In this document: positions 1-64,000 of the stretch, piece by piece
Layout: the number at the start of each line of letters is the position of its first letter
Position numbering within the stretch: position 1 is the first letter of the stretch
NCBI GenBank assembly: GCA_037445065.1
Contig: JBBILD010000010.1
Location: 64,001 to 128,000 of the forward strand
Direction: 5' to 3'
Length of the DNA: 64,000 nucleotides
DNA from: Myxococcales bacterium
Lineage (GTDB): Bacteria > Desulfobacterota > Binatia > HRBIN30
Translations under genes and position numbers: made by a program
The notes under the pieces: generated by a model
The model's input: only the letters and a program-made list of their open reading frames with translations
Database searches by the model: none
What the model was told of the DNA's origin: nothing

Positions 1-1
1 C

Positions 2-544
2 TCCCTGCGGCCGCCCGTGGTGGCAGTGAGCGATGGCGGTCGGCCTGCTCGGGGGCCAGCCAAGGCGCCGGTGACCATCATCGAGTTTTCGGACTACGAG
101 TGCCCGTTTTGCAAGCGCGCGTCTTCAACGGTGGCCGAAGTGCTCAAGCACTACGGTGACAAAGTGCGCTTTGTCCATCGCGACTTCCCGCTGAGCTTCC
201 ACCAGCACGCGCGCTTGGCTGCGGAAGCTGCCGCCTGCGCGAACGCCCAAGGCAAGTTCTGGGAGTACCACGACCGGCTGTGGAAGGTAGACGCCCTGTC
301 CGAGTCACGGCTCAAGGAACTCGCCAAGGAAACCGGCTTGGACCAGGCAAAATTCGACGACTGCTTGCAAAAAAGGCCGCACGCGAGCGAGATTGATCGA
401 GACATCGCGGAGGCACAAGAGGCGGGTGTGAATGGCACGCCTGCGTTTTTTATCAATGGCCGGATGCTGTCCGGAGCACAGCCATTCGAGGCATTCAAAC
501 AACTGATTGACGAAGAACTCGCGCGAGCGGGACAACAGAGCTGA
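2..544 (+). CDS. DsbA/thioredoxin-4 family disulfide oxidoreductase (5' end lies outside the window)
   Basis: Motifs FSDYECPFC (CxxC), RDFPL and GVNGTPAFFING (cis-Pro loop). The frame is open back to the window edge. Confidence 0.9.
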   Translation, partial: SLRPPVVAVSDGGRPARGPAKAPVTIIEFSDYECPFCKRASSTVAEVLKHYGDKVRFVHRDFPLSFHQHARLAAEAAACANAQGKFWEYHDRLWKVDALSESRLKELAKETGLDQAKFDDCLQKRPHASEIDRDIAEAQEAGVNGTPAFFINGRMLSGAQPFEAFKQLIDEELARAGQQS

Positions 545-628
545 ACTGCACCGTTGCGTTGGAAACCGAAGCGCGTGCGCGCGCGTGGCCAACGGATACG
601 CGGCGAATGCCGGCAAGGGAGGGCGAAG

Positions 629-1420
629 ATGCAGCGAGCAAGCCTACGCTTGGTAGTAGTGGCGCTAGCAGTGGCGGTGGGTGGGCCCCGAATCAGTAAC
701 GCTCAGGACCCGGAAACTCTGTACCGCCGGGCGGTGCAAGCGTTGTTGCGCACGACCTTCGAAGCCAAGGGGTCGGTGCAAAGCAGTGGCGGGGCGAGCG
801 GCGAGTTTTTGCTGCGCTGCTCGTTTGCCGATGGCATACTGCGCACTTGGATCGAAGTGCAAAAACCGGCTGACCAGCGCGGCCAGCGCTTTTTGCTGTG
901 GAACCGCCTCGACGGCAAGAGCGAAGGCTGGTGGTACGACCCCAAGACGAAACAGGTGAAGGAGCTGGACGCGGCAGGCTGGAAGCAGCCCTTTCTAAAA
1001 TCGGATTTTCTGCTCGGCGACTTTCTCTTCGTGGGAACGAGCGACCATCGCGTCGAACTGGGCGGGGAAGAACGATACGGCGGTGAAACCTTCACCGTGG
1101 TCCACCTTTACGCGAAGAACCCGAGCGAGGCGCTTTACCCGCACCGGGCCTACTCCGTGGATCCGCGCCAAAACGTACTGCTGCGCGCGCTCTACTTCGA
1201 TGCGCAGGACAAACCTGCGAAACGCTGGGTCGCGGAGAAGCTCGAGCGGCGCGGTAGCGAGTGGTTCCCCACTGAGCAAAAAATCCTTCTCGTGGGCGGC
1301 AACACGCAGGCGAGTAGCTCGCTTCGGCTGACCGAACTCCGTTTCGAGCCAGAGCTTTCAAAAGACGCGTTCGAGAAGTCTGCGCTGAGCGCCCCGCCCA
1401 AACCCACCCCGAAACCGTGA
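629..1420 (+). CDS. Outer-membrane lipoprotein-sorting (LolA-like) secreted protein
   Basis: ATG 629 follows GGGAGG and starts a signal peptide (VVVALAVAVGG...SNA-Q). Contains the pattern PADQRGQRFL, W.Y.P..KQV, FLKSDFLLGD and a C-terminal F....L typical of this family. Confidence 0.7.
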   Translation: MQRASLRLVVVALAVAVGGPRISNAQDPETLYRRAVQALLRTTFEAKGSVQSSGGASGEFLLRCSFADGILRTWIEVQKPADQRGQRFLLWNRLDGKSEGWWYDPKTKQVKELDAAGWKQPFLKSDFLLGDFLFVGTSDHRVELGGEERYGGETFTVVHLYAKNPSEALYPHRAYSVDPRQNVLLRALYFDAQDKPAKRWVAEKLERRGSEWFPTEQKILLVGGNTQASSSLRLTELRFEPELSKDAFEKSALSAPPKPTPKP

Positions 1421-2544
1421 GGTACGCCGGGCCCTGCAGGCAACGAACGCGGCCGTGCATGAACGCCGCCTGGTACGCTGCAGCCGCCTGCCCCCGCGCT
1501 GTCTGCTTCACCCGCACCGCTCGAGGCAAGCGCACTGCTTCCGTGTCCGATTGCGCGCCGGGTCTTACCCGCTGGGCCTTCGCCCGACTCGCAACTGCCT
1601 GCGTCGGCTTGTTCGTCCCCTCGCTGCTGGCTGCGCACTCGTTCTTCCCGATCCAAGTGCTGCTGCGCGAACCCTCTCCCAATCTGTGGCTTGTGCAGTG
1701 GTCTTACGGGCCGCTTGCCACTCTGCCCCGGATCTCCCTTTTACTGCCTGAGGGGTGCAGCCCGAGACAAATCGACTTCCCGAACTCGAGCCGCGTCTCC
1801 TGTTCGGCGCCAGGGCTTGCGGAGGCGACCTTGCGGTTCGTTCAGCCCGAACCTTCCGCAGCCGAGCTATGGGTCCGCGCTGAGTTCTTTGACGGCAAGC
1901 CCGTAGCCGGCCCAGTTCCTGCAGAGCGCCTGGAGTTCTGGCTTTTTCATCCCGAGCGGTTGCCGCTTGCGCGGATCGTGCCCCTCTACGTGCGGCTCGG
2001 CATCGGGCACATCCTGGAGGGGTGGGACCATTTGCTCTTCCTGCTTGGCTTGCTTCTCGGCGTCACCCGGCTTGCAGCCGTGGCGGGGGCAGTTACGGCC
2101 TTTACTGCCGCGCACACGCTTTCGCTCGCCGCCACCAGTGTGCGCGTGTTGCGTTTCTCCCAGCCTCTAGTGGAGATCCTGATTGCGCTGAGTATCGTGC
2201 TTGTCGCGCGCGAGCGGATGCGCGAAGGTACACTGACTTCCGCCAGCTACCGGCGCACGGTTGCACTGGCGTTTGCGTTTGGGCTCGTACACGGCCTCGG
2301 TTTCAGTGGGGCGCTGCGCGAACTCGGGGTTCCGCAACAGTCCCTGTTGTGGGCATTAGCTGCTTTTAATGTCGGCGTCGAGGTCGGCCAACTCGGTTTT
2401 GTGATCGCCCTCTTACCGCTACTCGCTCTCTGGCAACGCGCAGCGGCTGGCCGGGCGCTTGTTGGGCGTTTTCCGGCCTTCGCGGTGGGCGTTGCGGGTG
2501 CCTATTGGACCCTGAAGCGCGCTGTGGCCTTGTGGTCCTCTTGA
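1417..2544 (+). CDS. HupE/UreJ-2 family membrane protein (true start probably downstream of 1417)
   Basis: Motifs HILEGWDHLLFL, AFTAAHTLSL, VEILIALSI, FGLVHGLGF and FNVGVEVGQL. Confidence 0.85.
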   Translation: MRYAGPCRQRTRPCMNAAWYAAAACPRAVCFTRTARGKRTASVSDCAPGLTRWAFARLATACVGLFVPSLLAAHSFFPIQVLLREPSPNLWLVQWSYGPLATLPRISLLLPEGCSPRQIDFPNSSRVSCSAPGLAEATLRFVQPEPSAAELWVRAEFFDGKPVAGPVPAERLEFWLFHPERLPLARIVPLYVRLGIGHILEGWDHLLFLLGLLLGVTRLAAVAGAVTAFTAAHTLSLAATSVRVLRFSQPLVEILIALSIVLVARERMREGTLTSASYRRTVALAFAFGLVHGLGFSGALRELGVPQQSLLWALAAFNVGVEVGQLGFVIALLPLLALWQRAAAGRALVGRFPAFAVGVAGAYWTLKRAVALWSS

Positions 2545-2599
2545 GCGCAAACCAGTTGCTTGCAAAGCCGGAGCGCGGCATAACGCGGCCGCGGGAGGG

Positions 2600-4777
2600 A
2601 TGTCCCACATGAGGCGATGGCAACGGTGGCGTGTGGTTGCGGGCTTGAGCATCCTGCTTTCCTTTGGCGCTCCGTTCCCGATCCGAGCCGGGGCAAGCTG
2701 TGTGGGTGACTGTGACGGCTCCGCCAGCGTGACGGTGGACGAACTCGTGCTTTTGGTCAGCATTGCCTTGGGCGAGCAGCCGCTCGACGTGTGCGCCGTG
2801 GGCGATGCGAGCGGAGACAGGGTCGTCACCGTAGATGAGATCGTGCACGCCGTGCAGGTGGCTCTTACCGGCTGCCCCGCCCCCCCCACCCCCACGCCTG
2901 TGCTTTGCCAAGACTTCGCGCCGGAGCGGCGGGTGTTTTTTGGCGATTTGCACGTGCACACCACGTACTCCTTCGATGCCCACATGTGGGACGTGCGCGC
3001 CACACCTGAGGACGCCTACCGCTTCGCACGTGGGGAACCGCTCGACATCCCACCGTTCGATGCAGAAGGCAACGGCGCTCGAACGGTGCAAATTGACCGG
3101 CCTCTGGACTTTGTGGCCGTTACCGATCATGCCGAGTACTTAGGCGAGGTCGAGATTTGCTCTGTGCCCGGGTCACCCGGCTACGATACGCCAAACTGCG
3201 ACCTCTTCCGCCGCGGCGGCAACCAAGGGGTTGCCGAATTTGGCATTGCCATGACCCGCTCGAATCCGCGCCGCTTTCTCGACGTTTGTGGCGCTGATGG
3301 CCGTCGCTGCACGAGCACCGCCGGGCAGGTCTGGCAACGCGTGCAACGGGCGGCTGAGCGAGCCTACGAGCCGTGCACCTTCACGAGCTTTATCGCCTAC
3401 GAGTACAGTAACTCGCTCGCGGCCAGCACCCGGCACCGCAATGTGATCTTCAAGCACTCGGCAGTGCCCTTCCCCATCAGCACCTTCGAAGAGCGGTCAC
3501 CCCAAGGTCTGTGGAGCGCGCTCGAGCGCAATTGCGTCGGCGCGGGCACCGGCTGCGATGTGGTGGTGATTCCGCACAATTCCAATGAGAGCAACGGGCG
3601 CATGTTCTTGGTGGAGTACCCTGGCGCCGAAACCGTGGAGGAGCAACGACTGCAAGCGGAGTTTCGTGCCCGCTTCGAGCCGTTGGTGGAAATCTACCAG
3701 CACAAGGGAAACTCGGAGTGCTTCAACGGGCTTTCCGGGATCGTTGGCCAACCAGATGAAGCGTGCGAATTCGAGCGCCGCCGTGTGCGCCCCGCTCCCG
3801 ACTGTGGCGACGGCGTGGGGACCCTGGGCGCCGCCGGTGAAGGCTGCATCTCGCGCCGCGACTACGTGCGCAACGTGCTCTTGTTGGGTCTGCAAGAGTT
3901 TTTGCGCATCGGCGCCAACCCGTACTTGCTCGGCTTCATTGGCAGCACCGACACCCACAACGCAACCCCCGGTCTCGTTTTCGAAGAGACCTTCACCGGG
4001 CATCAAGGAGCGAACGATTCGAGCCCCGCGGTGCAGCTAGGATCCGGCACCCTGACGGACGGCGGCATCACCTTTAGCCCCGGGGGCTTGGCGGCCGTGT
4101 GGGCCGAGCAGAACACGCGGGAGAGCATCTTTGCCGCCCTGCGGCGGCGCGAAACCTTCGCCACCAGCGGACCGCGGATCACTGTGCGGGTCTTCGGAGG
4201 CTACGAGCTACCAGCGGACTGGTGCGAGCGCAGCGACTTGGTCACTGTCGGCTACCAGAGCGGCGTCCCCATGGGCGGGTTCCTCGACTCACCTACCGCT
4301 GCGCAAGCGCGGCCCCGCCTTGCGATTGCGGCACAAATGGACCCAGGGACTCCCTCCCGCCCCGGCACTCTCCTGCAACGGTTGCAAGTGGTGAAAGGCT
4401 GGGTCGCAAATGGAGAAGCCCAGTACCGGGTCTACGACGTGGCTGGACGGAGCGACAGTGCCGCGGATGTAGACCTCGCCACCTGCACGCCGCGCGGGCC
4501 CGGGTTCACATCGCTGTGCACGGTGTGGGAAGATCCCGAGTTCGACCCGAGCGTGCCGGCGTTCTATTACGTTCGAGTACTGGAGAATCCTTCCTGCCGG
4601 TGGCACACGTACTTGTGCAATCGCCTCCCGGCTGAGCAGCGCCCGCCTGCGTGCAGCGACCCCAACGTTCCGGCAACGCTACAAGAGCGTGCCTGGACCT
4701 CTCCGATTTGGTATTTGCCGCTCTCGGGCAGCACAGCTGCCCGAGAGCGGCGCAAGCAGGTCGCTCAGCGCAACTGA
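2600..4777 (+). CDS. Secreted DUF3604 (PHP-like metallohydrolase) protein with N-terminal dockerin-like CxGDC module
   Basis: Signal peptide, then CVGDCDGSASVTVDEL...GDASGDRVVTVDEI, a PT linker, and the motifs FFGDLHVHT, LDFVAVTDHAE, IPHNSN, EIYQHKGNSEC, GSTDTHN, FATSGPRI, YYVRVLENP and QERAWTSPIWY. Confidence 0.88.
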   Translation: MSHMRRWQRWRVVAGLSILLSFGAPFPIRAGASCVGDCDGSASVTVDELVLLVSIALGEQPLDVCAVGDASGDRVVTVDEIVHAVQVALTGCPAPPTPTPVLCQDFAPERRVFFGDLHVHTTYSFDAHMWDVRATPEDAYRFARGEPLDIPPFDAEGNGARTVQIDRPLDFVAVTDHAEYLGEVEICSVPGSPGYDTPNCDLFRRGGNQGVAEFGIAMTRSNPRRFLDVCGADGRRCTSTAGQVWQRVQRAAERAYEPCTFTSFIAYEYSNSLAASTRHRNVIFKHSAVPFPISTFEERSPQGLWSALERNCVGAGTGCDVVVIPHNSNESNGRMFLVEYPGAETVEEQRLQAEFRARFEPLVEIYQHKGNSECFNGLSGIVGQPDEACEFERRRVRPAPDCGDGVGTLGAAGEGCISRRDYVRNVLLLGLQEFLRIGANPYLLGFIGSTDTHNATPGLVFEETFTGHQGANDSSPAVQLGSGTLTDGGITFSPGGLAAVWAEQNTRESIFAALRRRETFATSGPRITVRVFGGYELPADWCERSDLVTVGYQSGVPMGGFLDSPTAAQARPRLAIAAQMDPGTPSRPGTLLQRLQVVKGWVANGEAQYRVYDVAGRSDSAADVDLATCTPRGPGFTSLCTVWEDPEFDPSVPAFYYVRVLENPSCRWHTYLCNRLPAEQRPPACSDPNVPATLQERAWTSPIWYLPLSGSTAARERRKQVAQRN

Positions 4778-5619
4778 ATCGCGGAGTTGCTGATCACGGG
4801 AGTGTCGCGTTCCTTTGTCTTGGCGGAGATGACGATCTTGCCCCCTTCGCGCCACATCGAGGTGACGATCGTCTCGCCGGGGAACACCACTCCGGAGAAG
4901 CGCGCGCCGTACGCAGCGACCTTGTCCACCGCGCCGTCGAGCAGCGTGTCCACCACCGCTTTACAGACGATTCCAAACGAACACAGCCCGTGCAGAATGG
5001 GGCGATCGAAGCCAGCGAGTTGCGCAAACTCGGGATCGCAGTGCAACGGATTCTTGTCGCCCGAAAGCCGGTAAATGAGCGCTTGATGCGGCATCGTGGG
5101 TGACTCGACGACCGCGTCTGGGGCACGGTTCGGCACCTCGTGCTGTGCCTTAGGGCCAGGGTCCCCTCCGAATCCCCCTTCGCCGCGCGCAAAGATGGTA
5201 AAGCGGTTGGTAAACAGCGGCTCCCCATTTTGCTCCCGCGTCGCCACCTCGAGCACGATGAGAGCCGCCTTGCCCTTGTCGTAAATTCCCGCCACCCGCG
5301 CTTCGTTCTGAATCGCTGCCGAGGTTGGCAACGGGCGGTGCAGGGAAATTTCCTGCTCGCCATGGAGCACCATGGCCAAGTTGATGTTGATCCCAGGGAT
5401 GTTGTTCATCCCGCCGAGAGCGCCAAAGACCGGGATGACCGCAAAGCTCGGCAATACTTTCAGGTAGCGCTCGTAAGTATATTCGAGCTCTTTCCGATCG
5501 GTGGGTTTGTTCATCCCGGCACCGATTCCCAGGTGGTACAGGATCACTTGATCCGCATTCCACGCCCCGGTGGTTGCCGGAAGCTTCGCTCCCAGCGCCT
5601 TTTGCACATCAATCGGCAT
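4765..5619 (-). CDS. MaoC-family double hot-dog (R)-enoyl-CoA hydratase 2
   Basis: Hydratase-2 motif YRLSGDKNPLHCDP...ILHGLCSFG and VFPGET. ATG 5619 follows AAAGGAG. Confidence 0.9.
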   Translation of the reverse strand: MPIDVQKALGAKLPATTGAWNADQVILYHLGIGAGMNKPTDRKELEYTYERYLKVLPSFAVIPVFGALGGMNNIPGININLAMVLHGEQEISLHRPLPTSAAIQNEARVAGIYDKGKAALIVLEVATREQNGEPLFTNRFTIFARGEGGFGGDPGPKAQHEVPNRAPDAVVESPTMPHQALIYRLSGDKNPLHCDPEFAQLAGFDRPILHGLCSFGIVCKAVVDTLLDGAVDKVAAYGARFSGVVFPGETIVTSMWREGGKIVISAKTKERDTPVISNSAIQLR

Positions 5620-5712
5620 CGCTCTCGCTCCTTTCCCCAAGAAACTCGCCTGCCATTCAGGCAGCCCCGATCGGTTGCCACGAGGCACGGCTTTGCGCAA
5701 GGGTAGCTACGC

Positions 5713-6930
5713 ATGGCAGCCGTGCGCACTCTCGCTCCGCAGGGACCCACCGACCCTCCCCTGCAGGGGTTCGCCCGCCGCTTTCGCCTCGTGGACTTTG
5801 CGGCCACCCGACAACCCCATTTTCGCAACCACGTGGTGTCGGTCGAACAAGTGCGCGCACTGCTCGACCGCTACGGTCCGGACGACTGCTTCTCTTCCAT
5901 CTTTTTCTTCTCCCATGAGATCCTGCTGTATCTCGAAGAGCATCGCGTAGCCGGCCGCCCTTCGCTCGCCGGCTACGACGGGCCTGTCTGGGCTCCCTTC
6001 CTCCCGATCGACATTGACGGCGAGCCGAGCGAACAGGGAGCCGAGCAAGCTCTGGCCATGGCGCGTGCCACGGTGGCCTTGCTGCGTTCTCGTTGGCAGG
6101 TGCCCGAGGCCGCGCTGCACGTCTACTTCAGCGGCGCGAAAGGATTCCACGTGTTGATTGACACGCGGGTCTTCGGGCGCGTTCCTCCGGCCAATGACCT
6201 GCACCGCGTGTTTTCTTACGCGCGCGCCGCACTCGCGTGCGACCTACCAACCTTCGAACATGCGCGCTTCGATTTGAGCATCGGCGACAAAGTGCGGCTC
6301 TTACGCCTGCCCAACACCCGCCACTCGCGCAGCCTGTTGTTCAAAGTGCCCCTCGAACTCGAGGAACTGGACCGACTCGCCATGGCAGAAATCCGCCAAC
6401 TCGCCGTTTCACCCCGTCCCCTGCGGCGAACAGCGTACGCCGGACTTCTACCCACGCAGGTAGTGACTGCGGTCAGCGTTGCGCACCAACTTCTCCAGCG
6501 CGCCCGGCGGGAGGCACGCCGGTACCGCGTGCACCCCTACCGGTTGCCAACGCCTCCGTCGTCCGCAGAAGAGGCGCTTTGCCCGGCCCGTCAAGCCATG
6601 GCCAGCGCCGACGTTCCCGTCGGGCTCCGCAACAACGTCGCCATTCGCCTCGCCTCCGCCCTGCGCCGGGCCGGCTACCAGCGCGAGTTCGTCACCCAGT
6701 TTTTGCTCGACTGGAACCACCGCCTCCATCACCCCCTGCCCGAGCGGGAGGTCCTCGCTGTGGTGCGCTCGGCCTTTGCGCGGCCGTATCCATACAATTA
6801 CGGCTGCCACGACGAAGTGATTCGCTCCTTCTGTCCCTTTCGCGAGCACCTCCTCGACTGCGAGTTCTACCGCGCTCAACACCGCAAAGCGGGCGGCCTG
6901 GGAGAAGCCGGGAGTCCGACGGACACCTAA
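5713..6930 (+). CDS. Archaeo-eukaryotic primase (AEP) superfamily protein with C-terminal PriCT/PriL-like Cys domain
   Basis: AEP motif I PIDID, motif II YFSGAKGFHV, motif III region DLSIGDKVRLLRLPNTRH. C-terminal part RNNVAIRLA...WN..L..PLPEREV..VVRSA..YGC...FCPF...C. Confidence 0.8.
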   Translation: MAAVRTLAPQGPTDPPLQGFARRFRLVDFAATRQPHFRNHVVSVEQVRALLDRYGPDDCFSSIFFFSHEILLYLEEHRVAGRPSLAGYDGPVWAPFLPIDIDGEPSEQGAEQALAMARATVALLRSRWQVPEAALHVYFSGAKGFHVLIDTRVFGRVPPANDLHRVFSYARAALACDLPTFEHARFDLSIGDKVRLLRLPNTRHSRSLLFKVPLELEELDRLAMAEIRQLAVSPRPLRRTAYAGLLPTQVVTAVSVAHQLLQRARREARRYRVHPYRLPTPPSSAEEALCPARQAMASADVPVGLRNNVAIRLASALRRAGYQREFVTQFLLDWNHRLHHPLPEREVLAVVRSAFARPYPYNYGCHDEVIRSFCPFREHLLDCEFYRAQHRKAGGLGEAGSPTDT

Positions 6931-7117
6931 GCACCCGTCGCCGCAGCCGAAGCCGCTCGGGCGCAGTGGGGCCACACCGCACACAAATATGTCGAAATGG
7001 GGACGTGACAGAGGTCAGCCTTGCTAGCCGGCCCTTTTCACTGCACCCGGTGGCGTTTAAGCTCGCGCCGCTCTGCTGGTGCGACAGTTCATACGGGGAG
7101 AGGCTGCTTTGCTCGGA

Positions 7118-7687
7118 ATGAAGCCACGGCGGCTCTTGTGGCTGATAACCGTGTTGGGACTAGGAACGCTGGTGGCGGCACAAAATCCGCCGGAAGGAGG
7201 AGCAACGATGGCAATGATGATTCGATCGGCCGCGTTCGACGACCACGGGGCCATCCCGGCCAAGTACACATGCGACGGCGAGGACGTCTCGCCACCGCTG
7301 TCGTGGTCCGGCGTGCCCCAGAAGGCGAAAAGCTTGGTGCTAATCGTTGACGACCCAGACGCGCCCGATCCAGCCAACCCGCGCATGACCTGGGTCCACT
7401 GGGTACTCTACAACCTGCCGCCGGACAGCACGGGCTTGCCGGAAGCGGTCAAGCCCGAGCAACTGCCCAAGGGTACACGGCAGGGTCTCAACGATTGGAA
7501 GCGTACTGGCTACGGTGGCCCATGTCCTCCGGTGGGACGCCACCGCTATTTCTTTAAGCTTTACGCGCTCGACACCGTACTGCCCGACTTGGGGGAGGCA
7601 ACCAAAGCGCAACTCGAGCGAGCCATGGTGGACCACGTCCTTAGCCAAGCGCAAATCGTCGGCACCTACGAGCGGAAAAAAAGTTAA
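7118..7687 (+). CDS. YbhB/YbcL family (PEBP/RKIP-like) protein
   Basis: Motifs YTCDGEDVSPPLSW, DDPDAP, WVHWVLYN and GYGGPCPP..HRYFF. ATG 7118 gives a signal peptide; an alternative ATG at 7208 has a strong AAGGAGG ribosome-binding site. Confidence 0.92.
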   Translation: MKPRRLLWLITVLGLGTLVAAQNPPEGGATMAMMIRSAAFDDHGAIPAKYTCDGEDVSPPLSWSGVPQKAKSLVLIVDDPDAPDPANPRMTWVHWVLYNLPPDSTGLPEAVKPEQLPKGTRQGLNDWKRTGYGGPCPPVGRHRYFFKLYALDTVLPDLGEATKAQLERAMVDHVLSQAQIVGTYERKKS

Positions 7688-9027
7688 CGGACTCCAGCCC
7701 GGCGCGCGCGCGACTCGAGCTCGGGGAGCAGGGGCCAAGTCCAGGCCACCACTCCCATCGTGCACAACGCGATCAGTGTCGGCACAGAGGCCATCTCGAG
7801 GCGCCACGCCCAGTCTCGCCCCAAGAAACCGGGCGAGAGCAAGTTGGTTGCGCCTGCCAGGATCAGAGTCGCCCCGAGCCCGCGCCGCCAACCGCTCCGG
7901 GGCGTGCATTGTTGAAAGGCAGCGAACAGGAGCGTGTGAGCCAAGAGGAGAACGACCAGGTACGCCTTCCAGGTGACCGGTGAGGCCAATGCCCCAACGG
8001 CGAACACCACACTCCACTCAGCCGCAGTTTGCCAATTTCCTCGCGGCGGCCCTTGCCAACGCCGCCAGACCACGCAGGCAAACACAAGCCACGTTGCCGC
8101 CACGGCAAGCACAACCCAGGGCGAGGCCGACTCGGGCACGTCGTTCACACCCGGAGTGAACAACGGCGCCATACCGTGGCCGAGGTAGCGGTCCCACATC
8201 GCAAACACCGACTGGTTCATTTTCCCTACCCCCCAACCCATGGCCAGCTTCTCCCGCCAAGCCAGCACGTAGTCCCAAAACCGCAAGGGGCCGAAAACCA
8301 GAATCGGTGCCAAAGAAAACAGCCCACCCGCCGCAACTGTGGCCAGCGCTCCCCGCCAATGGCGGCGCCAAAGCAGGTACGGGACGAACACTGCCGGCAT
8401 CACCTTCACCGCCGCCGCAAACCCCAGCGCCACCCCGCCTCGCCAGCAACGCCCTTGCCGGATCCACAAAAGGCCCGCCAAAGCCAGTGCAAAGAGCAGA
8501 ATGTTGATTTGCAAGTGTTCGAAGTTGCTGCCGATAAAGCGACTCGTCAGCAACAGCGGCACCAACATTTCCGGCGAGGCCAAGGAAAAGCCGCGGGCTG
8601 ACCATAAAAGCCGCTTGCCATGGATCAGCAAGGCGATCTGGCGCAACACCCACCACAAGGAAAGAAGGTTCAGGGCTAACCAGAAGCCGCGTGCGAGATA
8701 AGGAGTTCCGCGCGCCATCAACGCCAGTGGCACGCACACCAAGCTGAAAAAGGGAGGCCATGTGTTCGGGTCGGCACTGACATCTCGATAAATGTGCCGG
8801 CCGCTCAGGACGAGTTCCCCGACGATCAGGTAGCCGCCGAAGTCGCCCGAGCGTTGGATCCAAACCAAAAACCCCACCGCAGCGTAGGCGGCAAGTGCAA
8901 TCAATACTGACCAGCGAACCCGTTCCGAAGTGGCCATCCGCAGCAACCAGCCGACGGCCTCCGAGCTCTTACCCGGACGTTCCGACTTCGGCTCGCCGGG
9001 CCGTATAGGGGCCCACATCTCGCTCAT
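7684..9027 (-). CDS. GT87/DUF2029 family polytopic glycosyltransferase
   Basis: Motifs GDF..Y, TWPPFF, NFEHLQIN, AAAVKVMP, NQS and SPVTW; many hydrophobic segments. The ATG overlaps the ROK stop (ATGA). Confidence 0.8.
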   Translation of the reverse strand: MSEMWAPIRPGEPKSERPGKSSEAVGWLLRMATSERVRWSVLIALAAYAAVGFLVWIQRSGDFGGYLIVGELVLSGRHIYRDVSADPNTWPPFFSLVCVPLALMARGTPYLARGFWLALNLLSLWWVLRQIALLIHGKRLLWSARGFSLASPEMLVPLLLTSRFIGSNFEHLQINILLFALALAGLLWIRQGRCWRGGVALGFAAAVKVMPAVFVPYLLWRRHWRGALATVAAGGLFSLAPILVFGPLRFWDYVLAWREKLAMGWGVGKMNQSVFAMWDRYLGHGMAPLFTPGVNDVPESASPWVVLAVAATWLVFACVVWRRWQGPPRGNWQTAAEWSVVFAVGALASPVTWKAYLVVLLLAHTLLFAAFQQCTPRSGWRRGLGATLILAGATNLLSPGFLGRDWAWRLEMASVPTLIALCTMGVVAWTWPLLPELESRARRAGVR

Positions 9028-9950
9028 CCGCCGCCGCTCCCATTCAATGCTTGACGCGCCAGCAGGGCTGCCCCGATCACACCCGCGGAATCGCCTAGGG
9101 CGTGGCGGCAAAGCCGCGTCTCACAACGGTCGCTAAACACGTAGCGGGCCAAAAACTCGCGCCCAGCGCTGTAAAGTTCGTCAATGTTCGACATGCCGCC
9201 GCCCAACACAATGCAGTCCGGGTCAACGATGTTGACCACGTTCGCCAGGGCGCGCCCAAAATGCTGCAAATACTCCTCGAGCGCGCGTTGGGCTGCGGCC
9301 TCTCCGGCACGCGCCGCCACAACCACTTGCGCCGCCGGCTGCCAGCGCCCGCGCACCTCTGCCGCTCGGCGCTCGAAGGCTGGCCCACACAGCAAGGTTT
9401 CTACGCAGCCACGCTGCCCGCAGTAGCATTCGGGGCCATGGTCGAGGACGCGATGGTGCCCCCATTCCCCGGCGATGTGCTGCGCACCCTGCCAGATCTC
9501 GCCCCTCCACACCAAGCCACCTCCGACGCCGGTGCCGAGAATCACTCCGAAGACCAGATCGCAACCACGCCCAGCTCCCAGACACGCTTCGGCCCAGGCA
9601 AACAAGTTGGCGTCGTTTTCCATGGCAACGCGCACACCGAGCAGGCGCTCCAAGTCTTGCCGGAGGGGTTTTCCGTTCAAGCACGTGGTGTTGCAGTTCT
9701 TCATCGTTCCTGTGCGCGCCGATTCCGCCCCCGGCGTTCCAATCCCTACCACGCTCTGCCGCCCCGCTACCTGAACACAGCGCTCGTATACCTCACGCAC
9801 GCGGGCCAGGACATGCTCGTAGCCCAATTGGCGCTGAGTGGCCGTGCGATAGCGGAACACGACTTCGCCGTCTGGGCGAACCACCGCGCCCTCGACTTTG
9901 GTTCCACCCAAATCAATCCCGACCCAAGCTTCCCCGCGTACTTCGCTCAC
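9024..9950 (-). CDS. ROK family sugar kinase (fructokinase/Mak-like)
   Basis: Motifs GIDLGGTK, ENDAN, ILGTGVGGG, AGEWGH, CYCGQRGCVE and LGGGMSN. GTG 9950 follows GGAG; 9974 is an alternative start. Confidence 0.9.
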   Translation of the reverse strand: MSEVRGEAWVGIDLGGTKVEGAVVRPDGEVVFRYRTATQRQLGYEHVLARVREVYERCVQVAGRQSVVGIGTPGAESARTGTMKNCNTTCLNGKPLRQDLERLLGVRVAMENDANLFAWAEACLGAGRGCDLVFGVILGTGVGGGLVWRGEIWQGAQHIAGEWGHHRVLDHGPECYCGQRGCVETLLCGPAFERRAAEVRGRWQPAAQVVVAARAGEAAAQRALEEYLQHFGRALANVVNIVDPDCIVLGGGMSNIDELYSAGREFLARYVFSDRCETRLCRHALGDSAGVIGAALLARQALNGSGGG

Positions 9951-9995
9951 CGCTTTCGCTCCACGAACCGGCACCTGTACCCGGAGCGGGTAAAC

Positions 9996-11288
9996 TCAAG
10001 GACTGGCGCCGTCCAACCCCAAGGCACGCAGCGCTTGCTCCCGACGGGCAGGCAGGAACTCCGGAGGCCACAGCCCCTCGTAAGGCTGAAAGCCCTTGAG
10101 CACTTGCCGCGCCACGGTCACCTTGTGCACCTCTGTGGGGCCATCGGCCACCGCCAACGCTGCCGCCGCAACCCACCACTGCATCAGCGGCAGTTCGTTC
10201 GAACACCCCAGAGCACCGTGCAAGTGGATCGCCCGGCGCACGACGTCATGCAGCACTTCGGCCATTTGTGCCTTCACGGCCGCAATGTACAAGCGCGCCG
10301 CATCGCGCAGCCCCTGGTCAATTTGCCAGGCCGTGAACAACACGAGCAGGCGAAACTGTTCGATCTGCACGAAGGAGTCCGCGATCATTTGCTGCACCAA
10401 CTGCTTGTTGGCGAGCACTTCTCCCTGAGTGCGGCGGCTCAGCGCCCTGTGACACATCATTTCCAGCGCTCGTTTCACCAGCCCGACCGTGCGCATCGCG
10501 TGGTGGATGCGCCCCCCTCCGAGCCGGGTCTGCGCAATGATGAAGCCCTGGCCCTCGCCGCCGAGCAAGTTCTCCTCCGGAAGCCGGCAATTCTCGAAGC
10601 GCACCAAGCAGTGGTGGCCTTGGCCGAGCGGTTCGGTTCCCAGACCGGCGCGGCGCACGATCTCCATCCCCGCCGTGCCGCGCGGGACCAGGAACATGGA
10701 CGATCCCTGGTGCACAGGCCGCTCAGGATTCGTAATCGCCATGACGATCAGGAACTCGGCCAAGTCGGCGTGCGAGGCAAAGTACTTTTCTCCCTGCAAC
10801 ACCCACTCGTGGCCATCCCGGCGAGCACGGCAGCAAAACTCGCGCGGATCGCTGCCCCCTTGTGGCTCGGTCATGGCGAAGCAAGACACGATCTCTCCAG
10901 CCAACAGCGGCTCCAAGTAACGCTTTTTCTGTTCCTCCGTTCCGTACACGGCCAGGATCTCCGCGTTCCCCGAGTCAGGCGCCTGGCAGCCAAAAATCGC
11001 CGGGGCCCATTGCGAGCGGCCGAGGATCTCGTTCATGAGCGCCAATTTCACCTGCCCGTAACCGGGCCCGCCCAGTTCGGGTCCGAGGTGGCACGCCCAT
11101 AACCCCTGTCTGCGCACTTCCTGCTTGAGCGGCTCCGTCAAGCGCCTCAGCAACGGGTCCCTTCGATCGTACGGTGCGGCGGGGTCCGGAAACGCCACGT
11201 CCAGTGGCTCTACCTTGCTGCGCACGAACTCATCCATCCACTCGAGCTTTCGCTGAAATTCCGCTTCGGTCGAAAAGTCCCACGCCAT
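9996..11288 (-). CDS. Acyl-CoA dehydrogenase (ACAD10/11-like group)
   Basis: Motifs GCQAPDSGNAEIL, FAMTEPQGGSD, AQTRLGGGRIHHAMR and ADGPTEVH. Confidence 0.92.
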   Translation of the reverse strand: MAWDFSTEAEFQRKLEWMDEFVRSKVEPLDVAFPDPAAPYDRRDPLLRRLTEPLKQEVRRQGLWACHLGPELGGPGYGQVKLALMNEILGRSQWAPAIFGCQAPDSGNAEILAVYGTEEQKKRYLEPLLAGEIVSCFAMTEPQGGSDPREFCCRARRDGHEWVLQGEKYFASHADLAEFLIVMAITNPERPVHQGSSMFLVPRGTAGMEIVRRAGLGTEPLGQGHHCLVRFENCRLPEENLLGGEGQGFIIAQTRLGGGRIHHAMRTVGLVKRALEMMCHRALSRRTQGEVLANKQLVQQMIADSFVQIEQFRLLVLFTAWQIDQGLRDAARLYIAAVKAQMAEVLHDVVRRAIHLHGALGCSNELPLMQWWVAAAALAVADGPTEVHKVTVARQVLKGFQPYEGLWPPEFLPARREQALRALGLDGASP

Positions 11289-11384
11289 GGCTCTCTCGCT
11301 CCTTCCGATCCCTCATCCGCAAGCTGCATACCCGAGGCGCAGACGTACGCTCAAGCACGCCAAGCCAGTGTACGGGTGCCGCCG

Positions 11385-11423
11385 AAAACAAAAAGGCCAG
11401 CCTCCCGGAGGAAGCTGGCCTTT
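11385..11423 (-). terminator. Rho-independent terminator downstream of the Cys-rich secreted gene
   Basis: The minus strand reads AAAGGCCAGCTTCC-TCCG-GGAGGCTGGCC followed by TTTTTGTTTT, about 30 nt after the stop at 11453. Confidence 0.8.
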
Positions 11424-11452
11424 CCACTACCGGCTGCCACTGCAAGGGATCG

Positions 11453-11944
11453 TTACGGGGCCGGCACGCTAAGGACTAAGCCGTCACAGTGGGGCAAGTT
11501 TCCAATCCGCGCCTCGGCTGCGTCGAGAACCGCAGCGCAGCGATCCGCGCAGCCATCCACGTCGAAGGAATCCCTCGATTGGGCGAGGCGATCGCACCGT
11601 TCCTCACATTTCGCAGCGCGCAGTCGCGCCTTGACGATTTGCGCCATACACCGAGTCGGGTCACTCACCGACGGGCTGGCAGTCCCGGTACAGATCGGGC
11701 GAGCGGAGATCGCCAAGATGCGGGCGTCAAAACGGTCTTGGCACTGCGACTGGCACGAGGCCAGCGTAGCCGGATCCGTTGTCCCGTTTTCGCAACGGGA
11801 AGAGCACTGGTAGAAGCGGGCCTGCGCCTGGAGTTTGGCCCGGTAACAGGGCAGCGGGTCCGGCGCCGCGCTGGCAGCGGAGGTAAGCAGCAGGGACAAA
11901 GCCGCGATGGTGGTTAGGGTCAGCGTTCGGTTGATCGGTTCCAT
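11453..11944 (-). CDS. Secreted cysteine-rich protein with two internal 6-Cys repeats (unknown function)
   Basis: AAGGAG ribosome-binding site, signal peptide ending ASA-A, 12 Cys in two similarly spaced blocks, and its own terminator. Confidence 0.8.
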   Translation of the reverse strand: MEPINRTLTLTTIAALSLLLTSAASAAPDPLPCYRAKLQAQARFYQCSSRCENGTTDPATLASCQSQCQDRFDARILAISARPICTGTASPSVSDPTRCMAQIVKARLRAAKCEERCDRLAQSRDSFDVDGCADRCAAVLDAAEARIGNLPHCDGLVLSVPAP

Positions 11945-12024
11945 GGTCTTCTCCTTTTCGAGGGTTTCGGGTTGCGAAGTCTTCGATCTTGTCGGCCGGC
12001 ATCAGATCGCTTGGCAGAAACCGA

Positions 12025-12042
12025 AACCAAGTACCGTGCCAA
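12025..12042 (-). promoter_or_regulatory. Putative sigma54 (-24/-12) promoter for the Cys-rich gene
   Basis: The minus strand reads TTGGCACGGTACTTGGTT: an exact TGGCACG -24 box with correct GG-N10 spacing, but TTGG rather than TTGC at -12. It is divergent from a sigma54 activator gene. Confidence 0.6.
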
Positions 12043-12195
12043 CGACTTTCTTCGCACTGGCCACAGGGTTCGGCCCGGGCAGGCGGGCCCACTCGTCCGC
12101 TTGCCCGGACAAGCGGCTGATTTTCCAGAATCGTTCCTCAAAAAAACTCCTACATCGGCTTTCGCTCCAGCGCCAGGAAGCGTAGGCTGCATGGT

Positions 12196-13740
12196 ATGAT
12201 TTTCCGAGGGGCAGCGACCGCCGCTCCGGAACGACTCGAGCAGGAACGCGACTTTTACCGGCACTTGCTCGAGCACAGCCCGGAGCAAGAACCCACTTCC
12301 TTCTTTCAGGACAGCCTCGCCTTTCTGACCGAACTCACAGGTGCAGCCCACGGCTACCTCGAACTGTTTCCGGCGGACACGGCGCACCCGGCTCACCCAT
12401 GGTTCGCTGCTCGTGGGTTGTCGGGAGGAGCCTTGGAGCAAGTGCGGGAGATCGTCTCGCGTGGCATTGTGGCGCAGGCGATTTCTTCCGGGTCCACGAT
12501 TGTCACCCCTGCCGCCTTCTTGGACCCGCGTTTCAACTCCTTTGCCAGCGTGGCGCAGCACCGAATGGGTGCTGTCCTGTGCACCCCAATTGGAAACGAC
12601 CCGCCGCTCGGCGTCCTCTATCTGTACGGCCACAGCAAGCCTGCAGGCTTTTGCGAACCAGACGTTGCTTTGGCGGAGCTGCTCGCCCGCCATTTAGTTC
12701 CGGTTGCAGAGCGACTGTTGGCCAAAGGCGCGACTCCAACCGAAGACAGCACGCGTGAGGTCCGCGCGCGGCTCAAGGCAAGCGGCATCGTAGGGCGGAG
12801 TGCAGCGCTCGGGCGGGTGCTCGAGCAAGTGGCAATGGTGGCAGGACTCGACGTGAGCGTCTTGTTCACCGGCGAGTCGGGTACAGGCAAGAGCCAAATG
12901 GCCCGCCTGCTGCACGACAACAGCCATCGCAGTCCCTTCCCGTTCGTCGAACTCAACTGCGCCGCACTGCCCGACACCCTGCTCGAAAGCGAGTTATTCG
13001 GTGCCGCTGCTGGCGCCCATTCGACTGCCGACCGTGCCTACGAAGGCAAGGTACAAGCGGCAGAGCGCGGCACGTTGCTGCTCGACGAAGTGGGAGAACT
13101 CTCCCTCCCGGCGCAAGCCAAGCTCTTACAGCTCCTCGACACACGCGAGTACTTCCCGCTGGGGAGTAACAAGCGGCGCAAGGCGGACGTGCGCATCGTC
13201 GCTGCCACCAACTGCGACCTGCGCTCGGCGGTCAAAGAGCACCGCTTTCGCGAGGATCTATTCTATCGACTGAACGTCCTCTCGATCGCCTTGCCCTCGC
13301 TTGCTGAGCGGCGGGACGACATTGCCGAGCTCGCCGAGGCCTTTTGCCGCAACGCATGCGTGCGTCATTCTTTGCCCGAGCTTCGCTTGTCGCGCAATGC
13401 GCTGCGCGCGCTCGAAGCCGCCGAGTGGCCCGGCAACGTGCGCCAGCTCCTGCACGTGGTAGAAGTCGGCACGATTCGCGCAGGGAGCGAAGGCGTGCAC
13501 CAGGCAGAGGTCAGACACCTCTTCCCCGAATCCGACGAGGGCACGGAAGGGAGGACTCCGGCCCCGGAATCCAACCTCACTTTCCAAGCGGCCACGCGCC
13601 GCTTCCAGGCTCAATTCATCCGTACCGTCCTCGAAGAAACGAATTGGAACGTGCCCGAGGCTGCTCGCCGCCTCGATATGGCCCGCTCGCACTTGTATTC
13701 GCTGATCCGCGCATTCGGCCTGGGGCGGCCTCAGTCCTGA
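12196..13740 (+). CDS. Sigma54-dependent enhancer-binding protein (GAF-AAA+-Fis HTH)
   Basis: GAF region (SRGIV...LDPRF..FASV...AVLCTP), Walker A GESGTGKS, ELNCAA, ESELFG-AAA-GAHSTA, LLLDEVGEL, FREDLFYRL, WPGNVRQL, and C-terminal HTH WNVPEAARRL. Confidence 0.93.
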   Translation: MIFRGAATAAPERLEQERDFYRHLLEHSPEQEPTSFFQDSLAFLTELTGAAHGYLELFPADTAHPAHPWFAARGLSGGALEQVREIVSRGIVAQAISSGSTIVTPAAFLDPRFNSFASVAQHRMGAVLCTPIGNDPPLGVLYLYGHSKPAGFCEPDVALAELLARHLVPVAERLLAKGATPTEDSTREVRARLKASGIVGRSAALGRVLEQVAMVAGLDVSVLFTGESGTGKSQMARLLHDNSHRSPFPFVELNCAALPDTLLESELFGAAAGAHSTADRAYEGKVQAAERGTLLLDEVGELSLPAQAKLLQLLDTREYFPLGSNKRRKADVRIVAATNCDLRSAVKEHRFREDLFYRLNVLSIALPSLAERRDDIAELAEAFCRNACVRHSLPELRLSRNALRALEAAEWPGNVRQLLHVVEVGTIRAGSEGVHQAEVRHLFPESDEGTEGRTPAPESNLTFQAATRRFQAQFIRTVLEETNWNVPEAARRLDMARSHLYSLIRAFGLGRPQS

Positions 13741-13774
13741 GTGACCCCACAGCTTCCGAAAAACACCCGCTCTC

Positions 13775-16700
13775 ATGTTCCCCGACCACCCCCGCTTCCG
13801 GCAACTCTCCTTTTTGGGGGGCGGCAGCTTCGGGGTCGTGTTCCGAGCGTACGACGAGGAACTCGCGCTGGAGGTTGCGTTGAAAACCCTCATCGAGGCG
13901 AACGATGCCGACTTCTACGTCCTCAAACGCGAGTTTCGCCTCGTGGCTGACGTTCGCCACCAGAACCTGATCGAGTTGTTCGAGCTGTTCGTTTCTACAT
14001 CCGGGCAACCGTTTTTCACCATGGAGTTCGTCTCCGGACTGCCTTTCAACCAAGCTGTGCAATGGCGCCGACGGGAGCGGCCCCCGGTTGCAGCGGATGG
14101 CAACGCTGGCCCCGAAGAAGCTGTTGTCAATCGCATTCACCAGCTGATTGCCGCCGTGCACTGCCTGCATGTGGCCGGAGTGATGCACTGCGATATCAAG
14201 CCTTCGAACGTGCTCGTGCAGGACACGGGCCGGGTGGTGGTGCTCGATTTTGGACTCGCCAAGCGCATCGTTCCGGTTAATCCATTGCTGCGCGTGAGCA
14301 CCGGAGGAACGTGGGCCTACATGGCTCCCGAACTGGCCCTTGGCGAAACCGCTACGGAAGTGACCGACTGGTACAGCGTGGCTGCCCTCGTGTACGAGAC
14401 CGTCACCGGCGTCCCCCCGTTTCGCGGCGCTCCGTTCGAAATGCTGCAACAAAAGAGGCAGTGGGCCGCCAAGAAGTCCCTTTCTCCCGCCCTACCAATC
14501 CCAAAGCTGATGTGGGAGATGGTGCTCGCTGGCCTCGACCCTGACCCCAGGCTGCGCCCGGAGGAAGAAGACTGGGCAGAACTCATCGGTGCGCACGCGG
14601 CACCTGCCGAGCCTCGGGCTCCTGTTCTGCAAACCCGGAACGTGTTCGTGGGGCGGGATGAGGAGCGAGCCAAACTCGACGCGGCGTTCTGGCGAGTTCT
14701 CCAAGGCTACCCGGCAACCGTGCACGTAACGGGGCCGGCAGGCATTGGGAAGACACAGCTGATCGAGCACTTTTTGGAGAGTTTACCGAACCGCCACACC
14801 GCCTGCGTTTTGCACGGCCGCTGCAACCCCGCCGAGGCGGTGCCCTTCAATGCCTTCGACGGAATCGCGGACGAGCTGGCTGCGGTCCTGACCGAGCTTC
14901 CCGGCGAACAGCGCCCGCAACTTTCGCCCGATCAATGGAAGGACCTCGTTACTCTCTTCCCGGTGCTGCGCGCCCTGTCATCGCAAGACGCCGCTCGCGC
15001 GGATCCCACCCCCTCGCGCCGTCCCATCGAAGAACGCCGGAGTGGCTTTGCCGCATTCCGAGCCTTGCTGGATCGCCTTTCTCGCCTCATGCCGGTGGTG
15101 GTGTGGATCGAAGACCTGCACTGGGCGGACGCAGATAGCCACGTGCTGCTCCACGCGGTGCTGCGGGGTGTCCACCAACCCTCCTTGCTGCTGATCCTGA
15201 GCTACCGGAAGGAGTCAGACTCCATCGGCTTGCTTTCCGAACCGGGGACCGCCACGCCTGGCGCCCAACCTGCCTGGGAGGAGCGGATTTCTCTCGAGCC
15301 GTTGCCTCCCGCCCAAGCGCGGCTGCTCGCCGAGCACTACCAGCGTACAGCGAATGCGTGCGCGACAACGGATCTCGAGCCTCTCCTCTACGAGGCGGGA
15401 GGGTCGCCCCTGCTCATCGTACAACTGCTGGCTCATGCCCGCGCAGGCGGCGCGGGGCGTTCCTCATCCGCATCGCCCTCGCTGGGGCGGATCCTCACAG
15501 AACGGCTGCGTGCACTACCCCTGCCCGGACGGCTGATGGTGGAGGCAGCCGTGGTGGCTGGCCACCCAGTGCCAAAGCAAGCCCTCATCGAGGCTGGAGG
15601 CATCGGTGAAAAGGGCCGGCTCGCACTGCGCCAAGCCGAGATCGGAAGGCAGCTGCGCATGCTCCCGGGTCGCGGCGACACCGAAGTGGACGTGTTTCAC
15701 CAGCGGGTCGGCGAAGCTTTGCTCGTTTCGATTCCTGCGCCAACCCGCGCCGCACACCATTCGTTTTGGCTGCGCTGCGCTTTAATCCAAGGGGAGCAAG
15801 ACCCCGAACGCGTCTTGCTCCATGCTCTCGGTGCGGGCGAAACCCGCACCGCCGCAGAGTGGGCGGCTCGGGCAGCCCAACGGGCGGAGGGCAACCTGGC
15901 CTTTGCGCACGCAGCCGACCTCTATGGGCAAGCTCTTACCCTGGCAACGTGGCCACCCGCGCAGGCGCTCGAACTCGAGCAGCGGCGAGCAGAAGCCTTG
16001 GTATCCGCGGGCCGCGGGGCAGAAGCAGCGCCGTTGTTTGCGGCCGTCTCCACCCACGCCCAGGGCAAGGAACGGGATGTGTTCTTGCAGCGGGCCGCAG
16101 AGCAGTACCTCGTCAGCGGGCTTTTGGGTGAAGGAACCGCGGTCCTGCGCGAGGTGCTGCGCAACGCCAAACTCCCCTACCCGCGTAGTGGTACGGCAGC
16201 CTCGCTTCGCGTCCTCGGGCGGATCGTCCGCTCGTACTGGAAGCCGCGCCTGGGGTGGGGTCCACGGCGCGCTGGGGCAAACCGCTGGCGGGTGCAACTC
16301 GAGGCGGCGGAGTCTGCAGCCAAAGGCCTCGCCTTTGTAGATCCCCTGCGCGGTCAGTACTTCGCGCTGCGCCGCCTCGCCGCCGCTAAGGCGCTGGGGG
16401 ACCAGGAGCAACTCGCTCTTGCCCTCTGTACCACGGGCGCCACGTTGTTGCCCATTCGCGGTCCGTTTTCCCGCTGGGCGCGCCGCCTGATCGCCGAAGG
16501 TTGCAGCTTAGCCGAGTCGCAGGCAAGTCCATACGTGCGCGCAACGGTTTGCCAAACTCTCGCGCAAGTATCCATGCTCGAATGCCGCTGGAACGAGATG
16601 TCCACTCTGTGCGAAGAGGCCCTTGGCCTTTTGCAGCGTCACTGCCCGCGCCAACGCTGGGAAGTCGCCGTCGCTACGATGGCCAAGCTCCGCGCAGAGG

Positions 16701-17458
16701 ATGAACTCGGTCGCATCGAAGCCTTGCGCCGCGATGCCTGGGAATGGCTCGAGCAGGCCAGCGCGCTCGGTGACCGCTACTCCGCTTGCGTCGCCTGGGA
16801 GTACTTCGGTTGGGCCTGCCTGCTGTTCGGTGACACTGCCACCGCGCGGCACGCCGTGCAGCGAGTGGAGGCACTTTGGATCCCAGCGGGGTTTCAGATG
16901 CAACATTTCTACGCCGCCCGACTGAGTGCCTATGCCGAGCTGGTGGACGGGCGTCCCGAAGCTGCCTGGGAACGAGCACAGGTGCTTTGGCAGAACGCTC
17001 GCGCGCATGGCCTACTCCGCCACGTCCTCCTCGGCCTCGATGCCGATCTGTTGCTCTTGCGCACCTGGGCCGCCCACGGGGCAGCCTTGGGTCACGGCAC
17101 CACCCGCCCGCCGCGCTGGCTTGCGCGGCGCGCCGCCGCTTTGCGCAAGAGCCCGCGCGCCGACGCTCGCGGCTATACCGCACTGGTCGAAGCCGGCAGT
17201 GCGGCCCTGCGGGGGAATGCAGAGGTCGCACGTGCGCAGTTGGCCGAGGCCGCCACCTGTTTCGAGGCGGCTCAAATGAGCTTGGCCCACCGCCTCGCCA
17301 CCTACCTGATCGGACCAAATGAGGTCACGGGACTGGCGCAACGCCCGCTTTGCACGGCCAGCACCGAGCAAACCAGCGCAAACCGACCCGATCTGCGGCT
17401 TCTCACACGCGTCTTCGCGCCCGGATTCGTTCGTGCCCCCCACTTTGACCGAGCCTGA
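13775..17458 (+). CDS. Hanks-type Ser/Thr kinase fused to an AAA/STAND ATPase and a helical TPR-like C-terminus
   Basis: Kinase motifs LGGGSFGVV, VALK, HCDIKPSN, DFG, GTWAYMAPE and DWYS. ATPase motifs FVGRDEE, GPAGIGKT, VVVWIEDLHWAD and GGSPL. Ala-rich helical tail. Confidence 0.9.
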   Translation: MFPDHPRFRQLSFLGGGSFGVVFRAYDEELALEVALKTLIEANDADFYVLKREFRLVADVRHQNLIELFELFVSTSGQPFFTMEFVSGLPFNQAVQWRRRERPPVAADGNAGPEEAVVNRIHQLIAAVHCLHVAGVMHCDIKPSNVLVQDTGRVVVLDFGLAKRIVPVNPLLRVSTGGTWAYMAPELALGETATEVTDWYSVAALVYETVTGVPPFRGAPFEMLQQKRQWAAKKSLSPALPIPKLMWEMVLAGLDPDPRLRPEEEDWAELIGAHAAPAEPRAPVLQTRNVFVGRDEERAKLDAAFWRVLQGYPATVHVTGPAGIGKTQLIEHFLESLPNRHTACVLHGRCNPAEAVPFNAFDGIADELAAVLTELPGEQRPQLSPDQWKDLVTLFPVLRALSSQDAARADPTPSRRPIEERRSGFAAFRALLDRLSRLMPVVVWIEDLHWADADSHVLLHAVLRGVHQPSLLLILSYRKESDSIGLLSEPGTATPGAQPAWEERISLEPLPPAQARLLAEHYQRTANACATTDLEPLLYEAGGSPLLIVQLLAHARAGGAGRSSSASPSLGRILTERLRALPLPGRLMVEAAVVAGHPVPKQALIEAGGIGEKGRLALRQAEIGRQLRMLPGRGDTEVDVFHQRVGEALLVSIPAPTRAAHHSFWLRCALIQGEQDPERVLLHALGAGETRTAAEWAARAAQRAEGNLAFAHAADLYGQALTLATWPPAQALELEQRRAEALVSAGRGAEAAPLFAAVSTHAQGKERDVFLQRAAEQYLVSGLLGEGTAVLREVLRNAKLPYPRSGTAASLRVLGRIVRSYWKPRLGWGPRRAGANRWRVQLEAAESAAKGLAFVDPLRGQYFALRRLAAAKALGDQEQLALALCTTGATLLPIRGPFSRWARRLIAEGCSLAESQASPYVRATVCQTLAQVSMLECRWNEMSTLCEEALGLLQRHCPRQRWEVAVATMAKLRAEDELGRIEALRRDAWEWLEQASALGDRYSACVAWEYFGWACLLFGDTATARHAVQRVEALWIPAGFQMQHFYAARLSAYAELVDGRPEAAWERAQVLWQNARAHGLLRHVLLGLDADLLLLRTWAAHGAALGHGTTRPPRWLARRAAALRKSPRADARGYTALVEAGSAALRGNAEVARAQLAEAATCFEAAQMSLAHRLATYLIGPNEVTGLAQRPLCTASTEQTSANRPDLRLLTRVFAPGFVRAPHFDRA

Positions 17459-17502
17459 AGCTTCGGTACAAGGGCGCGGCAAACCGAGTCGAGGGTACGA
17501 AC

Positions 17503-18657
17503 ATGTACGAGCCAGGAGAGGACATTTACGGCAGTCCGGAGCACCGCGCGTTTCGCGACACGGTGCGGCGCTTCGTGCAAACCGAACTCGTGCCGCGAGC
17601 CCGCGAGTTCGACAAAATGGGCCGCATCGACAAGTCGCTCTACCGCAAGATGGGGCAGCTGGGCTTGCTCGGTATCCGCTACGACCCCAAGTACGGTGGC
17701 CTCGGGCTGGACTACTCCTACCACGCCATTTTTCTCGAAGAGATCGCCCTGTGCGACAATGCCGGCGTGGCCATGGGCATCTCGGTGCAAACCGACATGG
17801 CCACCCCCGCCTTGCATCGTTTCGGCAGCGAAGAACTCAAGCAGAAGTACCTGGTGCCTGCGATTCGCGGCGAAATGGTGGCGGCGATCGCGGTGACCGA
17901 ACCTGGAGCCGGCTCCGACGTGGCGCGCATTCAGACCCGCGCCGTGCGTGACGGCGATTACTGGGTGATCAACGGCTCGAAAATGTACATTACCAACGCG
18001 GCAACGGCGGACTGGCTGTGCTTGCTTGCGGTCACCGATCCGGAAGCTGGGTACAACGGCTTCACCCAAATCATCGTACCCACCGATACGCCGGGGTTCA
18101 GCTACAAGCTACTCGACAAAATCGGCAACATTGGCTCGGACACTGGGCTCTTGTTCTTCGACGATGTGCGCGTGCCGATCACCAACACCATTGGCGACCC
18201 CAGCCGCGGCTTCCAGCAACAAATGATGCAGTTTCAAGATGAACGCATGGTGCCGGTGGTCATGTCGCCGGTGCAGGCGCGGCAACTGTGGGAGATCACA
18301 CTCAAACACTGCCAGGAGCGGGTGGTGTTCGGAAAACCCTTGTCCAAGCATCAGGTAAACCAGCACCGCTTCGTGGACATGCTGATCCAAATCACCGCGG
18401 CGCAGGAGTTGGCTTACCGCTGCATCCGCCTCATGCAAAGCGGTGTGGACGCGACCAAGGAAATCTCCATGGCCAAGGTCTTCAACTCGAACATGCTGCA
18501 GTACGTAGCGACCACCTGCCTGCAACTCTTCGGGGGCGCCGGGTACTGCTGGGAGAATCCTGCCGCTCGCGCTTTCGTAGATTCACGCCTGCTGACCATT
18601 GGCGGCGGCGCGGACGAGGTGATGAAGCAAATCGTCGCCAAGCTGCTGCAAATCTGA
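17503..18657 (+). CDS. Acyl-CoA dehydrogenase (citronellyl-CoA dehydrogenase AtuD-like)
   Basis: Motifs [37 protein letters not shown] and IGGGADEVM; first gene of the carboxylase cluster. Confidence 0.88.
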
Positions 18658-18670
18658 GCCCGCGCTGGCC

Positions 18671-20266
18671 ATGCCTGTTTTGCCGACCCGCATCGACCCC
18701 AAGTCCGAAGCCTTCCGCAGCAACTACCAGGCAATGCTCGAGCAAGTGCGCTTTCTCGAAGAGCAGCTTGCTCTGGCGCGCGCGGGAGGGGGCGAGAAGT
18801 ACGTGCAACGCCACCGGGAACGCGGCAAGCTCTTGCCGCGCGAGCGGATCGAGTTGCTGCTCGATCGGGACTCTCCGTTCCTCGAACTCTCACCGCTGGC
18901 GGCCTGGGGCACCGAGTACACGGTGGGAGCGGGTGTGGTCACGGGAATCGGGGTGGTCAGCGGCGTCGAGTGCGTCATTGTCGCCAACGATCCGACCGTC
19001 AAAGGCGGCGCGATCAACCCGTACGGCCTGCAAAAGAACCTGCGGGCCATGGAAATTGCAGCCAAGAACCGCCTCCCCCTGATCAACCTCACCGAGTCGG
19101 CCGGGGCAGACCTCCCCGTGCAAGCGCAAATCTTCGTGCCCGGAGGCAAGACCTTCCGCGAACTCACGCGTCGCTCGGCAGAGCGCATCCCCACCATTTG
19201 CCTCGTGTTCGGAAGCTCCACTGCCGGAGGCGCCTACGTGCCGGGCATGTCGGACTACGTGGTGATGGTCAAAGGGCAAGCCAAGGTTTTCCTCGGCGGG
19301 CCGCCACTGGTGAAAATGGCCACCAACGAGGATGCCGACGAAGAAACCCTAGGCGGAGCCGAGATGCACAGCCGCGTCTCCGGGGTATCGGACTACTTGG
19401 CCGAGGATGAGTACGATGCCATCCGCATCGGGCGCGAGATCGTTGCTCACCTGAACTGGCGCAAGCTCGGCGAAGCGCGGCTGCAGCAACCGGAAGACCC
19501 TCGGTACGACCCGGATGAGCTTCTCGGCATCGGTTCGATGGATTTGCGCAAACCGTTCGAGGTGCGCGAAGTGATTGCGCGCATCGTAGATGGCTCGCGA
19601 TTCGAGGAATTCAAAGCCAACTACGGCACAACCCTGGTCACTGGTTGGGCTCACCTACACGGGTTCCCGCTCGGCATCGTCGCCAACAACGGGATTTTGT
19701 TTTCCGAATCCTCGCAAAAGGCGGCCCAATTCATCCAGCTCTGCAACAAGATCGACGTGCCGATTTTGTTCTTGCAAAACATCACCGGCTACATGGTCGG
19801 GGTCCAGTACGAACAAGGGGGGATCATCAAGGACGGCGCAAAAATGATCAACGCGGTCGCGAACTCTACCGTGCCGATGTTTACCGTGATGATCGGCAGC
19901 TCCTACGGAGCCGGCAATTACGGAATGTGTGGGCGGGCCTACGACCCGCGCTTTTTGTTTACCTGGCCCAACCACCGCATCGCGGTGATGGGTCCGGAAC
20001 AGCTTGCCGGGGTCATGTCCATCGTGCGCCGTCAAGCGGCCGAGCGCGCTGGCCAAACCTATGACGAGGAGCAAGACCGGCTCGTGCGGCAGATGGTCAT
20101 CGAACAAATCGAGAAGGAGTCCAACGCGTTTTATGCAACCGCCCGCATCTGGGACGATGGTATCATTGACCCGCGCCAGACGCGCAACGTACTGGCCATC
20201 GCCCTCAGCGCATCCTTCAGCAACTTGGTGCGCGGCACCGATACCTACGGTGTGTTCCGGATGTGA
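18671..20266 (+). CDS. Acyl-CoA carboxylase beta (carboxyltransferase) subunit, geranyl-CoA carboxylase AtuC-like
   Basis: Motifs [58 protein letters not shown] and a C-terminal GVFRM. Confidence 0.9.
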
Positions 20267-20284
20267 GCGAGCAGGACGGAGAGT

Positions 20285-22285
20285 ATGAAACCCATCCGCA
20301 AAGTATTGGTGGCAAACCGCGGGGAGATCGCACGGCGCATTTTCCGCGCCTGCCGTGCCCTCGGCTTCGAAACCGTAGCCGTGTATGCCGACCCTGATCG
20401 CGAGGCACCGTTCGTACGCGAGGCGGACGAGGCAGTCTACATCGGCTCGCCGGTCACCGGCGGATCGTTTCTGGCATTCGAAGCGATTTTGCACGCCGCG
20501 GCGCTCACCGGCGCCGATGCTGTGCATCCTGGCTACGGTTTTCTGGCAGAAAACGCAGACTTCGCGGAAGCCTGCGAACGACAAGGTCTTTGTTTTGTGG
20601 GGCCGCCGGTTGCAGCAATCCGTGCCATGGGCACCAAAATCGATGCGAAAACCATCGCCCAAAACGCTGGCGTACCGATCATTCCGGGCTTTTCTGCTGC
20701 CGGGCTCAGCGACGAGGAGATCGTGCGCAGAGCGCGCCAGTTGCGCTTTCCCCTCCTGGTCAAAGCCTCGGCCGGTGGCGGGGGAAAAGGCATGCGCCGG
20801 GTGGACTCACCGGAGGCTCTGGCGGCGGCGCTGGCTCCGGCGCGGCGAGAGGCACAAGCCGCTTTCGGTGACGACACGTTGCTGATCGAGCGATACATCG
20901 AACATCCGCGCCACATCGAAATCCAAATTTTTGGCGACCAGCACGGAAACATCGTGCACTTGTTCGAGCGCGAGTGCTCCATCCAACGCCGCTACCAAAA
21001 AATCATCGAGGAGGCACCTTCGCCTTTCGTCAACGATGTGTTGCGCGAGCGCATGGGGGCAGCCGCCGTCGCACTCGCTCGTAGCCTCGGGTACTACAGC
21101 GCCGGGACCGTCGAGTTCGTGGTCGACCGCGATGGGAACTTTTACTTCCTCGAGGTCAACACGCGCCTGCAAGTCGAGCATCCCGTCACCGAAGAAATCA
21201 CCGGCATCGATCTAGTCCAGCTCCAGTTCTCCGTGGCGCAAGGGGAGCCACTCCCGTTTGCGCAAGAAGACTTGTGCATCTCCGGGCATGCGATCGAGGC
21301 GCGCTTGTACGCGGAAGATCCCGAACACGATTTCTTGCCGTCTACCGGCACACTGGCCGTTTGGCAACCGCGCCCAAGCACCGGAGTTCGCTACGAAAGC
21401 GGAGTGGAGGCCGGGTCCGCGGTCACCATTCACTACGACCCGATGCTCGCCAAGATCATTGCCCGCGGCTCTCATCGCACCCAGGCCATACGCCGCTTGC
21501 GCACGGCGCTGGCCTCGCTGCGGGTCCACGGCGTGCGCACCAACCGCGACTTCTTGCTTGCCATTCTGGACCATCCGGAATTTGCCGCCGGAGCCACCGA
21601 CACCCACTTTATCCCCCGCCACTTCCCGACGTTCTCGCGCAACCAAACCGGGCAGACCGATCGCTTGCATGCCCTCGCCGCCGCACTCTGGGAACAAGCC
21701 GAACGGCGCCGCGCCTCGCCTGTGCTGCGCTCTCTACCCTCCGGCTGGCGCAACAACCCGAGCCAACGGCAGTGGTGCGAGTACGCCGCCGGAGCCGACA
21801 CAGTACGGGTGGAGTACCGAGTCCTGGAGCGGGGAGAGGTCGAGGCGCTCGTGAACGGCGCACCTCACAACGCCCGCATCGTGAGCGCGGATGGCGCTGG
21901 TATCGCGCTCGAGGTGGACCAGGTGCGCCGCTACTTCGAGGTGGTGGCACAAGGAGAATGGCGGTACGTAGACAGCGTCCTGGGCAGCAGCGCCTTGCGG
22001 GAGCTACCGCGCTTCCCGGAACCGCAGAGCGAGCGGGTGGAGGGCGGCTGCAGCGCGCCGATGCCAGGCAAAATCATTGACGTGCGCGTGCGCGCCGGAG
22101 ACCGGGTCCGCCGTGGCGACGTGCTGGTCATCCTGGAGGCCATGAAGATGGAACACGAAGTCAGTGCGCCTGCCGACGGCGTGGTGCGCGAGGTGCGGGT
22201 CGAGGTTGGGCAACAAGTGGAAGCCGGAAGTCTCCTAGTCGTACTGGAGGAAACCACCAGTGAGGAGGGAAGAGCCAATGAGTGA
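20285..22285 (+). CDS. Acyl-CoA carboxylase alpha subunit (biotin carboxylase + BCCP), AtuF/LiuD-like
   Basis: Motifs VLVANRGEIA, HPGYGFLAEN, GGGGKGMR, ERECSIQRR, FLEVNTRLQVEHPVTE and the biotinylation site EAMKME. Confidence 0.93.
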   Translation: MKPIRKVLVANRGEIARRIFRACRALGFETVAVYADPDREAPFVREADEAVYIGSPVTGGSFLAFEAILHAAALTGADAVHPGYGFLAENADFAEACERQGLCFVGPPVAAIRAMGTKIDAKTIAQNAGVPIIPGFSAAGLSDEEIVRRARQLRFPLLVKASAGGGGKGMRRVDSPEALAAALAPARREAQAAFGDDTLLIERYIEHPRHIEIQIFGDQHGNIVHLFERECSIQRRYQKIIEEAPSPFVNDVLRERMGAAAVALARSLGYYSAGTVEFVVDRDGNFYFLEVNTRLQVEHPVTEEITGIDLVQLQFSVAQGEPLPFAQEDLCISGHAIEARLYAEDPEHDFLPSTGTLAVWQPRPSTGVRYESGVEAGSAVTIHYDPMLAKIIARGSHRTQAIRRLRTALASLRVHGVRTNRDFLLAILDHPEFAAGATDTHFIPRHFPTFSRNQTGQTDRLHALAAALWEQAERRRASPVLRSLPSGWRNNPSQRQWCEYAAGADTVRVEYRVLERGEVEALVNGAPHNARIVSADGAGIALEVDQVRRYFEVVAQGEWRYVDSVLGSSALRELPRFPEPQSERVEGGCSAPMPGKIIDVRVRAGDRVRRGDVLVILEAMKMEHEVSAPADGVVREVRVEVGQQVEAGSLLVVLEETTSEEGRANE

Positions 22286-23039
22286 CCCGGTACTCTACGA
22301 GGTCGAGGGCTTCGCTGCACGCCTCACCTTAGCCCGGCCGGAGCGCCGGAATGCTCTTAGCGACGATTTGGTGGATGCTCTCCTCAGCGGCCTGCGGCGC
22401 GCGCTGGCCGACGAGCACGTGCGGGTGGTGGTGCTGACCGCGCAAGGCAACACGTTCTGCGCAGGAGCGGATCTCAAGGCCGGAGGCGTCGCACGGCGCA
22501 GCGGCGAACAACCCTTCGTAACGCTACTCCGGACTTTGTGGGACTCCCCAAAGCCCGTCATCGGCTGCATCCCTGGTTCGGCCTACGGCGGCGGGGTTGG
22601 ACTCATGGCTGCGTGCGACCTCGTGCTCGCCGCCGAGGAGGCGAGTTTTGCCTTTAGCGAGGTGCGCATCGGGGTGGTTCCAGCAATGATTTCGGTCGTG
22701 GTGCTGCCTAAAATCGGCATCCAGCACGGCATGTGGCTCTTTCTCACGGGCGAGCGCTTCGATGCCCGGCGCGCCCAGGAAATCGGGCTCGTGCACCGCG
22801 TTCTGCCGCGGCAGGAACTCAGCCGCGGCTTGCAGGAACTCCTCGAGATGTTGCGCCTTGCCGGGCCGAAAGCCCTACAGCACGCCAAGTGGCTGGTTCG
22901 CAACGTGCCTGGCATGCCCATGCAAGAAGCCTTCGCCCGCACGAGTACTCTGATCGCTGAGCTGTTCGCTTCCCCCGAGGCACAAGAAGGCATGCGCGCC
23001 TTCGCGGAGAAGCGCCAGCCAAGCTGGGCGAGCGAGTGA
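22278..23039 (+). CDS. Enoyl-CoA hydratase/isomerase (AtuE / methylglutaconyl-CoA hydratase-like)
   Basis: Motifs FCAGADL, AYGGGVGL..ACD, FSEVRIGVVP and EGMRAF.EKR.P.W. ATG 22278 follows GAGGAGGG and overlaps the upstream gene. Confidence 0.9.
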   Translation: MSDPVLYEVEGFAARLTLARPERRNALSDDLVDALLSGLRRALADEHVRVVVLTAQGNTFCAGADLKAGGVARRSGEQPFVTLLRTLWDSPKPVIGCIPGSAYGGGVGLMAACDLVLAAEEASFAFSEVRIGVVPAMISVVVLPKIGIQHGMWLFLTGERFDARRAQEIGLVHRVLPRQELSRGLQELLEMLRLAGPKALQHAKWLVRNVPGMPMQEAFARTSTLIAELFASPEAQEGMRAFAEKRQPSWASE

Positions 23040-23142
23040 GGGTGGATCGAAGGGGAATGTCCTACACTGCAGCACCGAGGTTTTCCTGCGCAACGATGGG
23101 ACGCACGAAACGGGAACAGGAAGATTTTGTTCGCTGAGAGCC

Positions 23143-24546
23143 ATGACCCAGGCTGAACGACTGGCCACCTTTGCTTGCAACGCACGCTTCGAGCAGCTTT
23201 CCCCGGAGGCCCGCCAGGCACTGAAGACCCGGATTCTCGACGCACTCGGTTGTGCCCTCGGGGCCCTGGGCGGCGAGCCGATGCGTGCCTTGCGACGGCA
23301 CTTGCGGAGCGTTGGAGGCAAGCGGCTCAGCACCTTGATTGGCGGAGGAAAAACAGCTCCGGACCGCGCTGCATTCTTTAACTCCGCCCTGGTGCGGTAC
23401 TTGGACTTCAACGACAGCTACCTCGCCAAAGGCGAAACTTGCCACCCGAGCGACAACTTCGGTGCGGTGCTGGCTGCTTGCGATCACTTGGACCGGAGCG
23501 GCGATGAGCTCTTGACTTCGCTCGCTGTCGCCTACCAAGTGCAGTGTCGCTTGAGTGATGCCGCGCCGGTCCGGCACAAGGGTTTCGACCACACGACGCA
23601 GGGATCTTATGCAGTAGCCGCCGGTGTGGCCCGCGCACTACGACTGCCACCTCAGCAGGCCGCACATGCCATCGCCCTGGCGGGCACCGCACTCAATGCG
23701 CTGCGGGTGACCCGTACCGGGCAGCTTTCCCATTGGAAAGGGCTTGCTTACCCGCATACCGCGTTTGCCGCCACCCACCTGACCTACCTCGCCGCGCAGG
23801 GAATCACTGGCCCTATCGAAGTGTTCGAGGGAAACAAAGGCTTTTGCGAAGCCATTGCCGGGCCGTTTTCGATCGACTGGCAGCGCGAAGATCTCGAACG
23901 CGTGCGGCGCACGATCGTGAAGAAATACAACGCCGAGATCCACTCGCAGTCGGTTCTCGAGGGCGTGCTCGAGCTCCGCGAGACTCACCACTTCACGGGC
24001 GAAGATGTGGTACAAGTCCGCATTGACATCTTCGACGTGGCCTATCACATCATCGGCGGTGGTGAGGAAGGGAACAAGATCATCGTACGCACCAAGGAAG
24101 AAGCCGACCACAGCCTGCCATACATGGTAGCGGTTGCGCTGCTCGACGGAGAGGTGTGGCCGGAACAGTACCGACCGGAACGGATCGCGCGCCAGGATGT
24201 GCAGTCCTTGCTGCGCCGAGTAAACGTGCGCCCGGATCCCGAGTTCAGCCGCCGCTTCCCGGAGGAAATGCCTTGCCGGATCCAGGTAGAGCTACGCGAC
24301 GGGCGCATCTTGCAAGCGGAAAAGCGCGACTACGAAGGCTTTCACACCCGGCCCATGCCGTGGCAGGCAGTGGTAACCAAGTTTCGCCGCTTGGCGGCTT
24401 CGTCTTTGCCCGCGGCGCTTCTTACCCAAGTGATCGAACTGGTAGAACAACTGGACAACATCCGAGTGCGCGATCTGACAGCGCTGCTCGCACGCGGTCG
24501 AATCCCTCGTGGCAAACGGAGAGAACCTCATGGCGAAACAAGGTAG
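23143..24546 (+). CDS. MmgE/PrpD family protein (2-methylcitrate dehydratase-like)
   Basis: Motifs VRYLDFNDSY, CHPSDN, GFDHTT, LSHWKG, FEGNKG and EEADHSLPY. Confidence 0.88.
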   Translation: MTQAERLATFACNARFEQLSPEARQALKTRILDALGCALGALGGEPMRALRRHLRSVGGKRLSTLIGGGKTAPDRAAFFNSALVRYLDFNDSYLAKGETCHPSDNFGAVLAACDHLDRSGDELLTSLAVAYQVQCRLSDAAPVRHKGFDHTTQGSYAVAAGVARALRLPPQQAAHAIALAGTALNALRVTRTGQLSHWKGLAYPHTAFAATHLTYLAAQGITGPIEVFEGNKGFCEAIAGPFSIDWQREDLERVRRTIVKKYNAEIHSQSVLEGVLELRETHHFTGEDVVQVRIDIFDVAYHIIGGGEEGNKIIVRTKEEADHSLPYMVAVALLDGEVWPEQYRPERIARQDVQSLLRRVNVRPDPEFSRRFPEEMPCRIQVELRDGRILQAEKRDYEGFHTRPMPWQAVVTKFRRLAASSLPAALLTQVIELVEQLDNIRVRDLTALLARGRIPRGKRREPHGETR

Positions 24547-25369
24547 GGACGAGGAGCGAGCGTTTTCCTTTTTGCCCCTGAACGAGCGCGAACCAAAGCC
24601 GCGACGGCGGGGCGTTACAGAAATCCGCGGCCCGTATTACACGCCCATGGGCACGCGCTACCTCGAGGACATACTGGAAACCATGGGTCGCTATGTGGAT
24701 GCACTCAAATTCGCTGGCGGCTCGTTTGCGCTCATGCCGCGGCGGGCTGTGCGCGCGCTCATCGAACTGTGCCACCGCCACGAAGTGCTGGTATCCACGG
24801 GCGGGTTTGTCGAACGCGTCCTGACGTACGGCCGCGACGCCGTGGATGCCTATTTGAAGGAGTGCAAGGACTTGGGCTTCGACATCATCGAGGTGTCCAC
24901 AGGGTTCATCACCCTGCCCGCAGACGACTGGCTGCGGCTGGTCGAGCGGGTCCACAAGCTCGGGCTCAAGGCAAAGCCGGAGGTCGGGATCCAGTTCGGC
25001 GCCGGCGGCGCCACCAGCGCAGCCGAACTTGCCGCTGAGGGAACCCGGGATGTTGGCTGGGCGGTCGAGCAGGCAAAGCGTTTTCTCGACGCCGGAGCGT
25101 ACATGATCCTGGTGGAATCCGAAGGCATCACCGAAAGCGTGACCGAGTGGCGCACCGACGTCCCAGGTCGCTTTGTCAGTGCTCTCGGGCTGGAAAACGT
25201 GATGTTCGAGGCGGCGGATCCAGCAGTGTTTGCTTGGTACGTGAAGAATTACGGGCCAGAGGTGAACCTGTTCATTGACCACAGTCAGATCGTCCAGCTC
25301 GAGGCACTCCGTTCCGGCATTTGGGGGACCAAGAGCCTGTGGGGGCGCGTGGTCACCTTCAAAGGCTGA
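24530..25369 (+). CDS. comA: Phosphosulfolactate synthase family protein (ComA / HSA32-like)
   Basis: Motifs KPR..GVTEIRGPYY, LKFAGGS, VSTGG, GFDIIEVSTG, KPEVG, ESEGITE, MFEAA, YGPEVNLF and LEALRSG. Confidence 0.85.
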   Translation: MAKQGRDEERAFSFLPLNEREPKPRRRGVTEIRGPYYTPMGTRYLEDILETMGRYVDALKFAGGSFALMPRRAVRALIELCHRHEVLVSTGGFVERVLTYGRDAVDAYLKECKDLGFDIIEVSTGFITLPADDWLRLVERVHKLGLKAKPEVGIQFGAGGATSAAELAAEGTRDVGWAVEQAKRFLDAGAYMILVESEGITESVTEWRTDVPGRFVSALGLENVMFEAADPAVFAWYVKNYGPEVNLFIDHSQIVQLEALRSGIWGTKSLWGRVVTFKG

Positions 25370-25378
25370 GGGCTCGCA

Positions 25379-25945
25379 TCAGGAACGAGGCGGGTACTTG
25401 CGCAGCTTTCGCTGGAGCGAGCGACGGTGCATGCCCAGCCGCCGGGCAGCTTCCGAGACATTTCCACCACAATCGGCCAAAACGCGGTTGATGTGTTCCC
25501 ATTCGGCGCGGGCCAGCGAGGGAGCCACGTATTCGGGCGATGGTTCCAGAGGAGGTGCGCTGGCACGGGCAAAGGCCGCGAGCACATCGTCCGCATCGGC
25601 CGGCTTGCTCACGTAGTACGCAGCACCCAGGCGAATCGCCTCGATTGCGGTCGCAATGCTGCCGTAGCCGGTGAGTACCAAGATTTTCGTGCCGGCGCAG
25701 AGGGCATGCAGGTCGCGAGTCAGCTCCAAACCCGAACGCCCGACCAGCCGCAAGTCAATCACGGCCAAATCCGGGGGCTGCTCGCGGGCAAGCTCCATGG
25801 CTTGCTCGTAGCCCGCCGCGCTGCGCACCTTGAGCCCGCGCTGGAGCAGCGCTCGAGCCAGGCGCTCGCGAAACACCTCGTCGTCATCCACCAAGAGCAG
25901 GTCCTTCCCCTTGAACTCAGCTACCGGCTCGACTGCCTCGTCCAT
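25379..25945 (-). CDS. regA: ActR/PrrA/RegA family response regulator
   Basis: Receiver motifs LLVDDD, VIDLRL, LTGYGSIATAIEA and KP, plus the RegA-type HTH WEHINRVL..CGGNVSEAARRLGMHRRSLQRKL. Confidence 0.9.
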   Translation of the reverse strand: MDEAVEPVAEFKGKDLLLVDDDEVFRERLARALLQRGLKVRSAAGYEQAMELAREQPPDLAVIDLRLVGRSGLELTRDLHALCAGTKILVLTGYGSIATAIEAIRLGAAYYVSKPADADDVLAAFARASAPPLEPSPEYVAPSLARAEWEHINRVLADCGGNVSEAARRLGMHRRSLQRKLRKYPPRS

Positions 25946-27284
25946 GCTCGGTCACCTCGATTTCTCCTCGCTCGTGCGCCGCAACGGCTTTTTGCCAACG
26001 ATTGCGCGTGCAAACACTTCCCGCCGGCAGCACGAGGCGTGCCACGGTTCCCTGCCCGGCGGCCGATTCCAGCTCGAGTCGCCCGCCGATTTGCTCCATC
26101 GTGGAGCCCGCCAAGAACAAGCCTAGTCCGATTCCCTGGCCGGGTGGTTTGGTGGTGAAAAACGGCTCGCCGGCATGCGCCAACACCTCTGCCGGCATTC
26201 CCGCACCACAGTCGCGCACCTCCAAGCACAGTTGTCCGTTGCGTTGCGACAACCCGACCTCCACGACATTGCCTCCAGTCGATGCCTGCACTGCGTTCTT
26301 GACCAAGCTGCGTAACGCACGCCGCAACGCCTGCACCGGCACCGATACGCGTTGGCCCGCGACCTCCGGCGCCACGTGCACGCGAATACGGATCTTCTCT
26401 TCCCCCCACTGGCTCACCCCGGCAAGCAGCTCACTGGCCTCGACTTCTTGCGCCGCCTCGCCCACGCCGTTGCCAGCTTCCACCGCCATTTGCTGCAGGA
26501 TTTCTTGGCAGCGCCGCACCTGCTGCCGAATCAAGCGAACGTCCTGAATCCACTCGGCACCCCCCTGGGCGGCAGATCGTTCGAGTTCCTTTGCCGCTAC
26601 GGCGATTGTCGAGAGCGGGGTGCCGAGTTCGTGCGCCGCACCGGCGGCCATGGTCGCCAGCGAGGCAAAGCGGATCTGGCGTTGGGCGAGGTCACGCGCT
26701 GCCTCCAGTTCGGCTTCGCGCTCTGCCAGCGCTTGTTGAACCCGCGCCACGAAGTACACCACGAACAGCGCGCTCACGGCAAACGCCACATACATGCCGT
26801 ACAAGTGCCAGTGCAGGTGATGACTGTGCACGGCTTCACTGGGCAGCTCACCGTCCCATGCCGGAAGCACGAACAAAGCTCCGAAGCCGGCCAACGCAAC
26901 GCAAGCAAGCAACCATGCGGAACGCGGCTGCAAGGTGGCCGCGGCCAGCGCGACATGCACCATATAGAGGAAAGAAAATGGGTTCAGCGGCCCCCCGGTC
27001 AGATAGAGCAAAGCGGTGAGCAGCAGCACATCGACAGCCAGCAACCCGGTAAGCCAGCCTTCGGTCGGTGACTTGCGGCTGGCTACCCAGTGCCCGAGCA
27101 GGTTGCTAGCGGCTTCGAACCCAACGACTGCAACCAGCGGTAGCCAAGGAAGCCGCATCCCCAGAGCGAGTTCCACCGCCGTAAACACCAACAGTTGCCC
27201 GGCAACCGCCACCCACCGCAGGCGGAGTAGCCAGGCAAACTGGATTCCCTCTGCAGATGAAGCGCTCGGCTTCGGTACTCGCAT
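25917..27284 (-). CDS. regB: ActS/PrrB/RegB family sensor histidine kinase
   Basis: Motifs LRLRWVAVAGQ, quinone-site GGPLNPF, H-box AAHELGTPL, redox Cys in RRCQEIL, and ATPase boxes N, DCGAG, PFFTTK and GIGLGLF. Confidence 0.88.
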   Translation of the reverse strand: MRVPKPSASSAEGIQFAWLLRLRWVAVAGQLLVFTAVELALGMRLPWLPLVAVVGFEAASNLLGHWVASRKSPTEGWLTGLLAVDVLLLTALLYLTGGPLNPFSFLYMVHVALAAATLQPRSAWLLACVALAGFGALFVLPAWDGELPSEAVHSHHLHWHLYGMYVAFAVSALFVVYFVARVQQALAEREAELEAARDLAQRQIRFASLATMAAGAAHELGTPLSTIAVAAKELERSAAQGGAEWIQDVRLIRQQVRRCQEILQQMAVEAGNGVGEAAQEVEASELLAGVSQWGEEKIRIRVHVAPEVAGQRVSVPVQALRRALRSLVKNAVQASTGGNVVEVGLSQRNGQLCLEVRDCGAGMPAEVLAHAGEPFFTTKPPGQGIGLGLFLAGSTMEQIGGRLELESAAGQGTVARLVLPAGSVCTRNRWQKAVAAHERGEIEVTEHGRGSRAGS

Positions 27285-27354
27285 GGCGCCAGCTGTGCTC
27301 GGCTCAGCACTATGGCAAAGCGAACAAGCCAGAGCGAGGTGTTCGGGCCAGTGC

Positions 27355-27369
27355 GCGACATCTTGCCGC
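27355..27369. promoter_or_regulatory. RegA/RegR box
   Basis: GCGAC-ATCTT-GCCGC, whose reverse complement is GCGGC-N5-GTCGC (the RegR-box consensus). It lies in the 122-bp divergent gap next to regB. Confidence 0.7.
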
Positions 27370-27406
27370 ATCCCGCGGCTTGGTGCCACTCGCTATCGGA
27401 CGTGCG

Positions 27407-28426
27407 ATGCAACACACGCGCTCGGTTGCCTTTGTACTGACCCTGCTCGCAAGCATCGCCGCGGGCCCCGCGCAGGCGTGCGACATCTGCGCGATTTACA
27501 CCTCCACCGAAATGCAGGAAGCCCGCACCGGGCTCCGTCTCTCGGTCGCCGAACAGTTCACTCGTTCGACCACTCTCCAACGCGATGGAGAAGAGGTGGA
27601 AAACCCCAATTCCGAGCGCCTGGAGAGTTCGATCACCCAAATAGTGGCGGGATACGCGCCTCACCCGCGCCTGCTCCTTCAAGTCAACCTGCCCGTGATC
27701 CACCGTGGATTCCGCCGCTTGGAAGCCGGCGGTGTGGCAAGCGGTGCGGAAAGTGGCATCGGCGACATTTCGCTGCACGCCCTCATGACCGCGTGGTCGC
27801 ACGTGTCGGAAAACTCCCTGCAGCGGATCAGCCTTCTCGCTGGGGTCAAAGTTCCCACTGGTAGCCCCAGTCGCCTGCGGGAAGAGATCGAGGAGAACCA
27901 CTCACACAGCGATCAGGCAGCCATTCCAGACCCGTTCCGCTCCCGGCTCTATCCACGCCACAGTGGAGAAGCGGTGGAAAGCGGCATCCACGGTCACGAC
28001 CTCGCTCTCGGCACAGGCTCTACCGACGTGATCCTCGGCCTGCACGGGCTGGTTACGTACAAGCGTTGGTATTGGAACGGCTTTACCCAGTACTTCGTGC
28101 GTACCGAGGGGTCTTTTGACTACACCTTTGCCAATGAACTCATCGTCAGCGGTGGCCCGGGTTACTTCGTGCTGCTCGACCATCGGCAGTCGCTCGGCTT
28201 GCAGTCACTGCTGACGTTGGACACCAAAGGTACGGATAGCCAAGCGGGCCGCCGGCTCCCCGACACCGGCGTTACGTTTCTGTATGCTGGGCCCGCCGCG
28301 CACTGGACATGGGGGACGCAACTCAGCGTAGACGCAGCTGTGGACATCCCCGTGATCCGCAATAACACGGACCTGCAGATCGTACCGGACTTTCGCTTGC
28401 GCGGTGGCCTCACCTGGCGTTTCTGA
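27407..28426 (+). CDS. Putative outer-membrane beta-barrel transporter with N-terminal CxxC and His-rich loop
   Basis: Signal peptide ending AQA-CDIC; motifs GIGDI, GVKVPTG, HGHDLALGTGSTD; alternating-pattern strands; C-terminal aromatic TWRF. Confidence 0.72.
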   Translation: MQHTRSVAFVLTLLASIAAGPAQACDICAIYTSTEMQEARTGLRLSVAEQFTRSTTLQRDGEEVENPNSERLESSITQIVAGYAPHPRLLLQVNLPVIHRGFRRLEAGGVASGAESGIGDISLHALMTAWSHVSENSLQRISLLAGVKVPTGSPSRLREEIEENHSHSDQAAIPDPFRSRLYPRHSGEAVESGIHGHDLALGTGSTDVILGLHGLVTYKRWYWNGFTQYFVRTEGSFDYTFANELIVSGGPGYFVLLDHRQSLGLQSLLTLDTKGTDSQAGRRLPDTGVTFLYAGPAAHWTWGTQLSVDAAVDIPVIRNNTDLQIVPDFRLRGGLTWRF

Positions 28427-28439
28427 CTGCCGACCAGCC

Positions 28440-28934
28440 ATGCGGTGCCGATTTCTTGCAACTGCCTGCTTGCTCGTCATCGCCCCACCCGTACTTGCCT
28501 TGGCCCGTGCCGCAGACGCGCTGCCGGCCTTGCAAGTGGAAGATCTAAGCGGCCAGCCACTGTCCTACGATCCGCCGCAATCCGCGCTCGCCATCCTGCA
28601 AACCTGGGCGTCGTGGTGCGCGCCGTGTCACGAGGCCATCCCGTTTTTGCGCGAACTGCAGCGCCAGTTTCCTCGACTGCAGCTCGTACTCATCAACGTT
28701 GACACAGAACGCCCAAAGGCACTGGCCGCACTGAAGGAAATCGCACCGAACCCCGACGGGGTCACCCTGTTGTTCGACCCCAGTGGACAGGTGTTGCAGC
28801 GCCTGCGCGTTCCCGGGATGCCCGCCACCATCGTTGCTATCCGAGGCAAAGCGCAATTGATCGAGGTAGGCTTCAATGATCAGGTGCGAGAGCGAATCCG
28901 CGCTGCGGTCGAACAAGCGCTGTCAGCTCGGTGA
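28440..28934 (+). CDS. TlpA/ResA family thiol-disulfide reductase
   Basis: Signal or anchor segment, WASWCAPC, INVD, DPSG and GMPAT. Confidence 0.88.
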   Translation: MRCRFLATACLLVIAPPVLALARAADALPALQVEDLSGQPLSYDPPQSALAILQTWASWCAPCHEAIPFLRELQRQFPRLQLVLINVDTERPKALAALKEIAPNPDGVTLLFDPSGQVLQRLRVPGMPATIVAIRGKAQLIEVGFNDQVRERIRAAVEQALSAR

Positions 28935-30053
28935 ATCAGCTTGCGCGGAAATCCCCCGGGGCGGCGGCTGCACGAGCACGGAGACGATGCGGCGGCCCTG
29001 CACTCGCTCCACGGTAAAGCGCACGCCTTCGAGTTCGACGCTAGCCCCGGGGTCCGGGATTCTGCCGGCAAGCCCGAACACCAGGCCACCCACCGTGTTC
29101 CAACTCGCATGCGGGAGGCTCATTCCCAAGAGCTCGTTCAGGTCCACGATCGGCACACTGGCTTGTACCCGCAAGCGCCCATCGGGAAGGCGCTCGATTT
29201 CTGGTGGCTCGCGGTCGAATTCGTCAGCGATTTGGCCGACCAGCTCCTCGATGACATCCTCGAGAGTCACCAACCCGACCACGGAGCCGTACTCATCGCT
29301 CACCATGGCGAGGTGAAAGCGCCCGTGCCGCATCTCTGCCAAGAGTTCTGCCAGCGGCTTCGATTCCGGGACGAAATGCACCGGCCGCGCGACTTCCTGT
29401 ACCGGACGCTGTCGCTCTCCGCGCACCAGCAACGCGAGGACATCCTTGGCGTGCACGACTCCTTCGGTGTTGTCCAGGTCTCCCCGATACACCGGCAGGC
29501 GAGACACGCCGCTTTCGAGAACTCTCACGGCTGCTTCCTCGGCACTCGCAGCCACCGGCACGGCAACGATGTCTGGTCGCGGCACCATGACGTCCCGGGC
29601 CGTTCGTTGACCGAGGCGCGAGCCGAGGGCCACCGGCCAGGACGGACTGGCCGGCCCCTGCGGAACCACTGCCACCGGCGTTTCGCGCCGCCCCTCCTCA
29701 TCGCTCGGTACATCCGATCGCGCCGGCACTCCCAAGCCGCCCCATAGCCACCAGCGGCCGACCCGCTCGATCCAAGTGAGTTCCCGCTGCGGCTCGGGTG
29801 CGAACAAGTAGCGCACCAAGGCGCGCCCCAAGGCGGCAGGCAAAAGCAGTAGAAACAATCCGCTGAGCAGTGCAGTCATGACCCAACGGCCGAGCCACCA
29901 CTGCAATGCCAGCACCAGCAGGACGGCAAGCAGTCCCACGCCAAAACCAAGGAGCGCCGCTACCCCCACGTGCCGGATCCACGGGTCGGGGGTGCCCTGT
30001 AGCTCCCGTTTCGAGCCGGGCCGCGATTGCGGCGCCCCCGCAGCCTCGATCAA
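28923..30053 (-). CDS. CBS-pair + CorC/HlyC domain protein (hemolysin/Mg-Co efflux family)
   Basis: Motifs ARDVMVPR, SRLPVY, FVPESK, DEYGSVVGLVTLEDVIEELVGQIADEFD and TVGGLV...GRIP. The N-terminal membrane region is short. Confidence 0.85.
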   Translation of the reverse strand: MIEAAGAPQSRPGSKRELQGTPDPWIRHVGVAALLGFGVGLLAVLLVLALQWWLGRWVMTALLSGLFLLLLPAALGRALVRYLFAPEPQRELTWIERVGRWWLWGGLGVPARSDVPSDEEGRRETPVAVVPQGPASPSWPVALGSRLGQRTARDVMVPRPDIVAVPVAASAEEAAVRVLESGVSRLPVYRGDLDNTEGVVHAKDVLALLVRGERQRPVQEVARPVHFVPESKPLAELLAEMRHGRFHLAMVSDEYGSVVGLVTLEDVIEELVGQIADEFDREPPEIERLPDGRLRVQASVPIVDLNELLGMSLPHASWNTVGGLVFGLAGRIPDPGASVELEGVRFTVERVQGRRIVSVLVQPPPRGISAQADSPS

Positions 30054-30076
30054 ACGACCTCCCTCTACTGTTGTGA

Positions 30077-30745
30077 TTACTCCCTCCCCGTCCTGGCGGG
30101 CTCGCCCCCGGCATCCGGCTCGGGCACCCCTGCCGCCTTGCTAGCCGCCCCCGGCTTCTCCAACTCCGCCCAGAAAAAGCCGCGAAGTTCGCCGCTGCGA
30201 AAACCCACAGCCCGGTCCGTCGGATGGAGCCGCTCGAGGGCCGCTTGCAACTCGGCGGGAAACCCCCGCCGCTCCCCGTGACAGGTCAGGCACACCCCTC
30301 CCGTAGCGATCGGGTGCAGCACGCCGATGGAATCCCCTAAGTCGAACCACACCGGCTCCACCTCATTCGCCGGCTTGCCCGCCATCTCGACTACGTACTG
30401 GTACGCCCACGGGCGCGGTGCGTTGTCGGGGTTGCGCAAGCGGTCGCTGGTCCTCCCCAAAGCGATCTTTTGTTCGCTGGCCACGCTACGCGCCAGAGCC
30501 GCCGCCTCTTGCTTGCACACTTCGACCGCACCAGCCGGACCCTTGGCAGCGATCTCCGCGGTCAAGCGCTGCTGCAATCGCTGTTGAAGCGTACGAAACG
30601 CGCTCTCCGCCTGAGCTACGCGCGGGCGCCACCCGGCGGGTAGCTCCCGCATCGCGCGCGGGACGGCTGACTCTGCCTGTGCCAGCACCGCCAGCAAAAC
30701 CAAAGCGACTGCGCCACAAACCCAGCCACGAAGTCCGCGGGCCAT
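30077..30745 (-). CDS. DUF3365 (Tll0287-like) periplasmic c-type heme protein
   Basis: Signal peptide, AVEVC, RTSDRLRNPDNAP, heme motif CLTCHG, and DRAVGF..GELRG. Confidence 0.85.
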   Translation of the reverse strand: MARGLRGWVCGAVALVLLAVLAQAESAVPRAMRELPAGWRPRVAQAESAFRTLQQRLQQRLTAEIAAKGPAGAVEVCKQEAAALARSVASEQKIALGRTSDRLRNPDNAPRPWAYQYVVEMAGKPANEVEPVWFDLGDSIGVLHPIATGGVCLTCHGERRGFPAELQAALERLHPTDRAVGFRSGELRGFFWAELEKPGAASKAAGVPEPDAGGEPARTGRE

Positions 30746-30906
30746 GGCCCTTCCTATCACACCACCGCCCGAGCCGAGCAAGAGCCGAAGCTGCGAGCGG
30801 AGCGGGCGGTCCCTGTGCGCAACGCGGGCCACGACCGAGAAAAAAATTTTTTGAAGCTTGCCGGGCGGCAAGCGTCTGACCTGGGGTTGTTGCGGAGGAA
30901 AGACTC

Positions 30907-31302
30907 ATGGGCGTGTTGCTAGTGATTGACGATAACGTCAACGCGCGGGTGATTTGCGAGGTTCTGCTCGAATCGCGCGGCGAGAGCTGCCGCTTCTGTG
31001 GCCAACACGAACCACACGCTTGCGCGGCGGTGCTGGCCGGCGGTGCAGTTGCGATTGTGGAGGCAGACTTGACCGATGGAACGAGTGTCGAACGCCTTCG
31101 CCACACTCTGCATACCGTGAAGGAAGCGGCACGCCCACCGTCGGTGGTGGTCATCAGCGACGATGGCGCGCGCGTTCGCCAGGCGGGTTTGGCAGCTTGG
31201 GCAGACCGCGTGCTCCCCTCTGCAGCTGTCGGGCAAGATCTCTTGCCCGTGCTCGACGCTTTGCGCAGCCAGCAGCACGGGGCCGTCTCCGGCGTCTCGT
31301 AA
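30907..31302 (+). CDS. Degenerate single-domain response-regulator receiver (pseudo-receiver)
   Basis: GGAGG ribosome-binding site; LLVIDDN start and a VVVIS beta-4 strand. The phospho-Asp position appears to be Glu (IVEAD) and there is no KP motif. Confidence 0.55.
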   Translation: MGVLLVIDDNVNARVICEVLLESRGESCRFCGQHEPHACAAVLAGGAVAIVEADLTDGTSVERLRHTLHTVKEAARPPSVVVISDDGARVRQAGLAAWADRVLPSAAVGQDLLPVLDALRSQQHGAVSGVS

Positions 31303-31698
31303 GTGGCTTCCTTTGGCTCGGGTCGGCCGCGGCCCACCCGGCGCCTGGGCTCCGAACCGTGTTTCCTGAGTCCACGGCGTGGCAATGCAAGAACCGCTTG
31401 CGCGGAGACAACGGGCGCGATCCTGACCGCGCAACCGCAAGGGCTGCCCCTGGACATTCAAGCTGCGTTGCCACCTGCAGCCGCGAGACGCACTCCCGCA
31501 TGCCATCCATGACCAGCCGCGGCGTCGCGGCCCATGGCGCCCTGTCGGGTCGCGTGGCCCCTGCGTAAGAATCTTTCTGTCTGCTTGCCGCCCGCGGGCG
31601 ATTGCACGGGCCAAAGTGCGTTCTCCCAATTCCCATGTTTCGCCGAGCTGCACGCTTACCCCCGGGCGCTCTCGCCGCTCGAGGTCGCACGCCCCACG

Positions 31699-32796
31699 CT
31701 AGCGAGCCTGCCGCCCCTGCCTGTCGCGACCCCGTGCCTGGTCTCGTGCAACGCGCGCAGGTGAGGTCGCGGCGGCTTCCGCTTCTCTGCCATCCCGCAG
31801 CTTGCGGCGAAAGGCCGCTGGTGTTGTCTTCGCCCAGCGCCGGAAGGCACGGGTGAGATTCGCGGCATCGGAGTAACCAAGCCGTTCCGCAATCTCCTCC
31901 ATGGAGAGGGAGTCGTCGTGGAGAAGGCGAATCGCCTCCGTGTAACGCAGCTCATCCGCCAATTGCGAGTAGGAAGTGCCGCATTGGGCCAGGCGCCGTT
32001 TGAGCGTACGCACCGATACGCCCAGGCGGCGTGCGAGCTCACGGCCGCTAACAACTCCCGCAGGCTGCCTCATGGCGCTACGCACGCGCAGCAAAAACTG
32101 CCCGCTACTGCCGTACCGAGCGAGCTCCTGCTCGCATTGTTCTCGCGCCAGGCGCTGCGCCACTGGGTCATGCATCGGTAGCGGGTGATCCAGCACATGT
32201 GCTTCGAAGACGATTTGGTTGCGCGCCCGGCCGAAATACAAAACTCCGTCCAGCAACGGCGCCAGACGCCGGTAATACGGTGGTTCGGGAAGGGCCAATT
32301 CGATGTGGCCAGAGACCGGCATCCCCACCAAGGTGCGGCCCATATTGGCCAGGCTCGTAAGCAGCGCAATCAGAATGACGTCCCGCGCCGTACCGAGGTC
32401 CGCTTGCTCGTACACCACCAGCCGCGCCTGATTGCCTTCCACCTCGAGGACGAACTGAAAGGCCGAACTGCGCACCGGCCCGTAGCGCACCGTCAACTCG
32501 ATCGCCTCGCGCAGGGTCTTGGCGGTCATGGCCGCGAAACCCAGGAACCCGTGCGCAGAAATCGGGATTTGCAACCCCAAGTACACGCCCAGGCCGTCTT
32601 CGCCGGTCAGCCGGCGGGCGCGAACGATCACTCGCTCGATCTCGCCGATGTCCACGTGAAGATCGGGCTGCGCAAGCTGCTCGACGCTAACCGGGAGTCC
32701 GGCCAACAACTGCTCCGCGGTCACGTTCCAGCGCGCCACCAAGTCTATCAGGTACAGCCCGTAGGCAGCCGAGATGGTGTTCGACGCCGGCGTCAC
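31699..32796 (-). CDS. AraC family transcriptional regulator (OruR/VqsM-like)
   Basis: Motifs GFLGFAAMTAKTLREA, LARRLGVSVRTLKRRL..GTSY and IAERLGYSDAANLTRAFRRW...TP. Start at GTG 32796 or ATG 32838; the longer ORF-track extension is antisense to the next gene. Confidence 0.9.
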   Translation of the reverse strand: MTPASNTISAAYGLYLIDLVARWNVTAEQLLAGLPVSVEQLAQPDLHVDIGEIERVIVRARRLTGEDGLGVYLGLQIPISAHGFLGFAAMTAKTLREAIELTVRYGPVRSSAFQFVLEVEGNQARLVVYEQADLGTARDVILIALLTSLANMGRTLVGMPVSGHIELALPEPPYYRRLAPLLDGVLYFGRARNQIVFEAHVLDHPLPMHDPVAQRLAREQCEQELARYGSSGQFLLRVRSAMRQPAGVVSGRELARRLGVSVRTLKRRLAQCGTSYSQLADELRYTEAIRLLHDDSLSMEEIAERLGYSDAANLTRAFRRWAKTTPAAFRRKLRDGREAEAAATSPARVARDQARGRDRQGRQAR

Positions 32797-32889
32797 GACG
32801 CGGCGCGCTAGCAGGTGCGGCCCAATCGGACAAGACATTGGCACACACCGAACTAGTCGCTGCCGCGGAGCGGATTTACGCATCGGCTC

Positions 32890-33723
32890 ATGACGACGAC
32901 GAACCCAACGGCGGCAGCAACGTTTCCCGTGCGCGACCTCAAGTTCCCCTTGGGGGGCGACATCCCCCGTTATTGGCATCCGGCCGGCGCGGCGGTCACG
33001 CGCTTTTTCGACAACCTCTCCCTGTTTTTCCCTGACGGAGAGCGGTTTTTCGTGGAAGCCGTGAAAGCCTTCCGGCACCAAGTGCGCGATCCGAAGCTCG
33101 CTGAGGATGTGCGTGCCTTTATCGGCCAGGAAGCCATGCACACGCGCGAGCACCTGCGCTACAACCAACGCCTCGCACAGCAAGGAATTCCAGCCGCTGC
33201 GATGGAAGCGAGGGTAGGCCGCTTGCTCGCCCACGTCCGCCGTGCCACCCCTCCGCTCGCGCGCCTTGCGATTACCGCGGCGCTGGAGCACTTCACCGCC
33301 CTCATGGCACAAATGGCCCTCGCCAACGAGGGAGTGTTTGACGGGGCGGATCCGCGCATGGCTGCGCTCTGGCGCTGGCATGCCTTGGAGGAAGGCGAGC
33401 ACAAGCACGTGGCCTTCGGTGTGTACCGCGAGGTGGGTGGGCCCTATTGGCGCCGCGTCTTGACCATGTTCGGGGCGACGCTCGTTTTCTGGACCAAAGT
33501 GCTGGAGCACCAAATCCGCCTCATGCACGCGGACGGGACGCTCTTTTCTTGGCGCGAGTGGCGCACCCTAATCCGTTTCTTGTTCGTTTCTCCGGGAGCG
33601 TTGCGCGGCCTCTTGCGCCACTACCTGTCGTACTATCGCCCCAACTTCCATCCAAATCAGCTCGCGGACCGGGAACTCCTCGAACACTGGCGGCTAGCCC
33701 TGGGCACCGCCGCGCTCCGCTGA
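32890..33723 (+). CDS. Predicted metal-dependent hydrolase (ferritin-like di-iron family)
   Basis: Motifs FPDGERFF, FIGQEAMHTREH, LEHFTA, WHALEEGEHKHVAF and YYRPNFHP; divergent from the AraC gene. Confidence 0.88.
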   Translation: MTTTNPTAAATFPVRDLKFPLGGDIPRYWHPAGAAVTRFFDNLSLFFPDGERFFVEAVKAFRHQVRDPKLAEDVRAFIGQEAMHTREHLRYNQRLAQQGIPAAAMEARVGRLLAHVRRATPPLARLAITAALEHFTALMAQMALANEGVFDGADPRMAALWRWHALEEGEHKHVAFGVYREVGGPYWRRVLTMFGATLVFWTKVLEHQIRLMHADGTLFSWREWRTLIRFLFVSPGALRGLLRHYLSYYRPNFHPNQLADRELLEHWRLALGTAALR

Positions 33724-33792
33724 CTGCGCGCCGCCTGTTTGCCGCCCGACTCGGACCGGCGAAAGCGCTTTCTCAGCCTCCTCTCGCTCCGG

Positions 33793-35289
33793 CTAGCTCG
33801 TCTCACCCTCGTCGGCCGGTAAATTCAAGAGTGCCTGCGCCTCGGGCTCCGGCAAGCGTTCTACTGCACGGAGCGTGCGCTCCATCGCCCGCGTGCGCAC
33901 GCTGGTTTGCTCGATCGTCCGACTTGCCGTGTCGAGCTGCCGCTTCACCTTGCCGAGCACTTCCCCGAACTTGGCAAACTCGGTCTTGACTGCGCCAAGA
34001 ATGCGCCACACTTCGGCAGCCCGCTGCTCAATGGCGAGTGTCTGGAAACCCATGCGCAGGCTGCTCAAGATGGCCGCAAGCGTCGTAGGCCCTGCCACCA
34101 CGACCCGGTAGCGGTGCAAAAGTTCATCCATCAAACCTGGCTGGCGCAACACTTCCGCGTAGAGACCTTCGGTAGCCAGGAAGATGATCGCAAAGTCCGT
34201 GGTTGCCGGCGGGCTCACGTATTTGTCTCGCACTTCGCGTGCTGCCAGGCGCACCGCTTGCGCGAGACTTTCCGCCGCTTTTTGCAAGGCCTCGCCGTCG
34301 CCGCGATCCGCGGCTTCTTGGAGTCGCACGTAGTCTTCCTGCGGAAACTTCGAATCAATCGGCAGCCAGACGACCGCGTTTGGGTCATCGCGCGAGCCGG
34401 GCAGGCGAATCGCGAACTCCACCGTTTCGCCCGATTCGGGTTTCACCCGCACGTTTCGCTCGAACTGGCCAGGGGCGAGGATTTGCTCGAGGATGGAGCC
34501 AAGCTGTACCTCGGCCCAAGTGCCGCGCACCTTCACGTTGGACAGCACGCGTTTGAGGTCCCCGACTCCATTCGCCAGGCTCTGCATCTCGCCTAGGCCT
34601 TTGTGCACCGCCTCCAAGCGATCGCTCACCAGTTTGAAGGACTCACCGAGTCGCTTCTCGAGGGTGTCGTGCAACTTCTCATCCACGGTGCGCCGCATCT
34701 CTTCCAGTTTTTTCTCGTTCCCCTCCTGTAACTCCTTGAGGCGCAAATCGAAGGTATCGCGCATGTTCTTCATGGCGAGTTGGTTCGACTCGAGCAGTTC
34801 CTTCATCTGGCGGTGTACCGTATCGTGCAGCGCCTGTTGCGATCGCATCATGGCTTCGAGGGTCTTCCCCAAGGTGTCGTTGGTTCTCTGCAGCCCGCTA
34901 GCAAGCTCGAGCCGTACCTCGCCGAGTTTTTTTTCGTTCCCCTCCTGTAGCTCCTTGAGCCGCAAGTCGAGAGCATCGCGCACTTGCTGCAACGCACCTT
35001 GGTTTGCTGAACTCAAATCCGCCAACTGCTTACGGACCTCATCGAGTCTTGCCTGCTGCGCCTGCGTCAACGCCTCCAGCGTCTTGCGCATCGCCTCGCC
35101 AACGCGGTCGAACCCCTGCGCCACCTCGTCGCGTAGGTCCTTGGCCGCTGCCCGCGCCTCCTCGCGATTGACCCGAAACTCCTCGCGCAGTACTCGCTCC
35201 GCTTCGAGCGGTTTCGCGCTCGAGCGCCACAGCGCCAGCAAACTCGCCACAGCGGCCACCGTGGCGACCGCCAGAATCAGCCACAACAT
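33793..35289 (-). CDS. rmuC: DNA recombination protein RmuC
   Basis: N-terminal TM, coiled coil, TVDEKLHDTLEKRLGESF, RGTWAEVQL, WLPIDSKFP, TTDFAIIFL.TEGLYAE, AGPTTL and GFQTLAIE. Confidence 0.92.
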   Translation of the reverse strand: MLWLILAVATVAAVASLLALWRSSAKPLEAERVLREEFRVNREEARAAAKDLRDEVAQGFDRVGEAMRKTLEALTQAQQARLDEVRKQLADLSSANQGALQQVRDALDLRLKELQEGNEKKLGEVRLELASGLQRTNDTLGKTLEAMMRSQQALHDTVHRQMKELLESNQLAMKNMRDTFDLRLKELQEGNEKKLEEMRRTVDEKLHDTLEKRLGESFKLVSDRLEAVHKGLGEMQSLANGVGDLKRVLSNVKVRGTWAEVQLGSILEQILAPGQFERNVRVKPESGETVEFAIRLPGSRDDPNAVVWLPIDSKFPQEDYVRLQEAADRGDGEALQKAAESLAQAVRLAAREVRDKYVSPPATTDFAIIFLATEGLYAEVLRQPGLMDELLHRYRVVVAGPTTLAAILSSLRMGFQTLAIEQRAAEVWRILGAVKTEFAKFGEVLGKVKRQLDTASRTIEQTSVRTRAMERTLRAVERLPEPEAQALLNLPADEGETS

Positions 35290-35438
35290 GCGCTCCTCCT
35301 ATGCCAAATCCTTCTTGCTCTTTTGACCGACGGAATACCTCTCGTCAAAAGGCCCGGGCAGCGGGCCGCGGCACCCTCCGCTCCGACCGCCAAATCACTG
35401 CCAACGAGCACGACCAGCGCACTCAGCAGCGAGCAATA

Positions 35439-35467
35439 TTGACATCCAGGGCCCGGCTCGGTACAGG
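35439..35467 (+). promoter_or_regulatory. Putative sigma70 promoter of the pyr operon
   Basis: TTGACA at 35439, a 17-nt spacer, then TACAGG (weak -10), about 10 nt before the PyrR loop. Confidence 0.5.
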
Positions 35468-35477
35468 AGACGCCGAT

Positions 35478-36141
<664 letters not shown>

Positions 36142-36142
36142 A

Positions 36143-37129
36143 ATGGCGTTCGCACAACGGCATTTGCTCGGTCTCGAAGGGATGAGTCGTGAGGAGCTAC
36201 TCTATTTTCTGGACACGGCTACCTCATTTCAGGAAATCTCGTCTCGCGACATCAAGAAGGTACCGGCCCTGCGCGGCAAAACCGTGGTTGGAATGTTCTT
36301 CGAACCAAGCACGCGTACGCGGGTATCCTTCGAGATCGCCGCCAAGCGCATGAGCGCAGACTTTGTGTCTCTGTCGGGCGCCTCGAGCAGTACGGCCAAA
36401 GGGGAAACGTTGCTGGATACGGCCCGCAATCTAGCGGCCATGCAGCCGGACGTGCTCGTGGTGCGCCACCCAGCAGCAGGAGCGGCCCACTTTTTGGCGC
36501 AGCGCGTCGGCTGCAGCGTCGTGAACGCCGGGGATGGCTGTCACGAACACCCAACCCAAGCACTGCTCGACTTGCTGACCATCCGCGAGCACAAGCAGCG
36601 CATCGAGGGTCTGACCGTGGTCATCGTTGGAGACATCTTGCATAGCCGCGTCGCGCGCTCGAACTTGCACGGGCTGCGGACCCTGGGTGCACGCGTGCGC
36701 TTGGCCGGGCCACGAACGTTGCTGCCCCGCGAGTTTGCACTGTGGGCTGACACGACCACCGACCTGTTCGAAGCGGTCAGCGACGCCGACGTGGTGCTCG
36801 TGTTGCGCTTGCAACGCGAGCGGCAGGCCCGCAACTACCTGCCCTCGCTAGACGAGTACGCTCGTCACTTTTGTCTCACGGAGGCGCACCTGGAACGAGC
36901 CAAGGCGGATGTTCTGGTTTTGCATCCGGGGCCTCTGAACCGCGGCGTGGAAATCAGCAGCTCGGTGGCAGATGGGCCGCACTCGGTGATCCTCGACCAG
37001 GTCCGCAACGGGGTGGCCGTCCGCATGGCCGTTCTCTACCTCCTTGCCGGGGCAGCACAGCGCGACACGGCTGAAAACACCCGCCCGGCAGCCGCGCTGC
37101 ACGTGGCACAACGGAGGAGCGTGCTGTGA
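36143..37129 (+). CDS. pyrB: Aspartate carbamoyltransferase catalytic subunit
   Basis: Motifs [44 protein letters not shown] and [11 protein letters not shown]. Confidence 0.96.
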
Positions 37130-38424
37130 ATCTCTGGATCTTGCACGGGCGGGTGATTGACCCTTCCCTACCACTCGACGACCAGCGCGACGTGTACATC
37201 CACGAAGGCCGGGTCGCGGGCCTGTACCCACCCGGCAAGGGCCGGCCCCGCAAGGGTGAGCGCGTCATCGAAGCCCGCGGCCAGTGGGTCGTGCCCGGCT
37301 TGATCGACATGCACGTTCACCTGCGCGAGCCTGGGTACGAGTATAAGGAAACCATCGAAACCGGTTGCCGCGCTGCGGTGGCGGGTGGCTTCACCGCTGT
37401 TGCCTGCATGGCGAACACCAACCCGCCCAATGACTCTGCCGCGGTGACCGAGTTCATCCTCGAGCGAGCACGCGCCGTGGCACTGGCCCGGGTTTACCCC
37501 ATCGGGGCGGTCAGCAAGGGGCTTGCCGGACAAGAACTTGCTGAAATCGGGGAAATGCACCGCGCCGGGATCGTCGCAGTGTCGGACGACGGAATGCCGA
37601 TTGTGGACGGTGCGCTCATGCGGCGGGCCCTCGAGTACGCCAGCATGTTCGGCTTGCCGGTGATCGCCCACGAAGAAGATCCCTCGCTGGCACAAGACGG
37701 CGTAATGAACGAAGGGGCGTGGTCGCTGCGCCTCGGTCTGCGCGGGATGCCGCGCGCGGCGGAGGAGGCAATGGTGGCGCGAGACCTGGCGATTCTCGAG
37801 CAAACCGGTGGGCACTTGCACATTGCCCACATCAGTACCGCGGGCAGCGTGGAACTCGTGCGACGTGCCAAGGCCCGAGGTCTCGCGATCACCGCGGAAG
37901 CTGCTCCCCACCACTTCACCTTCACCGAGGAGTTGGTGGACGGGTACAACACCAACGCCAAGATGAAGCCGCCCTTGCGCACCGCCGAAGACGTACGCGC
38001 CGTGCGCGAGGGGCTTCTGGACGGCACGATTGATTGCATTGCTACGGACCACGCTCCTCATCACCGCGACGAAAAAGAGTGCGAGTTCGAGCGCGCGGCT
38101 AACGGGATCATCGGGCTCGAGACCGCCCTACCTCTGGCGCTGGACCTGCTGCGAACCGCGGCTTGGTCGCCGCTCAAGCTCATCGCAGCGATGAGCACCA
38201 ACCCAGCCCACATCCTGCGTCTTCCCGGAGGAACGTTGGCTCCCGGCAGTCTCGCCGATGTAACCGTGATCGACCCAGAGAGGCCATGGAAACTCGAGGT
38301 CTCCGAGCTTCGCTCCAAATCGCACAATACGCCTCTGCTCGGGGCAACGTTACGCGGGCGTGCCACGGCCACCATCGTCGCGGGCAAGGTTGTGTGGGAA
38401 CTCGGAACAGGAGGTAATCCATGA
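37126..38424 (+). CDS. pyrC: Dihydroorotase
   Basis: Motifs [30 protein letters not shown] and ATDHAPH. Confidence 0.95.
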
Positions 38425-39542
38425 AAGCAGTGCTCGCGCTTGCCGACGGCACCGTGTTCGAAGGGGAAAGTTTTGGCGCTCCGGGAGAAGCGGCCGGAGA
38501 AATCGTGTTCAACACGTCCATGACCGGCTACCAGGAGATCCTGACCGATCCCTCCTACTGCGGCCAGCTTGTGTGCATGACGTACACTGAGATCGGCAAC
38601 GTCGGTGTGAACGACGAGGACGTCGAATCGCGCCGCCCGTGGGTGGAAGGTTTTATTGTACGCGAGTACTGGGAACTGCCCAGCAACTGGCGGGCGCAAA
38701 CCACACTCGGTGATTACCTGCGCCGCCACGGAATCCCTGGCATTCACGGAATCGACACCCGCGCGCTGGTGCGCCACATCCGCGACAAGGGCGCACAAAA
38801 CGCGGTCCTATCCACAGTGGAGCTGGATCACCGCCGGCTGATCGAGAAAGCGCGGGCCGTTCCGCCCATGGTCGGACTCGACCTCGTGCAACGAGTGACC
38901 TGCGCGCGAGCCTACGACTGGACCGAGACCACCTGGGCACTGGGAGCGGGATACCGTGCGCAAACCCGCCCGGACGGACCGTTCGTGATCGCCTACGATT
39001 TTGGAATCAAGCGAAACATCCTGCGCAATTTGGTCGCGGCCGGCTGCCGGGTGCGGGTGGTGCCTGCCACCACCCCGGCCGAACAGGTGCTAGCGCTCAA
39101 GCCGGATGGGGTGTTTTTGTCCAATGGGCCGGGCGACCCAGACGTCGGCACCTACGCCGACATCGTCCGCAATTTGATCGGGAAGGTGCCGATTTTCGGT
39201 ATTTGCCTCGGCCACCAAATCCTGGCTCTGGCTTTGGGAGGGCGGACCTACAAACTGAAATTCGGGCACCACGGCGGCAACCAGCCGGTCAAGGACCTCA
39301 CCACCGGCAAGGTGGAGATCACAGCACAAAACCACGGCTTCGCGGTTGACGTGGATTCCTTGCGCGGGGTCGCAGAGCTGACACACGTGAACCTGAACGA
39401 CCACACCGTGGAAGGGCTGGCGCACGCGCGGTTGCCAATTTTTTCGGTGCAGTACCACCCGGAAGCCTCCCCTGGCCCGCATGACGCCACGTATTTGTTC
39501 CAGCGCTTCGTGGACTACATGCGGCCGCGAGCGCAGGTTTGA
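38421..39542 (+). CDS. carA: Carbamoyl-phosphate synthase small subunit
   Basis: Motifs [39 protein letters not shown] and [12 protein letters not shown]. Confidence 0.97.
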
Positions 39543-39554
39543 GGAGCGAACCCC

Positions 39555-42500
39555 ATGCCGCGAAGGAACGACATCCACAAAATCCTGCTCATCGGCTCGG
39601 GACCCATCGTCATCGGTCAAGCCTGCGAGTTCGACTACTCGGGAACACAGGCGTGCAAGGCCCTGAAGAGCGACGGCTTCGAAGTGGTCTTGGTGAACTC
39701 GAATCCAGCCACGATCATGACTGACCCGGGCTTTGCCGACCGCACCTACATCGAACCCCTGACTGCTGAGATGGTGGAGAAAATCATTGCCGCCGAGCGA
39801 CCGGATGCGTTGCTTCCGACGGTGGGCGGTCAGACCGGCCTCAATGTCTCCATCGAACTCGCCGAGAGCGGCGTGCTCGACCGCTATGGGGTCGAACTCA
39901 TCGGCGCCAAGCTGCCGGCCATCAAAAAGGCGGAAGATCGTGACCGCTTCAAGGAAGCGATGTTGCGCATTGGCCTCGACCTGCCGCGCTCCGGCTACGC
40001 TCGCTCGTACGAAGAAGCGGAACGGATCCGGGACGAAATCGGCCTGCCGCTCATCATTCGCCCGTCGCGCACCCTGGGCGGCACTGGCGGAAGCCTGGTC
40101 GAGACCGCCGAGGAATTCCGCGAGCACGTACGTGCTGGGTTGGCTACCTCGCCGATCTCGGAGGTGCTGATCGAAGAATCCATCGCGGGGTGGAAGGAAT
40201 TTGAGCTCGAGGTCGTGCGCGACAGCAAAGACAACGTGATCATCATTTGCTCGATCGAAAACTTCGATCCCATGGGCGTGCATACCGGAGACAGCATCAC
40301 CGTAGCCCCTGCGCAGACGCTTACCGACAAAGAGTACCAGATCATGCGCGACGCGGCGATTCGCATCATCCGCGAGATCGGCGTGGACACGGGAGGCTCC
40401 AACATCCAGTTCGCCGTGGACCCGCGCAACGGGCGCATGGTGGTGATCGAAATGAACCCGCGGGTCTCGCGCAGCTCTGCGCTAGCCAGCAAAGCCACCG
40501 GGTTTCCGATCGCCAAGATCGCCGCCAAACTGGCCGTGGGCTACACGCTCGACGAGCTGCGCAACGAAATTACGCGCGACACTCCGGCAAGTTTCGAGCC
40601 GACTATTGACTACGTGGTCACTAAGGTGCCGCGCTTTACCTTCGAGAAGTTCCCCGCCGCCAAGGACGAACTGGGACCCCAAATGAAGTCGGTGGGCGAA
40701 GTCATGGCCATCGGCCGCACGTTCAAGGAGTCGCTGCAAAAGGCAATCCGATCTTTGGAGATCGACTCCTTTGGCTTCGACCAGCGCGGGCGCGGCCCTG
40801 CACCCGCTACCCGTGCGGAGCTGGAAGCCAAGCTCCGGCGGCCGAATGCCCGTCGCCTGTGGTATTTGGCAGAGGCGTACCGCGCGGGCATGAGCACGGA
40901 AGAGATCTACGAGCTGTCGAAGATCGATCCTTGGTTTCTCGAAAACGTACGCCAAATCATTGCCGAGGAAGTACGGCTGCGGGCACTGGGCGGAGCCGAA
41001 CGGGTCCCTGCGGAGCAGTTGCGGCGGGCCAAGCAGTGGGGCTTCTCCGATGCGCATCTAGCGCGGCTGTTCCACACTCGCGAGGAAACGATTCGCGAGC
41101 GGCGCGCGCGTTTCGGGATTCGTCCGGTGTACAAGATGGTTGACACCTGCGGCGCCGAGTTTCCGGCTTACACGCCGTACCTGTACTCCACCTACGAGGG
41201 GGAGAGCGAAGCGCCGCCCAGCACGCGGCCCAAGATTGTCATTCTGGGCGGTGGCCCCAACCGCATCGGGCAGGGGATCGAATTCGACTACTGCTGCGTG
41301 CACGCCGCCTTTGCCCTCAAGGAAGACGGGTTCGAAACCATCATGGTCAACTGTAACCCGGAAACGGTGAGCACCGATTACGACACTTCGGACAAGCTCT
41401 ACTTTGAACCACTCACCATTGAGGACGTGCTTGCCATTGTCGAGCGAGAGCAGCCGTTTGGCATCATCGTGCAGTTCGGCGGGCAAACACCACTCAAACT
41501 AGCGGTGCCGCTCGAGCAAGCGGGGGCACCGATCTTGGGCACGCCGCCCGATGCCATTGACCGTGCCGAAGACCGCCAGCGCTTCGCAGCCATGTTGCAG
41601 AAACTCGGCTTGCGCCAACCTCCCAACGGCACCGCACTCAGTGTCGAGGAGGCCCTGCGCATCGCGCACGAGGTGGGCTACCCGGTGCTCGTGCGGCCAT
41701 CGTACGTGCTCGGCGGCCGTGCCATGGAAATCGTCTACGACGACGAGAGTTTGCAACGCTACATGGAGCGCGCGCTCGACGCCGCCCCAGGCCGAACCAT
41801 TTTGGTGGACAAGTTTCTCGACGATGCCATCGAACTCGATGTGGACGCTGTGGCGGATGGCCGGCAGGTGGTGATCGGCGGAATCATGGAGCACATCGAG
41901 CGGGCGGGCGTGCACTCGGGGGACAGCGCATGCGTGCTGCCGACGATCTCCATCCCACCGCATGTGCTGGAGGAAATCCGCCGGCAGACGGTGGCGCTAG
42001 CACTCGAGCTCGGCGTGGTGGGACTGATGAACGTGCAGTTCGCGGTCAAAGATGGCGAAGTGTTCATTCTCGAGGTCAACCCACGCGCTTCGCGCACGGT
42101 GCCGTTCGTGAGCAAAGCCACGGGGGTGCCGCTCGCCAAAATCGCTGCTCGGGTCATGGCCGGTAAAACCCTGGAGGAGTTGGGATTCGTGCACGAGGTC
42201 GTGCCACCACACATCTCGGTCAAGGAAGCCGTGTTTCCCTTTTCCAAGTTCCCGGGTGTGGACACATTGCTGGGTCCCGAGATGAAGTCCACCGGCGAAG
42301 TCATGGGGATTGATGCTTCTTTCGGCGCCGCATTTGCGAAAGCCCAGATCGCTGCCGGCAATCCCTTGCCGCTCGAGGGTACCGTCTTCATCAGCGTGCG
42401 TGACGACGACAAGCCGCGCGCGTTGGCGATTGGCCGGCGCCTGCACCGTCTGGGCTTCCGGCTGCTGGCGACACAAGGAACCGCGCGTTACTTCCGCGTG

Positions 42501-42803
42501 CACGGTCTCGAGGCCGAGACCATCAACAAAGTTGCGGAAGGGAGCCCGCATTGCGTGGATGCGATCCGCGCCGGTCAGGTCGCGATGGTAATCAACACCC
42601 CGCAAGGCTTCGGCCCCCAACTCGATTCCTTCTCGATCCGCCGCTCCGCCCTGGAGTGCCGGGTGGCGTACTTTACCACCATTGCCGGTGCCGAAGCGGC
42701 GGTGGAAGCCGTGGAGATTTTACGCCGCCAGGCACTGGGGGTCTGCCCCTTACAGGACCACTACACGCAAGCTGCGGAGATTTCCGCTCGCGCCGCAGGC
42801 TAG
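39555..42803 (+). CDS. carB: Carbamoyl-phosphate synthase large subunit
   Basis: Motifs [49 protein letters not shown] and EVNPRASRT, plus a C-terminal MGS domain. Confidence 0.98.
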
Positions 42804-42917
42804 AAGCCGCGCCAGCCCGCTCCGCGCAATCTTTCGAGGCAGGCCTTCCCCGTCACACGGCGGCTCTCTGGCTCGCTCCGCCCGCTCCCGGCACCCCACC
42901 GTTGCGGCACAGGGTAA

Positions 42918-43799
42918 TCAACGGCGCGGCGCACGCGGTGGCAGCGGTGCACGCGGTGGGCGCGGCCGTGCCGGGCGATGCACGCACACTCCTGGAGCCG
43001 TGCCAAAGCCCTCGCCCGAGTGCGAGGAGCAAACGCAATCGGGGCAAAAGCGGGCACCCGAGAACTGCCCGAGGCAGACCTCGCGCGCGATGTGGTTGCC
43101 ACAAAACTCAGGAGGACGCACCCCGCTCGTCACAGGGACCTCACAGCAACCGGCGGCCGGAGTTGCCGTTGGCGTAGCCGTCGGCCGCGGTGGACTCTGC
43201 CTCGGCCGCATGGTAGGCGTTCGCGTCGGTGGCACCGTTCGTGTCGGCGTTGGGCTTACGCACCCCCCAGGCTGCAGGGAGAAACCAGATTCCTCATGCG
43301 AGGTGCAACCGCAGTTCTCGCAAAAGGAAGCACGAAAACCAAACACAGCTAGGCACTGGTCGCGCGGTACTTGGTTGCCGCAAATCGGAAACGGGATCGC
43401 TCGGCTGGCGGCGACCTCGCAGCAACCGGCGACCACCGGCGTCGGTGTTTGGCTCGGGATGCTGCTTGGAGTGGGAGTCGCGGTTGCCGTGCTCGTCGGC
43501 ACGGCTGGGGCGCCCACTGCAAGCACGCAACGCTGCCTGCGTGTATCGCACCGCTGACCGCGGAAGAACGTCGCCACGGGGCGCAGGGAGTCGCACTGGG
43601 AACGCGTTAGTTGCGCGCAGCGACGAGCAGGCACGCTACCAGGAACGCTAAACGCGCAGCAACCGAGTTCTCCTGTCGCTTGCGCTAGAGCTGCAGTGAC
43701 ACAGCCAAGTACAGCCACCAGCACCACAGTGCTGCACAAGAGCAGTCGCCTTGCCACTTCCCTGCCTCGACCCGGAGGCCGGATCCGACCCTGTGTCAT
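42918..43799 (-). CDS. Secreted Cys-rich protein with three GCC-initiated modules and Pro/Thr linkers
   Basis: Signal peptide ending ALA-Q, three GCC...C..C...CV modules, PTPT-type linkers and a basic Pro/Arg tail. Start position uncertain. Confidence 0.7.
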   Translation of the reverse strand: MTQGRIRPPGRGREVARRLLLCSTVVLVAVLGCVTAALAQATGELGCCAFSVPGSVPARRCAQLTRSQCDSLRPVATFFRGQRCDTRRQRCVLAVGAPAVPTSTATATPTPSSIPSQTPTPVVAGCCEVAASRAIPFPICGNQVPRDQCLAVFGFRASFCENCGCTSHEESGFSLQPGGCVSPTPTRTVPPTRTPTMRPRQSPPRPTATPTATPAAGCCEVPVTSGVRPPEFCGNHIAREVCLGQFSGARFCPDCVCSSHSGEGFGTAPGVCVHRPARPRPPRAPLPPRAPRR

Positions 43800-43877
43800 G
43801 CGAGCCCTGGCTACAGCGAGGCCGGGACATGAGTCAAGAAGCAAAGTCGTGCGATCCCTTCGGGTCCGGCTTCGAAG

Positions 43878-45791
43878 TCAGTCCTTATCGCGAAATCTAC
43901 GATCCGTATTCACCTGCGCCGGGGCAGTAAACTCCGCACTCCAACACGCCCCTGTGTCACTCACCACCTGTGCGACAACACGCGTGTTTTGCTGCAGTGG
44001 GAGCGCCGGCACCCTCGCCAAGCTACCTTTCGCCAGGGCAACGATGCGCGCCTTACCACTCGCGCCAGCCACTAAGTCGAGGCGGAGCAGTCCGTCCGGA
44101 GTCAAATCTCGGTCGCGATAAAGCCATTTCGTCCGTGATCGGTTTTGTCTCCAGCATGGACGGTTCCTGCAGATTCCACCGGGCGGAGCCGTGGCGCTCG
44201 CCACCAAGTTGAAGCCTGCGGACTGCTCGTCGTAAACGCACAGGGCAAAGGCGCGACTCGCCGGGTCGCCAAATTCGCTGAAATCTGTGGCTTCTCCCGG
44301 AAACCAACGAAACGCGATGCGGTCCCTCTGAATCCCAACCGCGCTTTTCGACAACACGAGCGTCGGGGTTCCCTTACCAACTGTGACCGACTTGCATCCG
44401 GAACGCGGGGTGGCGGAGCAAAGGACTTTGTCCTCGAATACAAGGGCGCGGCCAACCAACGGTAACCCAGCCGCTTCGCGCCCTGGCGCTCCGCCTACGA
44501 CTGCGCTCCCGGTCACTGCCACTGGGGCACCAAATCGCTCCCCACCGGCCGGATCCGAAGGCGTGATCTTTGCCACCTCGTGTAGGACACCGAACCAACC
44601 ACTGGTGGGGCGTTCGAAGACAGCGATCGCCCCAAAGCAGCAGGTGGAGGGGTCGCCGAACCCTGGGATCCCGAGCAGCACTCGATTTCCCCAAAACGCC
44701 ACGGCGGTCCCCGCCAAGTCGAGGTCGCGCCCATCCCAGACCTTCAAAAAAGCGGTCTCGGTCAGCTCCCCAGACCAACCACCAACCGGCCGTTCGAACA
44801 CAAACGCACCGCCCACCATGCCGCGGGTAGGACGACTGCTGTAGTCGTGCCGTTGCGGTGCGCCCACCAGGACCGTGTTGCCTTCGATCGCGACCGAAGC
44901 ACCGAACCCTTCAAAGGCATGTCGTTCAAAAGGCCGTAGCCGCGCGACCTCGGTGCCATTGCTCCAACCCGAATCAGGTTTCTCGAAAACGTACACCAGT
45001 CCCTCTGAGGCAACATATCTCAACGGTGCTCCAACCACGAGCGTCCCTGCCGAGATTGCCAGTGCTTTTCCGAACTGAGCGTTTTTGTATGGGTCGGATG
45101 CCACCAGCTTCGCCGCCGGGAGCGACGACGTCGTCCAGGCAGAACCGGAACGCACAAAAACATAGACCGCCCCATAGTCTTTGTCCGCTTCTGGCTCGCC
45201 GTGATCTTGCAGAGGGGCAGCCACCACGATCGCCTCACCCGAAATCGCCACAGCGTGTCCGAATAAGTCGCCCCGCGGAGGCTCCGGCGAGGTGAGGCGC
45301 GCCGTCTCTGTCATGTCCTGCCATCCTCCAGGCGGCTTTTGATAGACGAACACCGCACCATTCGACCTGCTGCTCGGGTCGCTACTAGGCGTCCAGCCGG
45401 GCGCACCAACCACGATCGTATCGCCCTCCATGGCAACCGAGCTGCCAAAGAAGGCGGGCCCACTCCCTGGGTCGGACGGGGAAAGCCTAGCGACCAAATC
45501 CACTGTGCCCCACCCACTCCCGGAGCGCTGGTAGACCAGCACCAGCCCCCGCCCGTTCTGACGTAACGGTGCGCCGACGACCACGGTGTCTCCCTCCGCG
45601 GCCAGGGCTGACCCGAACTGTCCGGTGCTCACAGGTTGCGCCGGGTTCAACACCGCACTTTCCAAGAGGATACTCTCGCCAACTCGCGGCAAGAAACCCA
45701 TCGTCACCGCTACCGACAAAAGGCCGCTCGCAAATGTTCCGCCCCTAGAGCGAACTCGCCTCAATGCTCGCCAAAGAACTCGCGTCAGCAT
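43878..45791 (-). CDS. FG-GAP (integrin-alpha-like beta-propeller) secreted protein, paralogue B
   Basis: GGAGG ribosome-binding site, seven FG...A..G..V.GAP...GAV.VF repeats, and a C-terminal Cys-containing domain. Confidence 0.88.
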   Translation of the reverse strand: MLTRVLWRALRRVRSRGGTFASGLLSVAVTMGFLPRVGESILLESAVLNPAQPVSTGQFGSALAAEGDTVVVGAPLRQNGRGLVLVYQRSGSGWGTVDLVARLSPSDPGSGPAFFGSSVAMEGDTIVVGAPGWTPSSDPSSRSNGAVFVYQKPPGGWQDMTETARLTSPEPPRGDLFGHAVAISGEAIVVAAPLQDHGEPEADKDYGAVYVFVRSGSAWTTSSLPAAKLVASDPYKNAQFGKALAISAGTLVVGAPLRYVASEGLVYVFEKPDSGWSNGTEVARLRPFERHAFEGFGASVAIEGNTVLVGAPQRHDYSSRPTRGMVGGAFVFERPVGGWSGELTETAFLKVWDGRDLDLAGTAVAFWGNRVLLGIPGFGDPSTCCFGAIAVFERPTSGWFGVLHEVAKITPSDPAGGERFGAPVAVTGSAVVGGAPGREAAGLPLVGRALVFEDKVLCSATPRSGCKSVTVGKGTPTLVLSKSAVGIQRDRIAFRWFPGEATDFSEFGDPASRAFALCVYDEQSAGFNLVASATAPPGGICRNRPCWRQNRSRTKWLYRDRDLTPDGLLRLDLVAGASGKARIVALAKGSLARVPALPLQQNTRVVAQVVSDTGACWSAEFTAPAQVNTDRRFRDKD

Positions 45792-46036
45792 CTCGAATCC
45801 TCCTGCGACTCTCCCCGTCGCTGTCTCGTTGCCCAACTTCGAGTGAAATCGCTGGCACCACTGGCAGCGCCACCAGCCTGTCCCTCTGAGCTTCCTTTTC
45901 GCCAATGGCCTGTTCTGCTGACGACAACCTGGCCGCGGCAAAGAAGTTCCCAGGCACGCCTTACCGCATGACGCCTCTCTTGCCCGCCGCCCAAAAATTC
46001 CCGATCCCAGCGCAAAGCGCGATCGCATGTACCGCT

Positions 46037-47926
46037 TCAGTCATGATCCAAGAACTTGCGTGTGCTGTTAACCTTTGCGGGCGCGACGAACTCTGCACTC
46101 CAGCAGCCTCCCGCATCGTTTACGATTTGCGCGACCACGTGCGCATTCTGCTGCAGCGGCGGAGTGGGAACACCTGCGCGGGCGCCTTTTGCCACAGCAA
46201 CTAACCGCGCTTTGCCGCTCGGGCCCGACACCAAGTCGAGTCGCAGCATGCCATCGGGGCTGAGCTCTCGGTCTCGGTACAACCATTTCGTACCCGAGCG
46301 GTTCCTTCTCCAACAGGGCCTACCGGCGCACAGTCCACCGGGGGGCGCAGTGGCATCCAGGATCAACGAAAAACCGTTCGGAGCTTCATCGTACACACAT
46401 AAGGCATACGTCCGATCCGCACCGGGGTCGCCAAATTCGCTCAGGTCGGTAGCCTCGCCCGGAAACCAACGGAACGTCACGCGGTCATAGCGGATGCCAA
46501 AGCGGCTTTTGGACAACAGCAGCAACGGGGAACCCTTGCCCACGGTCACCGATTTGCACCCGAGGCGCGGTAACGGTGTACAGAGCACCACTTCTTCGAA
46601 GACATAAGCCCGGCCCACATCCTCCACGCCGCTTTGAGCGCGGTACGGTGCCGCGACCGCTGCCAGTGGGCCGCTCGTCGCCAACGCCTCGCCAAACTGG
46701 TCGTTCTCGGTCGCGTCTGACGGGGTCATTTTCATGGACTCGTAGACGAGGCCAGACCATCCACCCTGTGGCCGCTCGAACACGGCAACAGCGCCGCGTG
46801 CTTCACCCGTTGCACCGCTCCCGTAATAGGGCATCCCAGCCAAAATTCGGTTTCCCCAAATCGCAACCGCGCTGCCCACCGCATCTTCGTCGTTGGCATC
46901 GGATACTTGCAAAAACGCGGTCTCTGTCAGCTCCCCGCTCCACCCTGCCTCGGGGCGTTCGAAGACGTACGCGCCACCCTTGAAATACTGTGGTGGCCGG
47001 GTGGAAAAGTCGTGCCGGTTCGGTGCACCCGCAACAATGGTGGTACCGGCGATCGCCAACGCGCGGCCAAATCTCTCGAATGGAACCGGAGTCGCAGGTC
47101 GCAGCTTGGCGACTTCGCTCCCATTGGTCCAACCCGAAGCTGGCCGTTCGAACACATACACGGTGCCGACCGGCTCCCCTCCCACCATGTTCCGCGGAGC
47201 TCCAGCCACAATGGTGGTCGCAGAGATGCCCAAAGTTTCTCCTAACTCGTCGCGTGGCATTCGATCCGAGGCCACGAGCTTGGCGGTCGGAGTCGAGGAA
47301 GAGACCCAGTTTGGCCCGGAGCGAACGAACACGTACACAGCCCCATAGTTGACATTGATGTTTGGGTCTCCAAGGTCGTGGCTCATTGCTCCCACGGCGA
47401 TGGTATCTCCTGAGATCCCCACCGCGCTGCCGAACAAGTCCTGCCGCGCTGGCTCTCCAGAGGTGAGGCGCGCGGTCTCCGTCATCGTTTGCCAGCCACC
47501 CGGTGGCTTCTGGTACACGAAAACGGCGCCCTGCGCGTACACTCCCGCGCCACTGCTCGGTTTCCAATACGGCGCGCCGACCACGACCGTGTCTCCATCC
47601 ATCGCAAGGGACGAACCGAAACCAGCCCAACTCCCTGCGGCAACGTTGGACATGGTCAGCTCCGCCACTTCCGTCATCGTACCCCACCCCGTTGGCGTTC
47701 GCTGGTACACAAACACCCGGTCCTTGTTTGGAGCGCCCACCACAACCACGTCACCGCTCACCGCCACGGCGCGTCCCAACAGCAAAGTCCGCTCTGGAAC
47801 GGACGGCAAAAGTACCCCAACTTCGAGAAACGGCGCCGCACGCGCCACAGACACTGCGAGCCTACAAAGCACTCCAGCAAGTACCAAAAGAGCGACCATG
47901 CCCGGCCTCTGAATTCGCGATTTCAT
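46037..47926 (-). CDS. FG-GAP (integrin-alpha-like beta-propeller) secreted protein, paralogue A
   Basis: GGAGG ribosome-binding site, signal peptide ending ARA-A, seven FG-GAP repeats, and the same C-terminal domain as the neighbouring gene. Confidence 0.88.
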   Translation of the reverse strand: MKSRIQRPGMVALLVLAGVLCRLAVSVARAAPFLEVGVLLPSVPERTLLLGRAVAVSGDVVVVGAPNKDRVFVYQRTPTGWGTMTEVAELTMSNVAAGSWAGFGSSLAMDGDTVVVGAPYWKPSSGAGVYAQGAVFVYQKPPGGWQTMTETARLTSGEPARQDLFGSAVGISGDTIAVGAMSHDLGDPNINVNYGAVYVFVRSGPNWVSSSTPTAKLVASDRMPRDELGETLGISATTIVAGAPRNMVGGEPVGTVYVFERPASGWTNGSEVAKLRPATPVPFERFGRALAIAGTTIVAGAPNRHDFSTRPPQYFKGGAYVFERPEAGWSGELTETAFLQVSDANDEDAVGSAVAIWGNRILAGMPYYGSGATGEARGAVAVFERPQGGWSGLVYESMKMTPSDATENDQFGEALATSGPLAAVAAPYRAQSGVEDVGRAYVFEEVVLCTPLPRLGCKSVTVGKGSPLLLLSKSRFGIRYDRVTFRWFPGEATDLSEFGDPGADRTYALCVYDEAPNGFSLILDATAPPGGLCAGRPCWRRNRSGTKWLYRDRELSPDGMLRLDLVSGPSGKARLVAVAKGARAGVPTPPLQQNAHVVAQIVNDAGGCWSAEFVAPAKVNSTRKFLDHD

Positions 47927-48192
47927 GGCTTCCTCCACGACTTCGCCTCGACGTCCTGCCCTTCATCGAGTGGCAACGGTTCTCTGAAAAAACGTTTTTC
48001 CGAGCCAGGTACGTGCAGTCAAGCGAAAGTTGCACGCCCCTGAGCCCCACCTGCTTCGAACACCGACCATGGCCCGTGGGCACGACTTCGCGACTGGAAA
48101 CGCTTCCCACCCATGTTGCCCGCGTGGCAGAGGTCCCGCCGGCAACCGAGCCCGCTAGCTAGCGGGCGTGCCTGGATCCCTGGGCGCCGCGA

Positions 48193-48801
48193 TCAAGTTG
48201 CGGGTCCGCGGCTGCGCGCGTTGAACGTATTCATGGCCACATCCAGCCCTCGTTCCACGACCACTTCCACCGCGTCCGCCGCTCGCTCGAACGCTTCTTC
48301 CATGATCGTCCGTTCTTGGCGCGAGAACGGGGCCAACACGTACTCCACCATCTGGCCCGGCGGTGGAGCGCCAATGCCAACGCGTACGCGCGGAAACGCA
48401 GCCGATCCCAGAGACTCGATCAAAGAACGGAGCCCGTTGTGCCCGCCTGCCGATCCGCTCTTGCGAACACGGATCATGCCAGTAGGCAGCGCGACATCGT
48501 CCACCACCACTAACAGCCGCTCGACCGGCACGTGGAAGTGCCGGGTCAACGCCAGAGCGGCAATGCCGCTGCGGTTCATGTATGTAAGCGGCTCCGCGAG
48601 CAGCACCGGTACGCCTCCGACTCGTGCGCACGCAAAGCGAGCATGGTGGGCTACCTGCCGCAAGCTCACGCGGTGCCGCGCAGCGAGCCGTTGCACCACT
48701 TCGAAACCCGCGTTGTGCCGGGTGCCCTCGTAGTCCGGCCCAGGGTTGCCAAGGCCGAGCACAATCCAATCAACCCCTCCGTCACCCTTACCTGTCCGCA
48801 C
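48193..48801 (-). CDS. pth: Peptidyl-tRNA hydrolase
   Basis: Motifs GLGNPG.Y..TRHNAGF, PLTYMN.SG, DD..LP.G, GGHNGLRS and RVRVGIG. Confidence 0.95.
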   Translation of the reverse strand: MRTGKGDGGVDWIVLGLGNPGPDYEGTRHNAGFEVVQRLAARHRVSLRQVAHHARFACARVGGVPVLLAEPLTYMNRSGIAALALTRHFHVPVERLLVVVDDVALPTGMIRVRKSGSAGGHNGLRSLIESLGSAAFPRVRVGIGAPPPGQMVEYVLAPFSRQERTIMEEAFERAADAVEVVVERGLDVAMNTFNARSRGPAT

Positions 48802-49680
48802 AACGTTCCCTCTCAGATCGGCCGATCCCGCTCAACATCGAGCATACCGGGGCCTTCTGTCCGATTACGCACAAGGACCAGGCCAGGGGCCACACCGCTC
48901 GCCACGGCGAGAGGCGGATCTGCCACATCCTGCCGATGCGTGACCGAAGGGCTGCAGCAGGCCCGCGGCGTGGCGCCGCTCAGCGGTACACTTCGAGGTG
49001 CACACGTTCCTAGCTGGGAGAGGCGTCGTCCGTGCCTCATCTGCGGTCCTGACCCGTACCTCTCGCCGGCCTGCACCTCGAGAGGCTTCGCGCACCGCCT
49101 TCGCTCCGGCTCGGTCCCCAATCCCTGTCCCGGCGATTTCCCCGAGTGGTTGCTGCCACCTGCACATTCACCCCCGCTTGGCCTCGCTTTCTTTCCGGCG
49201 CCATCTTGCGGCCCCCCACAACGGTGGGAGCCCTGTAGCACGATTCGTTGCGCTGCGGGAACCTTTTGCGCAGACGGCACTCGGGGCCATTCCGCGGTGC
49301 AGGATCCACGCAAGCCGGCGTGCCGGTGCAGCAGAAGTGCGGGCGCCGATTGGCCCAACGCCGAAGGGAGGAGCGGGGCGACCTTTCGCAACGCAAGCGC
49401 CAGTGTTCGTCTCACGCCGAGCTGTATCGGCAGTGACTCCGCAAGCCGGGCTCGCGTCCCCGCCAGGGGTGGCGCCGAGTAGCGCGCTCGATGTTCGGTG
49501 TGGTCCAGGCGGCAGAGAATTTTTCTTTCGCTTTGAATACGCGCGCGGCTTCGGCCGTCCTATGCCGCCGTGGCGCCAGCGGACCCCCCCTTCCGCTAGC
49601 CGCTGAGCCGGCGGGCCCACCCCCAGGCCCGCCGGCTTCCCCTCCCCGGCACAAGGCACGCTTTCTCGCCATTCGGTCTT

Positions 49681-50364
49681 TCAGCCGCGCAGCGGGTCGA
49701 GCAGAGTTCCCGCCGCGGGGGTCAGCCACAGGGTCTCACTTCGAACACGCCACTGGCAGAGCCGCGCCTCCCACGCCGTTCTCTGCTGCTCTGAAGACCA
49801 ATCTTCCCACCACTGGCAAAGCGTGCGGAAGTCAGTCGCTGCCCACAAAACCAGCGCCTCACCCGGCTGAAAGGGAGCCCGATAGCTTCCCAGCAACCAG
49901 ATTCCGGCAGCTTCGCGCTGCGCGACCTGTGTTCCCACCACTTCCTCCAGCACGGTCCGCTCGCTTCCCGCTGGCCCGCGGTAGATCGTCTGTTCCGCAA
50001 CCCAAGCACGTTTGCCTGCTTCCGCCAGCGCCGTGCAGGAAGAGGCCACAGGCAACGGTTCCAGGATGCGGTCAAAGCCGCCGCGGCGGTAATGGGTCAT
50101 TTCCTTCCACCACGGCGCGAGTTGGGGGTCCTTGAACTCGGGCACGAACTGCCGTGCGAGCGTCCGGGCCCAGTGGTCCCAGCCATCCATCTCCCACAGG
50201 TTCACCACCCGTGGCCAGCGGTGGGTGCTGCCGATCACCCGCCATGCCCCGAGCAGGCGCGAGATTCCCTGGGCTTCGGAGTGGCGCGCGCGCTCCAGCA
50301 CGGCTCGCAAGTACGGCTCGCTGCCGTGGCCACGGATCTCGATGGTTTCGTGCAAGTACAACAT
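49681..50364 (-). CDS. NIPSNAP-like double dimeric alpha/beta-barrel protein
   Basis: Motifs LYLHETI, LLGAW.VIGST.RWP.VVNLWE..GW and R.GGFDRIL.P, followed by a second degenerate repeat. Confidence 0.65.
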   Translation of the reverse strand: MLYLHETIEIRGHGSEPYLRAVLERARHSEAQGISRLLGAWRVIGSTHRWPRVVNLWEMDGWDHWARTLARQFVPEFKDPQLAPWWKEMTHYRRGGFDRILEPLPVASSCTALAEAGKRAWVAEQTIYRGPAGSERTVLEEVVGTQVAQREAAGIWLLGSYRAPFQPGEALVLWAATDFRTLCQWWEDWSSEQQRTAWEARLCQWRVRSETLWLTPAAGTLLDPLRG

Positions 50365-50469
50365 CCCTGCCAGCTTGCCGCGGGCGCCCGCGCTTCTCAA
50401 GCATTCTTGCTTCCCGGGATGAGGCCGCGGTATGGCGGCAAACCAACGCCAGCCAAAGGAGGGGACGCC

Positions 50470-51588
50470 ATGCCGCGCCGCCGCACACTACCGCACGGAC
50501 TCGCCTTCGCGCCGATCCGCATCGGTGTGCTGATTGACATCGATATGGGGACGAAAGAAGACTTCCTTGCCACCTTGCGCCTCGCCTTCGAAGAAGCGTA
50601 CGAGCGGGGAATTCTGCCACGGCCGGTGGAGCTGGTTGTGCAGGAGGCCATTGGCCTACCGCGCCTGGAAGCGATCCACACACGGCGCGGTTTCGAGCAG
50701 CTTGTCGAAAGCGGCGTGCTGGGTGTGATCGGGCCTTTGATCACCGACAACTCGATCGCACTCGCGCCCACGATTGACCGCTACGAAGTGCCTGCGATCA
50801 CATGGACGGGAACGGACCGCTACTTCGGCGAGTTTTGCTTCAACCTCGGCAACGGCGGACTTGCCGAGGAAACCGCCATTATGGCCAACTGGATCCATCG
50901 GCATGGATTTCGCCGCGTGGGAATGATCCACGAACTCAGCCCCGGGGGTAGCGAGTACGCCAGTAACTTCCGGTACTACGCTTACCGCTACGGGTTGGAC
51001 ATCGCGGTCGAAGCGTACACAAGTCAGACTCCCGAGGACTTCGACGCGATTGTTGCCCGCGTGCGTGCCGCCGAGCCCGAATGCCTCGCTTACGTGGGTT
51101 ACGGGTACCCGACCATTCTGTTGGGGAGCGCCCTCAAGCGGCTCCAATGGGATCCACCGCGAATCATGACCACCGCCTTCCAGTTTTGTTACGCGAAATC
51201 AGAATGGATGGCAGCACTCGAGGGATGGCACGGCATTGACCAGATGTGCGAGGCCAACCCTCGCTTGCAACCGGTGTTGGACAAAGTGGCGCACGCGTTA
51301 GGAAAGCGGCGCGACCACACGGTGACCGCGCTCAGTTGGGACACTGCGATGCTACTCGCGGAGGGGCTCGCGCGCGCCCCGCTGCTCACCCCACGCGGTC
51401 TCAAAGAAGGGCTGGAGAAAGTGCGCATGCTGCCCGCGGTAAACGGAGGTCCGCGCACGCACATGAGTCTCGGCCCCTTCGACCACAAGGCGTACAAGGG
51501 AGACTGGCTTTTGGTCCGACGCATCGAGAAGGGGCGGACCGTTTTTGCTGAACTGTACGAGCCACCTCTCGAGTATCCTCCGCGCTAA
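50470..51588 (+). CDS. Leu/Ile/Val-type (type I) substrate-binding-fold protein without an obvious signal peptide
   Basis: GGAGGGG ribosome-binding site; IRIGVL, GVLGVIGP.ITDN and GPRTHMSLGPFDH. No ABC permease genes are adjacent. Confidence 0.75.
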   Translation: MPRRRTLPHGLAFAPIRIGVLIDIDMGTKEDFLATLRLAFEEAYERGILPRPVELVVQEAIGLPRLEAIHTRRGFEQLVESGVLGVIGPLITDNSIALAPTIDRYEVPAITWTGTDRYFGEFCFNLGNGGLAEETAIMANWIHRHGFRRVGMIHELSPGGSEYASNFRYYAYRYGLDIAVEAYTSQTPEDFDAIVARVRAAEPECLAYVGYGYPTILLGSALKRLQWDPPRIMTTAFQFCYAKSEWMAALEGWHGIDQMCEANPRLQPVLDKVAHALGKRRDHTVTALSWDTAMLLAEGLARAPLLTPRGLKEGLEKVRMLPAVNGGPRTHMSLGPFDHKAYKGDWLLVRRIEKGRTVFAELYEPPLEYPPR

Positions 51589-51683
51589 CCCACAACTCTG
51601 CCTGTGTTCTCCAAGCAGGTGCTGGCGCGTCTGCAGTGAGGCTGCCGAGGTTGTAGCGCGGGCTACCACGCCACCGGAGGCGC

Positions 51684-52463
51684 TCAGGCTTCGCCCAACA
51701 GCCGGATGACGGCGGGCAAGACGACAAAGAGCTGCACGGCGTTGAACCAGCCGTGCGCCACCATCGGAGCCACCAGCGACCCAGTGCGCGCAAAGAGCCA
51801 GCCAAAGAACAACGATACAATGAAGACCCCAATGACCAGAAACGGCTGCCCGTAACTGAAGTGGCTCAAAGCAAACAGCACGCTCGACAGCCACAAGCCG
51901 AGCCGCCGTTGCAAGAAAGCGCGGAAAAACGCCTCTTCTACGGTCATCGCCACCGCCACGACCACCAGCTTCTGCCAAGCAGGGAGAGTCGCCATCCAAT
52001 GCACTAGCGGTGGGATCTCCGCGCGCACGTCGAGTTCGCGCACATGCGTCCAAGCTCCCGCCAGGAGACCGGTCAGCACCAACGTGGCAGCCCAAGCCAA
52101 GACGCCACCCGTCAAACCGATGGTCACGTATTTCGGCCAGACATCTGCATGGCGCAGAGCGAGAAAGTCGCGCAGCGGCAGGTCCGCCCGCAGTCGCCAC
52201 CAGGCGAGAAGAAAAGCCACCAATAGTGCGTGCCCGAGAAACAGCCACGGGAAGCGCAGGCTTTCTGTGTCCACGCCGTGGCCTGTGGAAGCCGCGGTCA
52301 ATGGGAGGAATACCACCAAGGCCAGCACGACGACCCACAGCACCAGCGCCACCGCCCGCCGCCCCAAGGTGTCAAACTCATCCCGAAACGGCGCCACGCC
52401 CAGGAGCGCCAGTGCGGTCACACAGGTCAGGCTAGCCAGAAACGCCGCCGGGATCTCTCCCAT
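51684..52463 (-). CDS. CPBP (Abi / type II CAAX) intramembrane metalloprotease
   Basis: Motifs EEAFFR, FALSH and AHGWFN; multiple TM segments. Confidence 0.88.
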   Translation of the reverse strand: MGEIPAAFLASLTCVTALALLGVAPFRDEFDTLGRRAVALVLWVVVLALVVFLPLTAASTGHGVDTESLRFPWLFLGHALLVAFLLAWWRLRADLPLRDFLALRHADVWPKYVTIGLTGGVLAWAATLVLTGLLAGAWTHVRELDVRAEIPPLVHWMATLPAWQKLVVVAVAMTVEEAFFRAFLQRRLGLWLSSVLFALSHFSYGQPFLVIGVFIVSLFFGWLFARTGSLVAPMVAHGWFNAVQLFVVLPAVIRLLGEA

Positions 52464-52478
52464 ACGAGGAAGCCGAGC

Positions 52479-53096
52479 CTAGCGGTGCAGCTCTTCCACC
52501 GAAGAGATGATCTTGCCAACGAGGCCGTATTCGACCGCCTCTTCGGCTGACATCCAGAAATTGCGCTCGGTGTCCCGCTCGACTCGTTTCAGCGGCTGGC
52601 CGGTTTTCTCGGCGATAATGCGGCTCAAGCGAGCGCGCATGCGAAGGATCTCCTGCGCCTCGATTTCTAAATCAGTCGCGCGCCCACCGGCTCCACCCCA
52701 GGGCTGGTGCAAGAGGAAGCGGGTATTGGGCAAACAAAAGCGGTCTTCTTTCTCCGCGGCCAAGAAAATGTGTGCACCCGCACTCGCCACCCAACCGGTA
52801 CCGATCATGCGTACGCGGGGCCGGATGAAGCTCAGGATATCGTAAATCGTATCCGCCGACTCTACGTGCCCACCGGGCGAGTGGATAAACACGGTAATGT
52901 CCTCATCCGAGGCCGCGGCCAGAGCCAGGGCCTGTGCCGTAACCAAGTGGGCAAGCGGCATGGTGATTTCGCCGCAGATAATGATCGTACGCGTTTCAAA
53001 AAGCTTTTGGCTGACCGAGCGTAGCAGGCTGCGCGCTTCCTTGTTCGCGCTTTTCTCCGCCGTCGCGCGGAATTCCTCACTGAGCCATTGCGTCAT
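52479..53096 (-). CDS. clpP: ATP-dependent Clp protease proteolytic subunit (divergent paralogue type)
   Basis: Motifs IHSPGGHV, VASAG (catalytic Ser), LLHQP (His) and ERDTERNFWMSAEEA.EYGL. Confidence 0.9.
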   Translation of the reverse strand: MTQWLSEEFRATAEKSANKEARSLLRSVSQKLFETRTIIICGEITMPLAHLVTAQALALAAASDEDITVFIHSPGGHVESADTIYDILSFIRPRVRMIGTGWVASAGAHIFLAAEKEDRFCLPNTRFLLHQPWGGAGGRATDLEIEAQEILRMRARLSRIIAEKTGQPLKRVERDTERNFWMSAEEAVEYGLVGKIISSVEELHR

Positions 53097-53330
53097 GCCC
53101 GGCATGTAGAAGAGCACGGCGCAGCGAGCAACCAAGCGGGCTGCAGCCCAACCGCACGCCCCTCGCCGACCGCCGCCCCCGCGCGCGAACCGATCCGAGC
53201 CTTTTCAGGACTGCAAGCTCGACCCCCTCCGGTTTGCGAACTTTGCGAATTCTCGCACACCCTCAGTGGCTATGGCCTACCAAACTGGCAGTGTGGAAAG
53301 CGGGCACAGGGCGTGGATAGATTCCCTCCG

Positions 53331-56300
53331 ATGACACACCCGGTGTTACAAGGCGCGGGGCCGCAGGCGGCTACCGCGACCGTGGATGCAAACGAAGCAG
53401 TGGCTTCGGTGGCGTATCGCCTCAGCGAAGTGATCGCCATCTATCCCATCACCCCCGCTTCTCCGATGGGGGAGTGGGCGGACGCGTGGGCCGCGCACGG
53501 GCGACCGAATTTGTGGGGTGCCGTTCCGCGCATCATCGAAATGCAATCGGAAGCGGGAGCCATTGCCGCAGTGCACGGCGCCATCCAGAGCGGGGCGCTG
53601 GCGACTAGCTTTACCGCTTCGCAAGGTCTTCTGCTCATGATTCCGAACCTGTACAAGATCGCCGGAGAACTCACGCCGTTTTGCTTGCACGTTGCAGCCC
53701 GTGCCGTCGCCACCCATGCGCTCTCCATCTTTGGCGACCACTCCGACGTGATGGCGTGCCGAGCAACCGGCTTTGCGATGCTGTGCAGCGCTTCGGTGCA
53801 AGAGGCACAGGACCTCGCCTGCGTCGCGCACCTAGCCACTCTGCGTAGCCGCATCCCCTTCCTTCATTTTTTCGATGGCTTCCGGACCTCGCACGAGATC
53901 CAGAAGATCGTGCCGCTGCGGGATGAGGACCTGGAGAGTATGCTCGACGCACCGAGCCTCGCCGCACACCGCGCTCGCGCCCTCACGCCCGATCGCCCCG
54001 TCATCCGTGGCACCTCCCACAATCCCGACACCTACTTTCAGGCTCGCGAAGCGGTCAACCCATACTACCAAGCTTTGCTGCGCATCGTCGCGGAAGAGGT
54101 GGAGCGCTTTGCTGCGCGCACTGGGCGGCACTATCCGCTCTACGAGTTTTTCGGCCATCCAGAGGCGCAACGTGTGCTCGTAGCGATGGGCTCCGGCAGC
54201 GAGACCGCAGCCGAGACGGCGGAACACCTAGCCGCACGGGGCGAGCGCGTCGGGGTGGTACGCGTGCGCATGTTTCTGCCGTTCGACGCGGAGGGCTTTC
54301 TTCGAGTCCTGCCACCTTCGACCGAGGCCGTAGCGGTGCTCGATCGGACAAAAGAGCCAGGAGCAATTGGCGAGCCGCTCTTCCAGCAAGTCGCGACCGC
54401 CCTTTACGAGGCAAGCTACACGACCCAACAGACGAAACCACCGATCAAGCTCATTGGCGGGCGATTCGGATTGGCGGGCAAAGAGTTCACTCCGGCAATG
54501 GTGCAAAGCGTTTTTGAGGAACTCGCTGCCCCTGCCCCGCGCCCTCGCTTCACGGTCGGGATCACAGACGACGTGAGCGGCCTCTCCCTGCCCGTTTCCG
54601 AGCAATCACCAGAAGAACCCGAGGATGTTTTCCGGGCCGTATTTTACGGGCTCGGTTCGGACGGTACGGTGAGCGCCAACAAGAGTTCGCTCAAGATCCT
54701 CGGCGAGCACACGCCGTACTTCGTGCAAGGCGCGTTTGTCTACGACTCCAAGAAGGCCGGGGCGATGACCATCTCGCATTTGCGCATCTCACCGCACCCG
54801 ATCCGCTCCGCCTACCTGATTCGGAGAGCTCAGTTTATCGCTTGCCACCAGTTTTCCTTCCTCGCACGCTACGACATCCTGCGGCTGGCGCAGCCTGGGG
54901 CAACGCTGCTCCTCAATGCTCCGTACGGACCCGAGGCGTTGTGGGATCACCTGCCGGCGCCGGTACAGCAGGGGATCCTCGACAAGCAACTCCGCGTCTA
55001 CGCCATCGATGCACACCAGCTCGCGCGGGAGCTGGGTCTGGGCGTGCGCATCAACACGATCATGCAAACCTGCTTTTTCGCTCTTACCGATTTCCTCCCC
55101 TTCGAAGAAGCCGCGAAAGCCATGAAGGAACAGATCCGTGCTAGTTACGGCGCGTTTGGCGACAACGTTGTGGAGCGCAACTTCCAGGCCGTGGAGCGAG
55201 CCCGCGATTGGCTGTCTGCGGTACCCATCCCCAGCGCTGTGACCTCTCATACCAGCGTGCCCGAGTTAGTTCCTGCACAGGCCCCTGAATTTGTGCGCCG
55301 GGTGACGGCAGCATTGTTAGCACAAACAGGAGACCAGCTCCCGGTCAGTGCCTTCCCTCCCGATGGAACCTGGCCAACCGGTACGGCGCGCTGGGAGAAA
55401 CGGCGAATCGCGCAATCCATCCCCATTTGGGACCCAGGAGTGTGTATCCAATGCAACAAGTGCGCGCTCGTTTGCCCGCATGCAGCGATCCGCACCAAAG
55501 TGTTCCCTCCCGAAGCGGCGGTTTCCGCACCTGCCCACTTCCGCAGCGTGCCGTACAAGGGCACCGATTTCCCCGGCTTCGTCTACTCCGTACAGGTGGC
55601 GCCCGAAGACTGCACCGGCTGCGAACTCTGCGTACAAATTTGCCCGGCAAAAGACCGCCGAAACCCCCGTCACAAAGCACTGGAAATGGAACCCCTTGCG
55701 GACCACTTGCAGAGCGAGCGTCGGAACTACGACTTCTTCTTGTCCCTGCCCGAGGCCGACCGCACACGTGTCCACCTCGATGTTAAAGGGGCGCAGCTCT
55801 TTCAGCCCTTATTCGAGTACTCTGGGGCGTGTGCCGGTTGCGGTGAAACCCCTTACATCAAGCTGCTCACACAGCTTTTTGGAGACCGCATTCTCATTGC
55901 CAATGCCACTGGCTGCTCCTCGATTTACGGCGGCAACCTACCCACCACCCCATATACGACCAATGCGGAGGGCCGCGGGCCTGCTTGGTCGAACTCTCTG
56001 TTCGAGGACAATGCGGAGTTCGGCCTCGGCATGCGCCTAGCGCTCGATCACTTGAGCAACCGCGCACAGCACCTACTGCGCATGATGGCCACCGAGGTGG
56101 GCGAACGCCTGGTCGAGGCGCTCCTGCACTCTCCGCAGGACAACGAGGCCGCCATCGCTGCGCAGCGCGCACGCGTGGCCGAACTGCGCCAGCGCCTCGC
56201 TCGGTTGCGTTCTTCGCCTGCGCGCGAGCTGCAACTTTTGGCGGACTACCTCGTGCGCAAGTCGGTTTGGATCGTAGGCGGTGACGGCTGGGCCTACGAC

Positions 56301-56936
56301 ATCGGGTTTGCCGGCCTCGACCACGTGCTCGCCTCGGGGCTGGACGTCAACGTGCTCGTGTTGGACACCGAGGTGTACTCCAATACGGGAGGGCAGCAGT
56401 CGAAAGCCACTCCGCTGGGAGCCGCTGCCAAGTTCGCCAGCGCGGGGAAGGAGACACCCAAAAAAGACCTCGGGCTCATCGCCATGGCCTACGGGAACAT
56501 CTATGTGGCACGCATCGCTTTGCTTGCTCGCGACCAACAAGCAACGCACGCGTTCCTGGAGGCCGAATCCTTTCCGGGTCCGTCTCTCCTTCTCGCCTAC
56601 AGCCACTGCATTGCCCACGGCTACGACCTCCGCTTCGCTGGCGATCAGCAGCGGCGTGCCGTGCAGTCGGGCTACTGGCCGGTCTACCGCTTCGATCCAC
56701 GGCGCTTGGCGCAAGGCTTGGAACCTCTTCAGCTCGACACCCCGGAACCGAAGATCCCCTTGGCCGACTTCGCCTACCAAGAGGCCCGCTTCCGCATGGT
56801 CGAGCAACTGGACGCGGCTCGCTTCCGAAAGCTTCTGGCACAAGAACAGGAAGAGATCCGCCGCCGCTTCCGCCTTTACCAAGAGCTCTCGCGTTTGCGC
56901 TCCTTGGCCAGCGAACCGAGCAGGGAGGAACCATGA
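53331..56936 (+). CDS. nifJ: Pyruvate:ferredoxin (flavodoxin) oxidoreductase, homodimeric type
   Basis: Motifs IYPITPAS, EMQSEAGA, FTASQGLLLM, FFDGFRTSHE, GLGSDGTV, two CxxCxxCxxxCP ferredoxin motifs, GACAGCGE, ATGCSSIYGG and GGDGWAYDIG. Confidence 0.96.
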   Translation: MTHPVLQGAGPQAATATVDANEAVASVAYRLSEVIAIYPITPASPMGEWADAWAAHGRPNLWGAVPRIIEMQSEAGAIAAVHGAIQSGALATSFTASQGLLLMIPNLYKIAGELTPFCLHVAARAVATHALSIFGDHSDVMACRATGFAMLCSASVQEAQDLACVAHLATLRSRIPFLHFFDGFRTSHEIQKIVPLRDEDLESMLDAPSLAAHRARALTPDRPVIRGTSHNPDTYFQAREAVNPYYQALLRIVAEEVERFAARTGRHYPLYEFFGHPEAQRVLVAMGSGSETAAETAEHLAARGERVGVVRVRMFLPFDAEGFLRVLPPSTEAVAVLDRTKEPGAIGEPLFQQVATALYEASYTTQQTKPPIKLIGGRFGLAGKEFTPAMVQSVFEELAAPAPRPRFTVGITDDVSGLSLPVSEQSPEEPEDVFRAVFYGLGSDGTVSANKSSLKILGEHTPYFVQGAFVYDSKKAGAMTISHLRISPHPIRSAYLIRRAQFIACHQFSFLARYDILRLAQPGATLLLNAPYGPEALWDHLPAPVQQGILDKQLRVYAIDAHQLARELGLGVRINTIMQTCFFALTDFLPFEEAAKAMKEQIRASYGAFGDNVVERNFQAVERARDWLSAVPIPSAVTSHTSVPELVPAQAPEFVRRVTAALLAQTGDQLPVSAFPPDGTWPTGTARWEKRRIAQSIPIWDPGVCIQCNKCALVCPHAAIRTKVFPPEAAVSAPAHFRSVPYKGTDFPGFVYSVQVAPEDCTGCELCVQICPAKDRRNPRHKALEMEPLADHLQSERRNYDFFLSLPEADRTRVHLDVKGAQLFQPLFEYSGACAGCGETPYIKLLTQLFGDRILIANATGCSSIYGGNLPTTPYTTNAEGRGPAWSNSLFEDNAEFGLGMRLALDHLSNRAQHLLRMMATEVGERLVEALLHSPQDNEAAIAAQRARVAELRQRLARLRSSPARELQLLADYLVRKSVWIVGGDGWAYDIGFAGLDHVLASGLDVNVLVLDTEVYSNTGGQQSKATPLGAAAKFASAGKETPKKDLGLIAMAYGNIYVARIALLARDQQATHAFLEAESFPGPSLLLAYSHCIAHGYDLRFAGDQQRRAVQSGYWPVYRFDPRRLAQGLEPLQLDTPEPKIPLADFAYQEARFRMVEQLDAARFRKLLAQEQEEIRRRFRLYQELSRLRSLASEPSREEP

Positions 56937-57937
56937 TGAAACTGACCACGAACTACTTGGGGCTCACGCTTCCCAGTCCGCTCGTCGCTGGTGCGTCCCC
57001 ACTCGCAGACGACCTCGACACGGCCCGCAGGCTGGAAGATGCCGGCGCTGGTGCGATCGTCATGCACTCTCTGTTCGAAGAGCAAATCGAACTCGAGGAA
57101 CTCGGCACGGTACATGGGATGAACGTGCATGAGGAGTGTTTCGCAGAAGCGTTGTCGTATTTCCCTCGCCCGGCCGACTTCCGCCTCGGCCCAGACCAGT
57201 ATTTGGAGCAGGTGCGACGCCTCAAGCAGGCACTGCAGATTCCGGTGATCGCTTCCCTCAATGGCACCACCGCGGCCGGGTGGCTGCGCTACGCCGCCCT
57301 CCTGCAACAGGCGGGAGCAGATGCCATCGAAGTGAACGCCTACCGCATCGTTACCGACTTCTCGGAGAGCAGTGCTCAAGTGGAAGACAACTTGGTGGAA
57401 ATCGTCCGCGCCGTGCGCGCGCGCGTGCACATACCGATCGCAGTCAAACTTTCGCCCTTTTTCTCGGCACTCCCCCACATGAGCCTGCGCCTCGCGGAGG
57501 CTGGCGCCGACGGCCTCGTCTTGTTCAACCGCTTTTACCAGCCTGATTTCGATCTCGACTCGCTCGAGGTGGTGCCCCACTTGCAGCTCTCGGACCGCAG
57601 TGAACTCACGTTACGCCTGCGCTGGCTAGCCATCCTGTACGGGCGCCTGCCGGTAGCGCTGGCCGCCACAGGCGGCGTACACACCGCAACCGATGCCGTG
57701 AAGGCCTTGATGGCCGGTGCGGACATTGTCCAAGTGGTCTCCGCGCTGCTTCGGTACGGCGCTGGCTACCTAACCAAACTGCACGCGGACTTGCGTGCGT
57801 GGATGGAAAATGCTGGGTACGAATCGGTCGAAAAGTTGCGTGGCTGCTTGAGCTTACAGCGCTGCCCAGATCCAGCCGCCTTCGAGCGGGCGCAGTACAT
57901 GCGTATCTTGCACACGTGGCACCCATCCTCGCTCTAG
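56933..57937 (+). CDS. Dihydroorotate dehydrogenase-like FMN protein (nifJ-associated)
   Basis: Motifs YLGL.L.SPL, SLFEEQI, IASLNG, AVKLSPFF, LFNRFYQPD, LRWLAIL and ATGGVH. ATGA overlap with nifJ. Confidence 0.85.
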   Translation: MMKLTTNYLGLTLPSPLVAGASPLADDLDTARRLEDAGAGAIVMHSLFEEQIELEELGTVHGMNVHEECFAEALSYFPRPADFRLGPDQYLEQVRRLKQALQIPVIASLNGTTAAGWLRYAALLQQAGADAIEVNAYRIVTDFSESSAQVEDNLVEIVRAVRARVHIPIAVKLSPFFSALPHMSLRLAEAGADGLVLFNRFYQPDFDLDSLEVVPHLQLSDRSELTLRLRWLAILYGRLPVALAATGGVHTATDAVKALMAGADIVQVVSALLRYGAGYLTKLHADLRAWMENAGYESVEKLRGCLSLQRCPDPAAFERAQYMRILHTWHPSSL

Positions 57938-57955
57938 GGGTGGCCAGCGCCAGAG

Positions 57956-60082
57956 CTACTTTTCTTCTACGTGTGTAATCGGACTCCACTCCGGGCCCGG
58001 CGCCCGCCGAAGATACTGCTCGCAGCGTTGCGCAAACACCGCCGCCGGGCCGTCTGCCGGGTAGTCGCGCAGGATCTCCCGGAAGCTCTCGAGGGCCTCT
58101 CCCCAGTGCCGCTCGCGGTAGCAGGCTAGTGCGGACTCGAAGCGGTGGGCCATACCTTCCAAGGCGCGCCGCTGTGCAAAGTCGCCCACCCCGAGCACCT
58201 CGAACACCCGCACGGGCTGTTGGCGACCCTTGACGCGCACCCAATCAATCTCGCGCACCAGTAGCTGATTGCCCGCTTGGCGCACGGTCTCCTCGCTGGC
58301 CAAAATCGTGGTCCCGTAACGCTTGTTCAGGCCCTCCAAGCGCGAGGCCAAGTTCACGTTGTCTCCGACTACGGTGAGGCTCAAGTGTTCAGCCGATCCC
58401 AGATTCCCGAACACCATGGGCCCGGTGTTAATGCCGACCCCCAACGCAAGCTGAGGCCAGCCGCGGTCCCGCCAACGTTCGCACAACTGCGCCAAGCGCT
58501 CCCTCATCGTCAGGGCAGCGGCGCACGCCTGGCGGGCGTGGTGCACACTTGGCAACGGCGCTCCCCACAAGGCCATGAGTCCATCGCCCATGTATTTGTC
58601 GAGCATACCGTCGTGCTCGAACACGACCTCCGTCATGGCGCCGAGGTACACGTTCAGCAACTCGACCAACTGTTCCGCAGGCAGAGCCTCGGAGATGGCG
58701 GTAAAGCCACGTAAGTCCGAGAACAACACGGTACACTCGCGCTTTTCACCTCCTAAATGGAGGGCCTGCGGGTGCTCGGCCACGTACGCGGCGGCCGCCG
58801 GACTCAGATAGAGTTCCAGAGCTTTGCGCAAGCGCCGCCGCTCGCGCTCTTCCCAGACGTACCGCTGCAAGGTTCCAGTCGCGAAGGTAAGCCCAATGGC
58901 CAAGCTCGGTCCGAGCACGGGGAAAACGCAGCCATGCTGGCGCAAGAGGGTCTCGGCAATCGCCACGTACGCAACCGCCACAGCCAGACACACCAGGGCA
59001 GCACGTGCGGCGGTCATACGCGCCAGTACGAGCGCCACCAGCAGGGTAAACCCGACGATTGCCAGCACCGCGAACGCCTCCCCCCACGCTGGGCTCCACA
59101 GGAAGCGCCCTTGCAAAACGTTGTCGATCACGGTGGCGTGGATTTCCACGCCCGGAAACACGGGTGAAAAGGGCGTCACCCGCAAATCGTAGACCGCGGT
59201 GGCGGTGACCCCCACCAGAACGATCTTGTCACGCAGCTGCTCGGGCGGCACCCGGCCTTGCAGGACGTCGGTGGCTGGAATGTGCACGAAGGTACGCGGC
59301 GGCCCGCGAAAATCAATTCGTAAGAAACCACTGCGGTCCACCGGCAGCGCCCTGTCGCCTAGGCGAACGAACCGCACGCCCTCGCTGCTGACTTCGATGG
59401 AAAGGGGTTGACCCAATGCCTGGCGCAGCGTGGCTAAGGCCAGTGGAACGGCGATTTCATCCCCGTAACGCAACGCTAACGGGACGCGGCGGATGGTACC
59501 ATCCACGTCCGGAACAAAGTTGAAGTAGCCCGCATCCGCGGCTGCCGCTTGGAAAAGCGGCAGGTTGCTGGTCACGCGCGGCAGACGCGCCACGCGGGGC
59601 GGTAACCACTCCAGCGCATCGCTGCCGCGCACACGCACTCGATCGTAGGTGCGCAGCCGCACTCGCTCCTCGGGTGGGCTTTCACGCGCGAAGTCGAGAA
59701 AGTAACCGAGCACCGTCCGCGGCAATTCGCGCAAGGCCCAAGCCAGCGCCTCATCGGCCGCGTTTCCACCAGCTTCTGGCGGGGACGCTTCGGACTGCAC
59801 GACATCGAAACCCACCGCGCGCGGCTGATACGCCGCCAATTTGCGCACGAGTTCTGCCATTCGCGCGCGCGACCAAGGCCACCGCCCTTCGCGCTCGATA
59901 CTAGTGTCGTCAATGGCAACGATGACTACCCGCGCGTCCGCCGCCCGCTGTGGGCGCCAAGTCAGACGGAAATCGTCGGCCCGTAGCTCAAGACTGCGGT
60001 AGACGCGGCAACCGGAGACGTGAGCACCCAGCAAGCCGCTAGCAACGACCAACGCCGGAAGCAGCGCGCGCCAGCGGTCCAT
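57956..60082 (-). CDS. CHASE2-domain class III adenylate/guanylate cyclase
   Basis: CHASE2 motifs VAIDD.SI...GRWPWSR, DVDGTIRRVPL and PGVEIHA; three TM segments; cyclase motifs VLFSDLRGFT, DKYMGDG, GINTG, GDNVNLASRLEG and VKGR. Confidence 0.93.
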   Translation of the reverse strand: MDRWRALLPALVVASGLLGAHVSGCRVYRSLELRADDFRLTWRPQRAADARVVIVAIDDTSIEREGRWPWSRARMAELVRKLAAYQPRAVGFDVVQSEASPPEAGGNAADEALAWALRELPRTVLGYFLDFARESPPEERVRLRTYDRVRVRGSDALEWLPPRVARLPRVTSNLPLFQAAAADAGYFNFVPDVDGTIRRVPLALRYGDEIAVPLALATLRQALGQPLSIEVSSEGVRFVRLGDRALPVDRSGFLRIDFRGPPRTFVHIPATDVLQGRVPPEQLRDKIVLVGVTATAVYDLRVTPFSPVFPGVEIHATVIDNVLQGRFLWSPAWGEAFAVLAIVGFTLLVALVLARMTAARAALVCLAVAVAYVAIAETLLRQHGCVFPVLGPSLAIGLTFATGTLQRYVWEERERRRLRKALELYLSPAAAAYVAEHPQALHLGGEKRECTVLFSDLRGFTAISEALPAEQLVELLNVYLGAMTEVVFEHDGMLDKYMGDGLMALWGAPLPSVHHARQACAAALTMRERLAQLCERWRDRGWPQLALGVGINTGPMVFGNLGSAEHLSLTVVGDNVNLASRLEGLNKRYGTTILASEETVRQAGNQLLVREIDWVRVKGRQQPVRVFEVLGVGDFAQRRALEGMAHRFESALACYRERHWGEALESFREILRDYPADGPAAVFAQRCEQYLRRAPGPEWSPITHVEEK

Positions 60083-60093
60083 GAATCTGCCTC

Positions 60094-61494
60094 TCAGTCG
60101 CGCCCTCCGCGTGCGATCCGCTCCAAATTCAGAAGCGCTTCAATTTGCTCCCGCGGCAAGCGGCCCTCTTTCTCGAGAATCTCGCGCAGGGAGGCGTCCT
60201 CCTCCAAGGCGCGCCGGTACAAGCGGGCCGCTTCGTCGTAGCCGAGAACCGGGGCTAGAGCCGTCACCAGTGCCGCCGTTCTCTCCGCGTACTGGCGGCA
60301 ACGCTCTACGTTGGCGCGGATTCCGGCCACGCAGCGAGTCGCCAACACCTGTGCCGTACTGGCCAAGATCTCGAGGCTTTCGATCAGGTGATGAGCAATC
60401 AGCGGCATCATGGTGTTCAGTTCGAGGTTGCCATGCATGGCCGCCACCGCGATCGCGGCGTCGTTGCCGACTAGATGTGCGCACACCATGTTGACCGCTT
60501 CGGGGACGACTGGGTTCACCTTCCCCGGCATGATACTCGAACCGGGCTGGGTGGCCGGCAGCTCGATTTCCGCCAAGCCCGTCCGTGGGCCTGATGTCAG
60601 GAGGCGCAAATCGTTGCAGATTTTCATCAGGCCGACGGCGAGCACGCGCACCGCCCCCGAAAGTTCCACCGCTGCGTCTCGGTTCTGTAGCGCCTCGAAC
60701 GGGTTCTTGGCGGGAAAAAAGAGGAGGCCGCTGAGAGCGCGCAGCTCTTGCACCATCTGCACCGCAAAATCCGCGGGGGCGTTGAGTCCGGTGCCGACCG
60801 CCGTGCCACCAATGGCCAGTTCTGCCACGTGCGGCCGGCAGTTTTCCAATCGCACAATACCATGCCGCACCACACTGGCGTACCCGGAAAACTCTTGCCC
60901 CAAGGTCATGGGGACTGCGTCTTGCAAGTGCGTGCGGCCAGCCTTCAGCACAGAGGCAAATTCCTCCGCCTTTGCTTCGAAGGCGGCAGCCAACTGGCGC
61001 ACCGCCGGGAGCACAGCGTTCTCGAGGGCATCGAGAGCCGCTACGTGAATCGCGGTCGGGAACACATCGTTGGTACTCTGTCCCAGGTTGACGTGATCGT
61101 TGGGGTGAACCCGCGCGCGATCCGAGCGCTCCACTCCCAACAGCTCGCGGGCGCGCGCAGCAATCACTTCGTTGGCGTTCATGTTCGTGGATGTACCGGA
61201 GCCAGTCTGAAACACATCCACGACAAACTGCGCGTCCCACTTTCCCTCGGCTACCTCGCGGGCCGCTGTTTCGATGGCCTGTCCGAGCTCCGGCGCAAGG
61301 AGCCGCAGGCGCGTGTTCACCCGAGCCGCGGCCACTTTGATCCACCCCAGCGCCTTCAAAAACCGCCGCGGGAAGCGGAGGGAGGAAATCTGAAACGTCT
61401 GTCGCGCGCGTTCGGTGGAGGCCCCGTAGTACGCATCCGCAGGGACCTCGATCTCTCCGAAGGAGTCACGTTCCAGGCGGCCGCCGCTGGTCAC
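60094..61494 (-). CDS. fumC: Class II fumarate hydratase
   Basis: Motifs ERDSFGE, VFQTGSGTSTNMN.NEV, HPNDHVN.GQS.ND, GRTHLQDA.P and GSSIMPGKVNP. GTG 61494 follows GGAGG. Confidence 0.92.
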   Translation of the reverse strand: MTSGGRLERDSFGEIEVPADAYYGASTERARQTFQISSLRFPRRFLKALGWIKVAAARVNTRLRLLAPELGQAIETAAREVAEGKWDAQFVVDVFQTGSGTSTNMNANEVIAARARELLGVERSDRARVHPNDHVNLGQSTNDVFPTAIHVAALDALENAVLPAVRQLAAAFEAKAEEFASVLKAGRTHLQDAVPMTLGQEFSGYASVVRHGIVRLENCRPHVAELAIGGTAVGTGLNAPADFAVQMVQELRALSGLLFFPAKNPFEALQNRDAAVELSGAVRVLAVGLMKICNDLRLLTSGPRTGLAEIELPATQPGSSIMPGKVNPVVPEAVNMVCAHLVGNDAAIAVAAMHGNLELNTMMPLIAHHLIESLEILASTAQVLATRCVAGIRANVERCRQYAERTAALVTALAPVLGYDEAARLYRRALEEDASLREILEKEGRLPREQIEALLNLERIARGGRD

Positions 61495-61511
61495 TGCCTC
61501 CGCTCCTGGCC

Positions 61512-62042
61512 TCAGTACTGGATCAACGAGCGCACCGCATGCGGCTTGAGGCGCTGCCGGCCCTGGAGGGCAGTGAGTTCGATGACAAAGGCGCAGGCGA
61601 CAATTTCGCCCCCGAGCTGATTGACCAAATCGCAAGCTGCACCCGCTGTGCCCCCAGTTGCCAGCAAGTCGTCCACGATCAGCACCCGCGTCGGGCTGCC
61701 GAAGGCATCGGAGTGGATCTCGAGCATGTCGGTTCCGTACTCGAGTTCGTACGCAGCGCTCAAGGTCGCAGCCGGGAGTTTTCCGGGCTTGCGCACCACA
61801 GCGAGCCCCGCACCCAGCGCGTACGCCACAGCGGCGCCAAAAATGAAGCCACGGGACTCGATCCCGAGCACCATGTCCACCCGCCCGTGGTACGGGGCGG
61901 CAAGCTGCTCGATCGTCGTGCGAAAGGCCGGACCGTGGGCGAGCAGCGGTGTCACGTCGCGGAAGATGATCCCTGGCTTGGGAAAATCCGGCACATCGCG
62001 GATCCAACGTTTGAGTTCGCTCACGGCCACCTGGGTTTCCAT
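61512..62042 (-). CDS. apt: Adenine phosphoribosyltransferase
   Basis: Motifs PDFPKPGIIFRDVTPLL, ESRGF, RKPGKLP, YELEYG and VDDLLATGGT. Confidence 0.96.
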   Translation of the reverse strand: METQVAVSELKRWIRDVPDFPKPGIIFRDVTPLLAHGPAFRTTIEQLAAPYHGRVDMVLGIESRGFIFGAAVAYALGAGLAVVRKPGKLPAATLSAAYELEYGTDMLEIHSDAFGSPTRVLIVDDLLATGGTAGAACDLVNQLGGEIVACAFVIELTALQGRQRLKPHAVRSLIQY

Positions 62043-62098
62043 GAAAGAACGCCTCTACCAGATGCCATCCTCGACCGACAAGGGAGCGCGCCGCACGC

Positions 62099-62743
62099 TT
62101 ATTTTTGCCTCGCGGCTGCTTTGCAATCCGCAACCGAACCGGCCCCAGTTGGGCACCAGGCTACCGAGCCCGCTGCAAGCAACCGAGGACCCAAGAACAC
62201 ATATGGGTCCAAGGCCACCTGGGCGCGTCGAATTTCAAAGTGCAGGTTGGGCCCCGTCGTGCGGCCGGTGGTTCCCACCGCTCCAATCACCTGCCCGGCA
62301 CGCACGTGCTCGCCGCGGCGCACACGGGCCCGCTGCAAGTGCGCGTACAAGCTCAGCAAGCCGCGTTCGTGGCGCAAGGCTACCGTCTCCCCGTAACCGC
62401 GCAGTGCACCGACGAATAGGACCTCACCGTCCCAGGCAGCACGCACCGGTGTGCCCTTGGGAGCATAAATGTCTATGCCGTCATGGAAGCGCCCGCCCCT
62501 TCTACCAAAGGCCGAGGACACGGACCCACCATCCACCGGCCAACGAAAGCCCTGCCGCCAGTGGCGCAACTCGCGTCCGGAAAGGGGGAGCAGCGCTTGT
62601 GGCGCACGCCCGATGAGCACCAGTTCGCGCGGCACCGCTTCGGGCTCAGGCGCGATTCGGTGCGGGCGCTTCCCGCCACAGCCGCTGGCCAGAAGCACCA
62701 CGACAAACAGGGCAACTCGCTGCCGTTCCCATCCACCGCACAT
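62099..62743 (-). CDS. M23 family metallopeptidase lipoprotein (NlpD-like)
   Basis: GGAGGAG ribosome-binding site, lipobox LASGC, and motifs WPV.G.VSS.FG, HDGID, YAHL and GPNLHFEIR. Confidence 0.88.
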   Translation of the reverse strand: MCGGWERQRVALFVVVLLASGCGGKRPHRIAPEPEAVPRELVLIGRAPQALLPLSGRELRHWRQGFRWPVDGGSVSSAFGRRGGRFHDGIDIYAPKGTPVRAAWDGEVLFVGALRGYGETVALRHERGLLSLYAHLQRARVRRGEHVRAGQVIGAVGTTGRTTGPNLHFEIRRAQVALDPYVFLGPRLLAAGSVAWCPTGAGSVADCKAAARQK

Positions 62744-63044
62744 CGGCCCAACTCCTCCACTACGGCTCAGTCGTCTCCTGGATGCGGCGCCGATTCTACA
62801 CTGGTTCTGCGCGCAACTCTCGCGCTTTTTGCAGCTCGCTCCGTCCGCGCACGCAGCAGCGATGCTGTCATGCGTGGGAAACGTTCTTCACCGCGGCGGT
62901 GTTGGAGCCGCTTCTGCCTCGAGCACCGCATGGCTCGGACCGGTGGGGGTGGCACGGTACCCACGGAAAGCGCAGCAAGTCCGCCACTCGGCCCGCTGCG
63001 CTAGCTCGAGCCACAAGGCGCCGACCAACGTGGAGGCCGCTGCC

Positions 63045-63794
63045 TCACGGCCACGGGATTTTGAGACCGGCCAGCTGCGGCAAGGAGGAGTAATTGGTCA
63101 GGTCGAGGTGCAGCGGCGTCACAGAGATATAGCCCGCGTGTACGGCGGCGTAATCCGTTCCCTCACCCGCCTCCACGTCCACCTGTCCCCCGCCGATCCA
63201 GTAGTACTTTTTTCCACGCGGGTCGACTTTTTCCACAATCACATCGCTGTAGCGGCGCTTGCCTTGCCGGGTGAGCACGTGCCCTTTGATGGTCTCGCGC
63301 GGTCCCGCCGGCACGTTCACGTTCAGCAAGGTATCGGGAGGCAAACCGTGCTCCAGAACCACGGCGGCAAGCGCCCGGCTAAACGCGGCGGCGGCTGTGA
63401 AGTCGAATTCGTCCGTACCGAGCAGCGACACAGCAATGCCGGGCACTCCGAGTAGGGTGGCTTCCATAGCGGCAGAAACCGTACCAGAGTAGGTGACATC
63501 CTCCCCCAGGTTCGCACCGTGGTTGATCCCTGAAACAACCAGGCGCGGGCGTTCCGGCAAGATGGCGTGAATGGCCAAGGTGATGCAGTCGGTCGGTGTA
63601 CCGTCCACGGCAAAGCGGCGCTCCCCTACCGGCTCGATGCGAAGCGGGCGATGCAAAGTAAGGGCGTGGCTCACGGCACTTTGGTTGCGGTCGGGGGCAA
63701 CGACCCAGACTTCGTCCAACCCCTCCAGCGCCGCCACCAACGCCTGCAAGCCGGCGGATGCAATGCCGTCGTCGTTGCTGACCAGAATCGCCAC
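63045..63794 (-). CDS. surE: 5'/3'-nucleotidase SurE
   Basis: Motifs ILVSNDDG, GTPTDC, SGINHGANLG, YSGTVSAA and ISVTPL. Confidence 0.96.
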   Translation of the reverse strand: MAILVSNDDGIASAGLQALVAALEGLDEVWVVAPDRNQSAVSHALTLHRPLRIEPVGERRFAVDGTPTDCITLAIHAILPERPRLVVSGINHGANLGEDVTYSGTVSAAMEATLLGVPGIAVSLLGTDEFDFTAAAAFSRALAAVVLEHGLPPDTLLNVNVPAGPRETIKGHVLTRQGKRRYSDVIVEKVDPRGKKYYWIGGGQVDVEAGEGTDYAAVHAGYISVTPLHLDLTNYSSLPQLAGLKIPWP

Positions 63795-63863
63795 GCGCGC
63801 AAGCTAACACCCTCTACGGGGGCAAGCAATTTTGCGCGGCCCCGGGCGCGATTGGCGAGGCAA

Positions 63864-63937
63864 TCGGGGCGGCGGGATTTGAACCCACGACCACTCGCAC
63901 CCCAAGCGAGTGCGCTACCAGGCTGCGCTACGCCCCG
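63864..63937 (-). tRNA. tRNA-Pro (GGG), CCA not encoded
   Basis: The minus strand reads CGGGGCG TAGCGCAGCCTGGTAGCGC A CTCGC TTGGGGT GCGAG TGGTC GTGGG TTCAAAT CCCGC CGCCCCG A, which folds into a full cloverleaf. Confidence 0.96.
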
Positions 63938-64000
63938 TTTGCTCCTGTGTTGGGGTGGCAGGCCTTATAGCGAGCCGCAATGAGAAAACTCAACCGGCAG

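Follow-up and report, generated by a model that had tools for sequence, protein, structure and literature searches.

A conserved three-gene locus pairing a His-Ser-loop enhancer-binding protein with a kinase-STAND protein as its possible signal input

Three genes in the 64,000-nt stretch of DNA analysed here (the window) form a locus that, at about even chances, we read as a conserved sigma54 regulatory module with a kinase-STAND protein as input and an enhancer-binding protein (EBP) carrying a His-Ser loop as transducer. The gene of a secreted Cys-rich protein (163 aa, 12 Cys), defined by its ORF and translation, occupies 11453..11944 on the minus strand. Divergent from it on the plus strand are the gene of the GAF-AAA+-HTH EBP (514 aa, 12196..13740; Pfam and translation) and a Ser/Thr-kinase/STAND/helical-solenoid gene (1227 aa, 13775..17458; Pfam, alignment, and AF2 model). 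The window ORFs agree with the positions given in the first-pass annotation, including the 34 nt that separate the EBP stop (13740) from the kinase-gene ATG (13775). Its statement that histidine kinase, receiver, and FHA domains are lacking also stands, as Pfam found none in the three proteins at E ≤ 0.01.

The trio, proposed earlier as a unit, is co-conserved: two genera of one family have it, and so does a second family. All five genomes of the sister genus g9 retain the order Cys(-)/EBP(+)/kinase(+), where identities to the window counterparts are 31-42% for the Cys protein, 55-57% for the EBP, and 36-38% for the kinase protein, and the same order is found in two genomes (G444 and G447) of the second family, f4. 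The genes flanking the trio are not the same between the window and g9 genomes. The EBP gene shares 1-4 nt with the kinase gene in g9, and judging from this overlap their translation is coupled. In G445, Cys genes occur together with the EBP, yet no kinase lies within about 8 kb. Eleven genomes, each with a strong Cys-family match, were assessed for co-occurrence, and every one has a His-Ser-loop EBP, which is adjacent to the Cys gene in nine, 13 kb off in G039, and on another contig in G448.

The EBP is composed of GAF_2 (residues 32-167), Sigma54_activat (198-364, E 6e-60), AAA_lid_14, and HTH_8 (469-501) domains. Its PF00158 match spans profile positions 1-167 of 168, and the AAA+ sigma54-interaction domain has its Walker A/B and arginine-finger motifs: GESGTGKS (Walker A), LLLDEVGE (Walker B), FREDLFYRL, and GNVRQL are intact in the translation, and the ATPase motifs are conserved in the alignment. 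Seven aligned orthologues are 52-57% identical to it, and the GAF domain is well conserved, with DPRFN...C.PIG invariant in 8/8 aligned sequences. No NCBIfam equivalog was reached (NorR, 309 bits against a cut-off of 476; NifA, 283 against 529). The L1 loop (residues 273-278; 13012..13029, plus strand) reads GAHSTA instead of GAFTGA in the translation and is invariant in 8/8 aligned orthologues, and the f4 EBPs adjoining Cys genes have GGHSQA or DSHSRA, which keep the His-Ser core. All 11 remaining EBPs in the genome carry G[AS]FT[GD]A, leaving the window protein the only GAHSTA one among 12. It therefore does not have the GAFTGA Phe and Thr, which in PspF contact sigma54 region I according to the available part of PMC3467059. 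The same part reports that all tested pBpa substitutions in the loop motif abolished open-complex formation, for which reason one would expect a His-Ser loop to be impaired. A single rpoN gene is present in the genome and also serves the 11 canonical EBPs; therefore sigma54 cannot have co-adapted to the His-Ser loop alone. As far as sequence can tell, the loop counts against a canonical EBP and not against a protein that works with sigma54.

The rpoN gene is accompanied by a -24/-12 promoter at the presumed target gene, with a non-consensus base at -12. This sigma54-type promoter of the Cys gene (12027..12042, minus strand; motif scan and conservation across loci) contains TGGCACGGTACTTGG at 12027-12041(-), which departs from TGGCAC-N5-TTGC at a single position, the -12 C. 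Written as TTGGCACGGTACTTGG, the site keeps the -24 GG and has TTGG, not TTGC, at -12; its first T lies 98 nt from the Cys-gene ATG. The window has 104 sites with at most two mismatches to TGGCAC-N5-TTGC against 90.7 expected, and the single site taken alone is not above chance. We hold it to be real because it is conserved in orthologous loci. Specifically, TGGCACG-N4-TTG[G/A/T] is found upstream of 13 of the 14 Cys-family genes, namely at 6/6 orthologous loci and at seven further family genes; four of the 13 are unlinked to any EBP, and the 14th gene is the second of a tandem pair. The -12 C is absent throughout these sites. The divergent -24/-12-like promoter put forward in the first-pass annotation is thus supported as a conserved sigma54-type site. 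A perfect dyad, CCGCTTG-N6-CAAGCGG (12097..12116, from the inverted-repeat listing, no strand), lies about 55-75 bp upstream of the -24 box. It is a candidate binding site for the activator, put no more strongly because an upstream motif common to the six orthologous intergenic regions was looked for and not found. The Cys gene has its own intrinsic terminator, as previously claimed: a GC-rich hairpin followed by a U-tract (11381..11434, minus strand; RNA fold and sequence reading). Its fold of -40.2 kcal/mol (z -4.65, window 11380-11455(-)) was equalled by 0/200 shuffles, and the terminator was missing from the list of a simple terminator scan.

His-Ser-loop EBPs are widespread, with at least 120 matches as a lower bound, mainly in Myxococcota and Ca. 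Binatia MAGs. A census of GAHSTA-type activators revealed enrichment of both neighbouring kinase genes and divergent sigma54-type sites. In the 760-nt region surrounding the EBP start, the density of sites with at most one mismatch to TGGCAC-N5-TTG is 0.48/kb, compared with 0.14/kb across the same 60 loci, and 19 of 21 such sites are on the strand divergent from the EBP. This enrichment suggests that His-Ser-loop EBPs elsewhere behave as sigma54 activators. Around 35 full-length GAHSTA EBPs, kinases account for 18/117 genes within two positions versus 6/161 farther genes, a count from loci that are not independent and from gene calls made with an in-house GC3 heuristic; a kinase is immediately adjacent in 12 of the 35. 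The 3.8-Mb genome to which the window belongs has only four Pkinase matches above cut-off, the best-scoring of which adjoins its only GAHSTA EBP. Among the non-g9 relatives with a GAHSTA EBP, the kinase-STAND gene is not adjacent in 9/14. Pkinase and Sigma54_activat are found on one chain in about 106 of the best 120 long EBP homologues, most of these chains also having AAA_16, TPR, and GAF families. The circuit is not fully self-contained as first suggested: the EBP-kinase pair is a widespread core with other divergent targets, and f4 has unlinked Cys-gene paralogues with the same promoter.

The kinase protein has Pkinase (9-220, E 2.6e-36) and AAA_16 (291-474, E 7.5e-25) matches in Pfam, and is laid out as a kinase (residues 9-263), a STAND NOD (291-474), a winged helix, and a solenoid of about 25 helices. 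The motif set of a Hanks-type Ser/Thr kinase is complete in the translation, with GxGxxG (GGGSFG), VALK, HCDIKPSN, DFG, and APE, and the catalytic Lys, Asp, and Asn do not vary among the 11 aligned homologues. The window kinase is non-RD (HCD), and the 10 homologues have HRD. The kinase part matches PknB/PknA at E about 1e-48 (PknB, 1.8e-48). The NOD carries GPAGIGKT and IEDLHWAD. Residues 285-1227 were modelled by AF2 with a pLDDT of 81.5 and a pTM of 0.80, and Foldseek placed the STAND-TPR protein 6mfv first (E 4e-10), the other top matches being Avs3, SAMD9, NLRP9, Apaf-1, CED-4, and MalT (8bob_C); a sequence search of the STAND part against solved chains gave no match. The protein thus has the P-loop NOD, winged helix, C-terminal repeat sensor, and terminal effector of a STAND NTPase, and the N-terminal kinase is the effector domain. 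Alignment, PknB match, AF2 model, and Foldseek together confirm the kinase-STAND identity assigned earlier.

The Cys-rich protein starts with a signal-peptide-like stretch, Sec-type in appearance and without a twin-arginine motif. A Pfam and NCBIfam search assigned it to no family, and fold and sequence searches gave no significant match. Its cysteines form two repeats of C-x13-C-x3-C-x12/14-C-x3-C-x16-C, that is, two twin-CX3C helical hairpins, so that both the CX3C motif and the helices occur twice; the disulfides are predicted. All 12 Cys are invariant in 6/6 orthologues, and across 39 family members their conservation is 90% or higher. Motif Cys are missing in only two members, where they are lost as predicted pairs (C47 with C68, C113 with C136). 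The AF2 model has two helical hairpins with block pLDDT of 87-96, their mutual packing being uncertain (pTM 0.42). Twin-CX3C helical hairpins characterize plant alpha-hairpinins, vicilin-buried peptides, and mitochondrial CHCH proteins. The modelled Cys protein would share with alpha-hairpinins and CHCH proteins the CX3C-loop-CX3C on an antiparallel helix pair, and differs from them in being bacterial, Sec-exported by prediction, and built of tandem hairpins with a third Cys pair each. In Foldseek, one hairpin aligned with the walnut Jug r 2 peptide (prob 0.93, TMt 0.81, 34 columns, E 4.9), and the comparison with Csp copper-storage proteins, four-helix bundles with Cu(I)-binding Cys thiolates along the core, gave weak rows, Csp3 (5nqm and 5nqn) and Csp (6ei0), at E 4.6-5.7 and TM about 0.25. 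Our best guess is a stable extracytoplasmic binding/inhibitor protein or an antimicrobial-type protein.

In the proposed working, the solenoid would sense a cytoplasmic ligand or protein, the NOD would switch, and the N-terminal kinase would turn active, since STAND proteins work in this manner. The kinase-STAND protein would then phosphorylate the co-expressed EBP, bind it directly as the anti-activator NifL binds NifA, or do both, and presumably relieve GAF-mediated inhibition. With ATP, the EBP hexamer would convert closed complexes of sigma54-RNAP to open ones at the divergent TGGCACG-N4-TTG[G/A/T] promoter, which is conserved and presumably depends on both rpoN and the window EBP. The monocistronic mRNA, ending at its own terminator, would yield a Sec-exported protein of about 135 aa with two disulfide-stapled twin-CX3C helical hairpins.

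NifL is an anti-activator co-expressed with its GAF-EBP NifA, and in the window locus, too, a GAF-EBP shares its operon with the gene of a large sensory partner. In the window, this partner is of the Hanks kinase-STAND type and does not resemble PAS/histidine-kinase proteins, the EBP gene comes first, and binding is a proposal. The GAF-AAA+-HTH build is common to NorR, NifA, and PexR, the first two having the best NCBIfam similarity to the window EBP, and the Myxococcus xanthus pexR-ahpC pair, as described in the available part of PMC12754779, also has a divergent target with a sigma54 promoter. The window system differs from all three in its GAHSTA loop, kinase-STAND partner gene, and Cys-rich target with predicted export. 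In Mycobacterium tuberculosis, the soluble Hanks kinase PknK, whose C-terminal part is of the STAND type, controls its substrate VirS, a transcription factor that acts on the nearby mymA operon (PMC4601284, available part). Going by that part, control of the transcription factor of a nearby operon by such a kinase would be common to both systems, being proposed in the window, where the regulator would be a sigma54 AAA+ activator rather than an AraC protein. The same domain types are found in long one-chain Pkinase/AAA_16/TPR/GAF/Sigma54_activat/HTH_8 proteins, e.g. a Sorangium 'sigma 54-interacting transcriptional regulator', whereas in the window they are divided between two genes, the EBP gene preceding the kinase gene. 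One such chain, P0044, aligns to the kinase protein with its N-terminus and to the EBP with its C-terminus, and its loop is canonical GAFTGA, unlike that of the window EBP. As its similarity to the kinase protein is limited to the kinase and the NOD start, it is an architecture match, not an orthologous fusion. Although the GVATGV loop of Desulfovibrio vulgaris DVUA0100 has no Phe, this EBP has been predicted to function with sigma54 promoters; its loop and input domains differ from those of the window EBP, and PMC4641369 reports no kinase partner for it.

We consider it evenly balanced whether the kinase-STAND protein provides a sigma54 activator with its signal and this activator in turn drives the Cys-rich protein. 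This proposal competes with a reading in which the kinase-STAND protein is only co-transcribed or is a regulated output, and the EBP, like NorR and PexR, senses via its own GAF and activates the Cys promoter. We regard this as unlikely, though of some weight. The invariant GAF motif agrees with it, PexR exemplifies GAF-only EBPs that lie divergent from what they activate (available part of PMC12754779), and G445 and the nine non-g9 relatives mentioned above have no adjacent kinase-STAND gene. It is opposed by the gene overlap in g9, the enrichment of kinase genes beside GAHSTA EBPs, the frequent union of kinase, AAA_16, GAF, and EBP families on one chain, and the top Pkinase match of a kinase-poor genome lying exactly at the locus.

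The His-Ser loop might also be unable to engage sigma54, so that the protein would be a sigma54-independent regulator, repressor, or anti-activator and another, canonical EBP would fire the promoter. TyrR and Rhodobacter NtrC are EBP-like regulators independent of sigma54, the Sigma54_activat score of the window EBP (205 bits) is the lowest of the 11 strongest in the genome (others 226-252, with a single match below it at 167.8), and the close homologue P0004 has lost the loop entirely. The loop Phe is held essential in the available part of PMC3467059, and the tolerated loop variants listed in PMC4641369 include no His at position 3. We nonetheless find this account distinctly improbable, given the strong conservation of GAHSTA and of the His-Ser core in f4, the enriched and divergently oriented sigma54-type sites, the promoter at 13/14 Cys-family genes with a His-Ser-loop EBP in all 11 assessed genomes, and the DVUA0100 precedent. 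We consider it very improbable that the locus is a STAND (Avs/NLR-like) system for defence against phage or stress, with the kinase as effector and the Cys protein toxic or protective. The STAND fold resembles Avs3 and NLR-type proteins, and module neighbourhoods vary between genera; yet MalT and the TPR-STAND protein are equal or better structural matches, and the module occurs as a single copy and follows vertical descent within genera. PADLOC matched the kinase domain to PD-T4-6 and mad6 and otherwise gave only RtcR-type AAA-HTH domains, generic models rather than a system-specific one in a defence island, and beside the module are acyl-CoA dehydrogenase and leucine-catabolism genes (Pfam) instead of phage or mobile-element genes. 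The defence role raised in the first-pass annotation thus gained no specific support.

Read as a kinase-STAND protein, a His-Ser-loop activator, and its divergent target, the trio in this uncultured soil or subsurface bacterium suggests a little-studied mode of bacterial gene activation.

The Cys gene (11453-11944, minus strand) encodes a 163-aa protein with a signal-peptide-like N-terminus and 12 Cys, which matches no Pfam or NCBIfam family in profile searches. Divergent from it is the gene of an enhancer-binding protein (EBP; 12196-13740, plus strand), whose 514 residues comprise GAF_2, Sigma54_activat (E 6e-60), AAA_lid_14, and HTH_8 domains. In translation, the ATPase motifs of the EBP are intact, and its sigma54-contact loop reads GAHSTA at the position of GAFTGA in other EBPs. 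The kinase-STAND gene (13775-17458, plus strand) starts 34 nt after the EBP gene, and its 1227-aa product has Pkinase (E 2.6e-36) and AAA_16 (E 7.5e-25) matches. A family search found no histidine-kinase, receiver, or FHA family in any of the three proteins. Between the Cys and EBP genes are a -24/-12-like site on the minus strand (12027-12041, TGGCACGGTACTTGG) and a perfect dyad (12097-12116). Behind the Cys gene, the RNA folds into a strong hairpin followed by a U-tract (-40.2 kcal/mol, z -4.65), and a search of 11300-12300 against Rfam returned nothing at E<=1. Hence, the anatomy in the first-pass annotation was right throughout, since its three ORFs, 34-nt gap, domains, promoter-like site, and terminator were all found where it had placed them, as was the lack of histidine-kinase, receiver, and FHA domains. 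The G+C content of the window is 61-67% in 2-kb steps. The trio is flanked by an acyl-CoA dehydrogenase gene (9996-11288, minus strand) and, directly 3' of the kinase-STAND gene, by leucine-catabolism genes resembling those of isovaleryl-CoA dehydrogenase and the beta and alpha subunits of methylcrotonyl-CoA carboxylase (17503-22285, plus strand).

The three genes had also been proposed to be co-conserved, and this held in related genomes. Orthologues of the Cys protein are present in all five genomes of g9, the sister genus in the same family, and the order Cys(-)/EBP(+)/kinase(+) is maintained in 5/5 g9 loci. The outer flanks there are unlike those of the window, with the leucine-catabolism and acyl-CoA dehydrogenase genes absent beside the trio. 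In one g9 locus (L014, genome G024), 3.9 kb with a 786-aa ORF is inserted between the Cys and EBP genes (oriented coordinates 10143-14062), and the promoter remains with the Cys gene despite the insertion. A Cys-family profile built from 39 members matched 15 of 52 genomes of the order, including members of a second family, f4; of the 15, three matched weakly and one, an unpublished genome, was left out. The full trio is present in the f4 genomes G444 and G447, while in the f4 genome G445 a tandem pair of Cys genes is oriented divergently from the EBP gene, and no kinase occurs within ~8 kb. Four genomes (G444, G447, G448, and G039) have a Cys-family paralogue elsewhere, in conserved surroundings that lack an EBP. 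At the f4 paralogue loci L190, L193, L194, and L195, the gene upstream is SMP-30/gluconolactonase-like, and downstream are genes of 225 aa and ~563 aa, the latter amidohydrolase-like, as named from N-terminal sequence. Farther away, a search for the family matched only the window's own genome in a phylum sample of 401 genomes (0/400 others), and a degenerate Cys-family pattern found in metagenomes a single chance match, at a locus (L170) without a family member.

Taken alone, the window promoter site is no better than chance, as the window has 104 sites within two mismatches of the consensus versus 90.7 in shuffles. It rises above chance because it is conserved across orthologous loci. TTGGCAC(G/A)-N4-TTG precedes the Cys gene in 6/6 loci (window and g9), 98-125 nt before the ATG, and a common site lies upstream of 13 of 14 Cys-family genes, including the paralogues without an EBP; the sole exception is the second gene of the G445 tandem pair. 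The position of the -12 C is occupied by G in six of these 13 sites, A in four, T in three, and C in none. Judged from its sequence, the site is a conserved sigma54-type promoter whose -12 element is systematically non-consensus. The window's genome has one sigma54 (rpoN) gene, and among its 18 strict TGGCAC-N5-TTG sites, searched for further regulon members, only that of the window is convincing. Neither an alignment of the six orthologous upstream regions nor a k-mer search in them revealed a common activator-binding site above chance, so the dyad at 12097-12116 as a candidate activator site stays a guess. Between the promoter and the ATG, the g9 Cys-gene 5' leaders (L010-L014) have an element in common, (A)CCGGCTC-N3-CCGAGCAA...ACTGGCCAG, that is conserved among them. 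It consists of a small hairpin and the palindrome CTGGCCAG, is missing from the window's leader, and may serve as a regulatory RNA or bind a protein.

We then inspected the sigma54-contact loop. GAHSTA is invariant in an alignment of the window EBP, its five g9 orthologues, and two more homologues (8/8), and the f4 EBPs beside Cys genes have GGHSQA or DSHSRA in its place, which makes His-Ser the conserved core of the loop. The remaining 11 EBPs of the window's genome have G[AS]FT[GD]A. When a back-translated ESELFG-x3-GAHSTA pattern was scanned against one-genome-per-species contigs, it occurred in at least 120 places, and full-length GAF-AAA+-HTH homologues are present in 46 of the 80 loci examined. 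Among the matches listed, the majority are metagenome-assembled genomes (MAGs) labelled Polyangia or Myxococcales, and Sorangium, Labilithrix, Nannocystis, and Candidatus Binatia also occur. The closest named EBP records among those listed are mostly from Ca. Binatia, the top one being from a Thermodesulfobacteriota MAG (L063). Within the relatives of the window's genome, the pattern is found in 20 of 41 genomes and 14 of 27 genera, nearly always as one copy per genome. Among the papers searched in full text, 'GAHSTA' occurs in a single one, on an unrelated subject. One locus (L169, G025:C23:72800-92790) has a pair of same-strand EBP genes of the GAHSTA type (505 and 510 aa), 1.5 kb apart, with an opposite-strand 425-aa gene between them. 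The 1312-aa metagenomic protein P0004, 51% identical to the window EBP over 96% of the EBP, is composed of an N-terminal region, a kinase-like domain without the catalytic Asp (HGALKPGN), and a GAF-EBP part with the L1 loop deleted; it seems to be a degenerate offshoot of this clade that may no longer depend on sigma54.

The kinase domain of the kinase-STAND protein contains every catalytic motif, and is competent by this measure. On alignment, the window copy has HCD (non-RD) and ten homologues have HRD; its profile matches PknB and PknA at E ~1e-48. Residues 285-1227 have no sequence match among solved chains. Their AF2 model (pLDDT 81.5, pTM 0.80) is composed of a P-loop NOD, a winged helix, and a solenoid of ~25 helices, and Foldseek aligned it with the TPR-STAND protein 6mfv (E 4e-10), Avs3, SAMD9, NLRP9, Apaf-1, CED-4, and MalT. 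The region is thus predicted to have a STAND-type fold.

Several arrangements tie this protein to the activator. In g9, the EBP and kinase-STAND genes overlap by 1-4 nt. The window's genome is kinase-poor, with four Pkinase matches above cut-off in 3.8 Mb, and the best of them adjoins its only His-Ser-loop EBP. A second EBP of this genome (GSFTGA, 776-aa open frame; C6:223101-223811, plus strand) is ~4 kb from a weak Pkinase match (34.6 bits, 750-aa open frame; C6:227478-227804, minus strand), which may be a second kinase-EBP pairing or chance. In relatives outside g9, a kinase-STAND homologue adjoins the EBP in 5/14 loci. The first-pass annotation had proposed tabulating kinase and secreted genes around GAHSTA EBPs. 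Among full-length EBPs of the wider set, a kinase is immediately adjacent in 12/35 and within two genes in 17/35. Beside GAHSTA EBPs outside the order, members of the Cys family are found by tblastn in 0/80 loci, and the family HMM has a credible match in none of 94 loci. Kinases account for 18/117 near genes versus 6/161 farther genes of the same loci (odds ratio 4.7, Fisher p 9e-4), in loci that are interdependent and with genes called by a GC3 heuristic. A search for longer EBP homologues returned 6025 proteins (E<=1e-20). By our count, ~106 of the top 120 have Pkinase and Sigma54_activat on one chain, and most also have AAA_16, TPR, and GAF families. In one of them, P0044 from Sorangium, residues 15-315 align with the window kinase protein and residues 1172-1660 with the EBP, and the loop is the canonical GAFTGA. 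These single-chain proteins are architectural analogues, not orthologous fusions of the window genes, and argue by analogy that the kinase-STAND and GAF-EBP modules would work together physically. A complex prediction without controls for residues 640-1227 of the kinase protein with EBP residues 1-195 scored 0.00, which weighs neither for nor against an interaction.

Whether EBPs with a His-Ser loop act on sigma54 was assessed from the sites around them. We counted sites that differ from TGGCAC-N5-TTG at no more than one position (GG fixed) in 60 loci. Their density is 0.48/kb in a 760-nt stretch spanning the EBP start versus 0.14/kb overall, and 19/21 are directed outward from the EBP gene, at a typical distance of 120-450 nt from the EBP start. 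Because the sites are enriched near the EBP start and divergently oriented, the clade appears, even with this loop, to act on divergent sigma54 targets in the way of ordinary EBPs. The His-Ser loop is not in general strictly coupled to a TTGG-type -12 element, since the majority of the divergent sites next to other GAHSTA EBPs carry an ordinary TTGC or TGC there. The genes behind the divergent sites vary by lineage; from raw sequence reading, they encode a secreted protein, a small membrane protein with an amidase-like gene behind it, a receiver protein, or small sigma70-region-4-like proteins. The last are found at L163 and L167 (G010 and G013; ...EELAELLGVPVETVRHIERQALRKL), and next at L167 is a 509-aa open frame with 18 Cys and an internal Met before a signal-peptide-like stretch; the arrangement hints at a sigma-factor cascade.

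Published work on PspF points the opposite way. There, region I of sigma54 is contacted by Phe85 and Thr86, cross-links also form between the loop and -12/-11 DNA, and open-complex formation is abolished in each of six pBpa variants of the motif (PMC3467059). A precedent for a Phe-less loop, functional by prediction, is D. vulgaris DVUA0100 (GVATGV), which is predicted to act at sigma54 promoters (PMC4641369). A further reading, to which we give little credence, is that His-Ser-loop EBPs are a distinct class of sigma54 activators in which a dedicated kinase/STAND partner switches engagement of sigma54 or of the -12 fork junction. The His-Ser pair would stand in for the canonical Phe finger, and phosphorylation, either at the invariant Ser of the loop or in the linker between GAF and AAA+, could serve as the switch. 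Loss of the -12 C in the Cys-family promoters (C in 0/13) would weaken the sigma54 lock that is normally broken by Phe. If this distinct class exists, a eukaryote-like kinase input would be wired directly to the sigma54 opening step, which would explain why kinase, AAA_16, GAF, and EBP domains frequently share one chain.

The Cys family is small: a search of 1.84 billion proteins found 55 representatives (E<=0.001). The 39 profile members have 155-180 aa, a signal peptide, and 12 Cys that are at least 90% conserved. The AF2 model has two helical hairpins (block pLDDT 87-96) whose mutual packing is uncertain (pTM 0.42); in each modelled hairpin, a CX3C is opposite another CX3C, with a third Cys pair at the open end. 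Motif Cys are missing in only two members, each time as a predicted pair (C47 and C68; C113 and C136), which fits disulfide staples. Foldseek against the PDB gave no match at E<=0.001; rows without significance liken one hairpin to a walnut vicilin-buried CX3C peptide, with weak resemblance to Cys-lined copper-storage bundles. A wide VIA-align search gave only generic helical hairpins (best Z 7.8), and the nearest ESM Atlas clusters (0.87-0.88) are labelled Ca. Binatota. Together with the labels of the closest EBP records, this suggests that the organism itself is of that lineage. The defence role once suggested for the locus gained no specific support, with PADLOC giving generic matches only.

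The circuit that we consider most likely has the following steps, all of them inferred. The STAND solenoid would read a cytoplasmic signal and thereby switch the kinase; the EBP would next be phosphorylated and/or bound by the kinase-STAND protein; at the divergent promoter, the EBP would drive opening of the closed complex of sigma54; and the product would be exported as a disulfide-stapled double-hairpin protein. The closest known cases include the GAF-type EBPs NorR, NifA, and PexR and the uncharacterised kinase-STAND-GAF-EBP fusions. The kinase-STAND and EBP pair can be likened to the co-expressed partners NifL-NifA, and to PknK-VirS, in which a kinase-STAND protein controls a transcription factor (PMC4601284). 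The parts all come from known families, and what is new is their combination with the His-Ser loop, the -12-variant promoter, and a new exported Cys-rich family.

The textbook inputs of sigma54 activators are histidine kinases, small ligands, or anti-activators, and the GAFTGA Phe is treated as indispensable. The locus is part of a large unstudied clade, with at least 120 genomic matches for GAHSTA alone, in which Phe is replaced by His-Ser and yet conserved sigma54-type promoters adjoin. The partner seen most often in this clade is a STAND switch linked to a Hanks kinase, encoded either by an adjacent gene or within the EBP chain itself. The small new family of exported 12-Cys, predicted double-hairpin proteins offers a clean single-gene read-out for tests of the circuit. 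If the circuit is true, it would constitute a new sigma54 input route, from STAND sensor to Ser/Thr kinase to EBP, and would put the rule of the essential loop Phe in question.
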